DNA from: a phage
Reading direction: 5' to 3' (one strand)
NCBI GenBank assembly: GCA_012646845.1
Contig: GCA_012646845.1_4707.2
Length of the DNA: 44,786 nucleotides
Shown here: positions 1-44,786 of the stretch, piece by piece
Layout of the letters: every line of letters starts with the position of its first letter
Position numbering within the stretch: position 1 is the stretch's first letter
Notes under the pieces: model-generated
The model's input: the letters and a program-made list of their open reading frames with translations, nothing else
What the model was told of the DNA's origin: nothing
Databases searched by the model: none
Made by a program: the position numbers and the translations under genes

Positions 1-723
1 CAAGGCACACGTCTTGGCGGATACGCTTATCGTAAAGTGGTTCCCGACAGCGGGTTTACACCGCAGTTGTATCGTCACCGAGCTATCATGTTAGCGTTTA
101 CGAGATATGATGCTAACGTTGTGAACTTAACCGTAAACCATAAGAACGGAATTAAAGGTGACGATTGGTTTGATAACCTCGAATGGGCGACATATGCTGA
201 GAACAATCAACATGCTCGTATGGCAGGGTTGTGTATGGGTACGTCAAAACCTGTTTTGGTTTATGATTACCGTGCACGAATCGAACGTCGTTTTAATAGT
301 ATCGCAGAAGCGGAACGTGCTTATCCGTACGTGCCGAAAGGACGTTTCAAATGGTGGGTAAACAATCCTCCGAAACGTATCCCAGAATGCGATTTATACA
401 TCAAGTTTGCCACGGACAATACGCCTTGGCCGGAGTGGAAACTTGGAGAAGATCGTCGTGTCGAGGACACTGATGGTCGCGGTATTCTCGCTATTAATAA
501 AGAGACGAACGAACGACATGTGTTTCCATCAGTAACTGCTGCCGCAAATGCGTTAGGAATCTCCTGGATTACCGTAAGACGTCATTGCGATCGTCGTGCA
601 GTACCTACGAAACAGCCTTGGTGTTTTCGTTATGCCGATGATATTGCCGCTATGCCTGATTTCGATGTTAATAAATTAGTTCCTAAGAAGAAGCGTGTAT
701 TTAATGTTCCATTAGAACGATAA
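1..723 (+). CDS. HNH homing endonuclease (5' end beyond window edge)
   Basis: Frame open from nt 1 (track start at 37 is GTG); HNH motif VNHKNGIKGDDWFDNLEWATYAENNQHA; C-terminal NUMOD/IENR-like HTH (ALGISWITVRRH). Confidence 0.8.
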   Translation, partial: QGTRLGGYAYRKVVPDSGFTPQLYRHRAIMLAFTRYDANVVNLTVNHKNGIKGDDWFDNLEWATYAENNQHARMAGLCMGTSKPVLVYDYRARIERRFNSIAEAERAYPYVPKGRFKWWVNNPPKRIPECDLYIKFATDNTPWPEWKLGEDRRVEDTDGRGILAINKETNERHVFPSVTAAANALGISWITVRRHCDRRAVPTKQPWCFRYADDIAAMPDFDVNKLVPKKKRVFNVPLER

Positions 724-1197
724 CAGGTCCCCCTACTTGTAATGAGTGGGTGAACTCTCTTTAATTGCTGGAAACCTTTAATGCCCCTCCACACCACAAC
801 GCAATCCGAAAGGGTAAACGTGATGGTTGTCGAAAGACAGAAAAAAGTTGGAGGGGATTACCTATGTTGCAATAAAAGCCGCCGCTTTCTTGGATAACGA
901 AAGGTAACGGTGGTACTAAGGGTAGAAGATAGAAATAAGGTGATCAGCAGCGAAGCCTCTACGGACTGTCGTGACCGATTTCAATAATCGGCGTACAATG
1001 TGCGGACAGACTACGAGGAACGTTCAACGGCCATCCGGTTGCGCGGAGTAGGAGAATTAGGATGTTCTCTGAAAAGGGAGAAGTCGGTCGAGGTGTTGTA
1101 GAAACACCGTTCGGTTTGCTAACGCAAATCTAAGACAGGCTAAGATATGGTCTATTTTACGTTGCGTTCATGTATAGAAATTACTGAACTATCGTAA
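724..1197 (+). ncRNA. Candidate 3' portion of a group I intron (structured, ORF-free)
   Basis: No ORF >=60 aa; R-like ACAGACTACG at 1006-1015 and S-like AAGATATGGTCT at 1142-1153 could form P7 (GACUA/UGGUC); lies directly downstream of an HNH ORF. Confidence 0.3.
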
Positions 1198-1455
1198 GAG
1201 CTCGATATATCTTCAAGTTATCCAAATGGGCAGATACTGCTCAATCTATCCAGAGCGTGTGTTTTTCGCGAGCTCTCACGCATTGAGGGCGTCTCTGACT
1301 ATCAATTCAGGAAGTTAGGTATCAACTTTATTACCGGAGGTAAAACGAACGCTGTAGACTTCTGTAGAATCGTTTATAAAGCACCGTCGATGTTTGAACT
1401 CTTAGAACATTTCGATGCGACGCGTCCAAAAGAGGAAGCGCGAACCATCGAATGA
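1198..1455 (+). CDS. Candidate 3' exon: start-less open frame of 85 codons ending TGA 1453-1455
   Basis: Frame open from stop at 1195-1197 to 1453-1455 with no ATG/GTG/TTG before 1387; followed by a plus-oriented terminator hairpin. Confidence 0.25.
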   Translation, partial: ELDISSSYPNGQILLNLSRACVFRELSRIEGVSDYQFRKLGINFITGGKTNAVDFCRIVYKAPSMFELLEHFDATRPKEEARTIE

Positions 1456-1498
1456 ATCAAGTATGTTGATCCTCGTTTAACAAAAAGAAAACGCATGC

Positions 1499-1547
1499 GA
1501 AGCCCCTCCCCCCGGCGGAAGCCGGAGGGAGGGGTGAGGTTTATGCG
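1499..1547 (+). terminator. GC-rich hairpin (CCCCTCCCCCCGG/CCGGAGGGAGGGG) followed by TTTATGC
   Basis: Inverted repeat 1503-1534 then TGAGGTTTATGCGCG; member of recurrent hairpin family. Confidence 0.5.
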
Positions 1548-2026
1548 CGTTCGTTGCCAACCGTTACTTTGTAGTCAGCGTCGGTTAAGAAAATAGACAG
1601 GAATCCATGTTCTTTGCAAATCTGACTAAGGATGTCAGCAATGATTTCGTTGATCATCGGTTTGTTTGCAAGGGCATAGATGTACCCGGGTGTAAAAGAA
1701 AGTGCGTGATTGATCATAGGCTCATGAGAAGCCAAGATAAGGATCACGTGATGCTTCCCATCGTCGGTAATGACCGCTTGCGTAGACACGAAGAAATCAG
1801 TGAAGCAGCAGCGATCACAGGCTTTAGGTATATACAAATCACCCAGAGCTTCGTCGCGTGCTTTTATGTGTGTTTCAGGGGTGATGCTGCTAAGTTGATC
1901 TTCAGCGAGATCCAAGACATCCTCAATCGTTTTAAGAATAGCGTTGCGGAAATCCTCGCGGTAGAATGGGATGATATCACGATCGTTCATGTAATCGCCG
2001 GATTCGATAGTAAAGTTGATGTTCAT
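1541..2026 (-). CDS. hypothetical protein (161 aa)
   Basis: ORF track; acidic protein-like composition; overlaps less convincing plus-strand ORF. Confidence 0.55.
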   Translation of the reverse strand: MNINFTIESGDYMNDRDIIPFYREDFRNAILKTIEDVLDLAEDQLSSITPETHIKARDEALGDLYIPKACDRCCFTDFFVSTQAVITDDGKHHVILILASHEPMINHALSFTPGYIYALANKPMINEIIADILSQICKEHGFLSIFLTDADYKVTVGNERA

Positions 2027-2136
2027 TGAATGCTCCTAGTGGTTATGTCGATTGATTGACGTGTTAATTTATGTTTGATGAGGTATACTTGAAACTACAA
2101 ATAAGGCTCTCGGCGTTGCTGTTATGGTTCAGTTCT

Positions 2137-2586
2137 TTATCCCTTGTTGGATTCGTCAATATACTTGGTGTCGTAAGACAAATGCTGAATTAATTTTCTA
2201 GGTCTGATGAATATACGACATGTGATAAACACATCAGGATCGTATTGTTCCACGCAACGTCCGAAGGCTCGTTTTGCGGACTGACGCATCAGGGTTAATT
2301 CCTGATCGTTCATCTCATCATCAAATTCGATGTGTATCGTGATTTTATCGGGAAATAAATAGATAGAGTAATCGCTACCAATACCGCCGTCGTCAAAGCG
2401 ATAATCGTTGTGGCAATGGTGGAGTTTACCTTCGTGTATCGTCTGGTACCACCCGACGATACTATCAAGACCCATACCCAGGTGTCCGAATGCTTGGTTA
2501 ATAATATCCTCGACGACGGATGCGGGCGTGGGACCATGGAATAGACGATCTAAGCGCTTTTTCATTGATTTGGTTTTCTCGTTCAT
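2137..2586 (-). CDS. hypothetical protein (149 aa)
   Basis: ORF track; co-oriented with neighbours. Confidence 0.6.
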   Translation of the reverse strand: MNEKTKSMKKRLDRLFHGPTPASVVEDIINQAFGHLGMGLDSIVGWYQTIHEGKLHHCHNDYRFDDGGIGSDYSIYLFPDKITIHIEFDDEMNDQELTLMRQSAKRAFGRCVEQYDPDVFITCRIFIRPRKLIQHLSYDTKYIDESNKG

Positions 2587-2608
2587 GATTTTTTTCCTGT
2601 TATAATCG

Positions 2609-2657
2609 GCATACAGCCCTTCCCCGGCCTTGACGGCTAGGGAAGGGGCTATGCTAC
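2609..2657 (-). terminator. GCATA-flanked GC-rich hairpin (family member)
   Basis: GCATACAGCCCTTCCCC ... GGGAAGGGGCTATGC inverted repeat immediately after stop of 2662..3060. Confidence 0.45.
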
Positions 2658-2661
2658 GTTG

Positions 2662-3060
2662 TTATGCTTCGCAATCAGCTGAAGGCGTCGCGCCTTTCTT
2701 ACCAACGATACGCCAAATCCGACACGCTGGGTAATGGTTAACCTCTAGAGAGCAAGGAATGTTATATTTCTCTTCCAGCGCATAAAGACATTTCGTTAGC
2801 TGCTCCAGCGCGTTCTCGTCGTGTCGTAACGCGTGGTGGCCTAATCGATGTTGGTCGTTCTTTATATACGCCTCGAAGAGAACATGTTGGCGATGTACGC
2901 TGACGTTTACAGCCTCGAGTATAGCTTGGTCGAGCATACGACTAAAGCACATCAACGAGTCAGATACGTTTTCTCGCTTAACCAGATCGATCATGGCGGG
3001 AATATACGAATGGTCGATGTTATCGATGACCGCTTTAGCGACGGAATCCGCAATGTTCAT
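2662..3060 (-). CDS. hypothetical protein, tandem paralog 1 (132 aa)
   Basis: N-terminus MNIADSVAKAVIDNIDH... closely matches neighbour MSIVESIVKAVNDNIDH... Confidence 0.7.
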   Translation of the reverse strand: MNIADSVAKAVIDNIDHSYIPAMIDLVKRENVSDSLMCFSRMLDQAILEAVNVSVHRQHVLFEAYIKNDQHRLGHHALRHDENALEQLTKCLYALEEKYNIPCSLEVNHYPACRIWRIVGKKGATPSADCEA

Positions 3061-3095
3061 CTTTTAATCCCTAGTTTGTTATTGATCACGTATAT

Positions 3096-3491
3096 TTACT
3101 CTTTGACGTCGGTTGTTGTTTCGGTGTGTTTCTCGCTGCTGATGTACCAGAGCAGGTACGCTGGGAAAAGATTGACCTCTAAGCTAAATGGGGTATTGTA
3201 TTTCTCTTCCATTTTACAGAGATGTTCTTTAAGTAAATTTCTCGCGTCACTATCACCACGAACAGAGTGCCAGTCTAGTTCTTTGTTCTCCTTTACCAGG
3301 ACCTCTACGATGATACGTTGCTCGTGAACCTCGGTTTTCACAGTGAAAAGTAAATCGCTGCTATCAAAACGGGTAAAACGAATGTATGAACCAGGTGTTT
3401 TTTCTTGTTTAATAATATCGATCATGGTAGAAATGCGCGGATGATCGATGTTGTCGTTAACAGCTTTAACGATGGATTCTACAATGCTCAT
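3096..3491 (-). CDS. hypothetical protein, tandem paralog 2 (131 aa)
   Basis: Shared N-terminal and central motifs (EEKYN.P.SLEVN) with 2662..3060. Confidence 0.7.
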   Translation of the reverse strand: MSIVESIVKAVNDNIDHPRISTMIDIIKQEKTPGSYIRFTRFDSSDLLFTVKTEVHEQRIIVEVLVKENKELDWHSVRGDSDARNLLKEHLCKMEEKYNTPFSLEVNLFPAYLLWYISSEKHTETTTDVKE

Positions 3492-3615
3492 TTTTTATCC
3501 TTAATGTTATCGATTTGGAAATATTACTTATTTACTGTTTTCTTTATCAACAGTTGTTACCCACGACATGATGGCGGGATGAAAACAGAGCGTGAACGTA
3601 ACCTTCGCGTCGTAT

Positions 3616-4098
3616 TTAAACGCGCAGTTCGCTAGCCGAGTATCGAACGTTTTCCTTTTCGTCTGGAGAGTATTCCATCGTGTAGAATTCATAACCATCG
3701 GAAAACTTGAGTGTTAATGTAATAGGGAAATCGCACGGCATAGCTGATTTCGTAAATGCGTTATTAGCAACATCAGCCAACCGACGTATAGCATCAGTCC
3801 CGCTGACGCTGAACGGTAGTTGTATGTTGATAAGGATACGATGCTTGTAAACATAGAAAACAACGGTACTGTCGAGATAAACGCTGTGGAACGGTATTGT
3901 TGGGATGCGTTCCACGATGGTAAAATACGTCCCGTCATTATCGCTATGTCCCACCGACCAAATATCGGATTTGCGTAGATTTTGTTTGAGAGATTCGATG
4001 CTTCGAGTGACGGTATCAACAACAGGTGTAACGTAAGTGTCTTTATGCGAGTCGAAAAGTTCGTTGACGTTAGATTCGAATGAATACGTTGTTGCCAT
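3616..4098 (-). CDS. hypothetical protein (160 aa)
   Basis: ORF track; co-oriented gene block. Confidence 0.6.
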   Translation of the reverse strand: MATTYSFESNVNELFDSHKDTYVTPVVDTVTRSIESLKQNLRKSDIWSVGHSDNDGTYFTIVERIPTIPFHSVYLDSTVVFYVYKHRILINIQLPFSVSGTDAIRRLADVANNAFTKSAMPCDFPITLTLKFSDGYEFYTMEYSPDEKENVRYSASELRV

Positions 4099-4164
4099 TA
4101 TTCTACCTCAATGGTTTAACCGATACGTGCCCCACCTAACAAGGGACACGTTATCGTTGATTAA

Positions 4165-4665
4165 TTACTCTTCTGTGTTTTCATTGTCGGGATCGTAGTG
4201 GAATTCGAACAGCCCTGAACCGTCGTGCCCGTTGATTGTTAGTATAACGGGCATATCGAATCCTCGGACACGCGAATGAAAACACTGTGCTAATTTTAGT
4301 TTGGCGTATGCCGCTATTTCATTGACGGCAATACACGACTCACCTGTTATACTCAGTATAACGTCGATACTAACAATGTTGGCGTGCAACGCAAAACGCC
4401 AGCGATCGATACGATTATTATCTTTATCGGTTGTCTCGTTTACGAGATAGACTTTATCGTCAACCGACAAAGCGGGACTCCAGCAACGTTCGTTTATTAA
4501 ATTCGCCTGGAGTTTTAGTATCGTCTGATCGATAATATCCCAACACGTAACCAGCGTGACGTCAGGCACTGAATTGAGAAGGGCGAGCACTTTATCCTTT
4601 ATTTTAAGTGCTTCCGCAGGACGCCCGCAAATACCATGCATTTCAACTTTCTTATCCATATTCAC
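4165..4665 (-). CDS. hypothetical protein (166 aa; GTG start, ATG two codons in)
   Basis: ORF track; start codon is GTG at 4663-4665, in-frame ATG at 4657-4659. Confidence 0.6.
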   Translation of the reverse strand: MNMDKKVEMHGICGRPAEALKIKDKVLALLNSVPDVTLVTCWDIIDQTILKLQANLINERCWSPALSVDDKVYLVNETTDKDNNRIDRWRFALHANIVSIDVILSITGESCIAVNEIAAYAKLKLAQCFHSRVRGFDMPVILTINGHDGSGLFEFHYDPDNENTEE

Positions 4666-4702
4666 CTCTTTTTTAATCTAAATGTTAGTTGGGATAGGGC
4701 GA

Positions 4703-5305
4703 TCACATGCTTTCTAGCATATTGACGATCATGGAACCCATACCGAAACTCGGTCTCTCGCCGATGTACTCAGCAAGCTGACGATGGACGTCTTTTGGAT
4801 TTCCTTCTTCACCATCGGCATCGATGTAAACCGAAAAAGAAACCGAATCGGAATCCACGCTGATAACCAGACGACGTTCATTGCGTTCCTTGAGTGTATC
4901 GACAATAGCTGCTTTCAGTACCGGGATCGCATTCATCGCGTGCAAGATATCTCCATCGGGTTTCGGTAGATCGATCTTTTCTTTCAGGTCGATATTGATG
5001 TTGGTTACAATTGGGTTGAGGTCGACCTTGACATAATCGTTAGGATACATGCGAATAATCGCACGATCAATATCTGAACCGTAAAAGTCAACACGTGGCT
5101 TTAACACCTCTTTGTTTGGATCCATGTTTTCATCCATCCCAGCCTGCAAGAAACGTTCTACGTTATCCAGTTCACGATAAACTGACGCTTCGATTTCTTT
5201 CAGATAGTTGGCTGCGGTTTCATGCTCTTTACGCAGCTCGTCTTTAAGGAGCTGTACGGTGGTTTCACTGGAACGAATGCTGTTCGCGAATTGGGTAATT
5301 GACAT
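4703..5305 (-). CDS. hypothetical protein (200 aa)
   Basis: Track ORF begins with TTG at 5335; internal ATG at 5305 preceded by TAAGGA RBS. Confidence 0.6.
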   Translation of the reverse strand: MSITQFANSIRSSETTVQLLKDELRKEHETAANYLKEIEASVYRELDNVERFLQAGMDENMDPNKEVLKPRVDFYGSDIDRAIIRMYPNDYVKVDLNPIVTNINIDLKEKIDLPKPDGDILHAMNAIPVLKAAIVDTLKERNERRLVISVDSDSVSFSVYIDADGEEGNPKDVHRQLAEYIGERPSFGMGSMIVNMLESM

Positions 5306-5402
5306 ATTGAATTCCTTAAATTCTCTTGAGTTCAATTAATGATGAAAAGCTGTAAAAAAGGTGGGGCGAACCCCACCAAAACGTCAGACACACGCAGGAA
5401 AA

Positions 5403-5828
5403 TTAATTCAGTGACGCATATAACGCATAACGACTGTAGATCTCAACCGCCGGTCCGTTATGGGTTAACAGACCATCCTGGTTGTAATACTGGAAAAATG
5501 AATAACGTTTGTCGAAGTGATAAACAAAAGCAATGTCTTTGCCGTCAAAACCTGTGATGCGTGGTCTGTTTTTATCTAGCAATGCTTTGACTTTTAACAG
5601 TGTTGCCGCACGTGCTTTAACGTTAGGGATCAAGCCATCGCAATCGATATAAACTGTGTAACCTGTTTCAGATGTTGCGACGGTCGTATTGCGATTGATG
5701 CGAAAGATTTTTGTTTTGTATGTATCATCTTCAAGAATTGGGTTTTGTTTTTCGTATTTTCGTTTACGCAGAAATTCTACAACGGTAATATAGTTAGCGG
5801 TGATATGTCCGGTTATAGCTTGTAACAT
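5403..5828 (-). CDS. hypothetical protein (141 aa)
   Basis: ORF track; preceded by conserved leader GGATGTCAAG-ATG. Confidence 0.65.
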   Translation of the reverse strand: MLQAITGHITANYITVVEFLRKRKYEKQNPILEDDTYKTKIFRINRNTTVATSETGYTVYIDCDGLIPNVKARAATLLKVKALLDKNRPRITGFDGKDIAFVYHFDKRYSFFQYYNQDGLLTHNGPAVEIYSRYALYASLN

Positions 5829-5940
5829 CTTGACATCCTTTTATATTGGATTGGTTGCAATTGTCTTAAATAGATGATAAGATATTTTGCTCTTATCACT
5901 AAGGTAATATAGCCGTGAAATAGACTGCGTTAACAAGAAA
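5829..5940 (-). promoter_or_regulatory. Conserved promoter/leader module, copy 1
   Basis: Minus strand reads TTTCACGGCTATATTACCTTAG - hairpin (TGATAAGA..TCTTATCA) - CAATCCAATATAAAAGGATGTCAAG-ATG; same architecture at 29786-29889. Confidence 0.45.
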
Positions 5941-5948
5941 TAAAAACA

Positions 5949-6000
5949 GCATAAAACCTCCTCCCCCATCCTTCAAGAGGACGGTGGGAAGAGGGAGAGA
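5949..6000 (-). terminator. GCATAAAA-flanked GC-rich imperfect hairpin (family member)
   Basis: Lies immediately after stop of 6003..6404 on the minus strand. Confidence 0.4.
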
Positions 6001-6002
6001 GA

Positions 6003-6404
6003 TTAAATGTCGTGGACGGCATTGCCGTTTAACCAGCAATACAGCTTAACGCGACACGGATACCGCTTCGTTGCAGTAGCCATTTCATCGCGTAAACGTT
6101 GGTAGATTTCATCCTGGTGTTCACGATCAATGGGGTAATCAGCCCAACATTCGATCATGACGTCACCATTAGTCAGAATCGTCGTACGCATCCTGTCCTG
6201 GACTCGACGATCTTTCCCGGCATTAGGGAAATACATTCCTTCAGTACGAATAAGGTCGCCGCAGGGCATGACTAACCATTCGTTCGTTTTGCCGGTATTC
6301 TTATAATCCATTACGGCTTGCATTGCAGTGTCAACGCTAAAAGAAACATAATTCCAAACGGATGTCCAACGATAGATTGCGGGTTGTTCAAGTGTTTCGT
6401 TCAT
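6003..6404 (-). CDS. hypothetical protein (133 aa)
   Basis: ORF track. Confidence 0.6.
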   Translation of the reverse strand: MNETLEQPAIYRWTSVWNYVSFSVDTAMQAVMDYKNTGKTNEWLVMPCGDLIRTEGMYFPNAGKDRRVQDRMRTTILTNGDVMIECWADYPIDREHQDEIYQRLRDEMATATKRYPCRVKLYCWLNGNAVHDI

Positions 6405-6451
6405 GGAGTGCTTGTCCTATTTTTTATTTTCTGCACAGGATAAATTCAACG

Positions 6452-6498
6452 GCATAAAGCCCTTCCCTGCCCTTATATGGGGCGGGAAGAGTTTATGA
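6452..6498 (-). terminator. GCATAAA ... TTTATGA flanked GC-rich hairpin (family member)
   Basis: GCATAAAGCCCTTCCC ... GGGAAGAGTTTATGA; between 6620..7258 and 6003..6404. Confidence 0.45.
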
Positions 6499-6619
6499 CC
6501 GCAATGAGAATCTCTCACGACAAGCTCACGACGATTATCGCATCACCCCGCGAGTGAGGGAGATCAGGATCACCTCCTACGTCGTAACGACAGTAATCCC
6601 GTTAACGTCGCCTTAGGCA

Positions 6620-7258
6620 TTATGCGAAGCGACGCATGTAACCTGCCAGATAGTTACGTGTATCGAAGTAAGCAATTTCAGGAATTGCGATATTAAGGTC
6701 GATAGCACGGATTTCAACTTGGCGACGGCTTTCATCATAGATCGCATCCATCAGACGCAGTACTGTCAGGAAAGCCATGCGGGTATGGTAGTCCAGCGGC
6801 ATGTTATCGATACCACGATACAGATAACGGTTTGCGTTAAACGCCCCTTCGCGGTTATCTTTCCAGATCTTCAGAATATCAGCAAAGGCGGTGCGGAAAA
6901 CCTCAGGATTATCCACATCCAGTAACGCACGGAAAGCAGACATTAAAGACCGCTGATGACGGATCAACGACTGCGGTGTTTGCGGCATGGTCGGACCCAT
7001 TTCTTCCGCATATTTCTGGAACGGAGCAACCAGGGTTGCGGCACGAGAAGCCACGATAGAAACAGCAGGCGATTCTTTCACCGCCGGTTTCGCAGGCTTT
7101 TCTTCAACGGCGGTTTCCTTCTTCTCAACAGCAGCCGTTTCCGGTTGTGCTACAACGTTGTTGATTGGAGCAGCAGCCGCACCATTTTCCACGGTGGTCT
7201 CTACTGCTGTAATCTTTTCTTCCATTTGTGCGGAACGTTGGTCTTTATTCTTGCTCAT
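6620..7258 (-). CDS. hypothetical protein (212 aa), Ala/Glu/Lys-rich N-terminal low-complexity region
   Basis: ORF track. Confidence 0.65.
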   Translation of the reverse strand: MSKNKDQRSAQMEEKITAVETTVENGAAAAPINNVVAQPETAAVEKKETAVEEKPAKPAVKESPAVSIVASRAATLVAPFQKYAEEMGPTMPQTPQSLIRHQRSLMSAFRALLDVDNPEVFRTAFADILKIWKDNREGAFNANRYLYRGIDNMPLDYHTRMAFLTVLRLMDAIYDESRRQVEIRAIDLNIAIPEIAYFDTRNYLAGYMRRFA

Positions 7259-7283
7259 GTCTATTTCCTTTTGTTTAACAAGG

Positions 7284-8585
7284 TTAACTAATATAAAGTT
7301 CAGGATCGTAAGGCGCTAACGATACACTGGCGTTATGCATTGCTTTCATCATAGTGTTCATGAAAACGTTGTTTACACCGGTGATCTCTGCCCCGATCGC
7401 GTCTGGGGTTGGAGCCATCGCGTTACCGCAACAGGTAGCACAGTATTCCAACGGACCCGCTTTACAGCGTTGAGGATCGCGTAACTTGATGGTTTGTCCT
7501 TCCAAGGAAGCGAATAATTCAGCATCAATAAGTTTAAGCGCTGCGCCGTCGATCATGTAACGGCCGACAAGTAGCTTATCTTTGATGTGGTCGCGGTTTA
7601 CCGTGAACAGAATATGTTCTTGGGTGCCGCAGTCGTCCATCGTGATTTTAAGGTTCTGTGTTGCACGTTGCGATTCTTTAGCCGTTTGTCCGGCTAAAGC
7701 GGTCAACGCACCACGTGAGAACGAACCAGCACGTGCACTGTTGTTGTACTCCGCCCAATGGTCGACGCGCATCCCTTCGGCCAGGCTGTGTGTGATAACG
7801 TTACGTTTACCAGGGTCAACGAAGTCGGCTTCAACCCCCATCATGATGTGCGTTTTCTTTCGAGTATTACCGAAACTCTTACCGGGGTTAATATAGAACC
7901 CTTCCGATTCATCGCCCTTAAAGGATTCCTTATCCATTTTGGTTAGCGTGGCTTCGAGTTTGATCAGTTCTTCAGGGGTGAACTTACCTTCCTCTTGTAA
8001 GCGTGCCAACTCTTTATCACGATAGGCAATAATATCATCATCGACCGTTAACGCTTTATCGCTCATTGAAGGCACAATTAAGCGGTTGATAGCGGTTAAT
8101 GCGCTGATATTGTTGGTGAATTTCTTCACTTCGCTTGCGTACAGCGGACCAATCGGACGCTCGTTAGGATCGGGTATTCCCTCTTCGGGATCATCTGCTA
8201 CGCGCGGCGCAATCAGCGATTCTAGTGTGCCGCTGGTTAACCGTCCTGCCTGATATTCAATCTGAATACCGAAAGCGTCATAAAGGACGTACATATTGAA
8301 CAACGCTTCACCGAAGGTTGTGGTGGTTGTGTTCTTAACCGACGGTAGATCGCCAGGCGCAAGCTCCAACGGATCCCAGAAATTCAACAAGGGTTTTGTT
8401 GGTTCTGTTTCCCATTGGTGTTCTTCACCGTCGATGGTAACCGTAACGATGTTACCTTGACGACGTAATTTAGGCTGATACTTCTCAGCGCCCCCTTCCG
8501 TAAAAGCAAATGCGTCGTTAATCCACTCAAGATAACGGTAATGCCCTTCACGCAACGCGTAAAGGAAATAATCACGAGGTGTCAT
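7284..8585 (-). CDS. hypothetical protein (433 aa) with C-terminal Cys cluster (CATCCGNA)
   Basis: ORF track; long uninterrupted frame. Confidence 0.7.
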   Translation of the reverse strand: MTPRDYFLYALREGHYRYLEWINDAFAFTEGGAEKYQPKLRRQGNIVTVTIDGEEHQWETEPTKPLLNFWDPLELAPGDLPSVKNTTTTTFGEALFNMYVLYDAFGIQIEYQAGRLTSGTLESLIAPRVADDPEEGIPDPNERPIGPLYASEVKKFTNNISALTAINRLIVPSMSDKALTVDDDIIAYRDKELARLQEEGKFTPEELIKLEATLTKMDKESFKGDESEGFYINPGKSFGNTRKKTHIMMGVEADFVDPGKRNVITHSLAEGMRVDHWAEYNNSARAGSFSRGALTALAGQTAKESQRATQNLKITMDDCGTQEHILFTVNRDHIKDKLLVGRYMIDGAALKLIDAELFASLEGQTIKLRDPQRCKAGPLEYCATCCGNAMAPTPDAIGAEITGVNNVFMNTMMKAMHNASVSLAPYDPELYIS

Positions 8586-8598
8586 GTAACAACTCCTT

Positions 8599-9477
8599 TT
8601 AAACGTGGGTCAGGTCACCGTGACGTGAAACGAACTCTGATAACGCTCGGGTTGCTTCTTTGGATTCTTCAGCCATCGGGAAGTTTGCGGTAATAAGTTC
8701 TCGTAAGACAGGGACGAGTTCGTTATCTTCGAGATCAGAAGCTAAAGCGAATGCAATCAGTTCTTGGGTGTATGCATACGGTTGCTGACGTAATGCAGCA
8801 AGCTGATCCCGACACTGCGACATGAGCAGGTCCAGTGGAACCGCTATTGTACCCCCTTCATCAATATACTGACCGAATACCGGTGGGAACGCATCGCTGA
8901 TTACACGAATTCGTCGACGGATGCGATCGGGAATCTGGACGTTTTCTTCGTCGGCGATATTTTCGCTGTCTTTCTCCAGCTTCTTGGTCAGCACCTGCTG
9001 AATGCGTGGGAGTAAGCTTGAATGTACGAAACCGATTAGTGATGTTACACCCACAGCATCGACACCGTAAATATAATGCGCGCATTCCGCTAGCGCTTCA
9101 GCTGCGGTGTAGTCTTCATCTTCAACGATAGCGAGTAGAAAAGCGGTATCGTCATGCGTTTCCAGGTCTAATAACGTAGACGCCAGTGCATGAAGATATT
9201 TCAGGCTATCCAGAGATAGTTGCCCTTCGTTAATTCGGATCCCGAAGGCAAGCAATTGTTGTTTATAAAGTTCGATACACCCGTTTGTTAAAATGATATC
9301 GAGTTCGTTTAAATCGTATTGTTCCCCAGCACCTGACAACATCGTACTACAAAACGTTTCCAGTTGCCCGCATTTAAAATCTTGATATAAACGATACATG
9401 CAATGCTGTAACAGCGTACGCCTTGTTTCAGGGATCTTACCTTCTAACAAAGCCAAGACGGAATCAATCATATCCAC
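8599..9477 (-). CDS. hypothetical protein (292 aa)
   Basis: ORF track. Confidence 0.7.
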   Translation of the reverse strand: MDMIDSVLALLEGKIPETRRTLLQHCMYRLYQDFKCGQLETFCSTMLSGAGEQYDLNELDIILTNGCIELYKQQLLAFGIRINEGQLSLDSLKYLHALASTLLDLETHDDTAFLLAIVEDEDYTAAEALAECAHYIYGVDAVGVTSLIGFVHSSLLPRIQQVLTKKLEKDSENIADEENVQIPDRIRRRIRVISDAFPPVFGQYIDEGGTIAVPLDLLMSQCRDQLAALRQQPYAYTQELIAFALASDLEDNELVPVLRELITANFPMAEESKEATRALSEFVSRHGDLTHV

Positions 9478-9567
9478 TCCGATGCGGTAAATGTCTACTA
9501 GCTCTCATAATCTATTGAAGAAACTACCAGCTTACGCCAACTTAGATTAATCAGGAGTAACCATCCC

Positions 9568-10041
9568 ATGCCAGTTTCATCCAAACCAAGAAAGAAATCA
9601 GTAGGAAAACCTAAAGCTCAGGAAACAACAGCGATTCGTTGGGACGAGTTACGTGAACCTATCGAAAACTGCGAATTGTTATTAGGCACCCTGGGTGCGG
9701 CTATTTACCAAGCGACACAACCCTGTCGTTTACGATTAACCCAAAACAAGCGTGATGAGTTCGTTGCGTTATCAACAAGTACGAATAAAGATCTGACCGA
9801 ACTTCAAACCGAGTTGACGACGATCAAGAACTCCATTACGCCGATGTATGGTAAAGAAGTCGATGAACAAAGTATTCTGTTACAGTACAACTACGGGATG
9901 TCGTTAATGAATATCCTGGAACGTGCATCCGATATTCTGCGTCCTGACGTTGCACGCCTGAGCCAACTGCGTGTTGAAGGGATGGAGAACCAGATCCGAT
10001 TCGCTAACAGTGTTAAATCTCAAGGAGCCACCGAAGCATGA
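9568..10041 (+). CDS. hypothetical protein (157 aa)
   Basis: ORF track; AGGAG RBS upstream; stop overlaps next start (ATGA). Confidence 0.65.
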   Translation: MPVSSKPRKKSVGKPKAQETTAIRWDELREPIENCELLLGTLGAAIYQATQPCRLRLTQNKRDEFVALSTSTNKDLTELQTELTTIKNSITPMYGKEVDEQSILLQYNYGMSLMNILERASDILRPDVARLSQLRVEGMENQIRFANSVKSQGATEA

Positions 10042-11696
10042 GCGAACAAGAAAAAGAAGTCGTGACGAATCAGGAAGCCATTGAGCCTTCAGAGTCGTCC
10101 GTTGAAACAATGATTCCAGCAAGTGAGGGTAAAGACGAAGCTGTCACTACCGAAGGAGATGTAGCGGCTCCAGAAGCAACCCGTGAAGAAGAACCATCGC
10201 ATCCACCGCTGGTCGATTTCTCGAAGGCGACGATACGTTTCCAATGCGAAGACATTCGTCCTAAGAGTCCGAAGAAAACAAAACGTCAGCCGTTGGTGTT
10301 ACCGCTGTATTCTCCGCGTGTACAGACAGCGTATTACAAGGAATACATCAACGAAGCAATGGATACCGTGCAAGCCATTGTCGCTCAACGCGGTAAACCT
10401 TCGGACGAGCAATTTGATAAATTCAGTAAAGCGGTAGTGCAATCGGTTGCTGATGGGCAATACCAACCGCGTGGGCCAGCTCATGATCGTGCGTTGGAAC
10501 GTAAGGGTAGTCAGTGGACTAACGTACCCGTAGACTCATCGGGTGTTGGTCGTGTTATTCCTGGCATCCCACAACCGAACCATATTCCTGATGATGTCGA
10601 AGCGCCGTTGACAGGAACCGATGCGATCTATTTTGCTATCCGCAATACGAAATCGGGCGCACCTGCGGTAATGCCGTTATGGCATAGCGGTATTAAGCTG
10701 CAGTTCAATCCACCGTCAAATGAACGTGTTGCGATTATGCATGAACGTATCGCACGTGATAAAATCCTGGGTGGACGTGATAGTACCGGTTTCCTGTTTT
10801 CGGCAACCTCGATTATCACCATGAAGCATGCTATCGAATTAGCGTTAGAATGCTGTTACATGGCCAACGTACCGAACCTGGATATCCAGCGTTTGAAAGA
10901 CATTATTCCGGTTACCGATGTTCCAGCGTTATTGTTGAACGTGCTGGTAACCATGTACCCGTACGGCTATCCTTACGTACAGACCTGCTATCAGAATCCA
11001 GAAACCTGCGACTATCGTGTTGAAGATACCGTAAGCTTTGCGAAGCTCTATCAAGTTGACAACAGCGCAATTACCAAACGTATGCGACAGATCATGACCG
11101 AAGGTCCGGTCATGACAGATGAACTTTTGCGTGAGTATGCAAACGAGCTGGGCGAAACAAACTCCCGTACGCTGGATCTGTCTGACAACGGTTCGGTTAT
11201 CATTGAGCTTGAAGTACCGAAGATTTCACGTCAGATTGCCATGGGTGAACGCTGGTTAAGTGATACCCTGGAAGATCTGCGTGATATTCTATCGCGTCCG
11301 TCAATGACCGAAGAAGAGCGTGATCGTGTTATTCGTGAGCGTCAGTTCTATAGCTGGATGCGTCAATATGATGCGTGGATCAAATCGATGCATGTGTCGG
11401 TAAACGGCACCATGCGTCGTGTAAGCGATGCAGATACGGCAACGGTATTAGCACAGCTGTCTCGTGATAGCGACCTTCGTGAACGCTATATCGATGGGTT
11501 GATGCAGTTCATCGGTGATTCGACGATTGCGCTCGCAGCGATGCCTGCCTGGAAATGTCCGAAATGTAATACCGATATTGCTGACAATCTGCGTGACCAG
11601 AAATACTACGATCTGATTGCTTTGGATGTACCCCAGCTTTTTTTTACCCTAAACTCCGTCCAATCTCTTCAGGAGGGGATGGACGCGGTATTCTAA
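10038..11696 (+). CDS. hypothetical protein (552 aa), acidic low-complexity N-terminus
   Basis: ORF track; translationally coupled to upstream gene; T8 run 17 codons before stop. Confidence 0.75.
   Translation: MSEQEKEVVTNQEAIEPSESSVETMIPASEGKDEAVTTEGDVAAPEATREEEPSHPPLVDFSKATIRFQCEDIRPKSPKKTKRQPLVLPLYSPRVQTAYYKEYINEAMDTVQAIVAQRGKPSDEQFDKFSKAVVQSVADGQYQPRGPAHDRALERKGSQWTNVPVDSSGVGRVIPGIPQPNHIPDDVEAPLTGTDAIYFAIRNTKSGAPAVMPLWHSGIKLQFNPPSNERVAIMHERIARDKILGGRDSTGFLFSATSIITMKHAIELALECCYMANVPNLDIQRLKDIIPVTDVPALLLNVLVTMYPYGYPYVQTCYQNPETCDYRVEDTVSFAKLYQVDNSAITKRMRQIMTEGPVMTDELLREYANELGETNSRTLDLSDNGSVIIELEVPKISRQIAMGERWLSDTLEDLRDILSRPSMTEEERDRVIRERQFYSWMRQYDAWIKSMHVSVNGTMRRVSDADTATVLAQLSRDSDLRERYIDGLMQFIGDSTIALAAMPAWKCPKCNTDIADNLRDQKYYDLIALDVPQLFFTLNSVQSLQEGMDAVF
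11639..11645 (+). other. T TTT TTT slippery heptamer (candidate -1 frameshift site)
   Basis: Heptamer is in X_XXY_YYZ register in the 0 frame of 10038..11696; the -1 frame is open from 11597 through 12118. Confidence 0.3.
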
Positions 11697-11788
11697 TCGA
11701 TCCGCGATACGGGTTACACGACGGACAACTTGTTCGTAATGATGAAAAAATCTGGGAATTGCTGTTAGCGCGTAAAGGCGACGGTGGC

Positions 11789-12118
11789 ATGAAACTGAAC
11801 ATCGAAATGGGTATTGCGTACGATACCATGTTTGGCATGTATGATCGTGTTAACGACTGGACGCCGTTGAAATGGGTTGCTCAGCACCCCGCTGAAGATC
11901 CCTGGGACAGATTAGGGATTAAGCCCTTAATCGAGGATTATGTTCGATTCGGTATTAAAGAGTTCATGACGCTGGATGCGTTTTTACAAGCACCGTATCC
12001 TTACGCGCAAACGGTACTCAAAATCGCACAAGACGAACTGCGGAAACGTAGTGCGGTACTGGACGACGATGAGGACAAGTTACGACGAGAAGAAGAACGT
12101 TTACGAAACGGAAAATAA
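11789..12118 (+). CDS. hypothetical protein or frameshift extension of 10038..11696
   Basis: Track ORF begins with TTG at 11759; first ATG at 11789; frame continuous with -1 frame of upstream gene. Confidence 0.45.
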   Translation: MKLNIEMGIAYDTMFGMYDRVNDWTPLKWVAQHPAEDPWDRLGIKPLIEDYVRFGIKEFMTLDAFLQAPYPYAQTVLKIAQDELRKRSAVLDDDEDKLRREEERLRNGK

Positions 12119-12119
12119 A

Positions 12120-12629
12120 ATGGCGAGATTTACCAGTTTGATTGGGTTGGATATTTGGGAAACACCGGCTGACGTTCGGGTTATTCCTGTCAACACCGTC
12201 GGTGTGATGGGGCGTGGTCTTGCCAAGCAGGCAGCTGATCGTGTACCCGGTCTTCTTGAAGCGTACCGTAAGCAATGTCGAGATGGGTTTAAGGTGGGCG
12301 AAGTCGTATCGTATCAACATGGCGATAACGATCAACTCACCTACGTGTTGTTTCCATCAAAATCGGATTGGCGTGAAAGAACACGGCGCGAGTATATCGT
12401 TAACGGTTTACTGGCGTTAAAAGCGTGGTTATTGGAGCTTCAGTTCGAAAGAGACGGCTTCTCATACCACCGTCCGGCTGAACCACTGATTGTCGCAATT
12501 CCTCCGGTTGGTTCTGGTTGCGGTAATATCGGTTACGGACAATCCGAGACAATCCAGCCTCAATGGGTACGCGCACAAATCAAACAGTATCTTGCCACCG
12601 TGCCAAACGTTCATTTCTACTTGTTCTAA
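12120..12629 (+). CDS. macro-domain protein (putative ADP-ribose binding/hydrolase)
   Basis: ATG at 12120; motifs VIPVNTVGVMGRGLAKQAADRVPG and IAIPPVGSGCGNIGYG resemble macro-domain glycine-rich loops. Confidence 0.7.
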   Translation: MARFTSLIGLDIWETPADVRVIPVNTVGVMGRGLAKQAADRVPGLLEAYRKQCRDGFKVGEVVSYQHGDNDQLTYVLFPSKSDWRERTRREYIVNGLLALKAWLLELQFERDGFSYHRPAEPLIVAIPPVGSGCGNIGYGQSETIQPQWVRAQIKQYLATVPNVHFYLF

Positions 12630-12639
12630 TGCAAAGATA

Positions 12640-12687
12640 GCATAACCCTCCTCCTGGCCTGAACCAGGAGGAAGGGTGTTTTTATGC
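12640..12687. terminator. Bidirectional terminator hairpin between convergent genes
   Basis: GCATAA-CCCTCCTCCTGG-CCTGAA-CCAGGAGGAAGGGTG-TTTTTATGC; perfect extended inverted repeat. Confidence 0.65.
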
Positions 12688-14196
12688 CGCGAAGGTTGGC
12701 TTGTTGCTGGCTTCCCAGGCGGTAGCACCGGTGTCGAAATCGGCATGTTCTGTTACGTTGGAGACGTTCCAACCGGAGATATCCTGGTTGAACGCCTTTG
12801 CGTCCTCAAACATGCTCCGCATCGAAACAATATTAGACATGTTCCAGCTACCGATGTTCTGGTTGAACACAACAGCACTACGGAACATGCGATCGGCATT
12901 CGTTACGTTCGACATATCCCAACCGATGACGTTAGGATCGTTGAACTTCGAACAGCCTAAGAACATCGAGTTGGTGCTGGTGACAGCAGTAGGCAGCTCT
13001 GCCGGGACCGACGTCAGGTTGCTAGCACGTTCGAATGACCAGTTACGGACATCATTCTGTTTCCCGAAGCTCAGAACCGCGAGCAGCGCGTTACCGCCGA
13101 GGTTGATTTTCAGGGATTTAAGTCCGCTCTCTTTCCAACCAATCTCGATGCGACCGGCTTGCGTAACGTCGATGCCCGTATTCGCACCTTCGACAACGTC
13201 TACCTTCACATTGTCGTACGAGAGACGATACCAGAGTTCTGGGTCGACGCCGCCGGTAAGAGGAATATCACCATCGCCCAATGGCACGTCAAACGTGTCG
13301 GAGATAACAGAAAGATCCAGCGCACCCGGCTGCACGGTAGCGGTGAAGTAGGTGAAGTCCTCTGGCTCGGTCACGACCTCATGGTAGCGAAGATACACAT
13401 CGCCAGCCCAAGATTCCGTTTCGGCGTAATCCGTGCTAAGATGCACTGCCTTGTATCCGTCATCAAGGTCGTGCACGGCGATTACATACGCATATTCGAG
13501 CAACGTCGCGAACTCAGTGCGGGTGGTTTCATCGTACCCACCCGCTGAGACCAGACGGTCGATAATGTCGTTACGTAACGCATCATCGATAGCGGCACCG
13601 ATTTCCATCGTCGCCACGTTGTGCTTCGCGACGATCTCATCCCAATCTAACGACAGCGACAGCAGACTCAATGAGGCAAGAGAGTCGCTGTTGTGTAAAT
13701 AGTTGAGTGTATAAAGGTCGGTTTTAGCGATGATGGTCACCAGGTCCAACGTATCGTTGGCGACGGTGAACTTGAGTTTACCTGCCCATACGTAGGAGGC
13801 ATCCGCTGCGTTAAGTTCGAGTTCCTTAACGCCGCTGTCTTCAAAGGTCACTGCGGTTTGCAGATCGGCTTCCAAGAAGTCAACGGTTTTGTCTAACGAC
13901 ACCCCATACCGTGCAGCTAACTGATCGACCACAGCGCCGATGGTGGTATCTGCGTTAACGATGAAGCGCAGAGGAAGACCCAGGAAGTTCTTGGTAAGAT
14001 CTCGGCGAACATAGACCAGGGTTTGTTCGTTGAAGTAGGGGCTACCCTCTAACGGTTTGATGCGGACACTCACCGCATCTGTAGCGTCGTCCTTAGCGAC
14101 AAACTCAAACGTCACGTCCTGTTCGGTCAGCGTAAGCTGGTTCTTACTGTTAACCAGTTCCAGCAACTCATCTTTCCAGTGTTGTAATAACTTCAT
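12682..14196 (-). CDS. putative receptor-binding/tail fibre protein with C-terminal DUF285 (BspA-like) repeats
   Basis: C-terminal repeats GWDMSNVTNADRMF / FNQNIGSWNMSNIVSMRSMF / FNQDISGWNVSNVT; N-terminal domain shared with 15364..17976 and 23321..23848. Confidence 0.75.
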   Translation of the reverse strand: MKLLQHWKDELLELVNSKNQLTLTEQDVTFEFVAKDDATDAVSVRIKPLEGSPYFNEQTLVYVRRDLTKNFLGLPLRFIVNADTTIGAVVDQLAARYGVSLDKTVDFLEADLQTAVTFEDSGVKELELNAADASYVWAGKLKFTVANDTLDLVTIIAKTDLYTLNYLHNSDSLASLSLLSLSLDWDEIVAKHNVATMEIGAAIDDALRNDIIDRLVSAGGYDETTRTEFATLLEYAYVIAVHDLDDGYKAVHLSTDYAETESWAGDVYLRYHEVVTEPEDFTYFTATVQPGALDLSVISDTFDVPLGDGDIPLTGGVDPELWYRLSYDNVKVDVVEGANTGIDVTQAGRIEIGWKESGLKSLKINLGGNALLAVLSFGKQNDVRNWSFERASNLTSVPAELPTAVTSTNSMFLGCSKFNDPNVIGWDMSNVTNADRMFRSAVVFNQNIGSWNMSNIVSMRSMFEDAKAFNQDISGWNVSNVTEHADFDTGATAWEASNKPTFAA

Positions 14197-14203
14197 TTTG
14201 GCC

Positions 14204-14380
14204 TCATTCTAAGCGTGGCATTGAGGGAACCTCGTGCCGGTGTTTTCGGAATTGTGTGTCGATAACCTCACGAAGCTTCAGGGCATCGTGAAGAGTCGAC
14301 GAGTTATACAACGTGAGCGTTACCGTCATGCGGGTGCGTTCACGCGTGTATTCTTTCCGACTGATGATGTCCGTATGCTG
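14204..14380 (-). pseudogene. Partial duplicate of the 3' half of gene 14389..14763
   Basis: Frame encodes ...TVTLTLYNSSTLHDALKLREVIDTQFRKHRHEVPSMPRLE*, paralogous to ...TVTLELFNKSTWVDAYRLREVIDGQFRKHRHEVPSMPKK... of the adjacent gene; DNA-level similarity evident. Confidence 0.45.
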
Positions 14381-14388
14381 TTATGCTA

Positions 14389-14763
14389 TTAATGTTCGTT
14401 CCAGATGGCATCTTCCGGTGGAACAATAGGATCTTTCTTCGGCATTGATGGCACTTCATGACGATGTTTACGGAACTGTCCGTCGATAACTTCACGAAGC
14501 CGGTACGCATCAACCCACGTTGATTTATTGAACAGCTCCAACGTCACAGTTAACCGCGTTCTTGACATTGAATAGCTTTTCTTTGCAATCAAATCGGGAT
14601 AATTCAGTTGAGCGAACCATGCCCGTATTTGTGCTTCGGTAAAAGCGATGCTGTAATAACTAAGTTTACCGTCATTAAAATCGTGCGCGTGGGTGTAACG
14701 TCCAGCGTAACGCCAAACAAGATGCACATTCAGATCGATCCATGGTGGGGTGGTATCAGCCAT
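14389..14763 (-). CDS. hypothetical protein (124 aa)
   Basis: ORF track. Confidence 0.65.
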   Translation of the reverse strand: MADTTPPWIDLNVHLVWRYAGRYTHAHDFNDGKLSYYSIAFTEAQIRAWFAQLNYPDLIAKKSYSMSRTRLTVTLELFNKSTWVDAYRLREVIDGQFRKHRHEVPSMPKKDPIVPPEDAIWNEH

Positions 14764-14772
14764 GTGTTACCC

Positions 14773-15342
14773 TCAACGATTCTTCATCACTTTACCCAGG
14801 CTTTCGATATTATCCCAAAAGCGATTTTTACTTGGCGCATCGCCGACGATAACCGACATCAAATCACGACGCTCGCGACTGATGATACCCTGCGATTTCC
14901 AGATCACCATCGTCCAGCAAGCAGCCAGAACGAACAGATGGTTAATACTCGGTTTGGTTTGTGCGATGAACGCAAGCCATGCCCAGATACCGGTATATAC
15001 TACCGTCACTAAAAAGAGAGAGATTGTTGCAACGACAACAACGAAGTTTTGGATGGCTGGCTGATTGGCGTTATCCTGAAAAGCGGTAAGATCAGGAAGA
15101 TTACCTTCAACGGAACTCGTATCATCGATTTCCAATTCTTCGATTTCTTTTCGTATGTCGGGAGCTAATCCGGCATCATCAAGATGCTTTTTTAACCGCT
15201 GTATACTTAATCGTTGACCGACAGGGATATTAATGTTGTCGTAACTATTAAGCACATCAACCAGGGAGCGTCCGTCAACGAGAACCAGGCTCGCGGTACC
15301 CATCGTTTGCGGTTTTATTTTGTAAAGATCTTTTACTTTCAT
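14773..15342 (-). CDS. hypothetical membrane protein (189 aa)
   Basis: Hydrophobic segments VVVATISLFLVTVVYTGIWAWLAFIA and LFVLAACWTMVIW. Confidence 0.65.
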   Translation of the reverse strand: MKVKDLYKIKPQTMGTASLVLVDGRSLVDVLNSYDNINIPVGQRLSIQRLKKHLDDAGLAPDIRKEIEELEIDDTSSVEGNLPDLTAFQDNANQPAIQNFVVVVATISLFLVTVVYTGIWAWLAFIAQTKPSINHLFVLAACWTMVIWKSQGIISRERRDLMSVIVGDAPSKNRFWDNIESLGKVMKNR

Positions 15343-15363
15343 GTAGACACCACCTCCAACGTG

Positions 15364-17976
15364 TTAAGCGTCTGGTGTAAAATCAAAAGGAACGTCCGTA
15401 CGAATGATATCATAACGTTTTCCTAGGAAATAGAACTCTTCGGGAACCTGACCGGGAATGATGCTATCGCCGATGAACTGTGGGTATGCCCAGATGTACT
15501 GAGTGAGTCCTTCGAACATATCCAGGTTATTTGCGTGGTTACCCATGATACGTTTCCAGAGTTCGCGTTTATACGGTGTTTTGACATCGAACCCATAAAG
15601 CGGTGCGAGGTCTTCGCCTGGAACAAACCCCAGGTAATAGTGGATCTGACTAACCGGGAACCCAAGCGTGTCTCGCGGAATGGTGATCGCTCGCTCAGCC
15701 TTGGTGACATGCGTCTCAATAATCCAGTCGTAGCACTCCGAATAGAACCGATCGAATTTCTCTGGATTGTACCACGCTTTGGGAAGATTCAGTTTCTCTG
15801 TGAACGCGTTCGACATGATCGTCGGCAAGAACGGAAGAACGCCGGTTTTGATCTGCGTGTATTTCGATTTTACCCGATTGACCAGATTCCAGCAAGCAGA
15901 GCCGAGCTGATCGTTGCAGAACTCAACGTACAGATCGTAATCCCCACCCGATAATGGATTATTAATGTCGCCGATATCGGCGGCGTATTTGTTGGGGTAT
16001 CGGTTATTGAAAGCCAGTTTGGTTTGGTAATCGTAGATACACGGTTTGTTGTTCGCCGTGTTGATCCACCACCAGGGTTCACCTACTTGTACACAAATGT
16101 CTTGGACATGCGGGTAGATGATATCAGCAAACGCGGTTAACACATCCCCTAACCACGTCATCGCATGTTGGTTGCATGGCGACAACAACCAAGACGGCGG
16201 CGTATATCCGGTTGCTGCGATGTTTCCTTCCCAATCCTGCTGCGCCCATTCGAACGGGCATGCGGTACTCATCAATTCGTAACTTAAACTGATGGTGATA
16301 GAGAAATGATGTTTTGCAGCATATGCGGCGAACGCTTCATGCCACGCGATACAGGGTGGATTTAATACATCCGTGGTGTTCACCAGTAACTTACCCGCAC
16401 TTGGCGTCCAGACAGTATCGTAGAAATGCGACATGCCAACATAATGCACTAATTCATCCTGATACCCTGCATAAACCAGGTTTTCAAATACGCGCTCCGG
16501 CGTGATGTTGTAATGGTCATCGTAAGCGGTTATCGCACGAAGTTCGTGTGGTGTACAGTGGTGGCGACTAACCGTCATTTCCTGATACACCCCATCGATA
16601 GGAAGAATCTCGAGGGTTAAACCGAGGTCGATTGGCGTTTCCAGGTAGGTCGTTTCAGTCGCATCTTCCTTATAATGTCGAGAACTCATACTGAACATCA
16701 GCGACGTGACCGATTCGAGTTCGATAGGTTCGTCAGCATAGAACCCCGCCATCGCGTCGTTGAAATCGATCGTTACGATTGCGCTTGTACCGTCTTCAGA
16801 GACGTCGGTCGCATATCGGGTTAATGAGATATACTGACGGCTATCGTCTTTGTGTACGATGGTTAGAACCGGCGGGTGTTCGGTATCTGCAAAGTTACGC
16901 TGATCGCCAGTAAATGTGATCTTCGCTTTAAAGATCAAACCGAGCAACGACGTCATTGGATCATACGCAACACAACCGTGATCCAGCGTATCCGTTGTCC
17001 GCCATTCTATCCCGACCAACCCGTTAGCGGTATGGCATCGCATATACGCATTAAGTACCATGTCTTCACTGACAACCGCGAAGTTCTCTGTTGACTGACC
17101 GTTGATAATCCAATACATCGGTTGCCAGAGGTTACGCGTACCTTTTGCGTAGCGGTAGGTTGGTGCGCCTTTAGGGTTGCCGTTATTGAGATGGAATACG
17201 GCAGTACCTTGGTAATGATCGTTCGTGTTAATCGGAACAGTGTACGCGTCGCCGAGGTCCGTACGTTCGACCTTCGTGACAGTTGCGTTTTCAAACAGCC
17301 TGCGTAGTGTAGGAAGACCAATATCATCAGGCGCGTTTTCTCGACGAATTGCGTCCGCGATGCGATGGGCTAGGGCGGGGTAAATGGTCTCACCCTGCTG
17401 TAAGTTTGCAAGACCTACAAAGCGATCGGGGTTGATACCGGCAATCAATAACTCAACATCGCCCCTCGTTCTATCATCATGGAGGTATTTCAGTCCAGTA
17501 AGATCGAGGTGTCGAATTAACGACAACAGATTGTACTTACGGTTTTCAACAGTCAGTACAAGATCACCTGCCCAAACCAAACTTCCCTCATCCACCATTA
17601 CTCTAACGGATTGGCGGCCTGTGGTAGACGTTGTTGTCGTTTTATTTAATTGTCCTTGTAGGAAGTCGGTTGCGAGGTCAAAGGCAACGCCGTAACGGTC
17701 AGCGACCGCCTGCATGATTTCACGTAACTGGGTATCTTCTTCAATGATGATCTTGACAGGTATTCCCAAGAACGCTTTGGCGAGGTCTCGCTTAACCATC
17801 GAGACGAATACGGATTTGTAATATCGGCCTCCATCTTTCCCTTTAAAAAGAATGGAGGTTGTTTCGGGCGACGATAGAACACGTGCAAATTCAACATCGT
17901 CGGAAGTAAGAGAAAGTCCGTTTTTCTCGTTGACCAATCTTAGTATTTCATTTTGCGCGGTTTCATGCAACTTCAT
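15364..17976 (-). CDS. large putative receptor-binding protein/tailspike (870 aa)
   Basis: N-terminal domain (VKRDLAKAFLGIPVKII) shared with 12682..14196 and 23321..23848; long Trp/Tyr-rich C-terminal domain. Confidence 0.75.
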   Translation of the reverse strand: MKLHETAQNEILRLVNEKNGLSLTSDDVEFARVLSSPETTSILFKGKDGGRYYKSVFVSMVKRDLAKAFLGIPVKIIIEEDTQLREIMQAVADRYGVAFDLATDFLQGQLNKTTTTSTTGRQSVRVMVDEGSLVWAGDLVLTVENRKYNLLSLIRHLDLTGLKYLHDDRTRGDVELLIAGINPDRFVGLANLQQGETIYPALAHRIADAIRRENAPDDIGLPTLRRLFENATVTKVERTDLGDAYTVPINTNDHYQGTAVFHLNNGNPKGAPTYRYAKGTRNLWQPMYWIINGQSTENFAVVSEDMVLNAYMRCHTANGLVGIEWRTTDTLDHGCVAYDPMTSLLGLIFKAKITFTGDQRNFADTEHPPVLTIVHKDDSRQYISLTRYATDVSEDGTSAIVTIDFNDAMAGFYADEPIELESVTSLMFSMSSRHYKEDATETTYLETPIDLGLTLEILPIDGVYQEMTVSRHHCTPHELRAITAYDDHYNITPERVFENLVYAGYQDELVHYVGMSHFYDTVWTPSAGKLLVNTTDVLNPPCIAWHEAFAAYAAKHHFSITISLSYELMSTACPFEWAQQDWEGNIAATGYTPPSWLLSPCNQHAMTWLGDVLTAFADIIYPHVQDICVQVGEPWWWINTANNKPCIYDYQTKLAFNNRYPNKYAADIGDINNPLSGGDYDLYVEFCNDQLGSACWNLVNRVKSKYTQIKTGVLPFLPTIMSNAFTEKLNLPKAWYNPEKFDRFYSECYDWIIETHVTKAERAITIPRDTLGFPVSQIHYYLGFVPGEDLAPLYGFDVKTPYKRELWKRIMGNHANNLDMFEGLTQYIWAYPQFIGDSIIPGQVPEEFYFLGKRYDIIRTDVPFDFTPDA

Positions 17977-17998
17977 TGAAAACCTCAGCCCTTTAGAA

Positions 17999-18640
17999 TT
18001 AGATGTACTGCTTACCGCCCACGAAGGAAGTTAGCCAGTTCCCACTGACAAGCTGTGATACCCAGCCAGGCACTGCCCTGCCATTCTGACTCATCACATT
18101 ACCACACCAACCAGGGAATCCGGGACGGATATAATAGAAAGTTAAATTGTAGAGATGGCAATTCCATACTGCAACGTTATGTTTACGAGCAACCGCTTTA
18201 AAGACAAACGCAACGGGTAAAGGCGACGATAGCAATTCGGTCACGGGGACGGCCGACCAGTTCGCATTTGCGTTCCACGGTTGCCAGGTATGGCTACGCG
18301 AGTCGCAATATACGTTACCGTTGTTACCTCGCCCACCCGCATTCCACCATAGCGACGGACTCATGTTCTTAAGTGAGGTAAATTGCTGTGGTGGAATATT
18401 CGGAATAATAACAGGGTTGACGCCTTGCCCATTTTTCTTTTCTTTTGCGTTCACATACCCGCTTATCGATTCGAGGTATTTGACACCAGGATAATTGTTC
18501 TGGACTCGTGTCGCAATATCACGGACATCAAACGTCCAGCAGATCATGGTGTTGTAGTAAGCATCGGTGTTGTCGTACCATGCGTTACCATCTTGTAAAC
18601 GTGCGCCACTATTCGGTGTTTTATCTGTGCTTATAGCCAT
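17999..18640 (-). CDS. hypothetical tail-associated protein, paralog 1 (213 aa)
   Basis: C-terminal 40 aa (RPGFPGW.GNVMSQNGRAVPGWVSQLVSGNWLTSFVGGKQY) identical to neighbour apart from one residue. Confidence 0.7.
   Translation of the reverse strand: MAISTDKTPNSGARLQDGNAWYDNTDAYYNTMICWTFDVRDIATRVQNNYPGVKYLESISGYVNAKEKKNGQGVNPVIIPNIPPQQFTSLKNMSPSLWWNAGGRGNNGNVYCDSRSHTWQPWNANANWSAVPVTELLSSPLPVAFVFKAVARKHNVAVWNCHLYNLTFYYIRPGFPGWCGNVMSQNGRAVPGWVSQLVSGNWLTSFVGGKQYI
18035..18103. repeat. 69-nt near-identical direct repeat, copy 1
   Basis: Matches 18792-18860 with a single mismatch. Confidence 0.85.
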
Positions 18641-18746
18641 GGTATTGTCCTATACTACGATGATTGAGGTATCGAATGTCGGACGCCTGGTGTCGTCTGG
18701 TAGTACATACAGAAACACCCGCAGATAAAACAATAACTCCCATCAA

Positions 18747-19412
18747 TTAAATTGATGTTAGATACTGCTTACCTCCGACAAACGATGTCAACCAGTTCCC
18801 ACTGACAAGCTGTGATACCCAGCCAGGCACTGCCCTGCCATTCTGGCTCATCACATTACCAGCCCATCCCGGAAAACCAGGTCGGAAAATATATACTTGA
18901 ATATGTGTTAAAGCGTTATCATTACCTCCACCAACAGCAACATTACGACGTCCGGATGATGGGAAATATTCTTTTAAGAACAGGGGATCGTTTGCCAATA
19001 AAGAAGCAGGCCAAGGATTAGCGGATGCGTCAACATCGAATTCGGTCCATCGCCATTTGCGTCCGGTATCGAACCAGGTTGACGTACCGCCACCACGCAC
19101 CGCAAGATTGCGTGCATCACGGGCACTGTATATTGATTCGATGTTTCGCCACCCACCTTTTGCGGCGTTTGCCGCATAGCAAACCGCATTACCACCATTC
19201 TTCTTTTCGTAAACGGTTCGTTTGATATGAACACGGTCGATAAACGCTTCACCGTATTTGTTGACAAGTGTTTGCGCAATATCACGAAGATCGTGCATAT
19301 GAAAGGCGATGTCTTCGTTGTGGAACCACGTTGTCGGGTTCCAAACGGTGCCGTTTGGTTCGGCACACATCGATCTGATATTGTTGCGCTGATTAATCGC
19401 GATAAAGCCCAT
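18747..19412 (-). CDS. hypothetical tail-associated protein, paralog 2
   Basis: Start moved to ATG at 19412 (GAGGTG RBS; track start at 19475 lies inside an upstream hairpin); N-terminal DLRDIAQTLVNKY aligns with DVRDIATRVQNNY of paralog 1. Confidence 0.7.
   Translation of the reverse strand: MGFIAINQRNNIRSMCAEPNGTVWNPTTWFHNEDIAFHMHDLRDIAQTLVNKYGEAFIDRVHIKRTVYEKKNGGNAVCYAANAAKGGWRNIESIYSARDARNLAVRGGGTSTWFDTGRKWRWTEFDVDASANPWPASLLANDPLFLKEYFPSSGRRNVAVGGGNDNALTHIQVYIFRPGFPGWAGNVMSQNGRAVPGWVSQLVSGNWLTSFVGGKQYLTSI
18792..18860. repeat. 69-nt near-identical direct repeat, copy 2
   Basis: Matches 18035-18103 with a single mismatch. Confidence 0.85.
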
Positions 19413-19527
19413 GGCCCACCTCGTTTCTATTCTCGAAGGAAATTTCATACGATGACGCCATAACAGCTCCCCCATCCCCCCAACCCGTAAGGGAAGGGAG
19501 GATGTAAGGGAAGGAGGAGCTATTTAA

Positions 19528-20031
19528 TTACTGGCTGACAACCTCAACGGAACTGGGATCGGCGATCAGCGCACGGTCGGTAGAACAATTGAAGAAGACC
19601 ATCCCAACACCATCGCCGTTCGAGTTCAGGGTTGAACTTACGTAAGACAATGTTGGTTTATTCATACGGTAGAAGCGTTCGCTGGTGGTGGTATTGAACC
19701 CCAGATCAACGTAGTCTTTCACCGTGGTGTACAGCTGTGTGGACTCGAAAACGGTTACCGGAGAGTCAACGGTAAACTGACTGCCTTCATCCACAACCAG
19801 AACTTTATCGTTCCAGATTTCAGTGGTTGAGAACTTCGGTTTCCAATGTTCGAATTCCTGGGTTGCGCCCCAGCAAGAATACACAGCGAGATTGCTGTTC
19901 TTCTCGACAGGTTTTAACCCCACCAGTTGTGTCAGGCCTTTATCCAGGTTCGGTAAGCCTTCCAGCGTAGCACACCCACCCAGAGAAAGTACCATCAACA
20001 TACCGAGAATAATCGCGCAAAGTTTCTTCAT
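19528..20031 (-). CDS. lipoprotein (167 aa)
   Basis: Signal peptide with lipobox MKKLCAIILGMLMVLSLGGC. Confidence 0.75.
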   Translation of the reverse strand: MKKLCAIILGMLMVLSLGGCATLEGLPNLDKGLTQLVGLKPVEKNSNLAVYSCWGATQEFEHWKPKFSTTEIWNDKVLVVDEGSQFTVDSPVTVFESTQLYTTVKDYVDLGFNTTTSERFYRMNKPTLSYVSSTLNSNGDGVGMVFFNCSTDRALIADPSSVEVVSQ

Positions 20032-20075
20032 CGTCGGATTTCCTTATGTGTTAACGGAAGTGATTTCCATAGTAA

Positions 20076-20660
20076 TTACACAGCTGTAGGAAGTTCAGGC
20101 CAATCGATATTTGGTGCTGTTGATGTGTCAACGCGGTGCAGAGCCACCCGATACTTTTTCCATGCTGTCAGCATCGACACCTCTTCTTCCGTTGCGATCT
20201 CCAGATCCACAGCATCCTGAAGTGGCGCAATACGATCATTCGCTGCCTGCATCAGACTGTTTTTTGTTTCTTCCGCCTCCCGGACATGGGATTGTTTTTC
20301 CGCATCTGTATCTTTCACCCAGGTTGTTCCGTCCCACTTCTGAAACTCTCCTTCCGGGGATAACCAAGTAGTATTTTCTGGTAACGGACCGAGTTCAGAA
20401 ATAAATAACGCGTCGCCGGAAGCCACATCATAGACGGTTTTACCCCGATGGTCTTCAACAATATACCACGATTCATTTTCACTGTTAAAAACTGCCACAA
20501 AGTCAGCAGGAATTTCCGGTGGGGCGATATCTGTAGAATTAGCTGGTAGTCCCGTATGCGGTGGAATATATGCGTCGCCTTCACCAATAAACTCATTGGT
20601 TCCGGCCAGCAGATTATAAATTTTTATGGTTTGTGGTTCATCACTCATTCTGAATGCCAT
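20076..20660 (-). CDS. tail fibre assembly protein (chaperone)
   Basis: Start overlaps fibre stop (TAATG); sequence resembles Tfa/gpG-type chaperones; position immediately downstream of fibre gene. Confidence 0.8.
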
Positions 20661-23314
20661 TATGCAAGCCTCACGATGTAGTTAAATGCGATGTTTTTGA
20701 CGGTGTTTTCCGCGTTACCCGCGGCGTTAACGGTGATGGTGTGTCCATGCGATCCAATCGCAACCGAGTGCGTATGCGCACCAATACCTACAGTATGTGC
20801 ATGTGCACCGGCACTCGCGGCTGTACCGGACAATGAGTGACTATGAGCGCCAGCAGAAGAAGTGTTGACATCGTATTTAGCATAATCAGGCGACCCACTT
20901 CCCGGAGTACCACTGGTGCCACCTGCGACAAATCTCATCGAGTGGGTGTGTGCTCCAGCCGTGTTTGTGGAACCACTCAGACTGTGCGTATGCGCCCCGG
21001 TGTTATTCGTGGTTTTAGTGCCGTAATCAAACGACGATGTGGTTTTCGTCCCCAAATCCGTACCGGATGCGCTGGCGCTATGGTTGTGCGATTTAATGCC
21101 GTCCTGTTCCTGAGACAATACAGCACGACCACTGGCAGGTTTGCCCTTAATCGTCCAGCCACGCATATCAGGAATAACGCCTGACGGATAAGCCACTGCA
21201 AGTTTCGGGTATACAGATTTGTCAAAAGTCTGCCCTTGCATCAGAGCATAACCAGACGGAACGGTATCTGAAGGCCATGGAATAGGCGTACCAACAGGCA
21301 ACGCTGAACCGCCATCCGAACCCGCATCTTTGGTTGGTATAACGATGTTCGCCGAGCCGTCGAACTCAATACCGTTGATTGTGACAGCCGTTTGCAATTT
21401 CGTGGCTGTCGCAGCGTTACCCGTCGTATTCTGATTACCAACCGCATTGACGCCCGGTAATGCAATATCCGCTGTTCCGTCAAAGGCAACACCACCGATT
21501 TTACGTGCGGTTTGTAGCTTGGTTGCACTAGCGGCGTTACCGCTGGTATTCTGGGTGCCAGCTTTGTTAACACCGGGGAGATCGATGTTAGCAGAACCAT
21601 CGAAGCTGACGCCACCTATCGTTCTTGCGGTAGCGAGTTTAGCTGCTGTGGCTGCATTATTACCCACTTTCAGCCAATCATCCCATGGGCCATCCTGGCC
21701 GTTCCATGCTGCCGTTAAACTACGTACGTAAATATTGCCGGTACGTACAGTGTAACGTTGCGTTCCACCGAATTGTCCGGCAGGGAGCACTTCAAGGTAA
21801 CCTGCGGCATTTGCTTCAGGGAAATTGTGGGCGACGTCCGCGTTCGTTGATACTGGTTTAGACCAAATACCCACGGACGCTTCAACCGGACCGTAAGTAT
21901 TCAGATTTGCGTCGGTGGGGAGCTGTCCTCGAAAACGCTGGAATTGTGTTGCCGATAACCCCAACGTTGTTTGCATGCTTTCAATGCTGGATTGCTGCAG
22001 TAACGTCCGTGCTGTCGACGTAATCACGGTAAGCGCAACTTTATTAACACCGGTGAAATACGGGAGTTTGTCTGCTGATGTCACTAAACCTGAAAAGGCG
22101 GTCAGTAATTCGTTAAGGGGTTGCTTCCCAGCTAACGCATTTGTTACCGTCGTTGCGAAATTAGGATCGCTTCCTATAGCTCGAGCCAGCTTATTAAGCG
22201 TATTTAGCGTCGCTGGTGACGAGTCGATCAGTGCCGTGATCGCACGCATCACAAATTCCGTGTTGGCTATCTGTCGACTGCTATCGTTAACTGCTGCGGT
22301 GGGCGCTGCTGGCGTACCAGTGAATACAGGGCTATTAAGATCCGCCTTGAGGGCGATGAGGCGTTTAAGCGCTTCAACATCAACTTTCAGGTTTTCCCAT
22401 CCGATGAGAGAACCATCACCGTTGGCATGATAACGGTTGTACCAGAAGTCACCGTTAACGCCAAAAAAGAATATACATTTCTCTTCGTTTTGTGGACCGG
22501 AACTATTTCGTGATGAGTCGATATATTTGATTTCAATAAGACCGCTAAACACCACCCCTGGGATTATATTGTTGTCTCCAGCTGACTGTGATACCTGGTA
22601 CATCCCCGGGGTTGCGGCTTTAACCCATGTTAAGAATTCTGTTACTCCAGCGGTACCGCTAAAATTCTTAACGTCGGTAAGTATCGCCCCATAACCGAAC
22701 ATACCGGGTAGAGCCACTCGTCCGCTGGTACGATCACGAATATCTGTCGCAACAACAGGCAATTGTTTACGAACGGCATTAACCGCTTTAGGCGTGGCCG
22801 ATTTTGTCTCGTCGTCGCTATCGGTTTCATTACTTAGAATAGTTAAACCGCGTGTAGCAGTAGTTGCATCAGGAAGAAATGCGTTATCCAACACCTTAAG
22901 CTGTATTGCACTCGTATTACTAACAACGACATGCACCTGACAGTTAAGAACGCTGGTTGCGCCTTCGGCAGGCGTAGGCTTATATCTTTCTGGCGCACTG
23001 CAGACGGCAATCAGAACACCTTGGTCGTCATACAGACCGATCTCACGTACCCAGAACCCACCTTGACTAGCAGGAATAATACCCTCAACGATAATCCTGG
23101 TTGTACTATCGCCATCCGTATGGACATTGGAAACTTCCCCACGATAAACTTCATGGACAAGCGCTGTTTGACTGGTGGTTGGGGTTGGGATCGAACCACT
23201 ACCATCGCCAACGGCAAAGTGTGTGATTTTTAGTTTCTTACCGTCAGGAAGTAACGCTGCAGCGATACGTTCTGCGCCTTTATCGGTAACGACCGTTTTA
23301 TATGCTGTACTCAT
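20660..23314 (-). CDS. tail fibre protein, P2 gpH-like N-terminus, internal repeats, His-rich C-terminus
   Basis: N-terminus [21 protein letters not shown]...[20 protein letters not shown] resembles gpH-type collar domain; ~39-aa tandem repeats ([28 protein letters not shown]); C-terminal GAHTHS repeats. Confidence 0.9.
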
Positions 23315-23320
23315 GATGTT

Positions 23321-23848
23321 TTATCCTGGATAAATAGTGATGGTATCGCCAATGACGGCTGTAGCACCGGTGTAAAGATAAGCCGGAGATACATCACGCT
23401 GGTTTGTCGCAGTAAGATCCAGTCGACCACGCCAAACCATAGAGGTACTCGCAATGGGGATAGAAATCTTTTTGGATATATCGTCACGAAAATCAATAAC
23501 AGTGGCAAGGGTAACTGCATCAAAGTCAACGTCGGGGTCAAAGACGAACCCGTATTGATCTGAAATCGCCCGAATAATCGCATTTATAGTTGTTGTCTCA
23601 ACGGACTCTAAAACGATTTTTACCGGTATTCCTAGAAATACCTTCGCAATATCGCGTCGAGCGTAAACGATAAAACTTTCACCGTTCCACCTTGTTCCTT
23701 CATTTGCTGTGACGATCACTTTTGCCATGTTAGCACCGGAACTTCCATCCAAGACTAATGTAAGATCGGAGCTGTTGAACACGCTACTGTTACGTCTGTT
23801 TATCAATGACGTCAGTTCGTCTTTCCATGGCGGGTAAAGTGAACACAT
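23321..23848 (-). CDS. hypothetical protein carrying the shared RBP N-terminal domain only
   Basis: Start moved to ATG at 23848 (GGAGGAGGG RBS); ARRDIAKVFLGIPVKIV motif matches N-termini of 12682..14196 and 15364..17976. Confidence 0.65.
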   Translation of the reverse strand: MCSLYPPWKDELTSLINRRNSSVFNSSDLTLVLDGSSGANMAKVIVTANEGTRWNGESFIVYARRDIAKVFLGIPVKIVLESVETTTINAIIRAISDQYGFVFDPDVDFDAVTLATVIDFRDDISKKISIPIASTSMVWRGRLDLTATNQRDVSPAYLYTGATAVIGDTITIYPG

Positions 23849-23871
23849 ATATGCACCCTCCTCCAACATAA

Positions 23872-24462
23872 TCAGATTAAATATAAACTTCTTAAACGTG
23901 GAACACGATTCGAGATAAACGTAAACGGCCTTAACGACCGCATAAAATTCCGCGCATACCCTCTATCCCGACAAAGCGAGGGGGGTTTATCCATCGGAAA
24001 ATCCGTAGGAGACCGATAGGTGTTTTCCTGTTGATACGTAAACAAGAAATCGATCCAATGACTGATGTAAGTGAATAGCTTCTCAGGGATAGCTAAACCG
24101 CGATCATGCAGTCCTGCATAAAGCCTCACCGCTGAAAAGAAAGCCCTCGGCTGATAACCAGACCATGCTGTCTGATCGCCGAAGTGGTACATCGTAAAAT
24201 CATTAACTTTCGATCCGCTTGGCGCATCCCAACGATCCCACACGTACGCACTCGCACCCGACCCTAAAACCCCGAATTTCTGATAATACCACTGCTGTGA
24301 GTCATACCAGAAATTCACAACATTCCGAATCATGAGGTCACGTCGTTCAGCCGGTACGTCCATATCCAGGAAGACCCATGGATGTTGGTAGCCAGGATAA
24401 GGCTGACCACGCCAACTGTCGAACGTCAACGCTTCCTCTTGCCATGATGCTTCAGGATACAT
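23872..24462 (-). CDS. hypothetical protein, Trp/Tyr-rich (196 aa)
   Basis: ORF track; first gene after strong terminator. Confidence 0.6.
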   Translation of the reverse strand: MYPEASWQEEALTFDSWRGQPYPGYQHPWVFLDMDVPAERRDLMIRNVVNFWYDSQQWYYQKFGVLGSGASAYVWDRWDAPSGSKVNDFTMYHFGDQTAWSGYQPRAFFSAVRLYAGLHDRGLAIPEKLFTYISHWIDFLFTYQQENTYRSPTDFPMDKPPSLCRDRGYARNFMRSLRPFTFISNRVPRLRSLYLI

Positions 24463-24518
24463 GCTGACCTCATAGATGATCGTTGATAGGAAAGAAACCT
24501 AATTCATACCATGGGAAC

Positions 24519-24577
24519 CTCAAAAAAAAAAACAAAAAATAGGAAAACGATGCTCATCCTTTTAGGGATGAGCATCG
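24519..24577 (-). terminator. rho-independent terminator (minus strand)
   Basis: Perfect 12-bp stem CGATGCTCATCC/GGATGAGCATCG (24548-24577), followed on minus strand by TTTTCCTATTTTTTGTTTTTTTTTTTG. Confidence 0.8.
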
Positions 24578-24597
24578 CGTACCGTTATATCGAATGA

Positions 24598-25176
24598 TTA
24601 ATAAGGAATCAGATCGTTAAGCTTTTCTTCTTCAATGACAAAGAAGTTGTTCTGGTCGTCTAAATCTGTTAGCAGGACTTGTCCGACAGTAAAGCACGTG
24701 CCACCCTTCTTAGGCATCCATACCGGCTCATTCGTTACCTTATCGGGATACCATTTGAAACGATTGGTATCCAAGAAGAACGCAGCTTTGTTCGCTTTAT
24801 CCGTTGATCGGTAGCTTACTAACGCTGGCCATTCGATCCAGGTATTTGTGCATGGCACATGTAAAGGATACCATGCACGCCAACGTTTGCCCGGCTTGTT
24901 AGGATCAACCCAATACTCGGCAGTCAATACAGCATCTTTATAATGTTTCTGTATTAACATTTCGAGCACAAGCTCATTGCCTTTTGATGAATCTAAAGTC
25001 ACTTCAGCCATATAAAGAGATTTAGGTAATCCAGACTGTTTTGTGGGTAGCGTTACGACACCGGTAACCAACGGTCTGCTCGGCTTACGCTTCCGTTCTT
25101 TCCGATGTGTGTAAAGGAATAGCCCGATAGCTGCGGCAACAAGTATAATAAACAACACTACCTTAATCCAATTCAT
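24598..25176 (-). CDS. hypothetical membrane-anchored protein (192 aa)
   Basis: N-terminal TM segment WIKVVLFIILVAAAIGLFLY followed by basic stretch. Confidence 0.65.
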   Translation of the reverse strand: MNWIKVVLFIILVAAAIGLFLYTHRKERKRKPSRPLVTGVVTLPTKQSGLPKSLYMAEVTLDSSKGNELVLEMLIQKHYKDAVLTAEYWVDPNKPGKRWRAWYPLHVPCTNTWIEWPALVSYRSTDKANKAAFFLDTNRFKWYPDKVTNEPVWMPKKGGTCFTVGQVLLTDLDDQNNFFVIEEEKLNDLIPY

Positions 25177-25922
25177 TCGTCAATATCTCCTTCTACAAAC
25201 AGAGTCAATTTGATTTCAGGGTCATAGAACATAGTAATCACATCATCTTGCTCTACTGAACGTTGTGCTGTCCATAATAACTGTTCATCCCGAATATCAA
25301 ATTTATGCCGCTCATCACTCACCACGGCTTCCGCATCAACGTAATGGTAAACATCGCCGAGAGGATTCTCAATCCAACCGCGTACCATCAAACGTTCTTT
25401 TTGTTTACGTGTAAAGAAGCGATAAGGATCTTCACACGTGCGCCATACATCCCCGTTCCCACCGACCAGCTCATCATAAACTTTAGAGAGTTCGTCAGGT
25501 ACCGGAATCAAAATGTTATCTTGATAGTTCGACCAGAAACGACATACATCTTGGATCAGCTCATCGTCCTGCAGTTTGATTGCCGCGTCATTATGATCGA
25601 TTTTAACAGCATCGATATCATGATGGGTAAACGGAAGAGCGTCTAGGTTTGCCACCACGATCTCGATGCCATCGTGGTGAACACGAACCCACCCGTCAAA
25701 CCATCGGTACCCGTCAGCTTGATATAACGTTGTATGATATCTGACAACATTGATGTCTTCGAACGAGTCCAATAAAGCTTTAGCTGCTAGAAGCGGCGAA
25801 AAGTTCTTTGATTGTCCCGGCTTACGTATTTCTTCTTTGATGAACAATTTACCAAGAATCGGATGTTCGATAACAAAACCACAGGAAAGCATGATGCTTC
25901 CTTGATAGCGTGCTTCTTGCAT
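25173..25922 (-). CDS. hypothetical protein (249 aa)
   Basis: ORF track; stop overlaps downstream start. Confidence 0.65.
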   Translation of the reverse strand: MQEARYQGSIMLSCGFVIEHPILGKLFIKEEIRKPGQSKNFSPLLAAKALLDSFEDINVVRYHTTLYQADGYRWFDGWVRVHHDGIEIVVANLDALPFTHHDIDAVKIDHNDAAIKLQDDELIQDVCRFWSNYQDNILIPVPDELSKVYDELVGGNGDVWRTCEDPYRFFTRKQKERLMVRGWIENPLGDVYHYVDAEAVVSDERHKFDIRDEQLLWTAQRSVEQDDVITMFYDPEIKLTLFVEGDIDE

Positions 25923-25999
25923 TTTCTATTCCTCAAACAAAAGATTGTCTTTTACACGACATGCTTACAAGTACACAGGTTACTGAATTTCTGTAAGAG

Positions 26000-26530
26000 T
26001 TAATTCTTGTTCTTTACGAACTCTACCGCTTCCAGAATAGCAGCGTTTAATCGTTGACCGCGTTCCTCCATTGTCCCGCCATCGCGATGTCTGAAATTAA
26101 CCGAGTGGATATCCCAAGCCCAGTAATGTGTCTCCGGCGTGTCATCTTCTTTGGTGGGATCGCTCAATCTGTTAACCCCAATTCGCCAAATATAATCAGC
26201 GGGTTGGCGTCGTAAGCATTCACCTATAGCGTCTATATAAGACAACCCTTCGGTCGTTACGGCGACGATAACGTGCGGGTGCTTACGAACAACCTTTGTG
26301 CTTGTTTTCCCATCAACGACCACTTTACGGGTTACATTATCATGTCCTTCGCATGACCACATCGGTGCAATACCAGGCGCATCTAACAACGCCTGGCATG
26401 CGGGTAATATTCCAGGTTCAATGACTCCTTCCTTGATAGCCATCCGTGCACGTTCTTTGAATATCGCTAATTGTTCTTCACTGACAACAAAAGAAAACAT
26501 AATTACTCCTTTCTGGTTCTTCCCCTCCAC
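26000..26530 (-). CDS. hypothetical protein (176 aa)
   Basis: ORF track. Confidence 0.6.
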   Translation of the reverse strand: MEGKNQKGVIMFSFVVSEEQLAIFKERARMAIKEGVIEPGILPACQALLDAPGIAPMWSCEGHDNVTRKVVVDGKTSTKVVRKHPHVIVAVTTEGLSYIDAIGECLRRQPADYIWRIGVNRLSDPTKEDDTPETHYWAWDIHSVNFRHRDGGTMEERGQRLNAAILEAVEFVKNKN

Positions 26531-26572
26531 AGCCTCAGGAAGAGAAGAACCGTTTGCTAAGTTGCTGGGTAA

Positions 26573-26821
26573 TTAAAATGCATTGATTGGACTGTTCAAT
26601 GCTTTATCACGGATTTGAATCGCCGCCAGCATCGCTTTCTGGTACGAATCGTAAGCATCAACAGAAACCGTCAGATCAACCAATTTCTCTAATACGGATT
26701 CAGCCGCTTTTACGCGGACGCGGAACTTGGTGATTGCGTTATCTTTGTTACGATAAACCGTGATGTGGTGCAGCGGTTGAACTTTGGTTTTAACGGATTT
26801 AGTTGCTTTGATCGCTTTCAT
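26573..26821 (-). CDS. hypothetical basic protein (82 aa)
   Basis: ORF track. Confidence 0.55.
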   Translation of the reverse strand: MKAIKATKSVKTKVQPLHHITVYRNKDNAITKFRVRVKAAESVLEKLVDLTVSVDAYDSYQKAMLAAIQIRDKALNSPINAF

Positions 26822-26868
26822 GATGATTTCCTTCTTTATTAGGATGATTACATTTAGTCAGTTTAACG

Positions 26869-26910
26869 GCATAAACCCTCCCCGCGTATGGCAGGAAGGG
26901 TGTATGGATT
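26869..26910 (-). terminator. GCATAAA-flanked GC-rich hairpin (family member)
   Basis: GCATAAACCCTCCCC ... GGAAGGG after stop of 26915..27412. Confidence 0.4.
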
Positions 26911-26914
26911 TGTT

Positions 26915-27412
26915 TTACGCGTGTCGTCGTTTACCAAAGAAAATATGATTGTCTACCACGGTGATATTGGTAGCGTTTTTTCTGAAATGTTTAGGGCGAA
27001 GATGTTTCGCGTTAAAGAATACGGCTCCTCGTGTTGGATCGGCTTTACGGTAAGCAACAATGTCGTTATTGCGCAATGTTGCGACCTCTCGTGCTATCGC
27101 TCTTGCACGATTGAATGCAGCATGATCGCGTATAACAATTCGTTGTTGTCTTGCCCAGGGGAATTGACCTCTTTGCAGTACGACGTCTCTGACGTTCGTA
27201 GGGAATCGGTAGTCCATAGATCGATTATGTATTAAAAACGCCACGGAGTATTGCCCTTTTACAGATTCGCCTCTGGCTTCCATATACACAGCGCATGCGA
27301 CGATCTCTTTCCGGCAATCGATTCTAGGCCCTGCGTTCACCGATGCTTGACTGAACGGTGCGATAAGCAACATAACAAGCCCTAAAACCAACGTGTGTAA
27401 AATACCTTGCAT
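26915..27412 (-). CDS. SleB-like cell-wall hydrolase with N-terminal export signal (candidate endolysin)
   Basis: Hydrophobic N-terminus ILHTLVLGLVMLLIAPFSQA; motifs AVYMEARGE and LIHNR resemble SleB/CwlJ hydrolase family. Confidence 0.55.
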   Translation of the reverse strand: MQGILHTLVLGLVMLLIAPFSQASVNAGPRIDCRKEIVACAVYMEARGESVKGQYSVAFLIHNRSMDYRFPTNVRDVVLQRGQFPWARQQRIVIRDHAAFNRARAIAREVATLRNNDIVAYRKADPTRGAVFFNAKHLRPKHFRKNATNITVVDNHIFFGKRRHA

Positions 27413-27665
27413 CTTAATAACCTCACGATAAGGTGCTGTCCACTGGCGTCTTGATAACGCATCCCGTCTATCGGGTTGTTCTATTCAGCGGGCAGCAGGT
27501 TAGCGTCAGATGTTTGCCCGACATCCACGACAGAAATAAACGGTACTGAAAATGCGGTCTCCTCTGGTTTGGCAATAAACATAACGTTGGATAACAGAAC
27601 CCATTTCCCGCATCCAACGCGGTAAAGGTGTACATCGTTTGAATTCATATAGTTTCTCAAAGATG

Positions 27666-27968
27666 TTAACCTCTACCGTCGAGCCACAAGTTGTATTTCT
27701 CACGAGCGTCGGGATCACGATAGATGCAACGGTACCTTAACTCCGGTAATAATCCGGTTCGCACTAACTCATCCGTTAACTTTCTACGACGTTCTACGCC
27801 GTTATGGATACGACGTAACTCACGAAAATTAAGCGGTGTTTGTTTCAATAGAACCCCCATTACGATCGGGCGATGATCAATTTCATACAGCGATAATACA
27901 CCACGTATTTCATCTAATACCTGCTCGCGATCGATTAGTATTCGATCATGATATTTTAATTGTTCCAT
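27666..27968 (-). CDS. hypothetical protein (100 aa)
   Basis: ORF track. Confidence 0.5.
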   Translation of the reverse strand: MEQLKYHDRILIDREQVLDEIRGVLSLYEIDHRPIVMGVLLKQTPLNFRELRRIHNGVERRRKLTDELVRTGLLPELRYRCIYRDPDAREKYNLWLDGRG

Positions 27969-27994
27969 AACAGCCGCTCTCGTTTCAGGGGGAG

Positions 27995-28237
27995 TTAAGT
28001 ATTGTGATTATTCCTACCTACATTCCTCAACAGTGTAACGATAACGAATACCGCCACCATCAAGAAGACGAACCATAACCCGACATTAATTCGGGCAGCA
28101 GGTTCATCGACCATGAAGAACATCATCCCACAAAACCCAATGACCATCCATGCTAGAACCATCCCCGTTAATCCCCGTAGTAGCATATGTCCCATCATGA
28201 ACTCCTTCTTACTTTTTCTGATAAAGCGATGATTCAA
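27995..28237 (-). CDS. small two-TM membrane protein (holin-like)
   Basis: Two hydrophobic helices (GMVLAWMVIGFCGMMFFMV; VGLWFVFLMVAVFVIVTLL). Confidence 0.5.
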   Translation of the reverse strand: MNHRFIRKSKKEFMMGHMLLRGLTGMVLAWMVIGFCGMMFFMVDEPAARINVGLWFVFLMVAVFVIVTLLRNVGRNNHNT

Positions 28238-28379
28238 ATTTTAGAAACATCACTAACGCGAATGCGAGTAACAACGCACGTACCCACATACCTCCTTGAT
28301 AGCTGTTGTACAACATAAAGACCAGAGCGATGCCGCCCATATGCAGGCGGCACTTATCGAACAGTGTTGGTTTATACAT
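28211..28379 (-). CDS. small membrane protein (56 aa, below ORF-track cutoff)
   Basis: Hand-translated MYKPTLFDKCRLHMGGIALVFMLYNSYQGGMWVRALLLAFALVMFLKFESSLYQKK. Confidence 0.3.
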
Positions 28380-28599
28380 AGGAGATTAAACGTTGAATGA
28401 TTTTTACTTTGCCTTTACCTGGACCTTTCTTGCGGCGATTCAACAGACGGATACTGTTTCCAGTTACGGTGTCGCCATCATAATCAGCCTGGAACTGTGA
28501 TAAAAAAGCAGGTTGTATCCGGTTGACACCAAGATTGTTGTGGAAAGGATTGAGACTTAAAAGAGGGTTAGCTGGAATCATCGTATTGTCCTTACTCAA
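28372..28599 (-). CDS. hypothetical protein (75 aa)
   Basis: ORF track. Confidence 0.4.
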   Translation of the reverse strand: MSKDNTMIPANPLLSLNPFHNNLGVNRIQPAFLSQFQADYDGDTVTGNSIRLLNRRKKGPGKGKVKIIQRLISYV

Positions 28600-28950
28600 T
28601 TATTTACCCAGATAGAGGTATTCACCACCCTGAATAGCACCGGTTGTTGGGTCAACCAGTATGCGAACCCGCGCATAGGTCTTGAAAGAGGGATTGAAAA
28701 CTTCGAAGTCTGCCACTTTCAATTTCACGTTGGGATTGATAGGGTTCTTAACACCAGGAAGTTCTTTCGGTAATCCGAAGTCGACACCGCATTCTTCAAG
28801 GTCTGCTGGCGTCATGCTTTCCATGGCCATGTAAATTGCTTTTGCTTTATCGTAAACCTCTGGGCTATCCAGCAATCCAGCCTGCGCTGAACCGACAACA
28901 CTACCGAACAGAATAGCAACAGCAACAAACAATTTAGTTAACGTTTTCAT
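28600..28950 (-). CDS. secreted protein (116 aa)
   Basis: Signal peptide MKTLTKLFVAVAILFGSVVGSAQA. Confidence 0.65.
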   Translation of the reverse strand: MKTLTKLFVAVAILFGSVVGSAQAGLLDSPEVYDKAKAIYMAMESMTPADLEECGVDFGLPKELPGVKNPINPNVKLKVADFEVFNPSFKTYARVRILVDPTTGAIQGGEYLYLGK

Positions 28951-28986
28951 GATATTTTCCTCGAAAGTAAAATGTTACAATACCTA

Positions 28987-29409
28987 TTAACGTACGGCTG
29001 CTACGCTGTTAGCGCATGCCTGAATATCATCGGTATTTACGATGATGGTTTCGTTAAACGCACGAATGCGTGCACGACGGGCTTCTTTAAGACTGGCGAT
29101 TGCGTTAGCAGCTTGATCCGTATTCGCAAGGCTAATAACCGGGATCAAACGCATGTCCGGACTGCAGATATTCAATGCTTGGTATACACGGCCGTTGATT
29201 CCTACGGTATCAGACATCGGATAGTGCGCACGACATTGAAATTGACCCATGACAACAAGCGAGCGATCGGAGATACCAATCTGATAACGACCGTCTTCGC
29301 TGTAGGCGTAGCAGTTATTCCCACGAGCCATCCAGTTAGCTTGTGCTTGTGCACTAACAAAAGCCAGGGTAGCAACGATAGCGAGTACGATATTTTTGAA
29401 CAGTTTCAT
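28987..29409 (-). CDS. secreted protein (140 aa)
   Basis: Start at ATG 29409 (AAGGA RBS); signal peptide MKLFKNIVLAIVATLAFVSAQAQA. Confidence 0.65.
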   Translation of the reverse strand: MKLFKNIVLAIVATLAFVSAQAQANWMARGNNCYAYSEDGRYQIGISDRSLVVMGQFQCRAHYPMSDTVGINGRVYQALNICSPDMRLIPVISLANTDQAANAIASLKEARRARIRAFNETIIVNTDDIQACANSVAAVR

Positions 29410-29437
29410 GATAAAGATCCTTATTGAAATAAAATCG

Positions 29438-29466
29438 GTATAAAGCCCCCCATTTAGGGGGACCTG
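29438..29466 (-). terminator. GGTATAAA-flanked short GC hairpin (family member)
   Basis: GCCCCCC-ATTTA-GGGGG after stop of 29468..29785. Confidence 0.35.
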
Positions 29467-29467
29467 A

Positions 29468-29785
29468 TTAGTTTGCACTTAAGAAATGGCCCAGAACCGT
29501 TACGATTGGAAACAGTCCCGTAACCGTATTATCGCCAGAAAACATCATCTTTGAGTCGTTAACCGTAATGAAACGGATGTCGGTTGCAGACCCATCGATA
29601 GCGACAAAACGCATCGAGTTTGGTGGAAGATCCTCAACAACTTCCACGAGGTGTTCACGATTTTCAAAGGCTTCTTTAACACGACGCATGAAACGAATCA
29701 ATGTTCCTTCAGCGTCGGCTTCCAAATGACCTAAGATATCGCGATTATTACGAATAGCGAATACAGCCATTTTAAACATACACAT
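29468..29785 (-). CDS. hypothetical protein (105 aa)
   Basis: ORF track; same conserved leader as 5403..5828. Confidence 0.6.
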   Translation of the reverse strand: MCMFKMAVFAIRNNRDILGHLEADAEGTLIRFMRRVKEAFENREHLVEVVEDLPPNSMRFVAIDGSATDIRFITVNDSKMMFSGDNTVTGLFPIVTVLGHFLSAN

Positions 29786-29889
29786 CTTGACATCCTCTTA
29801 TATTGGATTGATTGCTAATAATTCAAGGTGAAGTCAATGACTCCATTGCTTCACCTAGGTAATATAGCCGTGAAAATTAATGCATTGAC
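29786..29889 (-). promoter_or_regulatory. Conserved promoter/leader module, copy 2
   Basis: Minus strand reads TTTTCACGGCTATATTACCTAG - hairpin (GGTGAAG..CTTCACC) - CAATCCAATATAAGAGGATGTCAAG-ATG. Confidence 0.45.
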
Positions 29890-30846
29890 TCACGTCTTTG
29901 CTACATGGGGCTGAATCTCGTCGATGCGTTTAACCACAACCTCAGGGAAAAGTTGGAGGATTTCGTCAGGTGGTGTCGTACCTTCTGTCCAACGATAACG
30001 TTCAACCTTTTCGATGCGTGGACTCCCTCCGACGTCAGCGATACGAAAGATACAGGCGATGCCTAAATCGAAACATACGCTGTAAATATCTTCCGTACCT
30101 CCTTTATCGGCAAGTATTTTCGCAAAATGCTCGTTATCAGGAAGAATGGCTAAATTACGGATACACCAAACATTATCACCCATTTCTTCAAGTTTTGGGT
30201 AGGTTAAAGTGTGCCCGTAGCATGTTAACCATCGATGATTTTCTAGGCGGAAGTCCTTATCTCCTGGCCGATAACCCAGTATCACCTCGGTGTAGAAAAG
30301 ATTGGGCATATCGAGCAGTTCTTGCACTGTCGGGCCGGTATGCTCCCAGAGACAGATTTGTTTACGGTCTATATCGTAATCTGTGACGTTACTCACCTCC
30401 CAACTTATCGTAAGTTCATCGACAACGTGCCAACCTAAAGCATGTTCACCACCAAGCAGATTAACAATAGCTGCTATCTCGTGCTTGTCAAATACCCCCA
30501 AATTCTGCGGTGGTTGCATCGTACGTAATGGCTCCCATAACGCACTGTAATCATAGAGCAAATGACGACACAGACTTTTTGTTAAGGGGGTATGTTCAGT
30601 AAACAGTGGAAGAATCACCGTATCCAGCAACGGACGTAATGGATGATTGTCGGGTGGCAACGAAGCGTATAACCGACTTTCCTTTTTAGGAATGTCGTAA
30701 CCAAACCCGTAACGCTCCGAAATGAGTGCAATCAGCACTTTTGCTACGCGGTTACGTAGCATGCGATGGATATCATCACTGTAACTGAATTTCGGTTTAT
30801 TACCGCAAACGAAGGTGAAGTATCTGGGCGTTAGCGCAGCCATCAT
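29890..30846 (-). CDS. hypothetical protein (318 aa)
   Basis: ORF track. Confidence 0.7.
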   Translation of the reverse strand: MMAALTPRYFTFVCGNKPKFSYSDDIHRMLRNRVAKVLIALISERYGFGYDIPKKESRLYASLPPDNHPLRPLLDTVILPLFTEHTPLTKSLCRHLLYDYSALWEPLRTMQPPQNLGVFDKHEIAAIVNLLGGEHALGWHVVDELTISWEVSNVTDYDIDRKQICLWEHTGPTVQELLDMPNLFYTEVILGYRPGDKDFRLENHRWLTCYGHTLTYPKLEEMGDNVWCIRNLAILPDNEHFAKILADKGGTEDIYSVCFDLGIACIFRIADVGGSPRIEKVERYRWTEGTTPPDEILQLFPEVVVKRIDEIQPHVAKT

Positions 30847-30853
30847 CTTTCCC

Positions 30854-31300
30854 TCAATCTAAATAGTACGTGATGGAAAGGTCTTTTCCATCGAACACGA
30901 TATCCGCGCAGTCATGGATCGTCGGTAATACCATTTTGGCGGCTACTGGAACGTACGCCTGCAACTCCATGAAGTTATCCATACGGAATGCACGACGCAC
31001 CATCAGCGGCGTTAGTGTAAACGTTACGCTGACGTTACCACCTGAGGTCAAGTGCATTATCGCATGCCCATGATCGCACCAACAATGGTTTTCGAGCCAT
31101 CCGGTGTAAATCAGAATATTTTTCTCTTCGTCGTAATAAGCAATGCCGGTCTGCTTTAAACGGCTGGTAAACCGAGAGGCTTGCTCGTAGCCCGCACGCA
31201 ACATTCGAGCAACCAAACGGGTATTGTTAGCGATTCGATTCTGTTCGTTGGTTTTTGTGGTTTTGAAAAGTTCGATACGTTCTGCTTTTGTAATTTGCAT
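30854..31300 (-). CDS. hypothetical protein (148 aa)
   Basis: ORF track. Confidence 0.65.
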   Translation of the reverse strand: MQITKAERIELFKTTKTNEQNRIANNTRLVARMLRAGYEQASRFTSRLKQTGIAYYDEEKNILIYTGWLENHCWCDHGHAIMHLTSGGNVSVTFTLTPLMVRRAFRMDNFMELQAYVPVAAKMVLPTIHDCADIVFDGKDLSITYYLD

Positions 31301-31379
31301 GGTTACTGTCCTTTTGAAATATGTTTAGATAAGGAGGATTTACCGGATATTAAAAAGTTATTTGGTGTATGTAATGTTT

Positions 31380-31979
31380 TTACTTGGGTTCCAGTGTTGG
31401 TCCGAACAACCAGAATGTCAGACGCCGGTAAACCTGTTCGATGACTGCGGCTTCTGTTTGCTCTTCTAGTGCTTTCCCTTTCTTATGTTGTATTTCTGGC
31501 GGTATGTCGTCGTTGTAAACGTACCCTGCTGAGAAGTCCCACATCAACCGTTTACCGAAAGTAGGTAAAAACACCTCTTCGAATCGGAACGCTTTCGAAT
31601 TCCAATGAAGCAGCTGATCGGATTCAACATGTAAAGCTTTATTACGTTTGCTTGGCATGTTTCCGAAGTACTGAACGATAGCTGATTTCATAACCCGATC
31701 TGCGAAGTCTTTGGCTTCGGCCTCATCGAGGGGAGGCAGACGATGCGACAGATTCAGCTTGCGTTGTTCAACATCGATCTTACGCATCGCTTTAATCAAA
31801 TCACCCGGAACGATTTTACCCTTATGGCCTTCCTGTCGGTGTATGAAACACCCCTGGAATAATACGCAAAGTTCTTGAGGTGCGGTACTTTCCATTCGTC
31901 CGTAAGCAACGATCACCGATCGACGACGATCGATAACTTCGCGGATAAACCGCGGCTCAGTAATACTCACCACTGTCAT
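31380..31979 (-). CDS. hypothetical protein (199 aa)
   Basis: ORF track. Confidence 0.65.
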   Translation of the reverse strand: MTVVSITEPRFIREVIDRRRSVIVAYGRMESTAPQELCVLFQGCFIHRQEGHKGKIVPGDLIKAMRKIDVEQRKLNLSHRLPPLDEAEAKDFADRVMKSAIVQYFGNMPSKRNKALHVESDQLLHWNSKAFRFEEVFLPTFGKRLMWDFSAGYVYNDDIPPEIQHKKGKALEEQTEAAVIEQVYRRLTFWLFGPTLEPK

Positions 31980-32023
31980 TTAAAGCCCTCTTTATCTTTT
32001 TCCATTTCTCTTTACACAACCAC

Positions 32024-32749
32024 TTAAGACGTTGCCATCTTACTTTCCAGAGACTTCTTCGGTAAACCATGGATAACTCCTTCCGGGGTTAAGAACACAC
32101 AGTCTGGATTCTGCGTTCGTGAACGGTCTTCTGGACTGTTCAACGAGAACAACAACGCAGAAATACCTTTTGTCCGATTTAACGTTGCGACGATCACATC
32201 AAGCTGTCGTAGCGCATCCGATACGGTTCGATGAGGAACGATTCGCGACTGTTTGAAGCTGGCTAACCGCCAAGTCTCGAACAAACAACGTAGTTTAAAC
32301 ACGTCGGACGGAATAGCAGTAGATCCCTGTTCGATAACCTCAACACGATCAGCTTCAGGATAACCTACAGCAACCGCACTAAAGTGTCTTACCCCATTAT
32401 GAAAATCATCGATAGACGCTTCAGCGTATTTACATACCGTGCCAGAAACGACCATCACTTTTGCTAAACCGCGATAATTGATCGTCAATGGAATACGAAA
32501 TACGCGTAAAGCATGTTCTGGATTTAATGAGACGTCGTTAACCTTTGTTGCGATCAACTTACCACGCTCGTAACGTGCGGTGAATGGCAGCCCGTCATAA
32601 ACGGGATTAATCACAACGCCCCCTGGGGAGGCGTTAGCGTTAAGATGGGTGTTAAGCCAATCGGATACTTCCTGTCTACTAGTTACGATTAACATAAAAC
32701 GGTCCTCCATTTCTTTTCCTTTATTCATGACGAGTATCTTCCAAATCAT
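32024..32749 (-). CDS. hypothetical protein (241 aa)
   Basis: ORF track; start uncertain. Confidence 0.6.
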   Translation of the reverse strand: MIWKILVMNKGKEMEDRFMLIVTSRQEVSDWLNTHLNANASPGGVVINPVYDGLPFTARYERGKLIATKVNDVSLNPEHALRVFRIPLTINYRGLAKVMVVSGTVCKYAEASIDDFHNGVRHFSAVAVGYPEADRVEVIEQGSTAIPSDVFKLRCLFETWRLASFKQSRIVPHRTVSDALRQLDVIVATLNRTKGISALLFSLNSPEDRSRTQNPDCVFLTPEGVIHGLPKKSLESKMATS

Positions 32750-33371
32750 CCCTTTGTTTTGTAAATTCTGATTGCTTGCGATAAACCGTCCACGAATCGT
32801 GTATACCGTTAAAAGTCAAATGGCGCGCATTTAAGTTCACGGTGAATTCCTCTACAGAGGCAAAATCCGAACGAAGCATCAGATGAAAGTTATCGTCCCC
32901 GGTACAGCCTCCGTACCCTTCGCCCTGATAAATCAAAAGCTGGTGGGGTTGGATACGTGCGGCAACCAACGCAGCTTGTGGTTTGTCGTAAGGCGGCCAT
33001 GACAGTAGAATAACATCGTACTGTGAAAGATCGATGTTTGTGTAGTCGGCTTGCTGGATATCATCAATAAACGGATGGGGGTGTACTTTAATATCGTACG
33101 CGGTAACATCCTCTACACCGAGTTTACGTAGGACGTAAGTCAGGTAACCTGTCCCACAACCCAGGTCAGCGACACGTCTACCGTAACAGATGTTCGCCAA
33201 CTGGAGTGCTGTATCCATAGTTAACAACGACCATCCAACGCGTTGTGTGTATTCTTCACGTACATCCCATTGTTGACGGAACGTCATCGGTTCTATGATG
33301 TTAGCAAACTGCTGGTACGGCAACGGCATTTTGGTTTCGCCTTGCGTGAGTAAAGCAATAACATCGTTCAT
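32721..33371 (-). CDS. SAM-dependent methyltransferase (putative amino-methyltransferase)
   Basis: Start at ATG 33371 (AAGGAAAC RBS); motif I VADLGCGTGYL and motif IV-like LLSWPPYD. Confidence 0.7.
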   Translation of the reverse strand: MNDVIALLTQGETKMPLPYQQFANIIEPMTFRQQWDVREEYTQRVGWSLLTMDTALQLANICYGRRVADLGCGTGYLTYVLRKLGVEDVTAYDIKVHPHPFIDDIQQADYTNIDLSQYDVILLSWPPYDKPQAALVAARIQPHQLLIYQGEGYGGCTGDDNFHLMLRSDFASVEEFTVNLNARHLTFNGIHDSWTVYRKQSEFTKQRDDLEDTRHE

Positions 33372-33388
33372 TTTGTTTCCTTTTATCA

Positions 33389-33414
33389 GCATAAACCCTC
33401 CCATACCGGGAGGG
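33389..33414 (-). terminator. GCATAAA + perfect hairpin CCCTCCC-ATACC-GGGAGGG
   Basis: Perfect 7-bp GC stem directly upstream of methyltransferase RBS. Confidence 0.55.
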
Positions 33415-33419
33415 TACGA

Positions 33420-33545
33420 TTATTCATTTTCAATAACTTTAAGATTCGGTGTGCCGAGCGTTTTCTTCACCAACGCCTCAGCAACGCGTTTCTCGATGAA
33501 ATCGGTCGAATTGCTTCCGTTAATAACCAGTGTTTTGATGCTCAT
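33420..33545 (-). CDS. small ORF (41 aa, below track cutoff)
   Basis: Hand-translated MSIKTLVINGSNSTDFIEKRVAEALVKKTLGTPNLKVIENE; GAAGGA RBS. Confidence 0.3.
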   Translation of the reverse strand: MSIKTLVINGSNSTDFIEKRVAEALVKKTLGTPNLKVIENE

Positions 33546-34048
33546 GCTAAAATTCCTTCATTACCTAACAGTCGATTACGATGACGTCGGTACATTTGAC
33601 AAAGTGTTGTGATTTGATAAAGTTTGTTGTAACGTACCTCGATACGTTTTTGCACCTCTTTCCACGGAAGTTTATCGTATTGCCGATAACGATGGATTTC
33701 ATTCAACATCCGAAGACGCGTAGGATCGGTATTCTTTATTGTTACGAGCTTCACGCGCTGGTATCCGCGCTGCAACCCCGATTCCGAATACGTAATACCG
33801 AACTCATCCTGAATGATAGTAATGATCTCCCGCCATCGGCGCTTCTCACCGTCACGTAAATGGACAACCCGTGATAAGATATCGTTCCGATTACGATGAC
33901 TCAGTTTAATGTTAAGCATTGATGCGATCGCGCTAATTGCTCTCTGACTCCGTCCTAACGCATCACCGATCTCTTTCGATGTCATGACGCCAGCGTTTCG
34001 GCGTATGAATGCGATTTCGGTTGTTGTGTATTCTTTACCTGCTGCCAT
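33542..34048 (-). CDS. HTH-repeat protein, array member F
   Basis: Repeats YTTTEIAFIRRNAGVMTSKEIGDALGRSQRAI and WREIITIIQDEFGITYSESGLQRGYQR. Confidence 0.7.
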   Translation of the reverse strand: MAAGKEYTTTEIAFIRRNAGVMTSKEIGDALGRSQRAISAIASMLNIKLSHRNRNDILSRVVHLRDGEKRRWREIITIIQDEFGITYSESGLQRGYQRVKLVTIKNTDPTRLRMLNEIHRYRQYDKLPWKEVQKRIEVRYNKLYQITTLCQMYRRHRNRLLGNEGILA

Positions 34049-34512
34049 TTTTTACCACGTGTGTTATAATAGTAACGTTGACAAAGATGTGTGTGATGGT
34101 ACTCCCGTTTGAACTCGACATTGATAATGCGAGCAACTTCTCTCCATCTGACCCCTTCATGTCGCAGTGCTGTGATACGGTCTGAAATTTTGCACCATTC
34201 ATCTGGGTCGTATCGTCGCAGTTTATGGCGTCGTATTACGGAGGCGACGCTCGCTTTCGATCGGCCAAGATGGTTTGACAGTTGTTTAACCGAGTATCTG
34301 TGGATATTATCGCGAATATAGGAAAGCTCGTTGTTCGTATATGCCTCATTGGTTCTCGGCGAAGGGAACAATACGTATAACTTATTCTTAATCGCGCTTT
34401 CTGTGCGTTGAAACACGGTAACCAGTTCACTAATCGATGGTCTAGGTATTTGATACGCGTAATTCTCGAGGCGTGAGAGTTCCTCATCTGTCCAGCGGCG
34501 GTATTTGCGCAT
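33982..34512 (-). CDS. HTH-repeat protein, array member E
   Basis: Start at ATG 34512 (AAGGAG RBS); WTDEELSRL..., SVKQLSNHLGRSKASV, WREVARIINVEF modules. Confidence 0.7.
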   Translation of the reverse strand: MRKYRRWTDEELSRLENYAYQIPRPSISELVTVFQRTESAIKNKLYVLFPSPRTNEAYTNNELSYIRDNIHRYSVKQLSNHLGRSKASVASVIRRHKLRRYDPDEWCKISDRITALRHEGVRWREVARIINVEFKREYHHTHLCQRYYYNTRGKKWQQVKNTQQPKSHSYAETLAS

Positions 34513-34987
34513 GGGCAACTCCTTTGTTTTTCGTGTAATAGCACCAACGTTGATACAACGCATGTTTATTCGTTGTAATCCCAAATTTAACAACAACGTC
34601 GTATGTGATAATATTCCAATTTTGGGTGACGTTAAGTCGTTCCGCGATAAACGCGATAATCGCTTCCCGTTCTTGCTTGGTTAACGCACGACGAATTCCA
34701 TTAAGCCGTATAAACTGACGAACCGAGTCATACGAACGGTTTAAATCATACGCAATCTCCCTCAGCGATTTTTGTTTGATTACGGACTTGATGTATGCAC
34801 GTTCTTCTTCCGTATACGGTCGATGCTTCTGGCGCTGACGTATTCCCAAACGCCCCAGACACGCGTCGATGCTGGCGTATGTTCGTCCTGTCCGTTGTGC
34901 GATTTCATCAATCGTCAGCGGCGTGTTCAAGTACATGTGTGTAACATCTTTTAACTCATCGTTACGCCACGGCCGAGGTCGTCCCAT
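34484..34987 (-). CDS. HTH-repeat protein, array member D
   Basis: WRNDELKDV...IDEIAQRTGRTYASI; SLREIAYDLNRSYDSV; WNIITYDVVVKFGIT. Confidence 0.7.
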   Translation of the reverse strand: MGRPRPWRNDELKDVTHMYLNTPLTIDEIAQRTGRTYASIDACLGRLGIRQRQKHRPYTEEERAYIKSVIKQKSLREIAYDLNRSYDSVRQFIRLNGIRRALTKQEREAIIAFIAERLNVTQNWNIITYDVVVKFGITTNKHALYQRWCYYTKNKGVAHAQIPPLDR

Positions 34988-35465
34988 CTTGTATCCCTCT
35001 TTTCTTTCTATGATGCCACCAACGCTGATAAACAGCTTGCTTCGTCCGTGTTATGCCAAAATGCGCATTAACCCGTTCAGCAATGTGGTACCAATCCTGC
35101 GTTTCTTCTAACAATGCATCAACGAAGGCTATGAAGATCTTAGTATCATCCTCGCTTAACCGCTTGAAACCATGGCGGTGTGCTATTGTTCGAATACTGT
35201 TTGGATCTCTGTTTAAATCGCGTGCGAGCTGTTTGTAACTTTTGTGCTTACAGTGTAGTCTGATATATTCCAACTCATCGACGCTGAAACGTTTATGTGG
35301 TTTACGACGTTCGACATTTAAGTATATCAACCTCGATTTAATTGCACCGTACGTTGTTTCCATGATTTCTGCGATTTCACGGATTTTTAATTTCGGATGG
35401 CGGTAGTACAATTCCAGCAGCTGTTCATCATCCTTACGATTCCATCGTCGTACTGGGGGTTTCAC
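34962..35465 (-). CDS. HTH-repeat protein, array member C (GTG start)
   Basis: WNRKDDEQLLELY...IREIAEIMETTYGAI; SYKQLARDLNRDPNSI; WYHIAERVNAHFGIT. Confidence 0.7.
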   Translation of the reverse strand: MKPPVRRWNRKDDEQLLELYYRHPKLKIREIAEIMETTYGAIKSRLIYLNVERRKPHKRFSVDELEYIRLHCKHKSYKQLARDLNRDPNSIRTIAHRHGFKRLSEDDTKIFIAFVDALLEETQDWYHIAERVNAHFGITRTKQAVYQRWWHHRKKRGIQDGTTSAVA

Positions 35466-35478
35466 AACTCGATTTCTC

Positions 35479-35946
35479 CTATTCTACGCGTTTTAATGCT
35501 TGAGTGTAGTAGAGGGTATGAACACCACTTAATGTGTAATGGGTGTTAAATTCGTTATTGATGATATTCTGTATTCTCTCCCAGGTTTTCTTCTCTTTTC
35601 TAAGAGTATGTATTCGGTGATAAATCATCTCTCGACGTTGCGCTTTGCACGCGATAATACCGTAGCGGTAGCAGAGTTTAGCGATCGCGTCCACGCTACG
35701 ATTGAACATTACCGCGGCTTCTTTCACGCTGTGCGTCTTGAGATAATCGGCTAACATCACGCGTTCTTCGAAACAACAATAGCGGTGACGCGACGTGAGT
35801 TTCCAGCGCTTGCGATTACGGTTAATTCGACCTTGAACCGAACCTTCCGTTCGGCCAAGTCGTACCGCAATCTCTTGCATCGGGATACCGTTGCGATAGA
35901 GGGTAATCAACATCGCATCTTCTTCGGGTGTCCAGTCTTTGACCAT
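35479..35946 (-). CDS. HTH-repeat protein, array member B
   Basis: WTPEEDAMLITLYRNGIPMQEIAVRLGRTEGSV (Myb/SANT-like pattern); SVKEAAVMFNRSVDAI; WERIQNIINNEF. Confidence 0.7.
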   Translation of the reverse strand: MVKDWTPEEDAMLITLYRNGIPMQEIAVRLGRTEGSVQGRINRNRKRWKLTSRHRYCCFEERVMLADYLKTHSVKEAAVMFNRSVDAIAKLCYRYGIIACKAQRREMIYHRIHTLRKEKKTWERIQNIINNEFNTHYTLSGVHTLYYTQALKRVE

Positions 35947-35958
35947 AGTACCACCCCA

Positions 35959-36271
35959 TCAACGTCTTACTTTAAGCGGTATCTTGTTTCGGAAACAATA
36001 ACACCGGATGGCGTGTACGCTACGATTCATTATTTCAGCAATTTCTTTTAGGGTATGTTTCTTTGCAAGCATAGCAATCCTAACCCTTTCTTCTGGTGTG
36101 TAAACTCCCCCACGAGGAGGTAGGTCACCTCGTCGTTTCCTCAACTTGAGGTAACGCGCGCGAATAGAACACGGCGTCCGATCCATACAACGCGCTATTT
36201 CTTTATAGCTCGCTTTTGGTGATGTGCTAAGAATAAGCAGCAGCGCTTCATCCTCTTTATCCGTCCAACGT

Positions 36272-36279
<8 letters not shown>
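35959..36279 (-). CDS. HTH-repeat protein, array member A (two modules)
   Basis: WTDKEDEALLLIL...SYKEIARCMDRTPCSI; TLKEIAEIMNRSVHAI. Confidence 0.7.
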
Positions 36280-39334
<3,055 letters not shown>

Positions 39335-39383
39335 GTTGTCGTTTCCTCCATACGAAACCAAAAAATTGTCAAAATGTACATCA

Positions 39384-39420
39384 GCATAACGCCCGTGCCC
39401 GCCCGCGATGGGAGGGACAC
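39384..39420 (-). terminator. GCATAA-flanked imperfect GC hairpin (family member)
   Basis: GCATAACGCCCGTGCCCGCCC ... GGGAGGGACAC after stop of 39442..40074. Confidence 0.3.
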
Positions 39421-39441
39421 AGGCAATACGCTTTTATTTCA

Positions 39442-40074
39442 TCAAGACTTCACAACGCATTCGACTTCGTCGTTCATATAGGCTTCGTATAAAGACAGCA
39501 CTTCCTTCATTTTAATTTCAGGTAGCGCGACGGAACGAATCGCTTTCAGGATATTCCGTGTTTGATGGTGTTTAGCCTTCGCCTCACGCAGTTTACAGAA
39601 TTGACGGATGCAGGTATTAACTTTACCACCTTCCGCACGTTCGAGGGCGACGTGCAGCTTCAGATCCAGTAATACTTCCGTGAGTTCCTGGGTGGCGGGA
39701 TCGTTACGAATAAGTCGCACCGTCCGTTCATCCGGATTCAGCATCGTAAGGTACTGAAGCTTGATCTGCTCAGGTACGGGTTTCGTGTTCATCATGATGG
39801 TGTCAAACTGTTCCTTAACATCCAACTCATTGAACACATAACGTTCGATGTGTACGACGTGCGCTTTTCCTGACTCGCCATAAACCGCCATCGCACGATA
39901 ATCATCGAACAACACAGCATACAACAAATCCTGTTCCGGTCCGGTGGTACCATCGATGAGCTTCGGTGCATACTTCTTAAAGAAGCCGCAACGAACCGCC
40001 TCATCCGGCATGAGCGTCCACGCATTAACGGGTTGCTTTACGAGTTCCATGTAACACCTCATCAAGATTATCAC
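39442..40074 (-). CDS. hypothetical protein (210 aa; start uncertain)
   Basis: ORF track. Confidence 0.6.
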   Translation of the reverse strand: MIILMRCYMELVKQPVNAWTLMPDEAVRCGFFKKYAPKLIDGTTGPEQDLLYAVLFDDYRAMAVYGESGKAHVVHIERYVFNELDVKEQFDTIMMNTKPVPEQIKLQYLTMLNPDERTVRLIRNDPATQELTEVLLDLKLHVALERAEGGKVNTCIRQFCKLREAKAKHHQTRNILKAIRSVALPEIKMKEVLSLYEAYMNDEVECVVKS

Positions 40075-40345
40075 TTACACCTGGCGGTACCACGATACCG
40101 GTACGAATCACAGCAGCAACTTCCTGCATGCCTTTACCCTTCAACGCATAGGTTTCATGTACCACATTACGTCGAGTCGTTAATCCAACAAATTTACATA
40201 CAACCATGTTGTTTTCTGAAAGATAAGCGGTGTCGAGTTCACCATGCAACAATTCTTTCTCTTTGGTGTCAATACCCAATAACGCAATTTGATAAGCCGA
40301 AAGTTTCCAATAACGCATGTTATCACCCAAACTGTTAAGAAGCAT
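40025..40345 (-). CDS. hypothetical protein (start uncertain)
   Basis: ORF track; overlaps neighbours at both ends. Confidence 0.45.
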   Translation of the reverse strand: MLLNSLGDNMRYWKLSAYQIALLGIDTKEKELLHGELDTAYLSENNMVVCKFVGLTTRRNVVHETYALKGKGMQEVAAVIRTGIVVPPGVSDNLDEVLHGTRKATR

Positions 40346-40751
40346 CCTGTTTAATGTCGATGAGTATTTCCGTTCGAACCGGATTGGTCAGTACGGCCCG
40401 CATGCGTTCAAGCATCATTGGGTTATCCGTAACCACCACATCGGCGTAACACAACGGATGACTTTCGAACGCTTCCGTGTCGCTTACTAACAGGACACCC
40501 ATCACATTTACGTATTGCGGTATGCGGCCACGAATGCGTTGCCACATGTCTTGAGTAAGGTCCTCGCTTTCTAATGCAACCACGACAACGGGACTGATAT
40601 TTACCGGGAAACGCGGATGCACTGTGCGGCGAAACGTTATCCAGCTTTCGATGTGGGATAATGCGAGTTCGAGAGAACAGCATTTTGGAGAAATCTGTAT
40701 GTTTATTTGTTGAATCAATGAAAGGGGGTTTTGTACAGTCTCTTCAGCCAT
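40335..40751 (-). CDS. hypothetical protein (138 aa)
   Basis: ORF track. Confidence 0.6.
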   Translation of the reverse strand: MAEETVQNPLSLIQQINIQISPKCCSLELALSHIESWITFRRTVHPRFPVNISPVVVVALESEDLTQDMWQRIRGRIPQYVNVMGVLLVSDTEAFESHPLCYADVVVTDNPMMLERMRAVLTNPVRTEILIDIKQDAS

Positions 40752-41729
40752 TTACTTTTTCCTGAAAATCAATGTCGGTAAGCCGTTTCTTACAGCATAA
40801 TACAACACTAAGAGGTTAATCTTGCCAGTGGATACCGTAAGCATTTTACGACGACGCGGTAAACTAACCGGTACGGTAGATGCCATCGTCGCACTGTTCT
40901 TGAACGTTTGGGAATAACGTCGCAGCGACGCTTCACCTAACAACGGAAGGAACAGATCCTCAGTAAGAATATCATCGCAGATATACGTAATCGCAAGTAA
41001 CGGCGGATTCCACTCGTTCAGGAACTCGAAAATCTCGTTTGCGATACCCAGTGCGTTATTGGGAAGCGGAACCTCACGAACATATTTCTGATTGCCTTTA
41101 TCCAGCAGGATTCTCGACATACAGTAGTCGTGGATTATACCCGCAACGTCATCCGCTGTCTCAGCATTCTGCATCAATGCCCGTGCTTCTTCCCAAGCCA
41201 GCTGACGTTTTGTTTCGTAATAGGTTGGTTTCAAAACCGCGTAAAAATCATGGATTAAACGACCAACGTCGCCACGGGTTTTCTCAGCCAGCGCGATCGC
41301 GTACGCTTTCTTCTCCGCATCCGTTAAGATCTGATTACGCCACAGTTCATATTCGTCTAACAGCTCGGTGTATTTGGCGGTCCAGTCAGAGGAAAGATAA
41401 TAACCGATGCTATCAATCAACGCCTTCGTTAAAACACCCAGACGTTCGCGTCTCGGATCGACCGACGGTTCATAGACGAAAGGCAGCTTCGGTTTTTCAA
41501 AACCGCTGGCTACGACGGTATCTGAAAAAGCGTTCGCGAAAACACCCATCGGTTTCCATGACGTGAGGAGATCCTGATACAGCATCGGATGAACGTTATT
41601 AATCGCTGTGAATTTATCGTCGAAAAGACTCACGCTTGGATGTTCGGCATTCGCAAGTTCAAAATAAATTATTTCGAGCAACGCCTTTACTGCATCGCGT
41701 GTCTTATCGATTGGGCCAACAGAAGCCAT
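40752..41729 (-). CDS. hypothetical protein (325 aa)
   Basis: ORF track. Confidence 0.7.
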   Translation of the reverse strand: MASVGPIDKTRDAVKALLEIIYFELANAEHPSVSLFDDKFTAINNVHPMLYQDLLTSWKPMGVFANAFSDTVVASGFEKPKLPFVYEPSVDPRRERLGVLTKALIDSIGYYLSSDWTAKYTELLDEYELWRNQILTDAEKKAYAIALAEKTRGDVGRLIHDFYAVLKPTYYETKRQLAWEEARALMQNAETADDVAGIIHDYCMSRILLDKGNQKYVREVPLPNNALGIANEIFEFLNEWNPPLLAITYICDDILTEDLFLPLLGEASLRRYSQTFKNSATMASTVPVSLPRRRKMLTVSTGKINLLVLYYAVRNGLPTLIFRKK

Positions 41730-41743
41730 GTAAATTATCCTCG

Positions 41744-42010
41744 TTAAAAAGTACCCATGATCGATAGGGCAATATGGTCTTTATTCGCACGCGCTTGTAA
41801 CGACATATCGAGACCGCTTTTCTTAATATGCCAGCGTGCCACCAGTTCCGGTTGGTCAACGGAATACAACCCTTCTCGATGTTTATTCAACCATTTAGCA
41901 ATCGGATGCAATTTATCGGGATTGACCACACCCAATTCCAAGCCGCCAGGTGTTAATGGTTTAGAATAAAAGTCAAGTACGTTCCGTAAAAAGTCATCCT
42001 CGATGCTCAT
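41744..42010 (-). CDS. hypothetical protein (88 aa)
   Basis: ORF track. Confidence 0.55.
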   Translation of the reverse strand: MSIEDDFLRNVLDFYSKPLTPGGLELGVVNPDKLHPIAKWLNKHREGLYSVDQPELVARWHIKKSGLDMSLQARANKDHIALSIMGTF

Positions 42011-42123
42011 CGTAGCATACCTACCATGCCAATTACGGCAAACAGTACGCCGACGGCGCTATACGCAAGCAGCGCTTTAGCAACCCAAGATTTTATTTCC
42101 GCAAGCTCGTCATTATTTACCAT
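42007..42123 (-). CDS. small single-TM protein (38 aa, below track cutoff)
   Basis: Hand-translated MVNNDELAEIKSWVAKALLAYSAVGVLFAVIGMVGMLR; GGGGTGAG RBS; stop overlaps next start (ATGA). Confidence 0.3.
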   Translation of the reverse strand: MVNNDELAEIKSWVAKALLAYSAVGVLFAVIGMVGMLR

Positions 42124-42199
42124 ATCTCACCCCGTTAGGTTATTGCCTGATCTCATACCTTTACCTAAGCGTATCCCCGCCATTAAGACGGGGTGCTTA

Positions 42200-42574
42200 T
42201 CACCAGAGACGATTACCTTCCTCGTCCCACCAAGCAATCGCTTGTGTCGACCCAAATGCGTTAGGGCGTAATGCCATGCCCTTACGGTCAACGATTAACC
42301 GCAACTCAGTACCGAACCATTCAATCGAGATAAACAAACCCTTCCGAATGATTGCTTGATAACCTGATAGCCGTTCAAAGAGCCGTTGAAAAATCTCATC
42401 ATGTTCACACGACACTAATGCTTCTGAATAACGTCGCATCGATTTTGCATCGCTAGGTAAACGTGTTCTACAGTTCCACCATAACACAGCGTACATCAAT
42501 GCGGCATTACGCAATCGTAACGATTGAACCGGTGTTAATTGCCGTCCTTCAACATCGTCGATAATAACGTACAT
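42200..42574 (-). CDS. hypothetical protein (124 aa)
   Basis: ORF track. Confidence 0.6.
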   Translation of the reverse strand: MYVIIDDVEGRQLTPVQSLRLRNAALMYAVLWWNCRTRLPSDAKSMRRYSEALVSCEHDEIFQRLFERLSGYQAIIRKGLFISIEWFGTELRLIVDRKGMALRPNAFGSTQAIAWWDEEGNRLW

Positions 42575-42580
42575 TGCGTC

Positions 42581-42835
42581 TTATTCCGCGCTTGTTTCCT
42601 TAACATGGACACATTCCGCATCGATAGTCACACCGGTAGAACGATGGGTCTCGTTGGGAGAATCAAATCCGCCATTGAACAGCATCGCGAACGTGTTATT
42701 ATCCATACGAGCAAAGGTCTCCGCAATACGATCGGGATGAAAATCGGTGCGGTTGATGGTCGATTTCACAAAAACTCCTATAAACGATTTAATTATTGGT
42801 ATTAAGATTAAAGCAGGATCTGCGGACAGCAGCAT
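42581..42835 (-). CDS. hypothetical protein (start uncertain)
   Basis: ORF track; 5' part overlaps 42808..43293. Confidence 0.35.
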   Translation of the reverse strand: MLLSADPALILIPIIKSFIGVFVKSTINRTDFHPDRIAETFARMDNNTFAMLFNGGFDSPNETHRSTGVTIDAECVHVKETSAE

Positions 42836-43293
42836 GATTCGTAACCACCTTCATGGGGTAACGTATTGCTGGTGTCAGGCCAGACAAGCTGAATGCCTGC
42901 AACTTTTTTACCATATCGAGCGAAAGCCGCTATCGCATACACTTCGTTGAAGGATTCAATATCCTCAATTTCGCGCACGTCAAGACGCAAGGTTTCACCC
43001 GTACCTTTCAAAGTCAGATTACCATCGAACGCGCCTAACGGGATGGTCTTTGCTTTCACCATGAAGTTACCCAGCTTGTTGATTGCTGAACCAAGGGCAG
43101 GGCAGTAACCGGACACGAAGATTTCCGGCATTCCATGTTCGGTTAGACCAACGGTATACATAAAGCCAGGCTCGTCGCTTCCCTCATCGGGAGCGACACC
43201 GACAATAGCCCACTGCTTTTTCTCGATATATTCTTCGACAAAATCGTCCAGTTTTGAAAAATTGTTTTCATTAAGTTTAACTGTGTTACTCAT
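42808..43293 (-). CDS. hypothetical protein (161 aa)
   Basis: ORF track. Confidence 0.65.
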   Translation of the reverse strand: MSNTVKLNENNFSKLDDFVEEYIEKKQWAIVGVAPDEGSDEPGFMYTVGLTEHGMPEIFVSGYCPALGSAINKLGNFMVKAKTIPLGAFDGNLTLKGTGETLRLDVREIEDIESFNEVYAIAAFARYGKKVAGIQLVWPDTSNTLPHEGGYESCCCPQILL

Positions 43294-43567
43294 GTTCTTT
43301 ATCCTTTAATGCGTTTTCTAACCAACGGACATAACTTTCACGATAAACATGAATATGTCTTTTACCGTCGCGAAAGTTGGGATCAATAAGATGAATCGCA
43401 GCGTGGGTTGAGGCAGCCGCATGCTGCAAATGTTTTCGTGTTAATCGTCCACGTTTTACCCAGCGTTGAATATACCGCGCGTCTGCCGCTAAACAGGTAC
43501 GTTCATCGATGAAAGGTACCAATACCTGAACGATGCTACCGTAATACACCATCGAACTGTTGAACAT
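43286..43567 (-). CDS. hypothetical protein (93 aa)
   Basis: ORF track. Confidence 0.55.
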   Translation of the reverse strand: MFNSSMVYYGSIVQVLVPFIDERTCLAADARYIQRWVKRGRLTRKHLQHAAASTHAAIHLIDPNFRDGKRHIHVYRESYVRWLENALKDKEHE

Positions 43568-43597
43568 CTGCGTCTCCGTGCAAATGGATGGGGCGGA

Positions 43598-43906
43598 TTA
43601 GTGAAGAATTACTGTTTGCGATCCGTTCTCGTATTCAGCAAGTAACTCGTCGTACCGACGATCAACTGTCTTGATCGCATTATCAATCTCCGACATGTCT
43701 GATGCCGTAGATCGTTTCGTTTCCAATCGATATACTAACGCATCACGCATACCCTCGGCTGCAGCGAGTTCACAGGTTGCTTGATGTTTATTATCCGAAA
43801 AGACGAAGAATGGTTTGTTCTCTTCATCAGCCAAAAAGTAGTCACGAATCGCAACCAACCTTTCTTCTGGAACCAGTTCACAATTGTTTTCGTTCATTTT
43901 CATCAT
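43598..43906 (-). CDS. hypothetical acidic protein (102 aa)
   Basis: ORF track. Confidence 0.6.
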   Translation of the reverse strand: MMKMNENNCELVPEERLVAIRDYFLADEENKPFFVFSDNKHQATCELAAAEGMRDALVYRLETKRSTASDMSEIDNAIKTVDRRYDELLAEYENGSQTVILH

Positions 43907-43911
43907 CTCAC

Positions 43912-44244
43912 TTAAAGTTTTAACGTATTGACGCCGTTTATAAAGGCGTTGATTTCATTGTCGATGTTACCGGTTTGCTCGATAATCTTCTCCACCATCA
44001 ATCTTGGTTTGTTGTAAGCAATACTTACAGCATCGGGACCATTCCCATACATGCTCGCCACGTAAATTCGAAGTTCTTTTAAACGATCAAGTAACAACTG
44101 CGCGATTTCCAGAACTTCTTCTGTGGTGGTCTGTACGTTGCATTCGCGTAACTTGTGCTCTAACAGCGAAGTCGCAGCATCAAGCATGGATGTGTATTTA
44201 CGGTAGTTATAAATATCAATTATAGCTGTCTGATTCATATACAC
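43912..44244 (-). CDS. hypothetical protein (110 aa)
   Basis: ORF track. Confidence 0.6.
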   Translation of the reverse strand: MYMNQTAIIDIYNYRKYTSMLDAATSLLEHKLRECNVQTTTEEVLEIAQLLLDRLKELRIYVASMYGNGPDAVSIAYNKPRLMVEKIIEQTGNIDNEINAFINGVNTLKL

Positions 44245-44249
44245 GTTAT

Positions 44250-44618
44250 TTATTTATCGGGGTCTGGAAAATAGTAAAATCGCCAATGTAACATAGAAAT
44301 CGCATTTCTTATTCGATTCGCACGAACACGACGTCCGAGAAAGGACTTGTAGCAAGAATCGCAATCCATAAACAACTCATGGCTCGATTTCATCAGAACC
44401 ACGATGTCTCTTATATACGAATTGCAGTACTCGATAAACGGGTCTGTATCGTACGTATATTTCCTCGCGCTACCTATCCCCAACTCTCTATTTAACTCAC
44501 GACAATTTATCATGAGCTTCACATAACGGATAAGCCGAACGAAGTCACGTAAATTACGATTAAACCAATAGCGATACCAAAATGACTGTATACCCCAAAC
44601 AGTTCTATTTAACTTCAT
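44250..44618 (-). CDS. hypothetical protein (122 aa)
   Basis: ORF track. Confidence 0.6.
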   Translation of the reverse strand: MKLNRTVWGIQSFWYRYWFNRNLRDFVRLIRYVKLMINCRELNRELGIGSARKYTYDTDPFIEYCNSYIRDIVVLMKSSHELFMDCDSCYKSFLGRRVRANRIRNAISMLHWRFYYFPDPDK

Positions 44619-44786
44619 TGATACCTTCTATTAGTTGTACAGCAACTTCTTTTTCGGTGCTATAAAAGAACTTGCGGTGGAACTGAACAAGAAGCTTTTC
44701 GAATTTACATTGAACGATCTTTTTGCGTTCGATATGACCCAGGGAGAGCAAAGCACCCATGCAACGTACCGCTTGTTCAAGAACCT
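44605..44786 (-). CDS. hypothetical protein, 5'-truncated by window edge
   Basis: Minus-strand frame open from window end to stop at 44605-44607 (...QLIEGINEVK*), overlapping next start. Confidence 0.4.
   Translation of the reverse strand, partial: VLEQAVRCMGALLSLGHIERKKIVQCKFEKLLVQFHRKFFYSTEKEVAVQLIEGINEVK

Follow-up and report, generated by a model that had tools for sequence, protein, structure and literature searches.

A probable mobile group I intron carrying an HNH endonuclease ORF in the family-B DNA polymerase gene of a Goslar-like jumbo phage

Introns that bear HNH endonuclease genes have been known in phage polymerase genes since the 1990s. The td, nrdB and nrdD (sunY) introns of phage T4 belong to subgroup IA2, and their ORFs, of the GIY-YIG or His-Cys type, lie in the P6 or P9 loops. 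The ORFs of the Bacillus phage introns are placed in peripheral loops other than P1. The introns in the DNA polymerase genes of Bacillus phages SPO1/SP82 and Bastille are reported to encode the nicking HNH enzymes I-HmuI, I-HmuII and I-BasI (PMC421625, PMC162337). In the Pseudomonas chimallivirus PhiPA3, the gp210 intron, a self-splicing one, lies in the virion RNA polymerase gene (gp211/209), and both the activity of gp210 and its competitive effect have been demonstrated (Birkholz et al. 2024, PMC11620839).

The window analysed here, a stretch of phage DNA of 44,786 nucleotides, is ~96% identical to Escherichia phage Goslar, the intron region matching Goslar 81747-83448. Among nucleus-forming phages, Goslar serves as the model in E. 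coli. With a probability of about 0.93, a mobile group I intron has inserted into the gene for the family-B DNA polymerase in a nucleus-forming jumbo phage of the Goslar type, and positions 1-1200 of the window make up its 3' part. In support of this reading stand an RNA-family match and covariation; removal of the intron restores the exons exactly, both ORFs are under purifying selection, and introns recur at the same site. The original prediction had proposed an intron-interrupted plus-strand gene whose 5' exon lies upstream of the window, and the covariance model, the exon homology and the upstream exon support it. Among its sequence observations, the ORFs, the open frame and the presence of a hairpin hold, but four details have to be corrected: where the R element lies, where the exon begins, the position of the first ATG and how the terminator is oriented.

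Like the PhiPA3 gp210 intron, the present one is of the group I type, carries an HNH endonuclease ORF and lies in a polymerase gene that is essential to a nucleus-forming jumbo phage; its insertion can also be likened to that of the PhiPA3 intron, which is placed next to catalytic aspartate codons. However, a DNA polymerase gene rather than an RNA polymerase gene is affected, the phage belongs to another genus with E. coli as host, and the intron is known here from sequence. With the SPO1, SP82 and Bastille introns it shares the location in a phage DNA polymerase gene, an insertion in a conserved motif and an HNH domain combined with accessory DNA-binding modules. Their homing begins with a nick, and homing of the Goslar-type intron may, by analogy, begin in the same way. 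Unlike these introns, which interrupt family A polymerases, it resides in a divergent family B gene and has its ORF in the P1 loop. Like the T4 introns, it ends with a G, has a U.G pair at the 5' splice site and carries an endonuclease ORF that is looped out, and its putative P7.1 and P7.2 would correspond to the helices that the T4 introns have between P7 and P3'; the large P5 extension and the ORF in L1 set it apart from them. A podovirus IA2 intron in a phage DNA polymerase gene likewise comes with a nicking HNH endonuclease, although that T7-like polymerase belongs to family A. Conceptually, the Goslar-type intron is nothing new.

The core and the exons were compared in three Goslar-like genomes that are ~96% identical, namely the window, Goslar and a third related genome. 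The features of the region are as follows.

1-1200, plus strand: 3' part (1,200 nt) of the probable group I intron, from the Rfam Intron_gpI match and identity to Goslar
1-723, plus strand: C-terminal 240 codons and stop of the HNH/NUMOD1 ORF, from Pfam and PHROG 59
725-730, plus strand: internal guide sequence, from the comparison of introns at the same site
731-750, plus strand: P2 hairpin of 7 bp with bulged U734 and loop GUAAU, invariant in the three genomes and with an equivalent after the guide in related introns
755-1153, plus strand: catalytic core, from the Rfam alignment and a manual model on three genomes, to which the helices P3 to P8 below belong
755-762/1073-1080, plus strand: P3
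766-771/944-949, plus strand: P4
775-778/937-940, plus strand: P5, with an extension of ~150 nt
784-791/849-856, plus strand: P5a, part of the P5 extension together with two GAAA tetraloops and a hairpin at 879-913
950-959/1015-1023, plus strand: P6, with P6a, P6b and P6c
1027-1033/1148-1153, plus strand: P7, with bulged C1028 and G1029-C1152
1034-1047, plus strand: P7.1
1051-1070, plus strand: P7.2
1083-1089/1134-1140, plus strand: P8, with two sub-hairpins
1155-1200, plus strand: P9 hairpin (1155-1199) and omega-G (1200), from the structure model on three genomes
1201-1455, plus strand: 3' exon, the last 84 codons and TGA of a phiKZ-gp82-type family-B DNA polymerase subunit, from PHROG 3011 and C-terminal homology
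1502-1534, no strand assigned: GC-rich hairpin between the convergent exon 2 (plus) and the ORF at 1541-2026 (minus), from fold z-scores and a flanking U-run

Homology to Goslar (L001 7441) places the 5' splice site ~560 nt upstream of window base 1 and gives a full intron length of ~1,760 nt. The Goslar intron occupies 81187-82948 of MK327938, with U at position -1 and G at its last position. In the window, the terminal guanosine (omega-G) is G1200, which directly precedes exon 2 and marks the 3' splice site. The Rfam model RF00028 (Intron_gpI) matches window positions 659-1177 over its full length (1-253), so that the covariance-model hit proposed as a check is obtained, with 44.3 bits (E 1.3e-9) against a curated gathering score of 50; the Goslar intron reaches 44.7 bits. 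Because the score lies below this cutoff, a default Rfam scan of the whole window reported IS009 and no intron, and the match appears only when an E-value threshold is applied to a short stretch. Related phage introns score similarly (38-55 bits). The low score is due to the large inserts in P5, P6, P7.1/7.2 and P8 and to the P1 5' strand, which lies 1.3 kb away. The placement of P1 at 659-684 by the Rfam model is spurious. Consistent with the earlier description, the 477 nt that follow the endonuclease ORF (724-1200) contain no ORF longer than 38 aa.

Introns recur at this insertion point, which falls between the Asp499 and Leu500 codons of the polymerase. Eight IMG/VR metagenomic jumbo-phage loci carry inserts exactly at the same D|L codon boundary, and each of the eight is preceded by U (position -1) and has G as its final base. 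Intron_gpI matches seven of them (28-90 bits, five above the gathering score); insert L053 has no Intron_gpI match. Homologues of Goslar gp069, the endonuclease ORF, are present in L030, L046 and L053 (28-33% identity, E 1e-39 to 1e-61), a fourth insert bears a 433-aa ORF, and L033, L044, L055 and L056 are ORF-less introns of 297-430 nt. At this site, about one in six of the sampled metagenomic relatives has an intron, which either carries the ORF or lacks it. The Asp codon is GAC in 29 of 37 intron-less loci and GAT in 8 of 8 intron-bearing alleles; U at -1 is seen in all eight other intron-bearing alleles as against 8 of the 37 intron-less ones. GAT in every intron-bearing allele fits the U.G pair required at the splice site. 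Phage HPP-Temi carries a gp069 homologue 6 nt away from the Goslar site, in an intron after Asp501 whose guide is likewise GUCC on GGAU. Insertions after Asp499, after Asp501 (HPP-Temi) and inside the Tyr506 codon make at least three insertion points in a span of eight codons, and one metagenomic phage has two introns separated by a 19-nt micro-exon. We would give even odds that the Goslar intron is one member of an undescribed, long-lived lineage of introns with a P1-loop HNH gene, homing into PolB motif-A codons across many phiKZ-like jumbo-phage genera, and that its endonuclease could serve as a weapon, in the manner of PhiPA3 gp210, when other Goslar-like E. coli phages co-infect.

The HNH endonuclease ORF, predicted to run off the 5' edge and to end at 723, is found in frame 1 with TAA at 721-723 and with matches to HNH_3 and NUMOD1. 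It is the homologue of Goslar gp069 (396 aa), with the 5' splice site on its upstream side and the guide sequence on its downstream side. The HNH_3 match covers residues 42-69 of the window ORF (nt 124-207, E 3e-4); its score of 23.3 bits (E 5e-5) is just under the cutoff of 24.8; NUMOD1 at nt 496-585 (E 3e-7, 29.5 bits) exceeds its cutoff of 22.8, and PHROG 59 'HNH endonuclease' also matches the ORF (E 4e-18). The residues of the HNH motif are present (VNHKNG..DNLEW..ENNQH, from ~nt 136). Pfam and NCBIfam searches of gp069 found no named endonuclease family besides these two, a sequence search of solved structures, I-HmuI among them, found no relative, and the best of the PhiPA3 tblastn matches to gp069 shows 27% identity. 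By analogy with the known intron enzymes, the 396-aa HNH/NUMOD1 protein is a putative homing endonuclease.

It is conceivable, although rather unlikely, that the intron still splices while its endonuclease is no longer a homing enzyme, having become inactive late in the homing cycle or having been retained for another role such as interference with co-infecting phages. The limited set of recognisable domains, with HNH_3 below the Pfam cutoff, would be compatible with this, as would the interference precedent of PhiPA3 gp210 (PMC11620839) and the ORF-less introns at the same site, which imply that ORFs have been lost repeatedly. Against it, none of the three Goslar-like genomes has a disrupted ORF, the differences being 15 nt and 1 aa from Goslar and ~35 nt and 5 aa in the other comparison, and the HNH motif residues are retained. 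Homologous ORFs at the same site in distantly related hosts argue for recent activity. Such a loss of homing function would refine the mobile-intron reading and does not contradict it.

The core model of the intron comprises 119 pairs, and across the three genomes 99.2% of the cells are paired and two pairs are broken, P9 1159/1195 in both other genomes and one P8a pair in the relatives. Five double compensatory changes are found in P6, P6b, P6c and the P5 hairpin, together with nine one-sided, wobble-compatible single changes, whereas slid controls give no compensatory change and 40-50% pairing. At ~96% identity most helices are invariant; P3, P5, P5a, P7.1 and P7.2 never vary and hence carry no covariation signal. 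The guanosine-binding pair of P7, G1029-C1152, is located next to the bulged C1028. P7 had originally been drawn from an R-like element, ACAGACTACG (1006-1015), and an S-like element, AAGATATGGTCT (1142-1153). Both sequences are present, and the S element is retained, as AAGAUAUGGUCU falls on the J8/7-P7' consensus of the Rfam alignment; the R assignment is not, since 1006-1015 is the 3' strand of P6a. The R element with the 5' strand of P7 is GUUCAACGGCCA at 1022-1033, the partner being 1148-1153. The two hairpins between P7 and P3', both invariant in the three genomes, fit P7.1 and P7.2. On this model, the intron is putatively of the subgroup IA type.

The guide G727-U-C-C730 pairs with the last four bases of the 5' exon, GGAU, to form P1 with a G.U wobble at the splice site, and A725-G726 can pair with C1201-U1202 of exon 2 as a minimal P10. 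In this phage, P1 is limited to 4 bp (GGAU/GUCC) and P10 to 2 bp. The 5' exon, which lies outside the window, is known from Goslar and the third genome, and exon 1 ends with GGAU in both. Across six introns at this site the guide covaries with the exon, the exon/guide pairs including GCUGAU/GUCAGC, GGGGAU/GUCCC and GCGGAU/GUCC, and it always lies directly 5' of P2. Since this comparison places the guide at 727-730, the ORF sits in the P1 loop.

An improbable alternative is that P1 forms locally at the 5' end of the intron, which would put the ORF between P1/P2 and P3. In this arrangement, exon UUGCGGAU would pair either with G9(U10)UCUGUAA17 of the intron or with GUUUACGAG at intron positions 84-92. 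Thermodynamically, such a pairing is the stronger one, and the Goslar 5' region adopts it in its minimum-free-energy fold; the candidate at 84-92 offers a 4-bp P10. However, neither of these two 5'-end candidates is conserved in related introns, whereas the third, GUC(C/A)... immediately 5' of P2, occurs in six introns and varies in step with the exon, and both were rejected on these grounds. Furthermore, the ORF-less intron L055 has an identical GUCC 10 nt from its 5' end, and HPP-Temi shows the same guide arrangement.

Downstream of the intron, an 85-codon frame had been reported, and frame 1 is indeed open at 1198-1452, after an in-frame TAA at 1195-1197 and up to the TGA at 1453-1455. Its sole in-frame start codon is an ATG at 1390-1392, not a start at 1387. 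The exon proper begins at 1201 instead of 1198: GAG 1198-1200 still belongs to the intron, whose terminal G is at 1200. The proposed homology of this frame to the C-terminus of a known protein is borne out by PHROG 3011 'DNA polymerase' (positions 495-571 of 576, E 6e-19), and an exhaustive HMMER search matches it to the C-termini of 548-700-aa proteins; with the junction peptide as query, a word-indexed protein search gave no more than two short fragments. The 5' exon expected upstream is found in Goslar and the third genome as the polymerase's N-terminal portion, ending ...GTT GCG GAT|TAA. Joining Goslar gp068 (...RLFVAD) to the exon (LDISSSYPN...) gives a 583-aa protein, which matches PHROG 3011 in one stretch (positions 5-570 of 576, E 4e-178). 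This product is collinear with the intron-less phiKZ gp82 and 201phi2-1 gp144, with 38-39% identity and no indel at the junction; the junction falls within an invariant A-D-L-D-I block, and the ends of both proteins are only a few residues away from the exon-2 stop. In 287 phage records, one uninterrupted match spans the junction. Among the variable sites of exon 2 in the three genomes, 16 of 17 are synonymous.

The motif A consensus of PolB is DxxSLYPS. In an hhalign comparison with T4 gp43, ADLDISSSYPN aligns with SFDLTSLYPS and Exo III with Exo III, placing the junction two codons before the aspartate aligned with the catalytic Asp of T4 motif A; this profile alignment is weak (E 0.067, very low probability). 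Pfam and NCBIfam give no DNA_pol_B match in the junction region, and a search of solved structures with the polymerase profile gave no match other than chance uL30 hits. The GenBank and RefSeq records of Goslar list a truncated 499-aa polymerase subunit, then a 'NUMOD1 domain protein' and then an unannotated gap. That the gene is truly split and never rejoined, with gp068 truncated at TAA, a free-standing HNH gene and 724-1455 a decaying remnant, follows this annotation and fits the sub-gathering Rfam score and the frequent division of chimallivirus polymerases and RNA polymerases into several polypeptides (PMC7824862), but it can be dismissed as highly improbable, since a remnant is expected to show no synonymous bias, motif continuity or compensatory pairing, and here exon 2 lacks a start codon and yet has 16 of 17 synonymous substitutions, the break divides an invariant motif that is uninterrupted in 287 phage genomes, and the inter-ORF RNA keeps its pairing through compensatory changes.

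The next genes after exon 2 are all on the minus strand in the ORF list, as first noted. The hairpin at ~1502-1534 is very stable (z -4.2 on the plus strand and -5.25 on the minus strand) and is probably a terminator. It had been described as plus-oriented, but the U-run is present only on the minus strand (UUUUCUUUUU), and on the plus strand the hairpin is followed by UGAGGUUUAUG.

Splicing, endonuclease activity and homing of the Goslar-type intron are inferred by analogy with the described systems. The gene would be transcribed as a single plus-strand pre-mRNA, in which the ribozyme core P3-P9 (755-1199) would fold and the guide GUCC would form P1 with the last bases of exon 1. An external guanosine would attack after U-1, and the freed 3'-OH of exon 1 would then attack after G1200. 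The joined exons, ...GTTGCGGAT|CTCGATATA..., would encode the full-length 583-aa polymerase subunit; the ligated junction expected in Goslar is ...TTTGTTGCGGAT|CTCGATATATCT..., and the junction-spanning peptide of the spliced polymerase would be VADLDISSSYPNGQ / SYIRLFVADLDISSSYPNGQILLNLSR. By analogy with I-HmuI and PhiPA3 gp210, the endonuclease encoded inside the P1 loop may nick intron-less alleles near the junction motif, the candidate target of gp069 being GTTGCGGATCTCGATATATCT, and recombination repair after the nick would copy the intron into the intron-less allele.

The correct Goslar product is predicted to be the spliced 583-aa protein, whose catalytic motif would be assembled only after RNA splicing. 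Re-annotation affects gene counts, core-genome alignments and polymerase phylogenies as well as knock-down and proteomic work on gp068 and gp069. The same-site introns with and without an ORF form a natural series for the study of the homing cycle. The intron points to a further essential polymerase, the second one in chimalliviruses, as a target of intron endonucleases. With a host whose genetics are well developed, the idea of an intron endonuclease as a competitive weapon becomes testable outside Pseudomonas.

The first 1200 bases of the window are the 3' part of a ~1.76-kb group I intron, and positions 1201-1455 are the start-less 3' exon (exon 2) of a DNA polymerase gene. Bases 1-1700 are 96.4% identical to positions 81747-83448 of Escherichia phage vB_EcoM_Goslar (MK327938), a nucleus-forming jumbo phage, and the first base falls within the homologue of Goslar gp069. 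Over this region, a third Goslar-like genome, IMG/VR UViG_3300011560_000001 (L005), has 96.2% identity with the window and 96.9% with Goslar, and it supplies parts upstream of the window. The Goslar locus is organized as follows.

gp068, plus strand: 499 codons, labelled 'DNA polymerase' or 'hypothetical protein' and weakly matching DNA_pol_B_exo1
gp069: 396 aa, labelled 'NUMOD1 domain protein'
After gp069: an 819-nt unannotated stretch, with minus-strand genes next

The ORF that runs off the 5' edge, which the original prediction read as an HNH endonuclease, has its stop codon at 721-723 and matches HNH_3 and NUMOD1, and full-length Goslar gp069 matches the PHROG 'HNH endonuclease' (E 4e-18). 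As predicted, an ORF-free stretch follows, 724-1200 containing no ORF longer than 38 aa. Frame 1 is indeed open from 1198 to the TGA at 1453-1455, but its sole in-frame start is the ATG at 1390 rather than a codon at 1387. A very stable hairpin does lie at about 1502-1534, but because it is flanked by convergent genes and only its minus-strand side has a U-run, its description as a plus-oriented terminator is unsupported. Just past this hairpin, the similarity of L005 (1-656, matching the window beyond 1545) to the window and Goslar ends abruptly, and unrelated sequence takes the place of the neighbouring minus-strand gene. Thus, the hairpin marks a boundary of gene-content variation.

Removal of the intron exactly restores a conserved reading frame. 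Exon 1 of Goslar ends with ...CGA TTA TTT GTT GCG GAT, followed by TAA, the window intron ends with ...CGUAAGAG at 1200, and exon 2 starts with CTC GAT ATA TCT; the splice-site nucleotides U-1 and terminal G are in place. The compatible 5' exon postulated upstream is present in Goslar as gp068, in frame with exon 2, and joining the two produces a 583-aa protein (...RLFVAD/LDISSSYPNGQ..., the slash being the junction). This protein aligns end to end with phiKZ gp82 and 201phi2-1 gp144 without an indel at the junction, which falls within an invariant A-D-L-D-I..S.YPN block. Because the two homologues stop no more than a few residues from the exon-2 stop codon, this short 3' exon represents the natural C-terminus. 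Searched with a 182-aa peptide that covers the junction, 287 of 291 phage records show one unbroken match, and the spliced protein matches positions 5-570 of PHROG 3011 'DNA polymerase' in one stretch (E 4e-178). Exon 2 alone matches positions 495-571 of the 576 in this profile (E 6e-19), and an exhaustive HMMER search with it retrieves 228 proteins, of which those of full length (548-700 aa) are matched at their C-termini, so that the start-less frame is recognized as the C-terminus of a known protein.

Purifying selection acts on the start-less exon as well as on the intron ORF. Exon 2 of the window differs from that of Goslar at 10 nucleotides but encodes the identical protein sequence, and 16 of the 17 variable sites of this exon across the three genomes are synonymous. 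Because it has no start codon of its own, exon 2 must be translated within a larger message. The profile alignment with T4 gp43 has little statistical weight (E 0.067) but is collinear, with Exo III on Exo III and ADLDISSSYPN on SFDLTSLYPS. The latter pairing locates the junction two codons upstream of the motif-A aspartate, and the start of exon 2 is likely, though not proven, to be polymerase motif A.

The intron contains a group I core RNA that is kept by compensatory change. A default Rfam scan gives no match in the intron region. When bases 1-1700 are searched with an E-value threshold, the whole RF00028 Intron_gpI model matches 659-1177 with 44.3 bits (E 1.3e-9), which upholds the group I assignment although the score is below the gathering cutoff of 50; the Goslar intron scores 44.7 bits. 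These low scores result from large insertions relative to the model, located in P5 (~150 nt), in P6, between P7 and P3' and in P8, and from an alignment that forces the model's P1 onto ORF sequence. Both strings proposed as R and S elements exist at their predicted coordinates, and the Rfam alignment sets the S element, AAGAUAUGGUCU (1142-1153), on the J8/7-P7' consensus. The R candidate at 1006-1015, however, is the 3' strand of P6a, and GUUCAACGGCCA (1022-1033) sits on the J6/7-P7 consensus instead.

The full secondary structure was drawn with P2, P3, P4, P5 and its extension, P6 with P6a-c, P7, P7.1, P7.2, P8 with two sub-hairpins, and P9, and pairing was counted in the window, Goslar and L005. 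In the core model of 119 pairs, 99.2% of cells pair and 2 pairs are broken. Five pairs are changed on both sides yet still paired (956/1018 and 958/1016 in P6, 979/987 in P6b, 995/1001 in P6c and 883/909 in the P5 hairpin), and nine, including P7 pair 1030/1151, show a one-sided change via wobble. Sliding the 3' partners by 1-3 columns as a control gives 40-50% pairing and no compensatory changes. The window and Goslar differ most in the intron core (7.3% substitutions, vs 3.9% in exon 2 and 2.1% in the ORF), where the changes are concentrated in loops and compensated stems. A P7.1/P7.2 pair is a mark of subgroup IA; hairpins between P7 and P3', invariant in the three genomes, fit P7.1/P7.2, which on sequence alone would assign the intron to this subgroup. 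The P5 extension (784-856; 810-842) carries two GAAA-capped hairpins, UCC-GAAA-GGG and GUC-GAAA-GAC, and GAAA tetraloops often form tertiary contacts in large ribozymes.

The same intron-endonuclease pair is found at the same site in distant hosts. Many metagenomic proteins matching exon 2 start exactly at the junction (MLDV... or MDxKLDV...), and an IMG/VR scan with a small alignment of such proteins yields 46 jumbo-phage loci. The frame is uninterrupted (...V(G/A)D LDV...) in 37 loci, and an insert of 297-1775 nt lies exactly between the Asp and Leu/Ile codons in L030, L033, L044, L046, L053, L055, L056 and L057. All eight inserts are preceded by GAT (U at -1) and have G as the last base, and six start with UAAC. 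Intron_gpI matches seven of them with 28-90 bits, five above gathering, and gives no match in the L053 insert. The Asp codon is GAC in 29 of the 37 intron-less alleles and GAT in all eight intron-bearing ones, a split with a chance of ~6e-5 (hypergeometric, calculated by hand, for loci that are not independent). The ORFs in L030 (445 aa), L046 (358 aa) and L053 (458 aa) are 28-33% identical to gp069 (E 1e-39 to 1e-61) and start 46-63 nt past the 5' splice site.

The guide sequence covaries with the exon. Among three candidate guides in Goslar, one alone, G-U-C-(C/A)... directly 5' of the P2 hairpin, is common to relatives; the other two were dropped because related introns do not share them. 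The pairings and the window position are as follows.

Exon GCGGAU, guide GUCC: Goslar, L055, L056
Exon GGGGAU, guide GUCCC: L044, L053
Exon GCUGAU, guide GUCAGC: L030
Guide element in the window: G727-C730, four bases past the ORF stop codon

Because this shared element tracks the exon sequence, the question of P1 is settled for the GUCC before P2. Since the guide comes after the ORF stop, the endonuclease ORF and its leader lie within the P1 loop; in L030 and L053, the ORF extends into the guide sequence and P2. P10 is 6 bp long in L030, 4-5 bp in L053 and L056, and 2 bp in the window. The Goslar 5' leader (L001 7464-7525, upstream of the window) has a possible extended hairpin of 11 bp or more that buries the GAGG ribosome-binding site of the ORF, and the two substitutions of the third genome in this hairpin (C7485U, C7488U) both keep their G partner. 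Translation of the endonuclease may be regulated via this leader hairpin.

Other arrangements occur around the same motif. In L057 (IMGVR_UViG_3300027724_000004, 2019-3998), the motif is split by a pair of group I introns that score 89 and 94 bits with Rfam: intron A (1655 nt, with a 433-aa ORF) at the Asp/Leu boundary and intron B (306 nt) within the Tyr codon, separated by a 19-nt micro-exon, CTAGATGTATCGGCATCGT (3674-3692). Joining the three exons restores LDVSASYPNGE. In L058 (IMGVR_UViG_3300001765_000079), a 52-nt insert (1965-2016) breaks the frame where L057 has intron B, following base 1 of the Tyr codon. This insert is too short for a group I intron and may be a remnant, a different kind of element or an assembly error. 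In the isolated Pseudomonas phage HPP-Temi (L060, PP968062, 2964-4685), two 'DNA polymerase' CDSs flank an 'HNH endonuclease' 31.5% identical to gp069. Its 1722-nt intron (Rfam 59.2 bits) is inserted after the second Asp codon (VADLD/IVSTYPN), 6 nt downstream of the Asp/Leu boundary, and its guide GUCC, just before P2 and within the 3' end of the ORF, pairs with exon GGAU. That two neighbouring GGAU sites are paired with one and the same guide suggests that the intron moved to an adjacent site.

Sensitive blastn with the intron core shows that the P3-P5 region is 72-79% similar to gaps left unannotated within split genes in other phages, as follows.

Tail tube: Staphylococcus phages
Portal: Brochothrix phage A9
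DNA polymerase III alpha: Lactococcus phage AM1
RNA polymerase beta': Vibrio phage pir03
Hypothetical: Klebsiella phage Miami and an Aeromonas phage

Intron_gpI matches of 38-55 bits occur at 4 of the 6 loci tested, so that a score in the 40s is ordinary for introns of this kind. Across the window, the sole Rfam match that reaches the gathering score is RF02111 'IS009' at 20119-20317 on the minus strand (173.8 bits, full length), inside a tail-fibre-assembly (tfa) gene (ORF 20076-20660, minus strand) whose DNA is 81-83% identical to tfa of lambda and other lambdoid phages. The matched 'sRNA family' is apparently part of a prophage coding sequence, and the jumbo phage and lambdoid phages seem to share a tail-fibre chaperone module.

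By analogy with established group I biology, splicing would proceed by guanosine-initiated two-step transesterification. As in HNH homing, gp069 would nick intron-less alleles, and repair would then copy the intron in. Chimalliviruses transcribe inside the phage nucleus and translate outside it (PMC12908238), and gp069 would need to be imported into the phage nucleus to act, as has been shown for PhiPA3 gp210 (PMC11620839).

Self-splicing introns with HNH endonucleases are classic in phage polymerase genes (SPO1 I-HmuI, Bastille I-BasI, Pf-WMP3 I-PfoP3I), and introns are also known in chimallivirus RNA polymerase genes (PhiPA3 gp211/209 with gp210; gp65-66). The PhiPA3 introns lie in RNA polymerase genes, whereas the Goslar-like intron lies in a DNA polymerase gene. 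A tblastn search with gp069 matches PhiPA3 (HQ630627, 117324-118253, minus strand; 27% identity, 81% of the query covered) where no feature is annotated. This match may represent an endonuclease ORF that was left unannotated or has decayed, perhaps within the intron that is reported to interrupt nvRNAP gp65-66. Two Goslar records, the matching papers and the core-genome paper make no mention of an intron within the DNA polymerase gene in Goslar or any chimallivirus, and earlier publication is possible. Unsurprising to a specialist, the finding can help annotation and offers a second system in which to test intron-endonuclease competition.

Follow-up and report, generated by a model that had tools for sequence, protein, structure and literature searches.

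Two small minus-strand genes of this phage DNA have leaders that begin and end alike. What is the element in front of them, and why do the two share it? An earlier note on this DNA had described a duplicated module, consisting of a conserved box with a -10-like TATATT, a hairpin that differs between the copies and an identical ribosome-binding and start context. It had read the module as a phage-specific promoter with a 5' stabilising stem-loop, or as a regulatory RNA leader. The window, by which we mean the whole stretch of 44,786 nucleotides analysed, is 93.6% identical to Escherichia phage Goslar (Chimalliviridae), and its source is a Goslar-like nucleus-forming jumbo phage of that family. 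Goslar is annotated with several ‘RNA polymerase beta subunit’ genes (a split RNA polymerase, RNAP), the nuclear shell protein and PhuZ; the window ORF 7284..8585 is the counterpart of Goslar RNAP subunit gp078. Judged by their sequence, both modules are probably early promoters of the virion-RNAP type found in nucleus-forming jumbo phages. The element type is already known, and what is new is its mapping in Goslar-like E. coli phages. The Goslar GenBank record annotates terminators and no promoters, and the literature that we searched contains no earlier mapping or description of promoters in these phages.

The repeat has two conserved parts. Block A, the 18-mer TTTCACGGCTATATTACC, occurs twice exactly, with no further match in the window at up to three mismatches (chance expectation 0.01). 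Block B, the 28-nt ribosome-binding and start block CAATCCAATATAARAGGATGTCAAGATG, is likewise exact at both leaders and found nowhere else in the window (0.00 expected); the similarity extends to 34 nt at 94% identity. The segments between the blocks are unrelated (their global alignment scores no higher than that of shuffles, p=0.58); even so, the predicted 5'UTRs have similar lengths of 69 and 67 nt. BLASTP detects no similarity between the 141-aa and 105-aa downstream proteins. Searches with the two genes and their upstream neighbours returned nothing useful in Pfam or PHROGs, and the two genes have no homologues in IMG/VR beyond Goslar-like genomes. The earlier note was accurate in where it placed the two copies, in calling their hairpins different and in describing the downstream genes as unrelated-looking. 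Coordinates are collected in Table 1.

Table 1. Features of the two leader modules and their surroundings, in window coordinates; promoter and start assignments are predictions.
Feature	Position	Strand	Details
Terminator of upstream gene (6003..6404)	5946..5994	-	hairpin 5994-5957, tail TTTTATGCTGT 5956-5946
Putative early promoter, copy 1	5893..5934	-	profile R1 match, 41.6 bits, E 2.5e-11
Promoter parts, copy 1		-	core TATATTAC 5911-5904; TTTCACGGC 5920-5912; initiation box GTGA 5899-5896
Block A, copy 1	5903-5920	-	exact 18-mer
Predicted +1, copy 1	near G5897	-	
Hairpin, copy 1	5874..5899	-	stem (G)TGATAAGA / TCTTATCA(T), loop GCAAAATA
Block B, copy 1	5825..5858	-	GCAACCAATCCAATATAAAAGGATGTCAAGATGT; exact 28 nt 5826-5853; SD AAGGA 5840-5836; ATG 5828-5826
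Gene of copy 1	5403..5828	-	141 aa, Goslar gp075 homologue, no known family
Intrinsic terminator, end of copy-1 unit	5354..5377	-	GGTGGGGTTCGCCCCACC + T6
Stop codon of gene upstream of copy 2	29892-29890	-	
Putative early promoter, copy 2	29849..29889	-	profile R1 match, 42.3 bits, E 1.5e-11
Promoter parts, copy 2		-	core TATATTAC 29866-29859; GTGA 29854-29851
Block A, copy 2	29858-29875	-	exact 18-mer
Predicted +1, copy 2	near G29852	-	
Hairpin, copy 2	29826..29856	-	outer stem (A)GGTGAAG / CTTCACC(T); inner stem CAATG / CATTG, A bulge; loop GAGT
Block B, copy 2	29782..29815	-	GCAATCAATCCAATATAAGAGGATGTCAAGATGT; exact 28 nt 29783-29810; ATG 29785-29783
First gene of copy 2	29468..29785	-	105 aa, Goslar gp105 homologue, no known family

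The copy-1 unit is closed by an intrinsic terminator, annotated at the equivalent place in Goslar, and is therefore monocistronic. Upstream, the terminator of the preceding gene (fold -28.4 kcal/mol, z -3.4) abuts the copy-1 promoter and forms a composite terminator/promoter junction with it; its tail resembles the phiKZ terminator motif ...GGGRRGGBYTTATKYYGT (PMC10914365). The copy-2 promoter begins directly past the stop codon of its upstream gene. More small minus-strand ORFs follow its first gene, with no terminator found nearby. Elsewhere in the window, IS009 at 20119-20317 is the sole Rfam match and is unrelated to the leaders.

A profile search (E<=1e-6) found 12 sites in Goslar and two in the window, every one of them on the minus strand; neither sequence gave any further match up to E=10. 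Block A is thus one of a 12-site Goslar family and not a private two-copy duplication. Block B is confined in Goslar to these two loci, so that of the ‘duplicated module’ in the earlier note the start block is specific to the pair and the box is not. According to the annotation tables, 10 of the 12 Goslar sites are intergenic and lie just upstream of minus-strand genes; the others stand ~150 nt upstream of gp040 and within the annotated 62-aa gp047 ORF. One family member is found 65-70 nt upstream of gp246, the nuclear shell protein gene. The Goslar cores read TATATTAC or TACATTAC, the upstream halves of the promoters sort into subfamilies, and alignments give the extended layout TAAT.CA-N5-TTTCACGGC-TATATTAC-YTNN-GTGA. 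Three intragenic TATATTAC cores have no flanking consensus.

Matches to a 16-base extended pattern occur at more than 120 loci in IMG/VR, most of them on contigs of 200–325 kb and most on jumbo-phage contigs; several of these contigs we take to be 201phi2-1, SPN3US, CR5 and Phobos. The extended motif is present in jumbo phages of Pseudomonas, Erwinia, Salmonella, Cronobacter and Aeromonas hosts. In the window, the bare octamer TATATTAC shows no enrichment (3 found versus 1.7 expected) and a loose pattern with two mismatches stays at chance level, so only the extended box is informative.

An early-promoter consensus has been published for phiKZ, 201phi2-1, OBP and N1M2 (PMC7058600 Table 2), in the forms TATATTAC for phiKZ, ...WTTTRARR_BTATATTACDWHDGTG for 201phi2-1 and TTTCARRYAKATATTATYWAAGTGWA for OBP and N1M2. 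The box matches it in the core octamer, in the upstream TTTCA and in the downstream GTG(A) 4 nt past the core, and has a similar A/T-rich -35 region. Further likenesses to phiKZ-like early promoters are the number of dispersed copies per genome (about a dozen to thirty), their position before small genes of unknown function and the nuclear-shell gene, and a genome that encodes a split RNAP. Differences are a sharper Goslar-type consensus in TTTCACGGC, the tolerance of TACATTAC variants and the status of the present sites as predictions from sequence. An AT-rich motif at about -10 of early starts has been attributed to the virion RNAP (PMC7598289, PMC11512511, PMC8244752), and the -10-like TATATT of the earlier note is part of the core found there. 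Its phage-specific promoter agrees with this consensus and with the distribution of sites in Goslar and on jumbo-phage contigs. Absence of the motif from the rest of the genome and from relatives would, by the note's own terms, have counted against this promoter; we found the opposite.

We propose that the module would be read by a multisubunit RNAP carried in the virion. The polymerase would meet TAAT.CA at about -35, then TTTCACGGC, the core TATATTAC at about -14 to -7, a variable 4-nt spacer and GTGA, and would start at, or adjoining, the second G of GTGA; this +1 is extrapolated from statements on phiKZ and 201phi2-1, which belong to other genera, with an uncertainty of ~2 nt. The first nucleotides of the mRNA would be locked in a promoter-specific hairpin, and this 5' stem-loop would most likely counter 5'-end-dependent decay (RppH/RNase E) of immediate-early transcripts in E. 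coli. Some 40 nt on, both leaders would end in the same 34-nt block, an A/U-rich stretch followed by the extended SD AAGGAUGU, 4 nt and AUG; its junction with each of the two small ORFan genes, themselves unrelated, falls exactly on the start codon. Promoter and ribosome-binding block would be under sequence constraint, and the hairpin would need only to stay a hairpin. Block B would be shared because leader modules are dispersed repeats that duplicate and swap segments through ectopic recombination or gene conversion.

The copy-1 hairpin (GTGATAAGA-8 nt-TCTTATCAT) folds at -9.0 kcal/mol (z -5.5), or -7.6 kcal/mol (z -3.9) from +1, and the copy-2 hairpin (AGGTGAAGCAATG-GAGT-CATTG-A-CTTCACCT) at -16.4 kcal/mol (z -5.2), with z -2.5 from +1. 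With the G of GTGA taken as +1, pairing begins at nucleotide 1 in both. Such a 5'-terminal hairpin is seen at 8 of the 12 Goslar promoters, compared to a fraction of 0.19–0.21 in controls (p about 5e-4). At 109 sites in other phages the mean z is -0.83 versus -0.22 for controls, with a p-value (1.4e-4) that is optimistic because many of these sites are orthologous to one another. The 5' arms of the stems prefer to start at the G of GTGA, and in other genera the stems preferentially start precisely at the predicted +1. The hairpin is not obligatory, since a clear 5'-terminal one is lacking at four Goslar promoters out of 12 and at most promoters of other genera.

Hairpin sequences differ among promoters. 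For copy 1, compared across nine genomes, the stem varies at 1 of 16 sites (G-C to G-U) and the loop at 8 of 8; eight copies of the copy-2 hairpin differ at 0 of 14 outer-stem sites and, with re-pairing, at 6 of 15 interior ones. Pooled over the orthologues, 1 of 30 stem sites is variable, compared with 14 of 23 sites in loops or interiors. Structure, not sequence, is conserved in these hairpins. The full leaders are not significantly structured (copy 1 z=-2.1, copy 2 z=+0.3), and a larger conserved leader structure, which we also considered, is unsupported by these values. The 5' stem-loop of the earlier note is well founded in that hairpins begin at the predicted +1, are enriched at this promoter class and keep their stems in sister genomes. 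Together with the promoter family, these observations support reading the modules as early promoters with a 5' stem-loop, of which the transcription start is predicted and the function of the hairpin presumptive.

The stabilising role is suggested by analogy with the 5'-terminal stem-loops of E. coli ompA and papA (Emory, Bouvet and Belasco 1992, cited in PMC3997798). The hairpins share free loops and fixed or wobble-compensated stems with such stabilisers; were transcription to start where predicted, they would also leave zero to two nucleotides unpaired at the 5' end, and they would be expected to block access of RppH and 5'-end-dependent RNase E. They differ in that their stems are short and A/U-rich, some repeats reach upstream of the presumed +1 and not all promoters have one.

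The reach upstream of +1 is not explained by an RNA-level role alone. The copy-2 repeat extends to about -4 and gp200-type repeats to about -7 with apparent covariation; the stems of gp200, OGZS01 and UViG_11560 start from the last C of TATATTAC, and the arms X/X' change together (CCTTCATGA/TCATGAAGG, CCTTAGTGA/TCACTAAGG, GTTCATGATGC/GCATCATGAAC). With the weak palindrome TATTAC-N4-GTGATA in the promoter consensus, this would fit an inverted repeat that acts as DNA, either as an extruded hairpin or melted-strand aid to opening or escape by the virion RNAP, or as a palindromic protein site for early shut-off. We consider this unlikely: stems of 5–12 bp, loops of 3–13 nt and stem starts spread over columns 33–44 are unlike a single protein or structural requirement, the repeat is missing from many promoters of the class, and its preferred start in other genera falls on the predicted +1. 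The N4 early promoters (PMC4496689) offer a precedent in their virion-delivered RNAP, conserved promoter sequence and associated inverted repeat. However, the N4 hairpin has a 5–7 bp stem and a 3-nt loop, lies upstream of +1 and is read as DNA by a single-subunit enzyme, whereas the present repeats start at about -7 to +5, vary in loop size and position and would serve a multisubunit enzyme. It seems very unlikely that the hairpin ends transcription conditionally or prematurely, as an attenuator giving a short 5'UTR RNA, which would make the module the regulatory RNA leader of the earlier note. The 5'UTRs of phiKZ and 201phi2-1 do hold numerous terminators that give abundant RNAs of <250 nt (PMC10914365, PMC11512511), and in the minimum free energy fold of the full copy-1 leader the 3' arm of the hairpin can pair instead with the SD/AUG region. 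Those small RNAs share with our leaders a structured element directly downstream of a phage promoter, but they measure 70–250 nt and have recognisable terminator ends. Neither of our hairpins is directly trailed by a U-tract or a phage-type TTAT tail, and a terminator scan found none; the A/U-rich stems, at -7.6 to -9 kcal/mol, are weak beside the terminators of the phage (-17 to -28 kcal/mol). Termination at the hairpin would leave an RNA of just 25 nt or so. The pairing with the SD/AUG region is weaker in UViG_45988 and does not appear in the prediction for copy 2, and Rfam, run over the whole window, has no match in either leader. The ‘conserved sRNA’ of 201phi2-1, also considered, is unrelated and located upstream of a tail gene.

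A plain sigma-70 promoter of the host type, with everything else coincidence, is a scarcely credible reading of the box. Copy 1 does overlap a 9/12 sigma-70-like match (TTAACG-16-TATATT), but matches of this quality occur at the rate expected from shuffles and copy 2 has none. The invariant TTTCACGGC in the ‘spacer’, the C after TATATTA and GTGA at +1 are not sigma-70 elements, and the extended motif is shared across jumbo phages of five host genera. The development of phiKZ is reportedly independent of host RNAP. A different explanation addresses block B, which could be a post-transcriptional operator through which a phage translational repressor or activator, or an sRNA, co-regulates exactly these two early genes, its identity kept by selection and not by recombination. 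T4 RegA binds early-mRNA initiation regions. The paralogous blocks are 94–100% identical next to unrelated leader sequence, the block is retained in 17 of 17 copies from 10 genomes with variation limited to three or four sites, and its conserved part reaches 13 nt upstream of the SD, beyond what ribosome binding needs. We nevertheless find an operator doubtful. Each genome has just two sites, parts of block B are absent from other gene starts, no candidate for a binding partner emerged, and orthologous copies are conserved no better than the background, which diverges by about 6%. The same A/G polymorphism is present in both paralogues, matching within Goslar and within UViG_11560, which is what gene conversion predicts. 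Only the paralogous identity of block B is unusual, and in it selection and gene conversion are inseparable. We rejected the idea that block B represents a second class of promoter or an operator of general use, its words occurring at chance frequency in Goslar; the excess of GCAACCAA there is coding sequence (Ala-Thr-Lys/Asn).

Sister genomes show leader segments moving between early promoters. The copy-1 promoter of OGZS01 contains a 43-nt patch homologous to the gp200 leader, joined to its surroundings within CTATATTAC and TTACCTT. UViG_11560 has a different insertion at the same place, 53 nt with two hairpins; no donor for it was found among the loci examined or in IMG/VR. Both UViG_11560 and UViG_45988 have an extra gene plus terminator adjoining the copy-1 promoter. 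Given this transplantation of leader segments, module duplication or gene conversion is the most likely origin of the shared block B.

These features recall the promoter-early stem-loop (PeSL) cassettes of T4-type phages (PMC2839356, PMC4122927), which are also dispersed, conserved early-promoter modules with stem-loops. Copy 1 is likewise a composite terminator/early-promoter junction, and it is at the modules that close relatives differ by gene indels and exchanged segments. In contrast to PeSLs, where promoters are of sigma-70 type and the stem-loop is the upstream terminator, the promoter here would serve a polymerase of the phage itself, and the hairpin lies on the downstream side, at +1; no terminator precedes copy 2.

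A joint reading, which we hold tentatively and as rather improbable, is that Goslar-like leader modules are a recombining cassette family. Hairpins would be copied from promoter to promoter through two homology arms, the invariant core CTATATTAC and TTACCT, pairing from about -7 to +2 onward would be selected, the hairpin would be integral to initiation by the virion RNAP or to the survival or exit of immediate-early mRNA, and block B would define a two-gene regulon. Under such a cassette model, the X/X' covariation at gp200-type leaders suggests selected pairing of the initiation region. If true, the hairpin would be a previously undescribed part of virion RNAP initiation, or of mRNA exit from the early infection vesicle, and block B would mark a two-gene immediate-early translational regulon.

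Goslar is an E. coli model for nucleus-forming phages, and for the early-promoter reading that we prefer, recognition of the box provides a 12-site map of its putative immediate-early regulon. The ORFan homologues of gp075 and gp105 become candidates for the first proteins made after genome injection, and the tendency to 5'-terminal hairpins, like the exchange of leader segments, adds testable points to the knowledge of early expression and genome plasticity in the family. The modules also offer ready-made early expression cassettes for phage engineering; a transposon selection in phiKZ used the consensus early promoter (PMC12676376). The proposed mutant counterpart of the core TATATTAC is TCTCTTAC.

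Positions 4000-9000 of the window align over their full length with Escherichia phage vB_EcoM_Goslar (93.6% identity), a 237 kb nucleus-forming jumbo phage. Several split RNA polymerase subunits of beta type, a nuclear shell protein and PhuZ, a tubulin, are annotated in its record. The copy-1 gene is homologous to Goslar gp075 and the copy-2 gene to gp105. Homologues of both are limited to Goslar-like genomes in IMG/VR (93-99% amino-acid identity), and none of the Goslar-like genomes with the two genes is identical to the window. The two proteins have no similarity to each other, as expected from the 'unrelated-looking' genes of the earlier note, and neither matches a family.

Each module consists of a promoter box (block A), a hairpin and a ribosome-binding-site/start block (block B). 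Block A is an 18-mer found exactly at two sites (chance expectation 0.01 matches), with no third site in the window at up to three mismatches. Block B is a 28-mer (0 expected) and, taken as a repeat, spans 34 nt with 94% identity between copies. The segments between the blocks show no detectable relatedness (p=0.58), and despite these unrelated middles the predicted 5'UTRs are 69 nt (copy 1) and 67 nt (copy 2). The two inverted repeats fold at -9.0 kcal/mol (z -5.5) for copy 1 and -16.4 kcal/mol (z -5.2) for copy 2. The layout described earlier is thus recovered: outer blocks exact or near-exact at two sites, each pair flanking its own different hairpin.

Features of the two modules and associated terminators. 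Variable sites were counted across 9-10 Goslar-like genomes from IMG/VR and metagenomes.
Feature	Position	Strand	Detail	Variable sites
Block A, copies 1 and 2	5903-5920; 29858-29875	minus	18-mer	
Block B, copies 1 and 2	5826-5853; 29783-29810		28-mer	
Copy 1 block sequence	upstream of ORF 5403..5828	minus	TTTCACGGCTATATTACCTTAG	
Copy 1 hairpin	3' of TTTCACGGCTATATTACCTTAG	minus	TGATAAGA-GCAAAATA-TCTTATCA	
Copy 1 stem			change is G-C to G-U	1/16
Copy 1 loop			includes wholesale GCAAAATA to CATCGGGT swap	8/8
Copy 1 start context	3' of hairpin	minus	short linker, then GCAACCAATCCAATATAAAAGGATGTCAAG-ATG	
Copy 2 hairpin	upstream of ORF 29468..29785, between outer blocks as in copy 1		GGTGAAG-CAATG-GAGT-CATTG-A-CTTCACC	
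Copy 2 outer stem				0/14
Copy 2 interior			alternative inner pairings	6/15
Copy 1 upstream terminator	5994-5957	minus	hairpin and TTTTATGCTGT tail, -28.4 kcal/mol	
Copy 1 closing intrinsic terminator	5377-5354	minus		
Recurrent terminator	5946-5994	minus		
Recurrent terminator, repeat family D4	6445-6465; 26862-26882; 33382-33402		plus-strand coordinates	

Early promoters of phiKZ-like phages, predicted or verified, have been compared (PMC7058600): TATATTAC in phiKZ, TTAWTAVAA_HYWTTTRARR_BTATATTACDWHDGTG in 201phi2-1, ...TTTYARRYAKATATTATYWWADTG in OBP and ...TTTCARRYAKATATTATYWAAGTGWA in N1M2. These motifs, also termed an 'extended -10 box', have their centre at about -10 relative to early start sites, and the virion RNA polymerase reads them (PMC7598289, PMC11512511, PMC8244752, PMC10914365). 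The minus strand of Goslar carries all 10 of its TATATTAC octamers. Eight are intergenic and have a long consensus common to both window copies, TAAT.CA-N5-TTTCACGGC-TATATTAC-YTNN-GTGA; its flanks are absent at the three octamers that lie inside genes, two of them in Goslar and one in the window. A profile built from 12 sites and searched against the whole Goslar genome and the window matched 12 Goslar and two window sites, all on the minus strand with E <= 1e-6, and nothing further in either up to E=10. According to the annotation tables, 10 of the 12 Goslar sites are intergenic and just upstream of minus-strand genes. The gene for the nuclear shell protein, gp246, is among those headed by a family site, and another site lies ~150 nt upstream of gp040. 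The copy-1 orthologue in Goslar reads TACATTAC, a variant that three further sites of this phage also have. In IMG/VR, at least 120 loci match the 16-base extended pattern TTTNANNNNTATATTACNNNNGTGA, the majority of the matches listed being on 200-325 kb contigs.

By every sequence-level criterion tested, the element belongs to the chimallivirus early-promoter family, and both copies of block A are members of a family of 12. The genome-wide motif search proposed in the earlier note therefore leaves its 'duplicated module' standing for block B, found at these two loci only, and not for block A, which is not a two-copy duplication. Its 'phage-specific promoter' agrees with the published phiKZ-like consensus. 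A host sigma-70 promoter is not supported: copy 1 matches only 9/12 positions, which is at chance, copy 2 has no match, and the invariant positions of the box are not sigma-70 elements.

Three smaller observations concern the family. One Goslar site (49715-49756) is inside the annotated 62-aa gp047 ORF. Some 55 nt downstream come a good Shine-Dalgarno (GAGGA) and an ATG in frame, and the gp047 start is therefore probably misannotated. Four IMG/VR contigs of 10-42 kb (L015, L017, L018, L024) have the exact 16-mer TTCACGGCTATATTAC and match the profile in its central part only (14.7-18.5 bits); either chance or a more distant phage could explain such contigs. The 4-nt spacer from TATATTAC to GTGA (window 5900-5903 and orthologues) reads CTTA, CTAG or TAAG, unusually variable for copy-1 orthologues that are otherwise near-identical.

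With -7 as the approximate position of the C in TATATTAC, +1 is predicted at the second G of GTGA (within ~2 nt; G5897 in copy 1, G29852 in copy 2). When the first 36 nt from this position are folded, the base at +1 is already paired in each copy (z -3.9 and -2.5). We scored a hairpin as 5'-terminal if its first paired base was at position 2 or earlier and it had at least 4 bp, using positions starting with GA as controls. Eight of the 12 independent Goslar promoters have one, compared to 0.19-0.21 of controls (binomial p ~5e-4 to 7e-4), and the signal falls off when the assumed +1 is shifted downstream of GTGA. The 'structural hairpin' of the earlier note is upheld at both copies and is common among the Goslar promoters. 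The effect is weaker in other jumbo phages: at 109 unique sites among the matches listed, mean z is -0.83 (controls -0.22; Goslar promoters -1.69), and 24% have z < -2 versus 8% of controls (Mann-Whitney p=1.4e-4). Stems of at least 6 bp at these sites preferentially start exactly at the G of GTGA. A second peak comes from TATTAC-N4-GTGATA, a palindrome within the consensus itself. The transcriptome and biology literature searched gave no description of such hairpins on chimallivirus early mRNAs, and we regard this tendency as a modestly new observation.

Across the Goslar-like genomes the stems are nearly fixed while loops and interiors are free to vary, which indicates selection for a hairpin and not for a particular sequence. 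Stabiliser stem-loops at the 5' terminus are established for E. coli ompA and papA mRNAs (Emory et al. 1992; Bouvet and Belasco 1992; in PMC3997798). By analogy, we infer that this is the best-supported role of the window hairpins, with the ompA type as our working likeness. The modules resemble T4 PeSL cassettes in being dispersed, recombining, promoter-plus-stem-loop elements, but fail that definition on promoter type and hairpin position. They are not N4-type hairpin promoters, and neither matches any Rfam family.

A stabiliser acting on the transcript has to be weighed against repeats that reach upstream of the predicted +1. The copy-2 inverted repeat extends to about -4, and the repeat of gp200-type leaders reaches the last C of TATATTAC, with both arms of the latter changing together between loci. 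The start site may differ at those promoters, the repeat may act on DNA too, or the palindromes may be by-products of an insertion mechanism. Three loci share the architecture X (CCTTnnTGA), loop, X', GCGA, second hairpin, (T)ACCT..GTGA: 4376-4437 of L007 (UViG_3300011560), the copy-1 promoter of OGZS01000006.1 (L150) and the Goslar gp200 leader (L006 27043-27095). X' is the perfect reverse complement of X, and the two covary between loci although X is the initiation region, at about -7 to +2.

Block B is found only at these two loci in both the window and Goslar, and no word from it turns up again where other genes start; GCAACCAA, which seemed to be in excess, was rejected as a related signal, being coding sequence. 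It comprises 13 conserved A/U-rich nt, the extended Shine-Dalgarno AAGGAUGU, 4 nt and AUG, with its 3' boundary exactly at the start codon. All 17 copies in 10 genomes keep it, with 3-4 variable sites. A specific translational operator is one possible reading. Both paralogues vary at one A/G site, where they agree with each other within Goslar and within the sister genome UViG_11560.

The sister genomes directly show leader segments moving between these predicted early promoters. In OGZS01, a 43-nt patch inside the copy-1 promoter is homologous to the Goslar gp200 leader (TTCATGA hairpin, GCGACG, small hairpin, CGTTACCTT), with junctions in shared CTATATTAC and TTACCTT. At the same place UViG_11560 has a different 53-nt insertion with two hairpins. 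The upstream halves of the promoters form subfamilies. Because segments move in this way, the sharing of block B by two unrelated genes is most likely the outcome of gene conversion or of the duplication of a module, after which the hairpins diverged freely. That early promoters exchange leader cassettes is also a modestly new observation.

UViG_11560 and UViG_45988 have an extra gene and terminator adjoining the copy-1 promoter. This ORF of ~151 aa (L140 832-1286 and L139 about 875-1330, respectively) has the homologue of window gene 6003..6404 on one side and the promoter on the other, equivalent to window 5995/6003, and is absent from the window and Goslar. It marks the terminator/promoter junction as the exact place of accessory-gene flux.

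Copy 1 forms a cassette complete in itself, made up of upstream terminator, promoter, 5' hairpin, block B, 141-aa gene and intrinsic terminator. The copy-2 promoter begins directly 3' of the upstream gene's stop codon and leads into a series of small ORFs on the minus strand. A recurrent terminator type in the window, to which the copy-1 upstream terminator belongs (5946-5994 with its tail), has TTTATGC(C/T)GT after a pyrimidine/purine-rich GC hairpin and closely resembles the conserved phiKZ motif BCCYCCCCHWWDGGGRRGGBYTTATKYYGT; chimallivirus genera therefore share both the terminator signal and the early promoter.

Two other features were found in the window. Rfam IS009 (RF02111) has a full-length match at 20119-20317 on the minus strand (173.8 bits; gathering score 117), inside ORF 20076..20660 and adjoining the P1-gpS-like tail-fibre gene region (Goslar gp089/gp090). 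Two neighbouring ORFs, 17999..18640 and 18747..19475, contain the copies of a 131-nt direct repeat with 85% identity (18006-18136 and 18763-18893) and are probably tandem paralogues.

Follow-up and report, generated by a model that had tools for sequence, protein, structure and literature searches.

A late operon of a Goslar-like jumbo phage joins core gene cg18, a probable relative of the T4 baseplate hub-assembly chaperones, to a predicted anti-DarT2 macrodomain gene

Within a 44,786-nucleotide stretch of phage DNA (the window), four consecutive genes run along the plus strand of a segment that is otherwise coded on the minus strand. A first-pass annotation took them for an island, possibly a separately regulated module of injected or anti-defence proteins, and the locus thus raises the question of whether these genes are a foreign insertion or belong to the conserved genome of the phage, and what they do. 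All four open reading frames appear in the ORF listing (Table 1), and together they correspond, at 95.6% nucleotide identity, to gp080-gp083 of Escherichia phage vB_EcoM_Goslar (NC_048170, 90361-93428), where the same four genes stand in identical order with the same divergent partner (gp079) and the same terminator. The two loci differ in that the macrodomain gene of Goslar is annotated with a longer, overlapping start, and in that the 552-aa protein carries a two-residue indel and 16 substitutions relative to its Goslar counterpart. Counts of synonymous and non-synonymous codon differences (10 and 1 for gene 1, 62 and 16 for gene 2, 6 and 2 for gene 3, 21 and 3 for gene 4) show that all four genes are under purifying selection; the annotation was right to regard them as real. 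It was also right that they are the only convincing plus-strand genes besides an HNH element: the other long plus-strand ORFs of the window either overlap longer minus-strand ORFs in antisense or lack a PHROG match, the exception being the HNH gene fragment at 37-723.

Table 1. Positions of the genes, boundaries and cg18 sequence elements in the window.
Feature	Position	Strand	Description
Divergent partners (context)	7284..9477	-	vRNAP beta' fragment 7284-8585 (cg20, phiKZ gp080); cg19 8599-9471/9477 (phiKZ gp079)
Divergent intergenic region	9472..9567	.	between cg19 homologue (-) and gene 1 (+); sequence read
Gene 1, 157 aa (Goslar gp080)	9568..10041	+	99.4% identical to Goslar; position of phiKZ gp078
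Gene 2, 552 aa (Goslar gp081, cg18, phiKZ gp077)	10038..11696	+	phrog_4585, E 1.8e-66, residues 22-544
gp26-like region of gene 2 (aa 221-539)	10698..11654	+	aligns with T4 gp26 aa 15-208, nearly the entire protein
Conserved cysteine codons of gene 2	C317 10986-10988; C324 11007-11009; C507 11556-11558; C510 11565-11567	+	
Spacer between genes 2 and 3	11697..11788	+	92 nt; no terminator-like site found
Gene 3, 109 aa (Goslar gp082, phrog_12109)	11789..12118	+	PHROG E 4.5e-9
Gene 4, 169 aa (Goslar gp083), AdfM	12120..12629	+	DarG2-like macrodomain, predicted anti-DarT2 factor
Intrinsic terminator	12645..12685	+	hairpin 12645-12677, T-run 12679-12683, between convergent genes

The boundaries of the cluster support its being a discrete transcription unit. 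Upstream, the divergent intergenic region that had been reported is real, and extends over 9478-9567 if the neighboring gene starts at the GTG at 9477 or over 9472-9567 if it starts at the ATG at 9471, as in the Goslar annotation; an AGGAG ribosome-binding site (9553-9557) lies 10 nt 5' of gene 1. A sigma-70 scan of this gap returned no sigma-70-like site, and a k-mer enrichment analysis across 28 intergenic regions found no k-mer that the gap shares with the others. Chimalliviruses rely on their own RNA polymerases, which makes the sigma-70 scan irrelevant for these phages. Downstream, the terminator hairpin consists of a 13-bp stem followed by T5, with a folding energy of about -30 kcal/mol and z-scores of -3.6 and -4.2 on the two strands, and the Goslar annotation places a terminator at the same position. 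The hairpin is strong; the bidirectionality proposed for it is plausible only, because the canonical T-run is found on the plus strand alone. Nucleotide homology to Goslar stops inside the terminator, at 12654, and past it the window has a 504-aa DUF7941+DUF285 gene that is absent there in Goslar. Within the unit, genes 1 and 2 overlap through an ATGA and gene 4 begins one base past the stop of gene 3, an arrangement in which the four genes would be co-transcribed.

Published Goslar RNA-seq data bear on when this unit is used. When ChmA is knocked down and the phage nucleus cannot form, gp080-083 fall by a log2FC of -3.1 to -4.7 (8- to 25-fold), and the major capsid protein gp041, the hub cap gp048 and the flanking structural genes gp077-079 behave in the same way. 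All four genes therefore belong to the nucleus-dependent (late) class along with their structural neighbors, indicating that the module is neither early nor separately timed. The suggestion of a separately regulated module consequently survives as far as the discrete transcription unit is concerned, but not with regard to timing.

The genes on the far side of the divergent gap place the locus in a wider family context. These partners match phrog_2962 (E 7e-106) and phrog_5038 (E 7e-24) and are entered in the core-gene table as well, and the layout in which a vRNAP subunit gene and cg19 diverge from a small gene, a 500-550-aa gene and a second small gene recurs in phiKZ, LucasX, pEa_SNUABM_54, PhiPA3 and Vibrio sm033, thereby spanning phiKZ, PhiPA3 and chimalliviruses of Xanthomonas, Erwinia and Vibrio. 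In phiKZ the equivalent genes are gp078-gp077-gp076.4 (part of block 3 in the core genome of the Chimalliviridae), which lie in the same divergent arrangement beside gp079 and the vRNAP subunit gp080; gp077 is orthologous to the 552-aa protein (24% identity; tblastn E 4e-28) and gp076.4 is a member of the same family as the 109-aa protein. The phiKZ locus differs in having no macrodomain gene at this site, in a first small gene without detectable sequence similarity to gene 1, and in an N-terminal tail of gp077 that is unlike that of the 552-aa protein in length and sequence. All four genes, including the macrodomain gene, are found in two further Goslar-like genomes (protein identity 87% and about 50%).

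The 552-aa protein is the center of this module. Goslar gp081 is entered in the core-gene table as cg18, a family that also includes RAY gp267, and membership is further supported by position, with the gene forming part of core block 3 and pointing away from cg19 and cg20, in a layout common to five distant phages. By tblastn, the protein has matches in 160 jumbo-phage records, and the family as collected here comprises 1232 representatives. Reaching them depended on the query, as a word-indexed search with full-length cg18 gave six close relatives and an untrimmed alignment the same six, probably because low-complexity N-termini dominated the candidates; a core-trimmed query fixed this. No function for cg18 is published in the literature searched, and the protein has no match in Pfam or the PDB. 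As the annotation had noted, the N-terminus is acidic (17 D+E against 3 K+R in residues 1-61, with pLDDT <50), and it is followed by a helical region and an enlarged, gp26/gp51-like Cys4 domain; an AF2 model of the whole protein, of the kind that had been recommended, reached a pLDDT of 76 and a pTM of 0.75. In phiKZ, gp077 received no transposon insertions in 1602 bp in a TnSeq study, so cg18 appears essential there, although phiKZ 077 is absent from the table of top hits of an ASO screen. We considered whether cg18 might be one of the named import factors and rejected this, since in phiKZ the genes for Imp1-4 and Imp6 are different ones.

These observations leave little room for the idea of an accessory island, made up throughout of genes for injected or anti-defence proteins, that was acquired and is regulated independently of the genome around it. 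Such an origin would fit the anti-defence nature of the last gene, the presence of that gene elsewhere in phiKZ (as gp104), from which it follows that it moved during evolution, and the variability among close relatives of the sequence immediately past the terminator. Yet genes 1-3 keep their position and order across the family, forming a family-wide module centered on a core gene whose phiKZ counterpart tolerates no insertions; the GC content of the cluster (0.44-0.50) lies inside the range of the window (0.40-0.53); a search at the cluster bounds found no flanking repeats; and the expression class matches that of the neighbors. Of the features that usually mark an island, such as a patchy distribution, an unusual composition, repeats at the bounds or genes for mobility, the one seen is the clade-specific location of the macrodomain gene. 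An island origin is thus largely refuted for genes 1-3, and for the cluster as a whole we regard it as highly improbable. The outcome that the annotation had named as refuting its proposal, ordinary structural genes in conserved synteny, essentially applies to three of the four genes; the anti-defence proposal holds for gene 4 alone, and genes 1-3 have no PADLOC match. Overall, the cluster is ordinary conserved phage genome rather than a new system, and its four genes form a late, conserved operon in a jumbo phage of the nucleus-forming kind.

An indication of what cg18 may do came from comparison with T4 gp26 and gp51, two chaperones of baseplate hub assembly (PMC3004832) that belong to the PF12322 (T4_baseplate) and phrog_150 families. 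Because a relatives search from T4 gp26 returned close relatives only, we drew a diverse gp26/gp51 set from annotated T4-like phages; hhalign of 184 cg18 sequences against the resulting 13 gave a probability of 82.4% (P 9.9e-6), a value below the usual 95% bar and obtained with a template profile of only 13 sequences. The alignment extends over about 190 columns, taking in an N-terminal beta-beta-helix element in addition to the cysteines, and pairs C317, C324, C507 and C510 of cg18 (99% conserved in the 184 sequences) with C82, C84, C187 and C190 of gp26. The two proteins further have in common a C-terminal strand-CPxC-FFxL motif. The reversed template and 20 shuffled ones scored at most 20 (probability <=0.7%), as compared to 47 for the real template. 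A Foldseek search of BFVD with the predicted fold leads, after the orthologues, to T4-like 'baseplate hub assembly' and 'hub subunit' models (E 8e-5 to 4e-2; reported probabilities 0.97-1.0; target TM-scores 0.44-0.57), a comparison of model with model because T4 gp26 and gp51 are without a solved structure. In addition, two of 33 cg18 family members match phrog_150 ('baseplate hub') at E 0.002.

Set against these likenesses are several differences. T4 gp26 and gp51 score 216 and 178 bits against PF12322, whereas neither the window protein nor any of the 33 family members matches it even at E 10, and cg18 falls under every curated HMM threshold. Compared as single sequences by hhalign, cg18 and T4 gp26 or gp51 reach a probability of 7-8% over the CPxC stretch only, so that profiles are needed on both sides. 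With 552 aa, cg18 has over twice the length of the T4-type proteins (208-249 aa); the excess comprises an N-terminal extension of about 200 residues, formed by the acidic tail and helices, and a pair of helical insertions. Its gene is not adjacent to hub genes. The genes are essential in both systems, that of Goslar lies in the nucleus-dependent class, and the Goslar hub closely resembles that of T4 (Goslar virion structure). We infer with moderately strong support that cg18 is homologous to gp26/gp51; the protein probably helps to build the tail baseplate hub, with the four cysteines presumably binding zinc.

Two other accounts of cg18 have to be weighed against a hub-assembly role. The resemblance to gp26/gp51 might be an artefact of a Cys4 zinc ribbon present in unrelated folds, with cg18 serving some other essential purpose peculiar to phages that form a nucleus (replication, docking of capsids or handling of the genome, for instance). 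The lack of a Pfam match, the confinement of the single-sequence signal to the CPxC stretch, and the restriction of the family to chimallivirus-type jumbo phages in the collection searched would all be expected in that case. We nonetheless consider it improbable, as the alignment covers nearly all of gp26, beta-beta-helix element included, controls of the same composition and thus with the same cysteines score far lower, and both a structure-based search independent of profiles and a weak direct PHROG match arrive at the same family. In the other account, cg18 would be packaged into the virion, accompany the virion RNA polymerase and do its work during injection or immediately afterwards, for instance in the early infection vesicle; its likeness to gp26/gp51 would then reflect no more than ancestry, or be coincidental. 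Mass spectrometry of Goslar virions detected gp081 with 24 peptides (49% coverage) at about 22 copies per virion, near the vRNAP protein gp078 (about 21) and gp079 (about 15); the gene stands back to back with the vRNAP subunit gene and cg19 in every chimallivirus examined; it is essential in phiKZ by TnSeq; and gp256, the orthologue in the phiKZ-like phage Churi, is detected by 15 min post infection.

A copy number of about 22, however, fits a retained chaperone as well as a packaged protein. The same Goslar list holds proteins unexpected in particles at equal or higher levels, among them ChmC (about 76), thymidylate synthase (about 20) and a tail-fibre chaperone (about 52); Churi gp256 was classed as non-virion; phiKZ gp077 lacks the 'structural' note that gp079-081 carry; and gp81 does not figure in the main text of the Goslar virion-structure paper, where 27 of 28 modelled proteins are listed separately. 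T4 gp26 itself was for long reported as a low-copy hub component (PMC3004832), and low-copy association with virions consequently does not separate the chaperone and packaged readings. Taken together, the evidence leaves a packaged, injected cg18 unlikely, if far from negligible. A combination of the two ideas, in which cg18 and two small partners form an essential, zinc-dependent, chimallivirus-specific factor that stays in the particle at about vRNAP stoichiometry and has a second task at infection, for example as a connection between the tail hub or ejection apparatus on one side and the co-injected transcription machinery or early infection vesicle on the other, would explain both the fixed place of cg18 beside vRNAP/cg19 and its large N-terminal extension; we rate it as a distinctly slim possibility.

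The small genes flanking cg18 are candidates for its partners. Gene 3 has tblastn homologues in Noxifer and PhiPA3, aligns by hhalign with its syntenic counterparts in five phages (96%, E 1.9e-9), and belongs to a type of small protein that is kept directly 3' of cg18 (PhiPA3 gp073, phiKZ gp076.4 and others); phiKZ gp076.4 took no transposon insertions in 243 bp (TnSeq). The product of gene 1 opens with a disordered, basic tail of some 24 residues and continues with three long helices (25-49, 59-93 and 100-156), as seen in the single-sequence AF2 model (pLDDT 81.6) whose prediction the annotation had called for. Comparison of this protein with the syntenic small genes of other chimalliviruses gave no detectable homology (hhalign 1.5% and 2.7%, a four-sequence profile included), and searches of Pfam, PADLOC and PDB sequences returned nothing for genes 1-3. 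A role for gene 1 as a small terminase, brought to mind by an unrelated gp77 in the PCH45 paper, was dropped, as we found nothing to support it.

Gene 4 belongs to the AdfM family. Its product is 98% identical to Goslar gp83, which has appeared among AdfM homologues in a sequence alignment only (PMC13309987), and it matches the Pfam Macro family (PF01661; 24.9 bits, cut-off 22), PADLOC DarG (E 4.8e-22) and, as best PDB hit, Thermus aquaticus DarG (5M31/5M3E, E 8.5e-15). A HMMER alignment pairs Asn25 (12192-12194) and Lys81 (12360-12362) with DarG N22 and K80, residues with catalytic roles in DarG (PMC13309987). With residue 11 as the first in the DarG alignment and 162 aa as the length of phiKZ AdfM, the start at 12120 fits better than the longer start of Goslar or a 217-aa ORF. 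The protein has the macrodomain fold and the catalytic Asn and Lys of the bacterial DarG2 antitoxin and, like phiKZ gp104, is of about 165 aa and has no DarT-binding domain; on these grounds gene 4 is AdfM, predicted to act as a DarG-like anti-DarTG2 enzyme. Enzyme activity in vitro was obtained for phiKZ gp104, and nuclear import and protection against DarTG2 were established with the phiKZ and PhiPA3 proteins (PMC13309987), whereas the Goslar type is assigned by homology and occupies a genomic location unlike that in phiKZ; activity in this phage would follow from the same homology. The macrodomain gene is found at the cg18 unit in the Goslar clade only.

The explanation that we favor, with moderate confidence, is that this Goslar-like chimallivirus transcribes the four genes as one late unit, running rightward from the gap shared with the virion-RNA-polymerase and cg19 genes and ending at the terminator hairpin. 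The cg18 protein would be a greatly enlarged relative of gp26/gp51, stabilized by zinc at its Cys4 site, that is made after the phage nucleus forms and takes part, in the cytoplasm, in building the central, T4-like baseplate hub; the conserved 109-aa protein would probably be its partner in this, and the helical 157-aa protein may be another. Gene 4 would have joined the cg18 unit in the Goslar clade, and its product, by homology to phiKZ gp104, would be imported into the phage nucleus to remove DarT2-made ADP-ribose from phage DNA.

[quoted passage not shown] T4 gp26 and gp51, too, are poorly understood, and the large, diverse cg18 family (>1200 sequence clusters), with its invariant Cys4 site, could help in working out how they act. 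As for the macrodomain gene, its placement and its late expression, dependent on the phage nucleus, carry the account of AdfM over to a phage of E. coli and so to a tractable host.

The stretch derives from a close relative of Escherichia phage vB_EcoM_Goslar, a nucleus-forming jumbo phage of the Chimalliviridae with a 237-kb genome, which is 95.6% identical across 99% of positions 9400-12700 (megablast). This origin is supported by the fit of the minus-strand neighbours, a phage multisubunit RNA polymerase fragment and a phrog_5038 member. All four plus-strand ORFs of the first-pass annotation are present where it had placed them. Codon changes between window and Goslar are predominantly synonymous (10:1, 62:16, 6:2 and 21:3, synonymous to non-synonymous, for genes 1 to 4), indicating that all four evolve as proteins; three are annotated in Goslar (gp080-gp083) as 'hypothetical' and one as 'macro domain-containing'. 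Genes 1 and 2 share an ATGA overlap, and gene 4 starts one base on from the gene 3 stop. As also described earlier, the 552-aa protein has an acidic N-terminus (17 D+E against 3 K+R in the first 61 residues), which is predicted to be disordered, and convincing plus-strand genes are few, the other long ORFs being antisense shadows or lacking a family match, except for an HNH fragment. The proposed bidirectional terminator holds in part: a hairpin of about -30 kcal/mol (z-scores -3.6 and -4.2 on the two strands) marks the right boundary, but a canonical T-run follows it on the plus strand only. The observation of a four-gene plus-strand cluster is thus confirmed.

Features of the cluster and its surroundings (window coordinates)
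Feature	Coordinates	Strand	Remarks
HNH fragment	37-723	+	
Small ORF, 132 aa	2662-3060	-	
Small ORF, 131 aa	3096-3491	-	
RNA polymerase fragment	7284-8585	-	phrog_2962, E 7e-106
phrog_5038 ORF	8599-9477	-	
Ribosome-binding site AGGAG		+	upstream of gene 1; sequence reading
Gene 1, 157 aa	9568-10041	+	Goslar gp080
Gene 2 (cg18), 552 aa	10038-11696	+	Goslar gp081
Gene 3, 109 aa	11789-12118	+	Goslar gp082
Gene 4 (macro), 169 aa	12120-12629	+	Goslar gp083
Terminator hairpin	12645-12677		13-bp stem, then TTTTT; right boundary of cluster; folding
504-aa gene	12682-14196	-	DUF7941 N-terminal module and DUF285/BspA-like repeats; between macro gene and gp084 homologue
Two 36-nt direct repeats	12758-12868		DUF285 region of the 504-aa gene

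The 552-aa protein has homologues in phiKZ, Xanthomonas phage LucasX, Erwinia phage pEa_SNUABM_54, PhiPA3 and Vibrio phage sm033, and comparison of the loci around them revealed a conserved layout in all five. Each carries a virion RNA polymerase (vRNAP) subunit gene and a ~285-aa gene on one strand and, on the divergent side, three more: a small one (114-206 aa), one of 495-564 aa and a second small one (75-146 aa), after which the strand switches back. In the core-genome study of Prichard et al., Goslar gp081, phiKZ gp077 and RAY gp267 together constitute core gene cg18, a 'hypothetical protein' placed in block 3 beside cg19 (gp079) and cg20 (a vRNAP fragment). The base composition of the cluster is unremarkable, and a search for flanking repeats bounding it found none. 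Synteny in five distant phages, the core status of cg18, ordinary composition and the absence of bounding repeats together argue against the earlier reading of the cluster as an island. Within the module, the syntenic downstream genes encode homologues of the 109-aa protein (hhalign 96%, E 2e-9), while homology of the 157-aa protein to the syntenic upstream genes was undetectable (hhalign 1.5% and 2.7%). The 157-aa protein, modelled as three long helices preceded by a disordered basic tail (single-sequence AF2, pLDDT 81.6), is either analogous by position or an orthologue that evolves very fast.

Structure and profile searches connected the cg18 protein, in which no motif had been recognised, to the T4 baseplate hub. 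Its best Foldseek matches among predicted viral structures are chimallivirus orthologues, followed by 226-312-aa proteins named 'Baseplate hub assembly protein, bacteriophage T4-like' or 'baseplate hub subunit' (E 8e-5 to 4e-2; target TM-scores 0.44-0.57); the former name comes from Pfam PF12322, which takes in both T4 gp26 and T4 gp51. In an independent test, an alignment of 13 gp26/gp51 sequences from T4-like phages was compared with one of 184 cg18 sequences, giving an hhalign probability of 82.4% (P 9.9e-6) and a score of 47, against 15 for a reversed template and 11-20 for twenty column-shuffled templates. At a relaxed threshold, gp26 residues 15-208 pair with cg18 residues 221-539, such that all four of the 99%-conserved cysteines of cg18 (C317, C324, C507 and C510) fall on cysteines of gp26 (C82, C84, C187 and C190) and a C-terminal FFxL motif is aligned; two of 33 cg18 members also match phrog_150, 'baseplate hub', directly (E 0.002). 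From these alignments and models, cg18 probably bears an enlarged gp26/gp51-type Cys4 domain, an assignment that we put no higher because the matches fall short of curated thresholds and the fold evidence compares model with model.

In T4, gp26 and gp51 act as chaperones of hub assembly: gp51, which is essential, is missing from the particle, and there are reports of gp26 in the hub (PMC3004832). A similar role for cg18 is compatible with published functional data. In phiKZ, TnSeq left both gp077 (1602 bp) and gp076.4 (243 bp) free of insertions. In Goslar, RNA-seq at 30 min shows that knockdown of ChmA, without which the phage nucleus cannot form, lowers gp080-083 by log2 3.1-4.7; the capsid protein (-4.0), hub cap gp048 (-3.2) and flanking gp077-079 fall likewise, whereas early genes change by +0.2 to +1.4. 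This shared fall with structural genes places the cluster in the nucleus-dependent, late class, timed like its neighbours rather than separately regulated as had been supposed. Upstream of phiKZ gp077, PHIKZ078 has six insertion sites with just 48 reads, far below clearly dispensable genes (PMC12676376, supplement 2), which suggests that insertions there either reduce fitness or are polar on gp077.

A competing but less likely explanation, which virion data keep alive, is that cg18 is packaged in the virion alongside vRNAP. Published mass spectrometry of Goslar virions puts gp081 at ~22 copies per virion, near vRNAP gp078 (~21) and gp079 (~15); however, ChmC, thymidylate synthase and a tail-fibre chaperone are listed at similar or higher levels, so presence in the list is no proof of a structural role. 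Of the rest of the cluster, gp082 is represented by one peptide in these data, and gp080 and gp083 were not found. The Churi orthologue of cg18 is detected by 15 min and classed as non-virion, and phiKZ 077 is not in the ASO-screen table of top hits; with the virion counts, these observations do not fit neatly with a hub-assembly chaperone. The adjacent core genes gp078, gp079 (cg19) and gp081 all lie at 15-22 copies per virion, within or slightly above the vRNAP-subunit range of 7-21 (supplement of 10.64898/2026.04.21.720040), and cg19 was a weak hit in the phiKZ ASO screen.

An anti-defence role, guessed for the module as a whole, applies, by homology, only to gene 4. Its product lies above the Pfam Macro threshold, matches the PADLOC DarG model (E 5e-22) and has as closest solved relative the T. 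aquaticus DarG macrodomain (E 8.5e-15), whose catalytic N22 and K80 align with Asn25 and Lys81. The phiKZ protein gp104 (AdfM) strips DarT2-made ADP-ribose from DNA, the AdfM proteins from three chimalliviruses are found in the phage nucleus, phiKZ and PhiPA3 without it become DarTG2-sensitive, and the published AdfM alignment includes Goslar gp83 (Morgan et al. 2026, PMC13309987). By homology, the Goslar-type gene would thus be anti-defence. In phiKZ it lies elsewhere in the genome; two further Goslar-like genomes have it after gene 3, one a contig of 180 kb from a Salmonella Panama assembly (87% identity) and the other a metagenome contig (~50% protein identity).

Unlike the window, Goslar has no gene at the position of the 504-aa gene. 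Nucleotide homology to Goslar ends at 12654, within the terminator hairpin, and segment 12654-14388 has no match in Goslar even by sensitive blastn. Since DUF7941 proteins are proposed to be baseplate-anchored host-recognition filaments, this segment has the look of a receptor-binding cassette, either swapped or added, whose recombination boundary lies at the terminator. The 36-nt repeats (75 nt apart, 72% identical) are consistent with a repeat protein. By coordinates, the span between the gp070 and gp080 homologues is ~955 bases longer than in Goslar, and the two small minus-strand ORFs appear to lack a counterpart in its annotation. Goslar-type phages seem common in bacterial isolate or metagenome data: the assembly of a Salmonella enterica serovar Panama isolate (GCA_007261085.1, AAHLWB010000010.1) contains one, with cg18 87% identical, and protein cluster P0001 (a 96%-identical protein) has 355 member sequences from public runs.

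The literature already covers the genes, their core status and AdfM. For cg18 and phiKZ gp077 we found no published function in the literature searched; cg18 is 'hypothetical' in 40 of 40 sampled phage records, and one metagenomic BFVD homologue is automatically labelled 'baseplate protein'. Linking cg18 to gp26/gp51 is therefore new and has moderate support; it places a divergent member in a known family and does not amount to a new kind of system. Its value is that a core gene of nucleus-forming phages, apparently an essential one, gains a function that can be tested.

Follow-up and report, generated by a model that had tools for sequence, protein, structure and literature searches.

Frameshifts in tail assembly chaperone genes, among them lambda G/GT and P2 E/E+E', were reportedly described by Xu, Hendrix and Duda in 2004. 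The dnaX gene of E. coli gives tau and gamma through tandem −1 slippage on the homopolymeric heptamer A_AAA_AAG. For gene 10A/10B of phage T7, the U-rich shift site is G_GUU_UUC (cited in PMC5009743), and a single mRNA yields mostly a short form of the major capsid protein and, as a minor product, a form extended at the C terminus. We analyzed a locus of similar layout in a Goslar-like Escherichia coli jumbo phage, contained in a stretch of 44,786 nucleotides (assembly GCA_012646845.1, contig GCA_012646845.1_4707.2) that we refer to as the window. We consider it highly probable that a run of eight T residues (T8) near the 3' end of a 552-aa gene acts in this phage as a programmed −1 ribosomal frameshift site, giving products of 552 and 693 aa.

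All features described below are on the plus strand. The zero-frame ORF (10038..11696; 552 aa, 62.2 kDa) is a homologue of Goslar gp081, phiKZ gp77 and Noxifer gp073 and corresponds to phrog_4585/8054. A sequence-only reading of the window had drawn attention to the T8 run, which is seen directly at 11638-11645, and had placed the heptamer T_TTT_TTT (11639..11645) in the X_XXY_YYZ register of this ORF; the codons CAG CTT TTT TTT ACC bear this out, and the post-shift codon is TAC (11645-11647). Sixteen sense codons separate the slip site from the zero-frame TAA (11694..11696), which ends the 552-aa product. The −1 frame is indeed open from 11597 to 12118, between a TGA at 11594-11596 and a TAA at 12116-12118; its earliest TTG is found at 11759 and its earliest ATG at 11789, in agreement with the earlier remark that it has no strong start, and translation reproduces the junction that had been proposed (...PQLFF-YPKLRP...). 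Of the claimed extension of about 158 aa, the fusion geometry stood, whereas the extension itself consists of 157 aa that replace the last 16 residues and are not appended to all 552. The −1-frame segment (11645..12118; 157 codons plus TAA; phrog_12109) would form the C-terminal extension of a trans-frame product of 536 + 157 = 693 aa, with a computed mass of 78.7 kDa vs 62.2 kDa for the unshifted protein.

The segment ACCCTAAACTCC (11646..11657), which follows the heptamer, is dual coding (TLNS when read in frame 0, YPKL when read in frame −1). Each of its nucleotides is invariant in all seven sequences of the Goslar clade, which reach down to 50% aa identity, as is the T8 run, and the flanking codons differ synonymously; the segment may additionally act as a spacer. 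The peptide GILIDPRYGL (−1 frame, 11687..11716), the local version of the family motif GH[VI]x4-5FG[LY], spans the zero-frame stop and is located 5' of all ATG, GTG and TTG codons of the −1 frame. The T8 run alone is within chance, since 2 A/T runs of at least 8 are present in the window, as against 1.9 in mononucleotide shuffles. As judged from the sequences compared, it is the in-register conservation of the site, and not T8 itself, that is beyond chance.

The comparison set comprised 27 diverse loci of chimalliviruses (Chimalliviridae, nucleus-forming jumbo phages), the hosts of which belong to 10 genera. A number of regularities can be derived from this set. (i) At the junction, all 27 loci have their downstream ORF in the −1 frame, and this frame is open across the upstream stop, reaching 49 to 259 nt back inside the upstream gene. 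In RVTF4 (L014), a frame break is present, but only farther downstream of the junction. (ii) The heptamer U_UUU_UUY was found in register in 19 of the 27 loci, [A/G]_UUU_UUY in 7 and A_CUU_UUU in 1, and the tetramer U_UUY, a minimal Z_ZZN motif as defined in PMC4066793, is in register in 27 of 27. The same tetramer is in register in every relative, and no relative compared has both ORFs but lacks it, a finding that the sequence-only reading had named as a refutation of its proposal. The P-site position is imperfect in eight loci, and JHP1101 has the tetramer only. (iii) The 26 loci with Phe-Phe (FF) at the site all use TTT as the first Phe codon, against a background of 141 TTT vs 346 TTC in the same genes (TTT, 29% of Phe); in Xoo-sp14 and RSL2, there is no TTT elsewhere in the gene. 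Computed over clusters at 40% identity, a conservative P value for this bias is 1e-10. The second Phe codon is free (16 TTT, 10 TTC), which matches what a slip model would predict, and the codon before FF mostly ends in T. Other FF dipeptides in the window have TTC first in 11 of 13 cases, and for FF dipeptides overall the first codon is TTC in 61 vs TTT in 34, the 34 including the frameshift sites themselves.

Counted from the site, the −1 product has 154 to 176 aa in all loci, and the earliest ATG, GTG or TTG of its frame is located 14 to 85 codons past the site (phiKZ, 85; RAY, 68; Phabio, 56; window, 38). The motif GH[VI]..FG precedes the first possible starts in many genomes. In about half of the loci, an ATG, GTG or TTG occurs 14 to 26 codons past the site, near this conserved motif, and in RP31 an ATG overlaps the upstream stop; some independent initiation may occur in phages with a canonical start near the motif. 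The family as a whole keeps no fixed start position. The annotated downstream starts scatter from 136 nt before to 218 nt after the upstream stop, and the ATG of the Goslar-annotated ORF gp082 (11789..12118; 109 aa) is lost in the relatives L039 and L040, which have ACC and CCC, respectively, at this position. In Goslar, the stretch between the upstream stop and this ATG (11697..11788; 31 codons) is labelled intergenic. Substitutions in the Goslar clade are distributed over its three −1 codon positions as 3/1/13 and 3/1/16, and among close relatives 12 to 16 substitutions are synonymous vs 3 that are non-synonymous. This stretch is thus coding, because its substitutions sit mainly at the third base of −1-frame codons.

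The gp77 family gave 1222 matches at E ≤ 1e-3 in a library of 50%-identity cluster representatives, and the gene is present in 160 phage records. Residues C317, C324, C507, C510 and F535 are invariant in the family, and the FF motif corresponds to residues 535-536. Alignment of 135 family representatives places the end of the zero-frame protein 8 to 34 aa (median, 15) past FF, and an exhaustive search of the cluster representatives revealed an in-frame fusion of both parts in 0 of these 135. A search with a 22-sequence fusion alignment reached just six close gp77 relatives and is unfit to test in-frame fusion, and a word-indexed protein search with the −1 product retrieved two relatives only. 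The PHROG matches of the family are 4585, 8054 and 12109 only. Neither the 552-aa protein nor the −1 product nor the fusions matched any Pfam family, and searches of the Protein Data Bank (PDB) with the predicted fold of a gp77-family protein did not retrieve a similar solved structure; an AF2 model derived from a 7-sequence alignment had a pLDDT of 35 and was discarded. The gene neighbours in Goslar, phiKZ, Noxifer and others encode a virion RNA polymerase beta subunit, head proteins, a macro-domain protein and a helicase. Both parts were detected in Goslar by LC-MS/MS (doi 10.64898/2026.04.21.720040, Table S4), gp081 with 24 peptides and gp082 with 1 peptide at about 0.14 of the normalised gp081 signal. 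The predicted trans-frame peptides, namely, the junction peptide YYDLIALDVPQLFFYPK and LRPISSGGDGR, GILIDPR, YGLHDGQLVR and IWELLLAR, do not occur in the examined part of this supplement, the search database of which contained annotated proteins only, without trans-frame sequences.

In the mechanism that we propose, most ribosomes would read on through CTT TTT TTT ACC, reach the stop 16 codons farther on and release the 62-kDa protein. A fraction of ribosomes, with two tRNA-Phe on UUU UUU, would slip one base back, the P-site and A-site tRNAs each re-pairing from UUU to UUU. The shifted ribosomes would continue with TAC CCT AAA up to the TAA at 12116-12118 and make a protein of 693 aa and 79 kDa that carries a 157-aa domain in place of the terminal helix (the last 16 residues). 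Given such a frameshift, the downstream "gene" (Goslar gp082, phiKZ 076.4) would mainly, if not exclusively, represent the C-terminal portion of the long form. The fixed two-product layout, together with the lack of fusion in all 135 representatives, suggests an importance of both forms and of the ratio between them. The sequences themselves show the site, its frame geometry, the conservation of both and the coding −1 frame that has no start of its own; the ribosomal nature of the shift, its efficiency and the roles of both forms are inferred. A downstream pseudoknot, which the sequence-only reading had envisaged as a stimulator, did not emerge, since no pseudoknot or hairpin is conserved over the 27 loci (mean z, −0.56). 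The window contains a predicted hairpin of −16.7 kcal/mol (11653..11689; z = −2.2) that begins 8 nt 3' of the heptamer and is found only in the closest relatives, being absent from L003, L039 and L040. It is a candidate stimulator, the role of which is unproven because of this restriction to the closest relatives. The shift efficiency may be low, since U_UUU_UUU is reportedly far less shift-prone than A_AAA_AAG in E. coli (PMC5009743).

The same 693-aa fusion would be made by ordinary translation if the phage or host RNA polymerase inserted one U in the T run. Chimalliviruses transcribe with their own RNA polymerases, A/T runs of at least 7 are slippage-prone and avoided in E. coli genes (PMC4066793), and T8 is present in the window, in Goslar and in several other phages, where one added U would yield precisely the −1 frame. 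However, whereas transcriptional slippage sites are usually homopolymers of 8-9 or more A/T that keep their length, the length of the homopolymer is not conserved here (T5 in Noxifer, PA1C and JHP1101 and T6 in nine more loci; T5 to T7 among relatives). Codon register, in contrast, is kept across the loci, and the last base of the second Phe codon, which would extend the run, is a C in 10 of them. We consider transcriptional slippage improbable. Similarly improbable is that two separate proteins are made, with the T-rich site kept merely through Phe-Phe conservation, although FF is a conserved protein motif that is common to T4 gp26. The downstream ORF would then be self-started, either at a non-canonical codon, such as ATT 11690 or ATC 11696, or by termination-reinitiation at the TAA. 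The strong Shine-Dalgarno-like AGGAGG at 11671-11676, 13 nt 5' of ATT 11690, and the possible starts near the conserved motif in about half of the loci, including the overlapping ATG of RP31, are in line with such initiation. It would leave unexplained why TTT comes first in every FF locus against the codon bias, why T is the usual last base of the codon before it and why, in each of the 27 loci, the downstream ORF lies in a −1 frame that is open at the site; furthermore, the −1 peptide YPKL[RH]P is kept from the site onward in the Goslar clade, and the family has no conserved start position.

The sequence-only reading had also allowed for a homopolymer sequencing error or a coincidence, i.e., for one 693-aa gene that was split by an error or a chance T run beside an unrelated small gene. 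Homopolymers are error-prone, and about two T8 runs are expected by chance in DNA of this size. Sequencing error is excluded because the identical T8 recurs in independent assemblies, namely, in Goslar (95% nt identity), three IMG/VR contigs and five other assemblies down to 50% aa identity. The same arrangement is repeated in at least 30 independent assemblies from various laboratories, platforms and hosts, the phiKZ reference record included, and an in-frame fusion is absent from all 135 family representatives examined. Coincidence is ruled out by the family-wide patterns of frame, codon choice, start position and coding signature, and we regard an artefact or gene decay as hardly credible. 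Programmed −1 frameshifting is the reading retained in what follows.

In all of the genome records fetched, the pair is annotated as two separate genes, and the downstream part has arbitrary starts, is shortened or is left as a gap; phiKZ 076.4 as annotated is an 80-aa piece of a 165-aa segment. The annotation of the pair appears to be wrong in all of these records. We found no prior report of this frameshift in the literature (phiKZ gp77, Chimalliviridae recoding) or in annotations; literature matches to "gp77" belong to the gene numbering of other phages. The frameshift would add a new protein of about 690 aa to phiKZ, Goslar, PhiPA3, RAY and other model phages, and it would represent a deeply conserved case of recoding on a plain U-run without an obvious stimulator. 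Synonymous changes to TTC or an in-frame fusion would offer a simple genetic handle on a protein without known function. These data are of relevance to phage engineering, proteomics databases and frameshift-prediction tools.

The shift proposed for this locus resembles that of T7 gene 10A/10B in being a −1 shift on a U-rich tRNA-Phe site, close to where a phage gene ends, and in giving a major short and a minor extended form from one mRNA. The locus differs in that the protein is not a capsid protein, in that the extension is far larger (157 aa) and was previously annotated as a separate gene, and in that T7 has a distant 3' element as its stimulator, whereas none is conserved here. Tandem −1 slippage on a homopolymeric heptamer in bacterial translation, with a product ratio as the outcome, is the element in common with dnaX. 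There, in contrast, the shifted product is the shorter one, due to early termination, and an upstream Shine-Dalgarno sequence and a downstream hairpin are present, whereas no conserved stimulator was found in the chimallivirus loci. As in G/GT, a −1 shift, here predicted from sequence, near the 3' end of a morphogenesis-type gene, with short and long forms, is conserved across highly divergent phages of little sequence identity. The gene is, however, not located between the tail tube and tape-measure genes, its neighbours being those listed above, and the protein is 4 to 5 times larger. A tail assembly chaperone fold was not supported by Foldseek against BFVD (E values of 0.7 to 2.1, probability ≤0.12) or by any Pfam match.

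The comparison with T4 gp26 is of another kind. Foldseek matched the retained AF2 model to BFVD entries named "Baseplate hub assembly protein, bacteriophage T4-like" (E values of 8e-4 to 6e-3, probability 1.0) with TMt values of 0.46 to 0.54, the targets being predicted models themselves; no solved gp26 structure was among the PDB search matches. Of 22 family members, none matched PF12322 at E ≤ 1 (T4 gp26 itself, 9e-64), and phrog_150, which contains T4 gp26, is not among the PHROG matches of the family. An hhalign comparison of the gp77 family with gp26 gave a local match at 9.7% probability that aligns IPxxCPxC. Since gene 25 of T4 comes after gene 26 and lies in the −1 frame, the −1 product was considered as a gp25-like baseplate protein, and this was rejected because there is no Pfam match and T4 lacks a slip site. 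T4 gp26 has 208 aa vs 552 here, its FF is coded TTC TTT without a slippery site, and gp26' arises from internal initiation, with no −1 extension in T4. Both proteins nevertheless have two distant Cys pairs (CTC at residues 82-84 in T4) and a C-terminal pattern of IPxxCPxC, 12 to 24 aa, FFxL and a short tail, T4 gp26 ending in ...CPECGKTHAHVIRGLKEFFELL, and gene 26 likewise gives, according to its annotation, two nested products, gp26 and gp26'. Structure and motif together point weakly to a link with T4 gp26 (PF12322, phrog_150), and from this link and the logic of the G/GT tail assembly chaperones one may speculate on a role in assembly. It is a tentative and rather unlikely proposal that gp77/076.4 is a greatly enlarged T4 gp26 homologue and that the frameshift is the chimallivirus counterpart of G/GT, in which a short and a rare long form would control assembly of the baseplate hub or the tape measure, the extra domain of the long form docking another partner. 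If this were true, the conserved frameshift rule of tail assembly would extend to jumbo phages and to contractile tails of the T4 type, where it has hitherto been unrecognised.

Re-reading the window confirmed every coordinate of the sequence-only reading, which had proposed a -1 frameshift near the 3' end of the 552-aa gene (10038..11696, + strand). The frame of this gene reads ...CCC CAG CTT TTT TTT ACC CTA AAC..., and its T8 run (11638-11645, +) contains the slippery heptamer T_TTT_TTT in X_XXY_YYZ register (11639-11645, +), with 16 sense codons between it and the zero-frame stop TAA (11694-11696, +). On the same strand the -1 frame is open from a TGA at 11594-11596 to a terminal TAA at 12116-12118; its earliest start candidates are a TTG at 11759 and an ATG at 11789. 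The predicted slip product, in which ...PQLFF is followed by YPKLRP..., has 693 aa (78.7 kDa), and the unshifted product 552 aa (62.2 kDa). Two A/T runs of at least 8 nt were seen in the 44.8-kb window versus 1.9 in shuffled sequences, and the T8 by itself is unremarkable at this length. The longest homopolymer of the window is an A11 run (24522-24532), with an A6 next at 24534, in the gap that separates two minus-strand ORFs (23872..24462 and 24598..25176).

The window region matches Escherichia phage Goslar at 95% identity. In this member of the Chimalliviridae, the nucleus-forming jumbo phages, gp081 is the counterpart of the 552-aa gene, gp082 is the downstream ORF (annotated start at the ATG matching window 11789), and a macro-domain gene comes next. 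The 552-aa protein was matched in 160 phage records by tblastn (the phiKZ homologue is gp77), and an exhaustive HMMER search among 50%-identity cluster representatives gave 1222 family matches (E <= 1e-3). We compared 27 loci, namely, the window, one metagenomic relative, and 25 phages of Pseudomonas, Erwinia, Xanthomonas, Ralstonia, Burkholderia, Klebsiella, Serratia, and Vibrio, most with only ~20% identity to the window protein. (i) For 26 of these loci, the downstream ORF as annotated lies in the -1 frame. In the lone exception, Pseudomonas phage RVTF4, it begins in the -1 frame and switches frame further on, probably through an indel. (ii) In all loci the -1 frame is open 49 to 259 nt back into the upstream gene, and the -1 product counted from the slip site measures 154 to 176 aa. 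(iii) Among 135 aligned representatives, 129 contain the Phe-Phe pair (FF) encoded at the site, every zero-frame protein ends 8 to 34 residues past it (median, 15), and no lineage has fused the two parts in frame or separated them. Such constancy of arrangement argues for a need for both the short form (552 aa in the window) and the long one (693 aa). The frame break of RVTF4 lies mid-domain (~3583-3650 of its locus, L014): its -1 ORF ends …RPRGELWNNSLKRSVP and a stop, where its close relative Psa21 reads on as …RPRGGHLDKLYQEMGAV…; an indel or sequencing error in the record is likely.

The first ATG, GTG, or TTG of the -1 frame lies 14 to 85 codons past the site in the 27 loci (85 in phiKZ, 68 in RAY, 56 in Phabio, 52 in Moabite, and 38 in the window), and annotated downstream starts are scattered from 136 nt before to 218 nt after the upstream stop. 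A conserved motif, GH[VI]x4-5FG[LY] (GILIDPRYGL in the window, 11687-11716, +), directly follows or spans the zero-frame stop, upstream of these starts. Across seven sequences of the Goslar clade, with aa identities as low as 50%, the T8 and the following 12 nt are unchanged, the codons immediately upstream differ synonymously, and the -1 peptide YPKL[RH]P is kept; the annotated gp082 ATG is ACC or CCC in two members. Over the 31 codons from the stop to the Goslar ATG, substitutions are distributed 3/1/13 and 3/1/16 by -1-frame codon position, with 12 to 16 synonymous versus 3 nonsynonymous changes. This third-position pattern indicates that the stretch is translated in the -1 frame, for which the slip site is the only conserved entry, and the downstream ORF is apparently one without a start of its own.

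Phe-Phe is encoded at the site in 26 of the 27 loci and Leu-Phe in the remaining one. Using published motif classes (PMC4066793), we found U_UUU_UUY in 19 loci, [A/G]_UUU_UUY in 7, and A_CUU_UUU in 1; the minimal U_UUY tetramer is in register in all. All 26 FF loci have TTT for the first Phe; re-pairing of the A-site tRNA would require U as the last base of this codon. At the second codon, free under the slip model, both TTT (16 loci) and TTC (10 loci) occur. Elsewhere in the same genes TTT occurs 141 times versus 346 for TTC, and in two G+C-rich phages TTT is otherwise absent from these genes. The chance probability of the TTT-first pattern is ~1e-10, taking one representative per 40%-identity cluster and the most favorable background for each. 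The remaining Phe-Phe dipeptides of the window have TTC first in 11 of 13 cases, and over all loci the first codon is TTC in 61 versus TTT in 34, a figure that includes the frameshift sites. Codon choice thus indicates nucleotide-level selection on the slip site.

The recoding site is real and conserved across the family, which supports the frameshift proposed in the sequence-only reading. That a frameshifted fusion arises, by ribosomal or transcriptional slippage, is very likely; ribosomal -1 slippage is the likely mechanism and fits best, since it is the codon register and not the run length that is conserved. Transcriptional slippage could add to the shift at the T8 of Goslar-like phages, but the T run is just T5 or T6 in twelve loci, which argues against it as the general source. 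In some phages, independent initiation of the downstream ORF could also yield a separate small protein: a canonical start is present near the GH[VI]x4-5FG[LY] motif in about half of the loci, and in the window AGGAGG precedes an ATT by 13 nt. Such initiation, however, would account neither for the bias in codon choice nor for the -1 frame shared by all loci and the open overlap.

As to a stimulatory structure, for which the sequence-only reading had suggested a search, a hairpin beginning 8 nt past the site (-16.7 kcal/mol) is predicted in the window, but the more divergent sequences of the same clade lack it, and no conserved stimulatory RNA was found in the 27 loci (family mean z-score, -0.56). 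U_UUU_UUU is reported to be only modestly shift-prone in Escherichia coli (PMC5009743), so the long form is probably a minor product. LC-MS/MS of a Goslar virion preparation gave 24 peptides for gp081 and one for gp082, at ~0.14 of the gp081 normalized signal (doi 10.64898/2026.04.21.720040), which is very weakly consistent with a minor long form. Because chimallin and PhuZ were likewise in that preparation (doi 10.64898/2026.04.21.720040), the presence of gp081 in the virion is not established.

Several further observations concern the window and related records. A strong Shine-Dalgarno-like AGGAGG (11671-11676) inside the 552-aa gene, close to its 3' end, also belongs to the predicted hairpin; it is followed after 2 nt by an in-frame ATG (MDAVF and a stop), the two together spanning 11671-11681, and may cause ribosome pausing or weak reinitiation. 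The macro-domain protein (PF01661, E 2e-5; 12120-12629, +; 5576-6136 in comparison locus L001) has an ATG at 12120, 1 nt past the gp082 stop, which looks a better start than that annotated in Goslar, 50 nt upstream within gp082; a longer ORF is listed as 11976..12629. The 212-aa ORF at 6620-7258 (-) is the counterpart of Goslar gp077, which has been identified as a decorator of the capsid that binds between protomers of the major capsid protein (2026 cryo-EM preprint). A 180-kb contig of a Salmonella enterica serovar Panama assembly (GCA_007261085.1, L036) is a Goslar-like jumbo phage with 87% aa identity to the window in the 552-aa gene, and could represent a carried or contaminating phage; it shows no gene calls in the gp082 region, where a 109-aa gene is called in the identical Logan contig (L037).

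An AF2 model of the 552-aa protein, built from a 135-sequence alignment (pLDDT 84.6, pTM 0.84), places FF at the N-terminal end of the final helix (531-551), so that the shift would exchange this helix for a 157-aa domain. Four cysteines invariant in the 135 representatives, C317, C324, C507, and C510 (codons 10986-10988, 11007-11009, 11556-11558, and 11565-11567), form two distant pairs, CX6C and CPXC, which suggests a structural zinc site. Among predicted viral structures, the best matches were chimallivirus homologues, followed by "Baseplate protein" and "Baseplate hub assembly protein, bacteriophage T4-like" models (the latter with E 8e-4 to 6e-3, probability 1.0, TM ~0.5 on target), a weak pointer to baseplate-hub assembly. 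The gene neighborhood is not that of a tail-chaperone gene.

The C terminus of T4 gp26, ...IKCPECGKTHAHVIRGLKEFFELL, has the same CPxC...FFxL layout, its CXC and CPEC are analogous to the two cysteine pairs, and the part aligned by hhalign is exactly the CPxC region; since sequence-profile tests of this relationship failed, it is a lead and not membership. T4 gene 26 ends in ...GAG TTC TTT GAG TTA CTA TAA TG (3803-3860 of the T4 locus, L042, -). Its C-terminal FF, unlike that of the 552-aa protein, is thus coded TTC TTT without a slippery run and has no extension, and gene 25 starts in the -1 frame at a TAATG overlap with the gene 26 end. None of the 27 fetched records carries a join or slippage annotation, full-text literature searches (subscription journals being outside their coverage) returned no report of this frameshift, and phiKZ and jumbo phages are absent from a large review on recoding. 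Whereas this type of event is well known from T7 10A/10B, the tail chaperones G/GT, and dnaX, the present instance, the depth of its conservation, and the affected protein appear to be new.

What the first reader, a model, noticed from the sequence alone, without database searches (positions are those of the whole stretch)
12120..12629. Phage-encoded macro-domain protein
The 169-aa protein carries macro-domain-like glycine-rich loops (VIPVNTVGVMGRGLAKQAADRVPG; IAIPPVGSGCGNIGYG). Macro domains bind or hydrolyse ADP-ribose derivatives; in a virulent phage this is a plausible counter to ADP-ribosylation-based host defence or a processor of NAD-derived signalling molecules. The NAD-dependent ligase in the same window is a second NAD-linked function.
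Basis: partly seen in the sequence, partly recalled or inferred. Interest (0 to 1): 0.6.

Follow-up and report, generated by a model that had tools for sequence, protein, structure and literature searches.

The report
Known phage anti-DarT macrodomain (AdfM)
This gene encodes a small enzyme that most likely strips ADP-ribose tags, placed by the bacterial DarT2 toxin, off the phage's own DNA; a 2026 paper named this family AdfM and listed the near-identical Goslar gene, so the reading is correct but not new.

Summary
The ORF at 12120..12629 (+), 169 aa, is real and is a macrodomain. It passes Pfam Macro (24.9 bits, cutoff 22). Its best sequence and structure matches are the DarG antitoxin macrodomains: profile against PDB 5m31/5m3i at E about 6e-42, against 4e-14 for TARG1; predicted fold against 5m3e at TM 0.79/0.88. 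Both DarG catalytic residues are invariant (N25, K81).

The window is a jumbo phage about 93% identical in DNA to the nucleus-forming E. coli phage Goslar. The protein is 98% identical to Goslar gp083 and 31% identical, end to end, to phiKZ gp104.

Morgan et al. (Cell Rep 2026, PMC13309987) showed that phiKZ gp104 ("AdfM") is imported into the phage nucleus, removes DarT2-made ADP-ribose from thymidine in DNA, and protects the phage from DarTG2 defence. They list Goslar gp83 as a member, by alignment only.

It is an orphan: it has no DarT-binding domain, and no darT gene occurs in the window. The proposed link to the NAD-dependent ligase, 24 kb away, has no support.

Only small differences are left: two loop insertions specific to the Goslar clade, and a start codon that is probably mis-annotated in RefSeq. 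Verdict: already known, low interest.

The parts
12120..12629 (+). adfM-like gene: stand-alone DarG2-type macrodomain, 169 aa plus stop codon
   Evidence: ORF and translation; Pfam Macro above cutoff; DarG models; PDB DarG; 98.2% identical to Goslar gp083 and 31% to phiKZ gp104; AF2 model pLDDT 86.8, best fold match 5m3e
12189..12224 (+). Loop 1, residues 24-35 (VNTVGVMGRGLA), the first ADP-ribose-binding glycine-rich loop. It contains catalytic Asn25 (codon AAC, 12192-12194), equivalent to T. aquaticus DarG N22 and phiKZ AdfM N23
   Evidence: V24, N25, G28, M30, G31, G33 and A35 are invariant in 15 sequences including phiKZ gp104 and Taq DarG. The N23A mutation reduces phiKZ AdfM activity (PMC13309987)
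12360..12362 (+). Codon AAA for Lys81 in the FPSK motif, equivalent to the DarG catalytic K80 and phiKZ K78
   Evidence: K81 and W84 are invariant in alignment A1; K80 is marked as an active-site residue in 5M3E
12501..12557 (+). Loop 2, residues 128-146 (PPVGSGCGNIGYGQSETIQ), the second glycine-rich, phosphate-binding loop. It is extended by about 10 residues in the Goslar clade compared with DarG (PPLGAGNGGLPW)
   Evidence: P128, G131, G133 and G135 are invariant in A2; the insertion is visible in A1 and against 5m31/5m3i; residues 135-140 have pLDDT below 50
12441..12482 (+). Goslar-clade insertion, roughly residues 108-121 (QFERDGFSYHRPAE), between the long helix and the strand that leads into loop 2
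   Evidence: Gapped in the bacterial and metagenomic relatives P0008-P0014 and in the Taq DarG fragment; phiKZ gp104 carries a shorter, unrelated segment here and P0012/P0015 partial ones; mean pLDDT 58 for residues 111-120
12649..12672 (.). GC-rich hairpin (TCCTCCTGG-loop-CCAGGAGGA) followed by a T-run, a likely transcription terminator between the convergent genes
   Evidence: Terminator scan; the equivalent site is annotated as a putative terminator in Goslar
9568..12118 (+). Three co-directional upstream genes of unknown function (157, 552 and 119 aa). With the macro gene they form a four-gene block conserved in the Goslar lineage. This is context and is not shown to be functionally linked
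   Evidence: Same order and sizes in Goslar gp080-gp083 and in the 47%-identical relative L004; no Pfam or PADLOC hits; PHROGs assigns them only to families of unknown function

Best explanation
[quoted passage not shown] AdfM is an orphan, antitoxin-like, DarG2-type macrodomain. The host DarT2 toxin of DarTG2 defence systems transfers ADP-ribose from NAD+ onto thymidine in TNTC motifs of single-stranded phage DNA. AdfM binds the ADP-ribose in its two glycine-rich loops and hydrolyses the thymidine-ADP-ribose bond using the conserved Asn25 and Lys81, which restores unmodified DNA so that replication and genome packaging can proceed. By analogy with phiKZ, PhiPA3 and Asesino, it is probably imported into the phage nucleus, where the DNA is. 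Shown here: the ORF, the macro fold, the specific DarG-type affinity, the conserved catalytic residues, the orphan status, and near-identity to Goslar gp83. Shown by others for the 31%-identical phiKZ gp104: the enzymatic activity, nuclear import, and protection from DarTG2. Inferred for this protein: all three of those functional properties.
For: Pfam Macro above the gathering score. NCBIfam antitoxin_DarG E 1.1e-22 and PADLOC DarG E 4.8e-22, covering only the macro part of those models. The family profile hits the DarG macrodomains 5m31/5m3i at E about 6e-42 across the whole domain, against 4e-14 for TARG1. The AF2 model (pLDDT 86.8, pTM 0.85) best matches T. aquaticus DarG with ADP-ribose, 5m3e, at TM 0.79/0.88 and rmsd 1.9 A, then Mtb DarG, then TARG1. 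N25 and K81 are invariant and align with Taq N22/K80 and phiKZ N23/K78. The window is collinear with Goslar at about 93% DNA identity, and the protein is 98.2% identical to Goslar gp083, which PMC13309987 lists among AdfM proteins. It aligns end to end with phiKZ gp104 at 31% identity, E 9e-25, and both fall in phrog_335. The biochemistry, genetics and localisation of phiKZ, PhiPA3 and Asesino AdfM are in PMC13309987, and PicA-dependent import of gp104 is in PMC11087766. No DarT occurs among 61 window ORFs. TNTC motifs are abundant and not depleted, 1611 observed against 1552 +/- 38 expected, so the genome offers many DarT2 targets.
Against: Neither the Goslar protein nor this variant has been tested; it appears in the paper only in an alignment. 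Identity to the characterised phiKZ gp104 is only about 31%, no higher than to many unannotated stand-alone macrodomains in metagenomes, so independent acquisition and a different substrate preference are possible. The flanking genes show no detectable homology to those flanking phiKZ gp104. The Goslar clade has two insertions, one of them in the phosphate-binding loop and modelled with low confidence. Nuclear import signals are phage-specific and cannot be read from sequence.
Confidence: 0.8

Rival explanations
1. It is a general ADP-ribose-derivative hydrolase: a Poa1p-like ADP-ribose-1''-phosphatase, an O-acetyl-ADP-ribose deacetylase, or a TARG1-like protein or RNA de-ADP-ribosylase. Under this reading it acts on protein, RNA or small-molecule substrates, for example to counter protein- or RNA-targeting ADP-ribosyltransferase defences or to reverse the phage's own ADP-ribosylation, and does not act on DarT2-modified DNA.
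For: The Goslar annotation cites cd02901 Macro_Poa1p_like. phrog_335 is labelled 'phosphatase' and several phage homologs are named 'Appr-1-p processing'. TARG1 and Poa1p are significant fold matches. Loop 2 differs from canonical DarG.
Against: DarG macrodomains outscore TARG1 by about 28 orders of magnitude in the profile search and lead the fold ranking. The DarG-specific equivalog model is the best NCBIfam hit at E 1e-22, while the generic ADP-ribose-binding model reaches only E 0.083. The 'phosphatase' and 'Appr-1-p' names are legacy family labels and are not assay results. The characterised family member acts on ADPr-DNA.
Confidence: 0.12
2. It degrades or sequesters NAD-derived immune signalling molecules, such as cyclic ADP-ribose isomers from Thoeris-type systems.
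For: Macrodomains bind ADP-ribose-like ligands. Comparative genomics has proposed that phage macro domains process variant ADPr-derived signals (PMC9503650).
Against: No similarity to known anti-Thoeris proteins was found. The PADLOC, NCBIfam and PDB best hits are all DarG. The hydrolytic N and K residues typical of DNA- or protein-linked ADPr removal are conserved. phiKZ AdfM mutants are sensitised specifically to DarTG2-carrying hosts.
Confidence: 0.04
3. It is a catalytically dead ADP-ribose reader, or a direct DarT-binding inhibitor, not an eraser enzyme.
For: Loop 2 is extended and poorly modelled. Other anti-DarT factors, AdfA and AdfB, act as direct inhibitors.
Against: Both catalytic residues and all glycine-loop positions are invariant. 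The protein lacks the DarT-binding C-terminal domain of DarG2. The phiKZ homolog is catalytic and is sensitive to N23A.
Confidence: 0.03

Closest known systems
AdfM (anti-DarT factor macro) of chimalliviruses: phiKZ gp104, PhiPA3 gp108, Asesino gp217, Goslar gp83 (Morgan et al., Cell Rep 2026, PMC13309987)
   Same: It is 98.2% identical to Goslar gp83, which is listed as AdfM. It is a stand-alone macrodomain of about 160-170 aa in a nucleus-forming jumbo phage, aligns end to end with phiKZ gp104 (31%, E 9e-25), has the same catalytic Asn and Lys, and has no partner toxin.
   Different: The Goslar-clade protein has not been tested experimentally. It has two insertions (about residues 108-121 and 136-146) that are absent, or much shorter, in phiKZ gp104. 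Its flanking genes are not detectably homologous to those of phiKZ. Its host is E. coli, not Pseudomonas or Erwinia.
DarG2 antitoxin macrodomain of DarTG2 toxin-antitoxin systems (T. aquaticus 5M31/5M3E, M. tuberculosis 5M3I, Thermosipho DarTG 7OMU)
   Same: These are the best sequence and structure matches, with the same fold, the same N22/K80-type active site and the same G-x-G-x-G loop.
   Different: It lacks the C-terminal DarT-binding domain (only positions 7-146 of the 338-position model are matched; 80.8 bits against the 250-bit cutoff). No adjacent darT gene is present. It is encoded by a phage as a counter-defence, not by a bacterium as an antitoxin.
AdfN (T4 gp30.3 and other phage NADAR proteins; PMC11825919)
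   Same: Same strategy: a phage-borne orphan antitoxin-like enzyme that erases DarT-made ADP-ribose from DNA.
   Different: It has an unrelated fold (NADAR against macro) and the opposite specificity: AdfN acts on DarT1 guanosine-ADPr and does not counter DarTG2.
Human TARG1 (C6orf130; 4J5Q/4J5R/4J5S)
   Same: It is the next-closest macrodomain class by fold and profile, and the catalytic lysine sits at the equivalent position.
   Different: It is much more distant (E 4e-14 against 6e-42, 17-20% identity). The depositors name it O-acetyl-ADP-ribose deacetylase 1 / terminal ADP-ribose glycohydrolase 1. No substrate was tested here.

Membership tests
Macro domain (Pfam PF01661) | Score above the curated gathering threshold | tested here: met
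   24.9 bits against a cutoff of 22, covering residues 23-141 and profile positions 3-113 of 118
Macro domain (Pfam PF01661) | Three-layer alpha/beta/alpha macro fold | tested here: met
   AF2 model pLDDT 86.8 and pTM 0.85; 219 PDB matches at E<=1e-3, and the top 50 listed are macrodomain structures or macro-fold proteins and scaffolds
DarG2-type macrodomain (DNA ADP-ribosyl glycohydrolase) | Closer to DarG macrodomains than to any other macro class | tested here: met
   Profile E 6e-42 for 5m31/5m3i against 4e-14 for TARG1; Foldseek rank 1-4 are DarG; NCBIfam DarG E 1e-22 against E 0.083 for the next model; PADLOC DarG
DarG2-type macrodomain (DNA ADP-ribosyl glycohydrolase) | Catalytic Asn (Taq N22) and Lys (Taq K80) conserved | tested here: met
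   N25 and K81 are invariant columns that align with the Taq DarG and phiKZ gp104 residues; the residues are defined in PMC13309987 Fig. 1
DarG2 antitoxin (full-length, NCBIfam NF048014) | C-terminal DarT-binding domain; score above the equivalog cutoff | tested here: not met
   The protein has 169 aa and matches only model positions 7-146 of 338; 80.8 bits against a cutoff of 250. It is therefore not a DarG antitoxin proper.
DarG2 antitoxin (full-length, NCBIfam NF048014) | Encoded next to a darT toxin gene | tested here: not met
   No DarT hit among the neighbours or among 61 ORFs covering the window
AdfM (chimallivirus anti-DarT factor macro) | Encoded by a chimallivirus (nucleus-forming jumbo phage) | tested here: met
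   The window is collinear with Goslar at about 93% nt identity. [quoted passage not shown] No nucleus-shell gene was looked for in the window itself.
AdfM (chimallivirus anti-DarT factor macro) | Stand-alone macrodomain homologous to phiKZ gp104, or identical to a listed member | tested here: met
   98.2% identical to Goslar gp083, which is listed as AdfM; 31% identity, E 9e-25, residues 1-162 against 1-155 of gp104; shared phrog_335
AdfM (chimallivirus anti-DarT factor macro) | Conserved genomic neighbourhood with phiKZ gp104 (supports vertical orthology) | tested here: inconclusive
   BLASTP finds no similarity between the upstream genes and gp100, gp101 or gp103, and they fall in different PHROGs. 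These phages are very divergent, so this neither supports nor excludes orthology.
AdfM (chimallivirus anti-DarT factor macro) | Removes DarT2-made ADP-ribose from thymidine in ssDNA | not testable with these tools
   Shown only for phiKZ gp104
AdfM (chimallivirus anti-DarT factor macro) | Imported into the phage nucleus | not testable with these tools
   Shown for phiKZ, PhiPA3 and Asesino. The import recognition surface is phage-specific and has no sequence motif.
AdfM (chimallivirus anti-DarT factor macro) | Required for phage growth on DarTG2-carrying hosts | not testable with these tools
   Shown for phiKZ and PhiPA3 deletion mutants. No paper in the searchable library tests Goslar against DarTG.

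The most novel reading that the evidence does not exclude
The Goslar-clade AdfM may be a functional variant and not a plain ortholog. Its roughly 10-residue extension of the phosphate-binding loop and its roughly 14-residue insertion before it could change substrate range, for example towards E. coli-type DarT2 sequence contexts or other nucleic-acid ADP-ribosylation. Alternatively, because the insertions lie downstream of the gp104 segment (residues 66-115) that carries phiKZ import specificity, they could form the Goslar-specific surface recognised by its nuclear import machinery. It may also have been acquired independently of the Pseudomonas-phage AdfM.
Probability: 0.12. Interest if true: 0.4.

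Novelty: already known. Interest (0 to 1): 0.15.

Why it matters
The family matters. It shows that the protein shell of the phage nucleus does not fully exclude DNA-modifying host toxins, and that nucleus-forming jumbo phages also import a co-opted antitoxin enzyme to erase the damage. That story was published in April 2026 and names the Goslar ortholog, so this window adds only a further, near-identical family member from an E. coli/Salmonella-associated Goslar relative. It also adds a probable correction to the RefSeq start codon and a note on clade-specific loop insertions. What remains useful is practical: Goslar-type AdfM is untested, and E. coli would be a convenient system in which to test it.

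Tried and rejected
(1) Synteny with phiKZ as evidence for orthology. The three upstream genes show no BLASTP similarity to phiKZ gp100, gp101 or gp103 and belong to different PHROGs, so this is inconclusive. NOXIFER_72, cited in the Goslar annotation as similar to gp082, is not adjacent to the Noxifer macro gene, NOXIFER_105.

(2) An apparent 70%-identity repeat at a constant offset of about 1118 nt, including a piece inside the macro ORF. Self-BLAST found no repeat. The hits were to locus L004, which is bundled in the same FASTA file. This was an artefact of my script.

(3) A search for a cognate DarT toxin in the window found none.

(4) A functional link to the NAD-dependent ligase. The ligase is real, but it is 24 kb away on the other strand, and no evidence connects the two genes.

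(5) DarT2 motif avoidance. TNTC is not depleted, 1611 observed against 1552 +/- 38 expected, so the phage does not escape by losing target sites.

(6) The word-indexed homolog search returned only 15 proteins. The exhaustive HMMER search returned 2945 representatives at E<=1e-3, but these carry no annotation, so I built no phylogeny to separate phage from bacterial lineages.

(7) The Sharanji jumbo-phage paper mentions Goslar and DarTG but is unrelated to this gene.

Full report
**Observation**

The ORF at 12120..12629 on the + strand is present. It begins with ATG one base after the TAA of the upstream gene and encodes 169 aa. The second has one residue dropped: the sequence reads LIVAIPPVGSGCGNIGYG.

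The open frame continues upstream to ATG 11976 (217 aa), and Goslar RefSeq uses an ATG 51 nt upstream (186 aa). Three results favour 12120 as the start:
- It aligns Met1-to-Met1 with phiKZ gp104.
- Relatives of 85%, 98% and 47% identity are called at 169 aa.
- A distant relative shows the same tight stop-start junction.

**What it is**

Every profile library agrees on a macrodomain, and specifically a DarG-type one:
- Pfam Macro scores 24.9 bits against a cutoff of 22.
- NCBIfam antitoxin_DarG gives E 1.1e-22, matching only the macro portion (positions 7-146 of 338) and scoring far below the 250-bit equivalog cutoff.
- PADLOC DarG gives E 4.8e-22.
- PHROGs places it in phrog_335, labelled 'phosphatase', a legacy Appr-1-p label.
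- In the PDB, the single sequence finds the T. aquaticus and M. tuberculosis DarG macrodomains (E 8.5e-15 and 2.5e-11).
- A 13-sequence family profile finds those same structures at E about 6e-42 across the whole domain. The next class, human TARG1, reaches only 4e-14.

An AlphaFold2 model built on that alignment is confident (mean pLDDT 86.8, pTM 0.85). Its best Foldseek match is 5m3e, Taq DarG bound to ADP-ribose, at TM 0.79/0.88 and rmsd 1.9 A. Mtb DarG, the Thermosipho DarTG fusion and TARG1 follow.

I aligned the protein with phiKZ gp104, a Taq DarG fragment and twelve other relatives. The invariant columns include N25 and K81. These correspond to the DarG catalytic residues N22 and K80, and to phiKZ N23 and K78. 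The glycine positions of both loops are also invariant.

**Where it is**

The window is collinear with the E. coli jumbo phage vB_EcoM_Goslar at about 93% DNA identity. Goslar is a nucleus-forming phage. The protein is 98.2% identical to Goslar gp083, which RefSeq already names 'macro domain-containing protein'.

Weaker homologs of about 28-35% identity occur in 183 phage records. Most are phiKZ-like jumbo phages of Pseudomonas, Erwinia, Salmonella and Klebsiella, including phiKZ gp104.

The gene is the last of four co-directional genes, of about 157, 552, 119 and 169 aa. The block is followed by a GC-rich hairpin terminator at 12649-12672. The same block is conserved in a relative whose macro protein is only 47% identical.

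No DarT-like toxin is encoded next to the gene or anywhere among 61 window ORFs. The protein also lacks DarG's C-terminal DarT-binding domain. It is therefore an orphan antitoxin-like enzyme and not part of a toxin-antitoxin pair.

**What is already known**

[quoted passage not shown] Their findings:
- Purified phiKZ AdfM removes ADP-ribose from a DarT2-modified TNTC oligonucleotide, and the N23A mutation impairs this.
- It rescues E. coli from DarT2 toxicity.
- AdfM-deleted phiKZ and PhiPA3 lose up to six logs of titre on DarTG2-expressing hosts.
- Phage DNA becomes ADP-ribosylated and genome packaging fails.
- GFP fusions of the phiKZ, PhiPA3 and Asesino proteins accumulate in the phage nucleus.

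Earlier work showed that gp104 import depends on PicA and on a phage-specific surface patch (PMC11087766).

Goslar gp83 (YP_009820768.1) appears in their Figure 1B alignment as an AdfM, but no experiment on it is reported. I found no paper in the searchable library that tests Goslar against DarTG.

**Mechanism**

The most likely mechanism has five steps:
1. The host DarT2 uses NAD+ to ADP-ribosylate thymidines in ssDNA.
2. Some DarT2 reaches the phage DNA despite the nuclear shell.
3. AdfM, probably concentrated in the nucleus, binds the ADP-ribose through its two glycine-rich loops.
4. It cleaves the base-ribose bond using Asn25 and Lys81.
5. Replication and packaging then proceed.

The window contains 1611 TNTC motifs, against 1552 +/- 38 expected from shuffles. 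The phage therefore does not avoid the target motif, and an eraser enzyme would have plenty of substrate.

For this protein, the fold, the active site, the DarG affinity and the orphan status are shown here. The enzymatic activity, the localisation and the protective role are inferred from a 31%-identical homolog and from the authors' own family assignment. I put confidence in this explanation at about 0.8.

**Differences and caveats**

- The Goslar clade carries an insertion of about 14 residues at 108-121. Its second loop is extended by about 10 residues (GSGCGNIGYGQSETIQ against GAGNGGLPW in Taq DarG). Both regions are modelled with low confidence.
- Identity to phiKZ gp104 is no higher than to many unannotated stand-alone macrodomains in metagenomes.
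- The flanking genes are not detectably homologous between Goslar and phiKZ.
- Independent acquisition, or a shifted substrate range, therefore cannot be excluded.

**Rivals**

- A generic Appr-1-p, O-acetyl-ADPr or protein-ADPr hydrolase (0.12). It rests mainly on legacy labels and is outweighed by the DarG-specific scores.
- A degrader of NAD-derived immune signals (0.04). It has no positive evidence.
- A non-catalytic reader or inhibitor (0.03). It is contradicted by the conserved active site.

The macrodomain call and the proposed counter to ADP-ribosylation defence are both supported, and they can now be sharpened to DNA thymidine de-ADP-ribosylation against DarTG2. The NAD-dependent ligase is real: it is a 691-aa LigA-type enzyme at 36978..39053 on the minus strand. 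It lies 24 kb away and is mechanistically unrelated.

**Verdict**

This is a correct reading of a gene whose family function has been published and whose nearest ortholog is named in that paper. It is already known and of low interest (0.15). What remains open is the untested Goslar-clade variant with its loop insertions.

**An artefact resolved along the way**

The off-diagonal BLAST hits at 70% identity were matches to locus L004, which is stored in the same file. They do not reflect an internal repeat.

Noticed in passing
window 12651-14373: A 1.72-kb insertion relative to Goslar, where the two flanks are only about 30 bp apart, lies immediately downstream of the macro gene's terminator. 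It carries a 504-aa gene (12682..14196, minus strand) with an N-terminal DUF7941 and a C-terminal DUF285 repeat domain. It also carries a 41-aa remnant ORF (14204..14329, minus strand) that duplicates the C-terminal part of the neighbouring gp084-like gene (14389..14763, minus strand). This looks like a footprint of cassette gain by recombination.
   Followed up: partly
window 12682..14196 (-), 15364..17976 (-) and a third ORF not located: Three window proteins share the DUF7941 N-terminal domain. The 870-aa protein combines it with NCTSP_N and a 'non-contractile tail sheath protein' TIM barrel, and the 504-aa protein combines it with DUF285. This suggests a shared N-terminal anchor with swappable C-terminal modules, as seen in tail or receptor-binding proteins.
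   Followed up: no
window 12069-12119; Goslar NC_048170 92868-92918: Goslar RefSeq annotates gp083 as 186 aa, starting 51 nt upstream and overlapping gp082. Alignment with phiKZ gp104 and with the 169-aa relatives indicates that the ATG at window 12120 is the true start.
   Followed up: yes
window 20089-21298: A segment of about 1.2 kb in the tail-fibre and tail-fibre-assembly region is 85-88% identical to side-tail-fibre and assembly genes of about 40 other E. coli phage records of roughly 31-50 kb (for example phage Turner and PhiR29_1). This suggests horizontal exchange of the receptor-binding tip between this jumbo phage and unrelated phages.
   Followed up: no
protein P0001: A 99%-identical copy of the macro protein, called from the upstream ATG as 217 aa, is deposited as a hypothetical protein of Salmonella enterica serovar Muenchen on an 809-bp contig. 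Goslar-like phage DNA therefore appears to be present in a Salmonella sequencing project.
   Followed up: no
window, ORFs not individually located: Four ORFs hit Sigma70_r4_2, and several hit Myb or HTH DNA-binding domains. One ORF each hits PADLOC PDC-S48, mad2, a homing endonuclease (NUMOD1) and a type II methyltransferase. The batch scan reports counts only, so I did not assign coordinates.
   Followed up: no
whole window: The DarT2 target motif TNTC is not depleted: 1611 observed against 1552 +/- 38 expected from dinucleotide-preserving shuffles.
   Followed up: yes

Follow-up and report, generated by a model that had tools for sequence, protein, structure and literature searches.

Why would one phage locus encode three proteins that begin alike and end differently? 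The phage nucleus of chimalliviruses shields against DNA-targeting defences, a property that has drawn interest for phage therapy, and how these phages find their hosts is barely known. We analysed a phage contig of 44,786 nucleotides (GenBank assembly GCA_012646845.1, contig GCA_012646845.1_4707.2), referred to here as the window. Its backbone genes are 92-94% identical in nucleotide sequence to Escherichia phage Goslar (blastn), a match that also supplies the chimallivirus origin expected of DUF7941 family members. The window is best explained as the host-recognition locus belonging to a Goslar-like chimallivirus, one of the nucleus-forming jumbo myophages that infect E. coli. The features discussed below are collected in Table 1.

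Table 1. Features of the host-recognition locus, with positions in the window
Feature	Position	Strand	Remark
Macro-domain gene	11976..12629	+	Convergent with the 504-aa gene
GC-rich hairpin	12649..12672	none	Between the macro-domain gene and the 504-aa gene; terminator-like scan
504-aa ORF	12682..14196	-	Carries DUF7941
gp84-paralogue C-terminus remnant	14207..14380	-	Directly upstream of the 504-aa gene
870-aa ORF	15364..17976	-	Carries DUF7941
gp87-type paralogue, 213 aa	17999..18640	-	BLASTP
gp87-type paralogue, 242 aa	18747..19475	-	BLASTP; second copy
Tail-fibre assembly protein (Caudo_TAP), 194 aa	20076..20660	-	Pfam
Tail fibre, 884 aa, Goslar gp90 orthologue	20660..23314	-	Pfam (Phage_tail_fib, Collar, fibre repeats), PHROG
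175-aa ORF (plus stop)	23321..23848	-	Carries the N-terminal half of DUF7941
196-aa fusion ORF	23872..24462	-	blastn breakpoints against Goslar

A module shared by three proteins

The original prediction held that three proteins of this locus share an N-terminal domain of ~130 aa followed by unrelated C-termini, and proposed aligning the N-termini as a check. The similarity is significant in every pairwise BLASTP comparison: E=2e-34 between the 504- and 870-aa proteins (34% identity over 250 aa), 3e-25 between the 175- and 504-aa proteins (34% over 149 aa), and 1e-20 between the 175- and 870-aa proteins (31% over 143 aa). The shared region corresponds to Pfam family PF25613 (DUF7941), which scores 97.6 bits in the 504-aa protein, 140.5 bits in the 870-aa protein and 51.9 bits in the 175/182-aa protein, all above the gathering score of 27 bits. 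The domain is larger than first thought. The stretch common to all three proteins is ~150 aa, and in the two long proteins the module occupies ~275 aa at the extreme N-terminus, in which a linker connects an N-terminal to a C-terminal domain. The 504- and 870-aa proteins match positions 3-275 and 2-275 of the 276-position model, respectively, and the 175-aa protein matches positions 7-153 only. In an alignment with Goslar gp22, gp31, gp33, gp34 and gp93, a linker motif is kept in common.

The third protein had been counted as 176 aa and is 175 aa plus a stop codon. An upstream ATG that would extend its ORF to 23869 was rejected because Goslar gp91 and the family alignment favour a start at 23848. 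A six-frame HMM scan of the whole window found no further DUF7941 member. The C-termini of the two long proteins are mutually unrelated, as predicted, with DUF285/BspA repeats in the 504-aa protein and NCTSP_N plus TIM-barrel_NCTSP in the 870-aa protein (Pfam).

DUF7941 in Goslar, phiKZ and sequence databases

What is known of this module in other phages? Goslar encodes ten DUF7941 proteins (gp22, gp23, gp31, gp33, gp34, gp86, gp91, gp92, gp93 and gp161), all of which were detected in virions by mass spectrometry (Basu et al., bioRxiv 10.64898/2026.04.21.720040). Their estimated copies per virion range from the abundant gp22 (~580) and gp23 (~2140) to gp86 (~4.5), gp92 (~4.9), gp93 (~4.8) and gp91 (~1.2). 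In vitro, purified gp22 assembles into filaments visible by negative stain, head-to-tail DUF7941 contacts are predicted by AlphaFold, and the module has been proposed as a baseplate-linked, chain-forming anchor that carries carbohydrate-binding, hydrolase or repeat domains used in host recognition; no DUF7941 density is resolved in the Goslar baseplate map (bioRxiv 10.64898/2026.04.21.720040). The filament model draws on one purified protein, gp22, together with AlphaFold.

The only experimentally placed member of the family is phiKZ gp127, of which one copy sits at the tip of each of the six star lobes of the outer baseplate, at the end of the gp139 band (Nat Commun 2026, PMC13250141). A 72-member family profile that included the window proteins matched this chain (PDB 9XQD, PHIKZ127) at E=5e-23 over residues 12-290, and gp127 is homologous over the whole DUF7941 module. 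Searches of PDB sequences with the 504- and 870-aa proteins as phmmer queries gave no match to gp127 at E up to 1. Unlike the long window proteins, gp127 is a stand-alone module of 290 aa without an effector domain. The phiKZ proteins gp131-gp135 follow the same design, in which a shared N-terminal baseplate-attachment region carries divergent distal domains and forms a hetero-hexameric fibre base (PMC13250141). Their attachment domain appears, however, to be different from DUF7941, and the seven-bladed propeller of gp131 is absent from the window proteins. When the DUF7941 profile was run against all PDB sequences at E up to 1, PHIKZ127 was the only phage match, and gp131-type chains may not be deposited there.

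DUF7941 was found in 206 clusters among 1.84 billion representatives, and nearly all of the top 150 matches listed carry it at residues ~1-150. Members fall into length classes of about 160-195, 270-290 and 380-1478 aa. The commonest identifiable partner domain is DUF285, present in 12 of 47 long members.

A leucine-rich-repeat protein in a variable slot

The 504-aa protein consists of DUF7941 (aa 3-272), a β-rich middle (aa ~275-400) and a DUF285 domain (PF03382) at aa 404-493 (nt 12718-12987), the last scoring 86.9 bits (E=1e-24) against a gathering score of 25 bits. Its BspA-type repeats have a period of 25 aa and number three to four, and a natural variant of the protein (P0001) is longer by exactly one 25-aa repeat. 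Bacterial BspA-family leucine-rich repeat proteins are cell-surface adhesins; the repeats at the C-terminus of the 504-aa protein resemble theirs, but here they are fused to a phage virion module. Goslar gp161 is built in the same way, with BspA-type leucine-rich repeats following DUF7941, and the 504-aa protein aligns to it at 35.7% identity over 100% of the query (tblastn). An AF2 model of the full protein, built from a 12-sequence alignment, reached a pLDDT of 51.8 overall, with values of 65-80 in the N-terminal domain, 75-89 in the repeats and below 35 in the middle. Because of its poor pLDDT, this model was excluded from fold searching.

Relative to Goslar, the 504-aa gene is an insertion, since the slot between gp84 and the macro gene is empty there. 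Directly upstream lies a short segment whose translation, ...TVTLTLYNSSTLHDALKLREVIDTQFRKHRHEVPSMPRLE, resembles the C-terminus of gp84. It is kept in the related contigs L003, L004 and L006, and represents a recombination or duplication scar. The contents of the slot vary between related contigs. Compared with the gene in the same slot of L003, the 504-aa gene shows 74-94% identity in its first 400 nt, only 29-46% across nt 500-1300, and at least 85% in its last 150 nt, a pattern indicating that the middle has been exchanged between conserved ends. The region had no megablast match in complete E. coli genomes or plasmids, which gives no indication that it came from a prophage or plasmid.

The 870-aa protein and the N4 module

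The 870-aa protein is 96.6% identical to Goslar gp86 (BLASTP), and gp86-type proteins are ~96% identical across the contigs examined. Of the recognition proteins in Goslar-like phages, the gp86 type alone is strongly conserved among these contigs. DUF7941 (aa 2-277) is followed by a β-sandwich (NCTSP_N, aa 285-450) and a TIM barrel (aa 476-837); the Pfam matches PF23844 NCTSP_N (284.7 bits) and PF23845 TIM-barrel_NCTSP (42.3 bits) together span aa 285-837. Both domains are held in common with phage N4 gp64 and gp65 (PDB 9LC0, 9YF4), with phmmer E-values of 4.6e-30 and 1.9e-7, respectively. The AF2 model of aa 281-870 has a pLDDT of 91.6 and a pTM of 0.91, and in Foldseek its best match is N4 gp64 (E~1e-21, TM 0.65, rmsd 2.4-2.7 Å). 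The next matches are GH31/36/13/14 enzymes at probability 1.0, with identity of 8-12%, TMq at most 0.39 and TMt at most 0.58; N4 gp65 is also among the Foldseek matches. The C-terminal part is thus well modelled as a β-sandwich plus a glycosidase-like TIM barrel. Structure prediction of the C-termini, which the original prediction had suggested, was informative for this protein and not for the middle of the 504-aa protein.

Could the barrel be an enzyme? E567, E633 and D649 are invariant in 53 homologues, and E747 and D750 are kept in at least 90%. In the AF2 model, E633 and E747 lie at or just past strand ends, and the 279-289 strand region contains E567. For N4 gp64 and gp65, we know of no demonstrated hydrolase activity. 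A word-indexed homologue search with the full 870-aa query returned only four near-identical proteins, and the wider family was reached with an N4 gp64 fragment added to the query. Proteins of rV5- and phi92-type E. coli phages are 36-41% identical to aa 281-840 over 94-97% of the module; these homologues, of ~690 aa, are annotated as lateral tail fibre or non-contractile tail sheath.

N4 gp64-gp65 is a heterodimeric sheath on a short non-contractile tail, whereas the 870-aa module is a single chain behind DUF7941 in a virus with a contractile tail. Moreover, only gp65 residues ~56-126 and 379-441 align with the 870-aa module, and the gp65 parts that contact the tail plug and NfrA are absent. 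For these reasons, we regard the C-terminus of the 870-aa protein as a shared module that cannot build a sheath of the N4 type, and not as a sheath protein.

N4 gp65 is the receptor-binding protein of phage N4, and N4, rV5-like and phi92-like phages are reported to require wecB and nfrB, in other words the N4 glycan receptor (NGR) pathway. Because the gp86 module is otherwise found in these phages, we raise the tentative and rather speculative idea that Goslar-like phages use the NGR glycan or the exporter NfrA as primary receptor through the gp86 module, with the exchangeable DUF7941 cassettes, namely the leucine-rich repeats and those of gp92 type, and the fibre tip tuning strain range. The idea makes the NGR pathway a testable receptor hypothesis for gp86. 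If it were true, the DUF7941 N-terminal domain could serve as a universal plug for engineering receptor-binding cassettes into chimalliviruses.

A reduced member, a deletion remnant and an exchanged fibre tip

The 175-aa protein is 88% identical to Goslar gp91 (BLASTP) and consists of the DUF7941 N-terminal domain and a ~25-aa tail without an effector domain, a layout that resembles Goslar gp23 and gp91 in an alignment with Goslar gp22, gp23 and others. The original prediction suggested an anchor-only or adaptor form. As its orthologue gp91 is present at only ~1 copy per virion, a role as adaptor or cap is something we infer.

The neighbouring 196-aa ORF, with which the interval of the original prediction ended, is not an intact gene. 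It joins the start of gp93 (~10 aa) to gp92 residues 945-1099 (91.6% identity, BLASTP) and reads through into former intergenic DNA, with microhomology of only 2-5 nt at the junctions. The reading that it encodes a complete further DUF7941 protein, a fourth or fifth one in the locus, was considered and rejected, as the breakpoints show a deletion remnant of gp93/gp92 that is probably non-functional.

The predicted fibre is a genuine tail fibre by its Pfam domains. Across its N-terminal 664 aa it shares 82.6% identity with gp90 (BLASTP), it has fewer internal repeats than gp90, and its tip has been swapped for a lambdoid side-tail-fibre tip. Positions ~20089-21298 of the window are 85-88% identical in nucleotide sequence to stf/tfa of lambdoid E. 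coli phages, and the assembly protein is only 32% identical to Goslar gp89. The assembly protein and the fibre tip were exchanged together. The original prediction allowed for four distinct recognition modules; we can recognise three: the repeats of the 504-aa protein, the β-sandwich plus TIM barrel of N4-sheath type in the 870-aa protein, and the tip of the fibre.

How might the locus display its cassettes?

We propose, with a probability of roughly 70%, that this is a host-recognition locus in which DUF7941 docks on the peripheral baseplate and/or joins chains, and so displays exchangeable cassettes. The 870- and 504-aa proteins would dock through DUF7941 or join head-to-tail chains built mainly from abundant DUF7941 members encoded outside the window. 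Their C-terminal modules, the β-sandwich plus TIM barrel and the BspA-type repeats, would thereby be held towards the host. A surface glycan is the probable ligand of these modules and a possible substrate of the TIM barrel. The 175-aa member, with the 'socket' half alone, would most likely be a minor component, either an adaptor or the end of a chain. Host range would evolve as cassettes that follow the conserved N-terminal domain are exchanged at two hot spots, the gp84-macro gene interval and a site upstream of gp91, with the fibre tip and assembly protein swapped too. In the present phage, the first slot has acquired a leucine-rich-repeat member, and gp92/gp93 have been lost from the second. 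For the window proteins, we infer virion presence, location and polymerisation by transfer from Goslar and phiKZ. The original prediction of a virion-attachment domain with interchangeable modules stands at its core, in keeping with the Goslar family publication and the placement of phiKZ gp127. Docking may not be its only role, since the module has also been proposed to polymerise head-to-tail into filaments.

Could the resemblance of the N-termini mean nothing, as chance, a low-complexity artefact or a recent local duplication without functional meaning? Apart from the modest identity of 31-34%, nothing favours this, and we give it practically no weight. E-values of 1e-20 to 2e-34 and scores above a curated Pfam threshold in all three proteins refute chance, as does the conservation of the DUF7941 family across chimalliviruses, and each protein is closer to its orthologue in other phages than to its paralogues in the window. 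It is also very unlikely that the three are structural or ejected virion proteins of the head or inner body whose C-termini act inside the cell. PHROG does assign families 1037 and 2935 to its category 'head and packaging: virion structural protein', and chimalliviruses do package many proteins of unknown role. However, phiKZ gp127 sits in the outer baseplate, and the genes lie on either side of those for the tail fibre and its assembly protein. Their C-termini belong to module types associated with surface recognition (BspA, N4 receptor-binding sheath, lateral tail fibre homologues), and the cassette turnover of the locus is typical of receptor-binding genes.

The more serious alternative, to which we assign a minor share of the probability, concerns the geometry of display. 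Here the DUF7941 N-terminal domain would dock one effector copy at each of the six outer-baseplate lobes, in the manner of multi-spike phages, whose tailspikes attach through N-terminal anchor domains, and effector-bearing members would stay outside long filaments. The solved phiKZ structure has exactly one gp127 per star lobe, and Goslar gp86, gp92 and gp93 are each present at about 3-7 copies per virion, near 6. With gp91 at ~1 copy, fixed baseplate sites fit these numbers as well as filaments do. Such an arrangement is harder to reconcile with the gp22 filaments seen in vitro and the ~580 and ~2140 copies of gp22 and gp23 per virion, and in both long proteins of the window the 'plug' of the filament model, made up of linker and C-terminal domain, is complete. 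Fixed sites and filaments are not mutually exclusive, and our preferred reading of a DUF7941 anchor for exchangeable cassettes accommodates both.

What does the window add to Goslar?

The principle of a shared module has already been published for Goslar, so our findings refine existing knowledge rather than opening a new question. The family and the locus are the same in both phages, and what is new is which binding cassettes the locus carries. The window differs from Goslar by a 504-aa gene in a slot that is empty there and by the reduction of gp92/gp93 to the 196-aa fusion remnant, as well as by an extra gp87 paralogue, a shorter fibre, and a lambdoid tip with its assembly protein. Also new are the exchange of the middle of the 504-aa gene and the recognition that the C-terminal module of gp86 is common to the N4 sheath and rV5/phi92-type fibre proteins. 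Altogether, the window adds comparative evidence for a cassette system in which DUF7941 is the part that stays constant. Among near-identical Goslar-like genomes, two slots and the fibre tip turn over and gp86 is fixed, and this turnover provides candidate host-range determinants and targets for engineering.

Other elements of the locus

A sigma-70 promoter scan of the window gave fewer matches than in shuffled sequence, and is uninformative because the phage relies on its own RNA polymerases. The GC-rich hairpin between the two convergent genes has the same sequence in contigs L003 and L006 (DNA alignment) and is probably a terminator shared by the macro-domain and 504-aa genes. The two gp87 paralogues match each other at E=3e-35, with the last ~43 aa near-identical (BLASTP). 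Goslar gp87 is present at ~19 copies per virion (bioRxiv 10.64898/2026.04.21.720040). The second copy is missing in Goslar and variable in relatives, and is another variable element of the same locus.

Three proteins share an N-terminal DUF7941 module

We found that the N-termini of the 504-, 870- and 175-aa proteins are homologous, as the original prediction had proposed. In pairwise BLASTP, the first two are 34% identical across 250 residues (E=2e-34), and the 175-aa protein matches the 870-aa protein with E=1e-20 and the 504-aa protein with E=3e-25. All three score above the curated cut-off for DUF7941 (Pfam PF25613), and chance similarity is unlikely. The prediction was right in essence and imprecise on the number of modules, put at possibly four, and on the extent of the domain. 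Rather than ~130 aa, the common region spans ~150 aa, and both long proteins carry a complete DUF7941 module of ~275 aa. The 175-aa protein consists of the N-terminal half of this module plus a ~25-aa tail; in the family alignment, it lacks the conserved linker motif and C-terminal domain. No other DUF7941 member turned up in a six-frame HMM scan of the window.

Features of the locus (window positions)
Feature	Position	Strand	Remarks
504-aa protein	12682..14196	minus	
gp84-paralogue remnant	14207..14380	minus	C-terminus, 58 codons; between gp84 and 504-aa gene, immediately upstream of the latter
gp85 orthologue	14773..15342	minus	189 aa; two strongly hydrophobic, membrane-span-like stretches
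870-aa protein	15364..17976	minus	
gp87-type paralogue	17999..18640	minus	213 aa
gp87-type paralogue, second copy	18747..19475	minus	242 aa
gp88 orthologue	19528..20031	minus	167 aa; 96% identical
Fibre tip and tail-fibre assembly gene	~20089..21298		
Tail fibre	20660..23314		Goslar gp90 orthologue
175-aa protein	23321..23848	minus	
Fusion remnant	23872..24462	minus	196 aa; start codon region of gp93, residues 945-1099 of gp92, read-through sequence

Searching 1.84 billion representative proteins with a profile built from the three N-terminal domains gave 206 clusters (E up to 1e-3). Of the best 150 listed, almost all carry the domain at residues ~1-150, and the proteins come in three size classes: N-terminal domain only (~160-195 aa), whole module (~270-290 aa) and module with an extension (380-1478 aa). 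Pfam detects DUF7941 in 47 of 51 long members. Most extensions have no Pfam match; the partners found are DUF285 (12 members) and an N4-type TIM barrel, a Laminin_G_3 lectin fold, LRR_5 and Ig domains (one each). With DUF285 in 12 long members, no other identifiable architecture in the family is as common as that of the 504-aa protein. A more distant relative (L005; Logan SRR29937422 contig, 21 kb) encodes three large DUF7941 proteins beside the macro-domain gene, of 947, 775 and 748 aa; the 775-aa one has many DUF285 repeats, and the 748-aa one lies on the other strand. The surroundings of the macro-domain gene thus appear to be a long-standing hot spot of the family.

The C-terminal modules differ

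AF2 modelled residues 281-870 of the 870-aa protein as a β-sandwich and, after it, a TIM barrel (53-sequence alignment; pLDDT 91.6, pTM 0.91). The top Foldseek matches are gp64 (E~1e-21, TM 0.65 on target, rmsd 2.4-2.7 Å) and gp65 of phage N4, which form its non-contractile sheath, gp65 being the receptor-binding protein. GH31, GH36, GH13 and GH14 glycosidases and Cwp19 follow at 8-12% identity. In 870-aa numbering, E567, E633 and D649 are invariant in the 53 homologues and E747 and D750 nearly so, with E633 and E747 at or just past strand ends in the model. These acidic residues would be compatible with a putative sugar-binding or catalytic pocket. The same module occurs in rV5-like and phi92-like E. 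coli myophages (36-41% identity across 94-97% of length), in proteins annotated as lateral tail fibre or non-contractile tail sheath; there it lies behind other N-terminal regions. Dependence on the N4 glycan receptor (on wecB and nfrB) has been reported for N4, Vequintavirinae and phi92-like phages. The reporting paper attributes it to shared deacetylase tailspikes, and involvement of the 870-aa-type module is speculation.

The BspA-type repeats at the C-terminus of the 504-aa protein are secure (Pfam E=1e-24, AF2 pLDDT 75-89). For its residues ~275-400, AF2 prediction yielded no fold.

Cassette exchange and gene loss among relatives

Goslar (Escherichia phage vB_EcoM_Goslar) is a chimallivirus, a nucleus-forming jumbo myophage, to which the window region is 92-94% identical in nucleotide sequence. 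The 870- and 175-aa proteins are orthologues of Goslar gp86 (96.6% identity) and gp91 (88%), and the backbone genes gp84, gp85, gp87 and gp88 are 93-98% identical. In contrast to the variable parts of the locus, gp86 is ~96% conserved in each contig examined. Goslar has no counterpart of the 504-aa protein at the same position but encodes a homologue over the full length, gp161 (35.7% identity, tblastn), whose annotation reads BspA-family leucine-rich repeat surface protein.

Compared with Goslar, window 12651-14373, which includes the 504-aa gene, has been inserted between gp84 and the macro-domain gene. This slot is empty in Goslar and three relatives (L007, L009, L011) and holds a 467-aa DUF7941-DUF285 gene in two metagenomic Goslar-like contigs (L003, L004). 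The 504-aa and L003 genes are 74-94% identical over the first 400 nt, 29-46% over nt 500-1300, and at least 85% over the last ~150 nt and terminator. Judging from these identities, the cassette was exchanged behind a conserved N-terminal domain. A 1.9-kb ENA contig (L006; ERZ18534393 NODE_2672, gene 254-1843) encodes a 529-aa variant with 99-100% DNA identity over most of its length, a divergent N-terminal-domain patch (~84% over alignment columns 101-200) and exactly one more 25-aa leucine-rich repeat, which shows that repeat number is polymorphic in natural populations. The gp84-paralogue remnant, kept in L003, L004 and L006, suggests an old duplication or recombination joint tied to the slot.

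At a second slot, ~4 kb with most of gp93 and gp92 is missing relative to Goslar. Two deletions (~0.4 and ~3.6 kb), with only 2-5 nt microhomology at each junction, removed these two DUF7941 genes; the original prediction had counted the resulting fusion ORF within the locus and missed that it is a remnant. Here L007 encodes a 584-aa DUF7941-DUF285 protein, and L009 and L010 a 199-aa DUF7941 protein. Cassette mosaicism among the relatives is plain.

Location in the virion

The phenomenon is already described for Goslar, the nearest relative. A preprint (bioRxiv April 2026, 10.64898/2026.04.21.720040) lists ten Goslar DUF7941 proteins (gp22, gp23, gp31, gp33, gp34, gp86, gp91, gp92, gp93, gp161), three of which (gp86, gp92, gp161) carry carbohydrate-binding, glycoside-hydrolase or leucine-rich-repeat domains after DUF7941. 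In its AlphaFold prediction, the linker and C-terminal domain of one protomer dock on the following protomer's N-terminal domain, head-to-tail; purified gp22 formed filaments, and the authors proposed that the peripheral baseplate anchors a "fibre cloud". What the window adds is one family member in a new slot, the loss of two members, and evidence of cassette exchange.

Head or internal locations for the three proteins are unlikely. By sequence, two are orthologues of proteins found in Goslar virions, where mass spectrometry gave ~4.5 copies of gp86, ~1.2 of gp91, ~4.9 of gp92 and ~4.8 of gp93, with ~43 of fibre gp90 and ~19 of gp87 (10.64898/2026.04.21.720040). A profile of 72 family members, the three window proteins included, matched phiKZ gp127 (PDB 9XQD) over its whole length (E=5e-23). 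Each star lobe of the outer baseplate has a single copy of this protein, located where the gp139 band ends (phiKZ structural atlas, Nat Commun 2026, PMC13250141), and the homology lends independent support to a baseplate location. The atlas also describes phiKZ gp131-gp135, a paralogue set unrelated to gp127-type proteins yet built by the same principle.

We propose that the 870- and 504-aa proteins attach via DUF7941 to the outer baseplate, to head-to-tail chains, or to both, the chains being built from family members that are abundant and have their genes outside the window. The 870-aa protein would present a glycan-directed TIM-barrel module and the 504-aa protein would be a leucine-rich-repeat adhesin; the 175-aa protein, a socket without conserved linker motif or C-terminal domain, would end a chain or be a minor adaptor. 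A fixed-site model is the main rival: one copy on each baseplate lobe, with effector-bearing members outside any filament. Copy numbers of ~3-7 fit such fixed sites, to which we nevertheless give a fairly low probability beside chain or baseplate attachment via DUF7941.

Neighbouring genes

The tail fibre is shorter than that of Goslar (884 versus 1324 aa). Its tip and the assembly gene resemble lambdoid E. coli phages, not Goslar, in nucleotide sequence; 85-88% identity to stf/tfa of the temperate lambdoid phages implies that a lytic, nucleus-forming jumbo phage recently swapped both with lambdoid phages or prophages. The gp87-type pair mirrors the DUF7941 pattern, with a constant C-terminus and variable N-terminal part: the two agree almost completely over the final ~43 residues (...RPGFPGW.GNVMSQNGRAVPGWVSQLVSGNWLTSFVGGKQY), against only ~39% identity in the full alignment. 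Neither has a Pfam or PHROG match. Goslar lacks the second copy, which varies in relatives (191-238 aa).

Goslar gp85, at ~4.6 copies per virion, is similar in number to gp86 from the adjoining gene (10.64898/2026.04.21.720040) and may be its partner or assembly factor. A lipoprotein-like signal peptide (MKKLCAIILGMLMVLSLGGC...) opens the gp88 orthologue. The same preprint lists Goslar gp88 among unexplained proteins, at >200 copies per virion, which is odd for a lipoprotein in a virion preparation.

Clusters of gp86 comprise 162-434 member sequences from assemblies of public read sets, and Goslar-like jumbo phages are therefore common in E. coli cultures or samples that have been sequenced. 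Goslar-like phage contigs of 119-239 kb also lie within NCBI assemblies that carry the label Escherichia coli (proteins P0121 and P0122; loci L007, L009 and L011).
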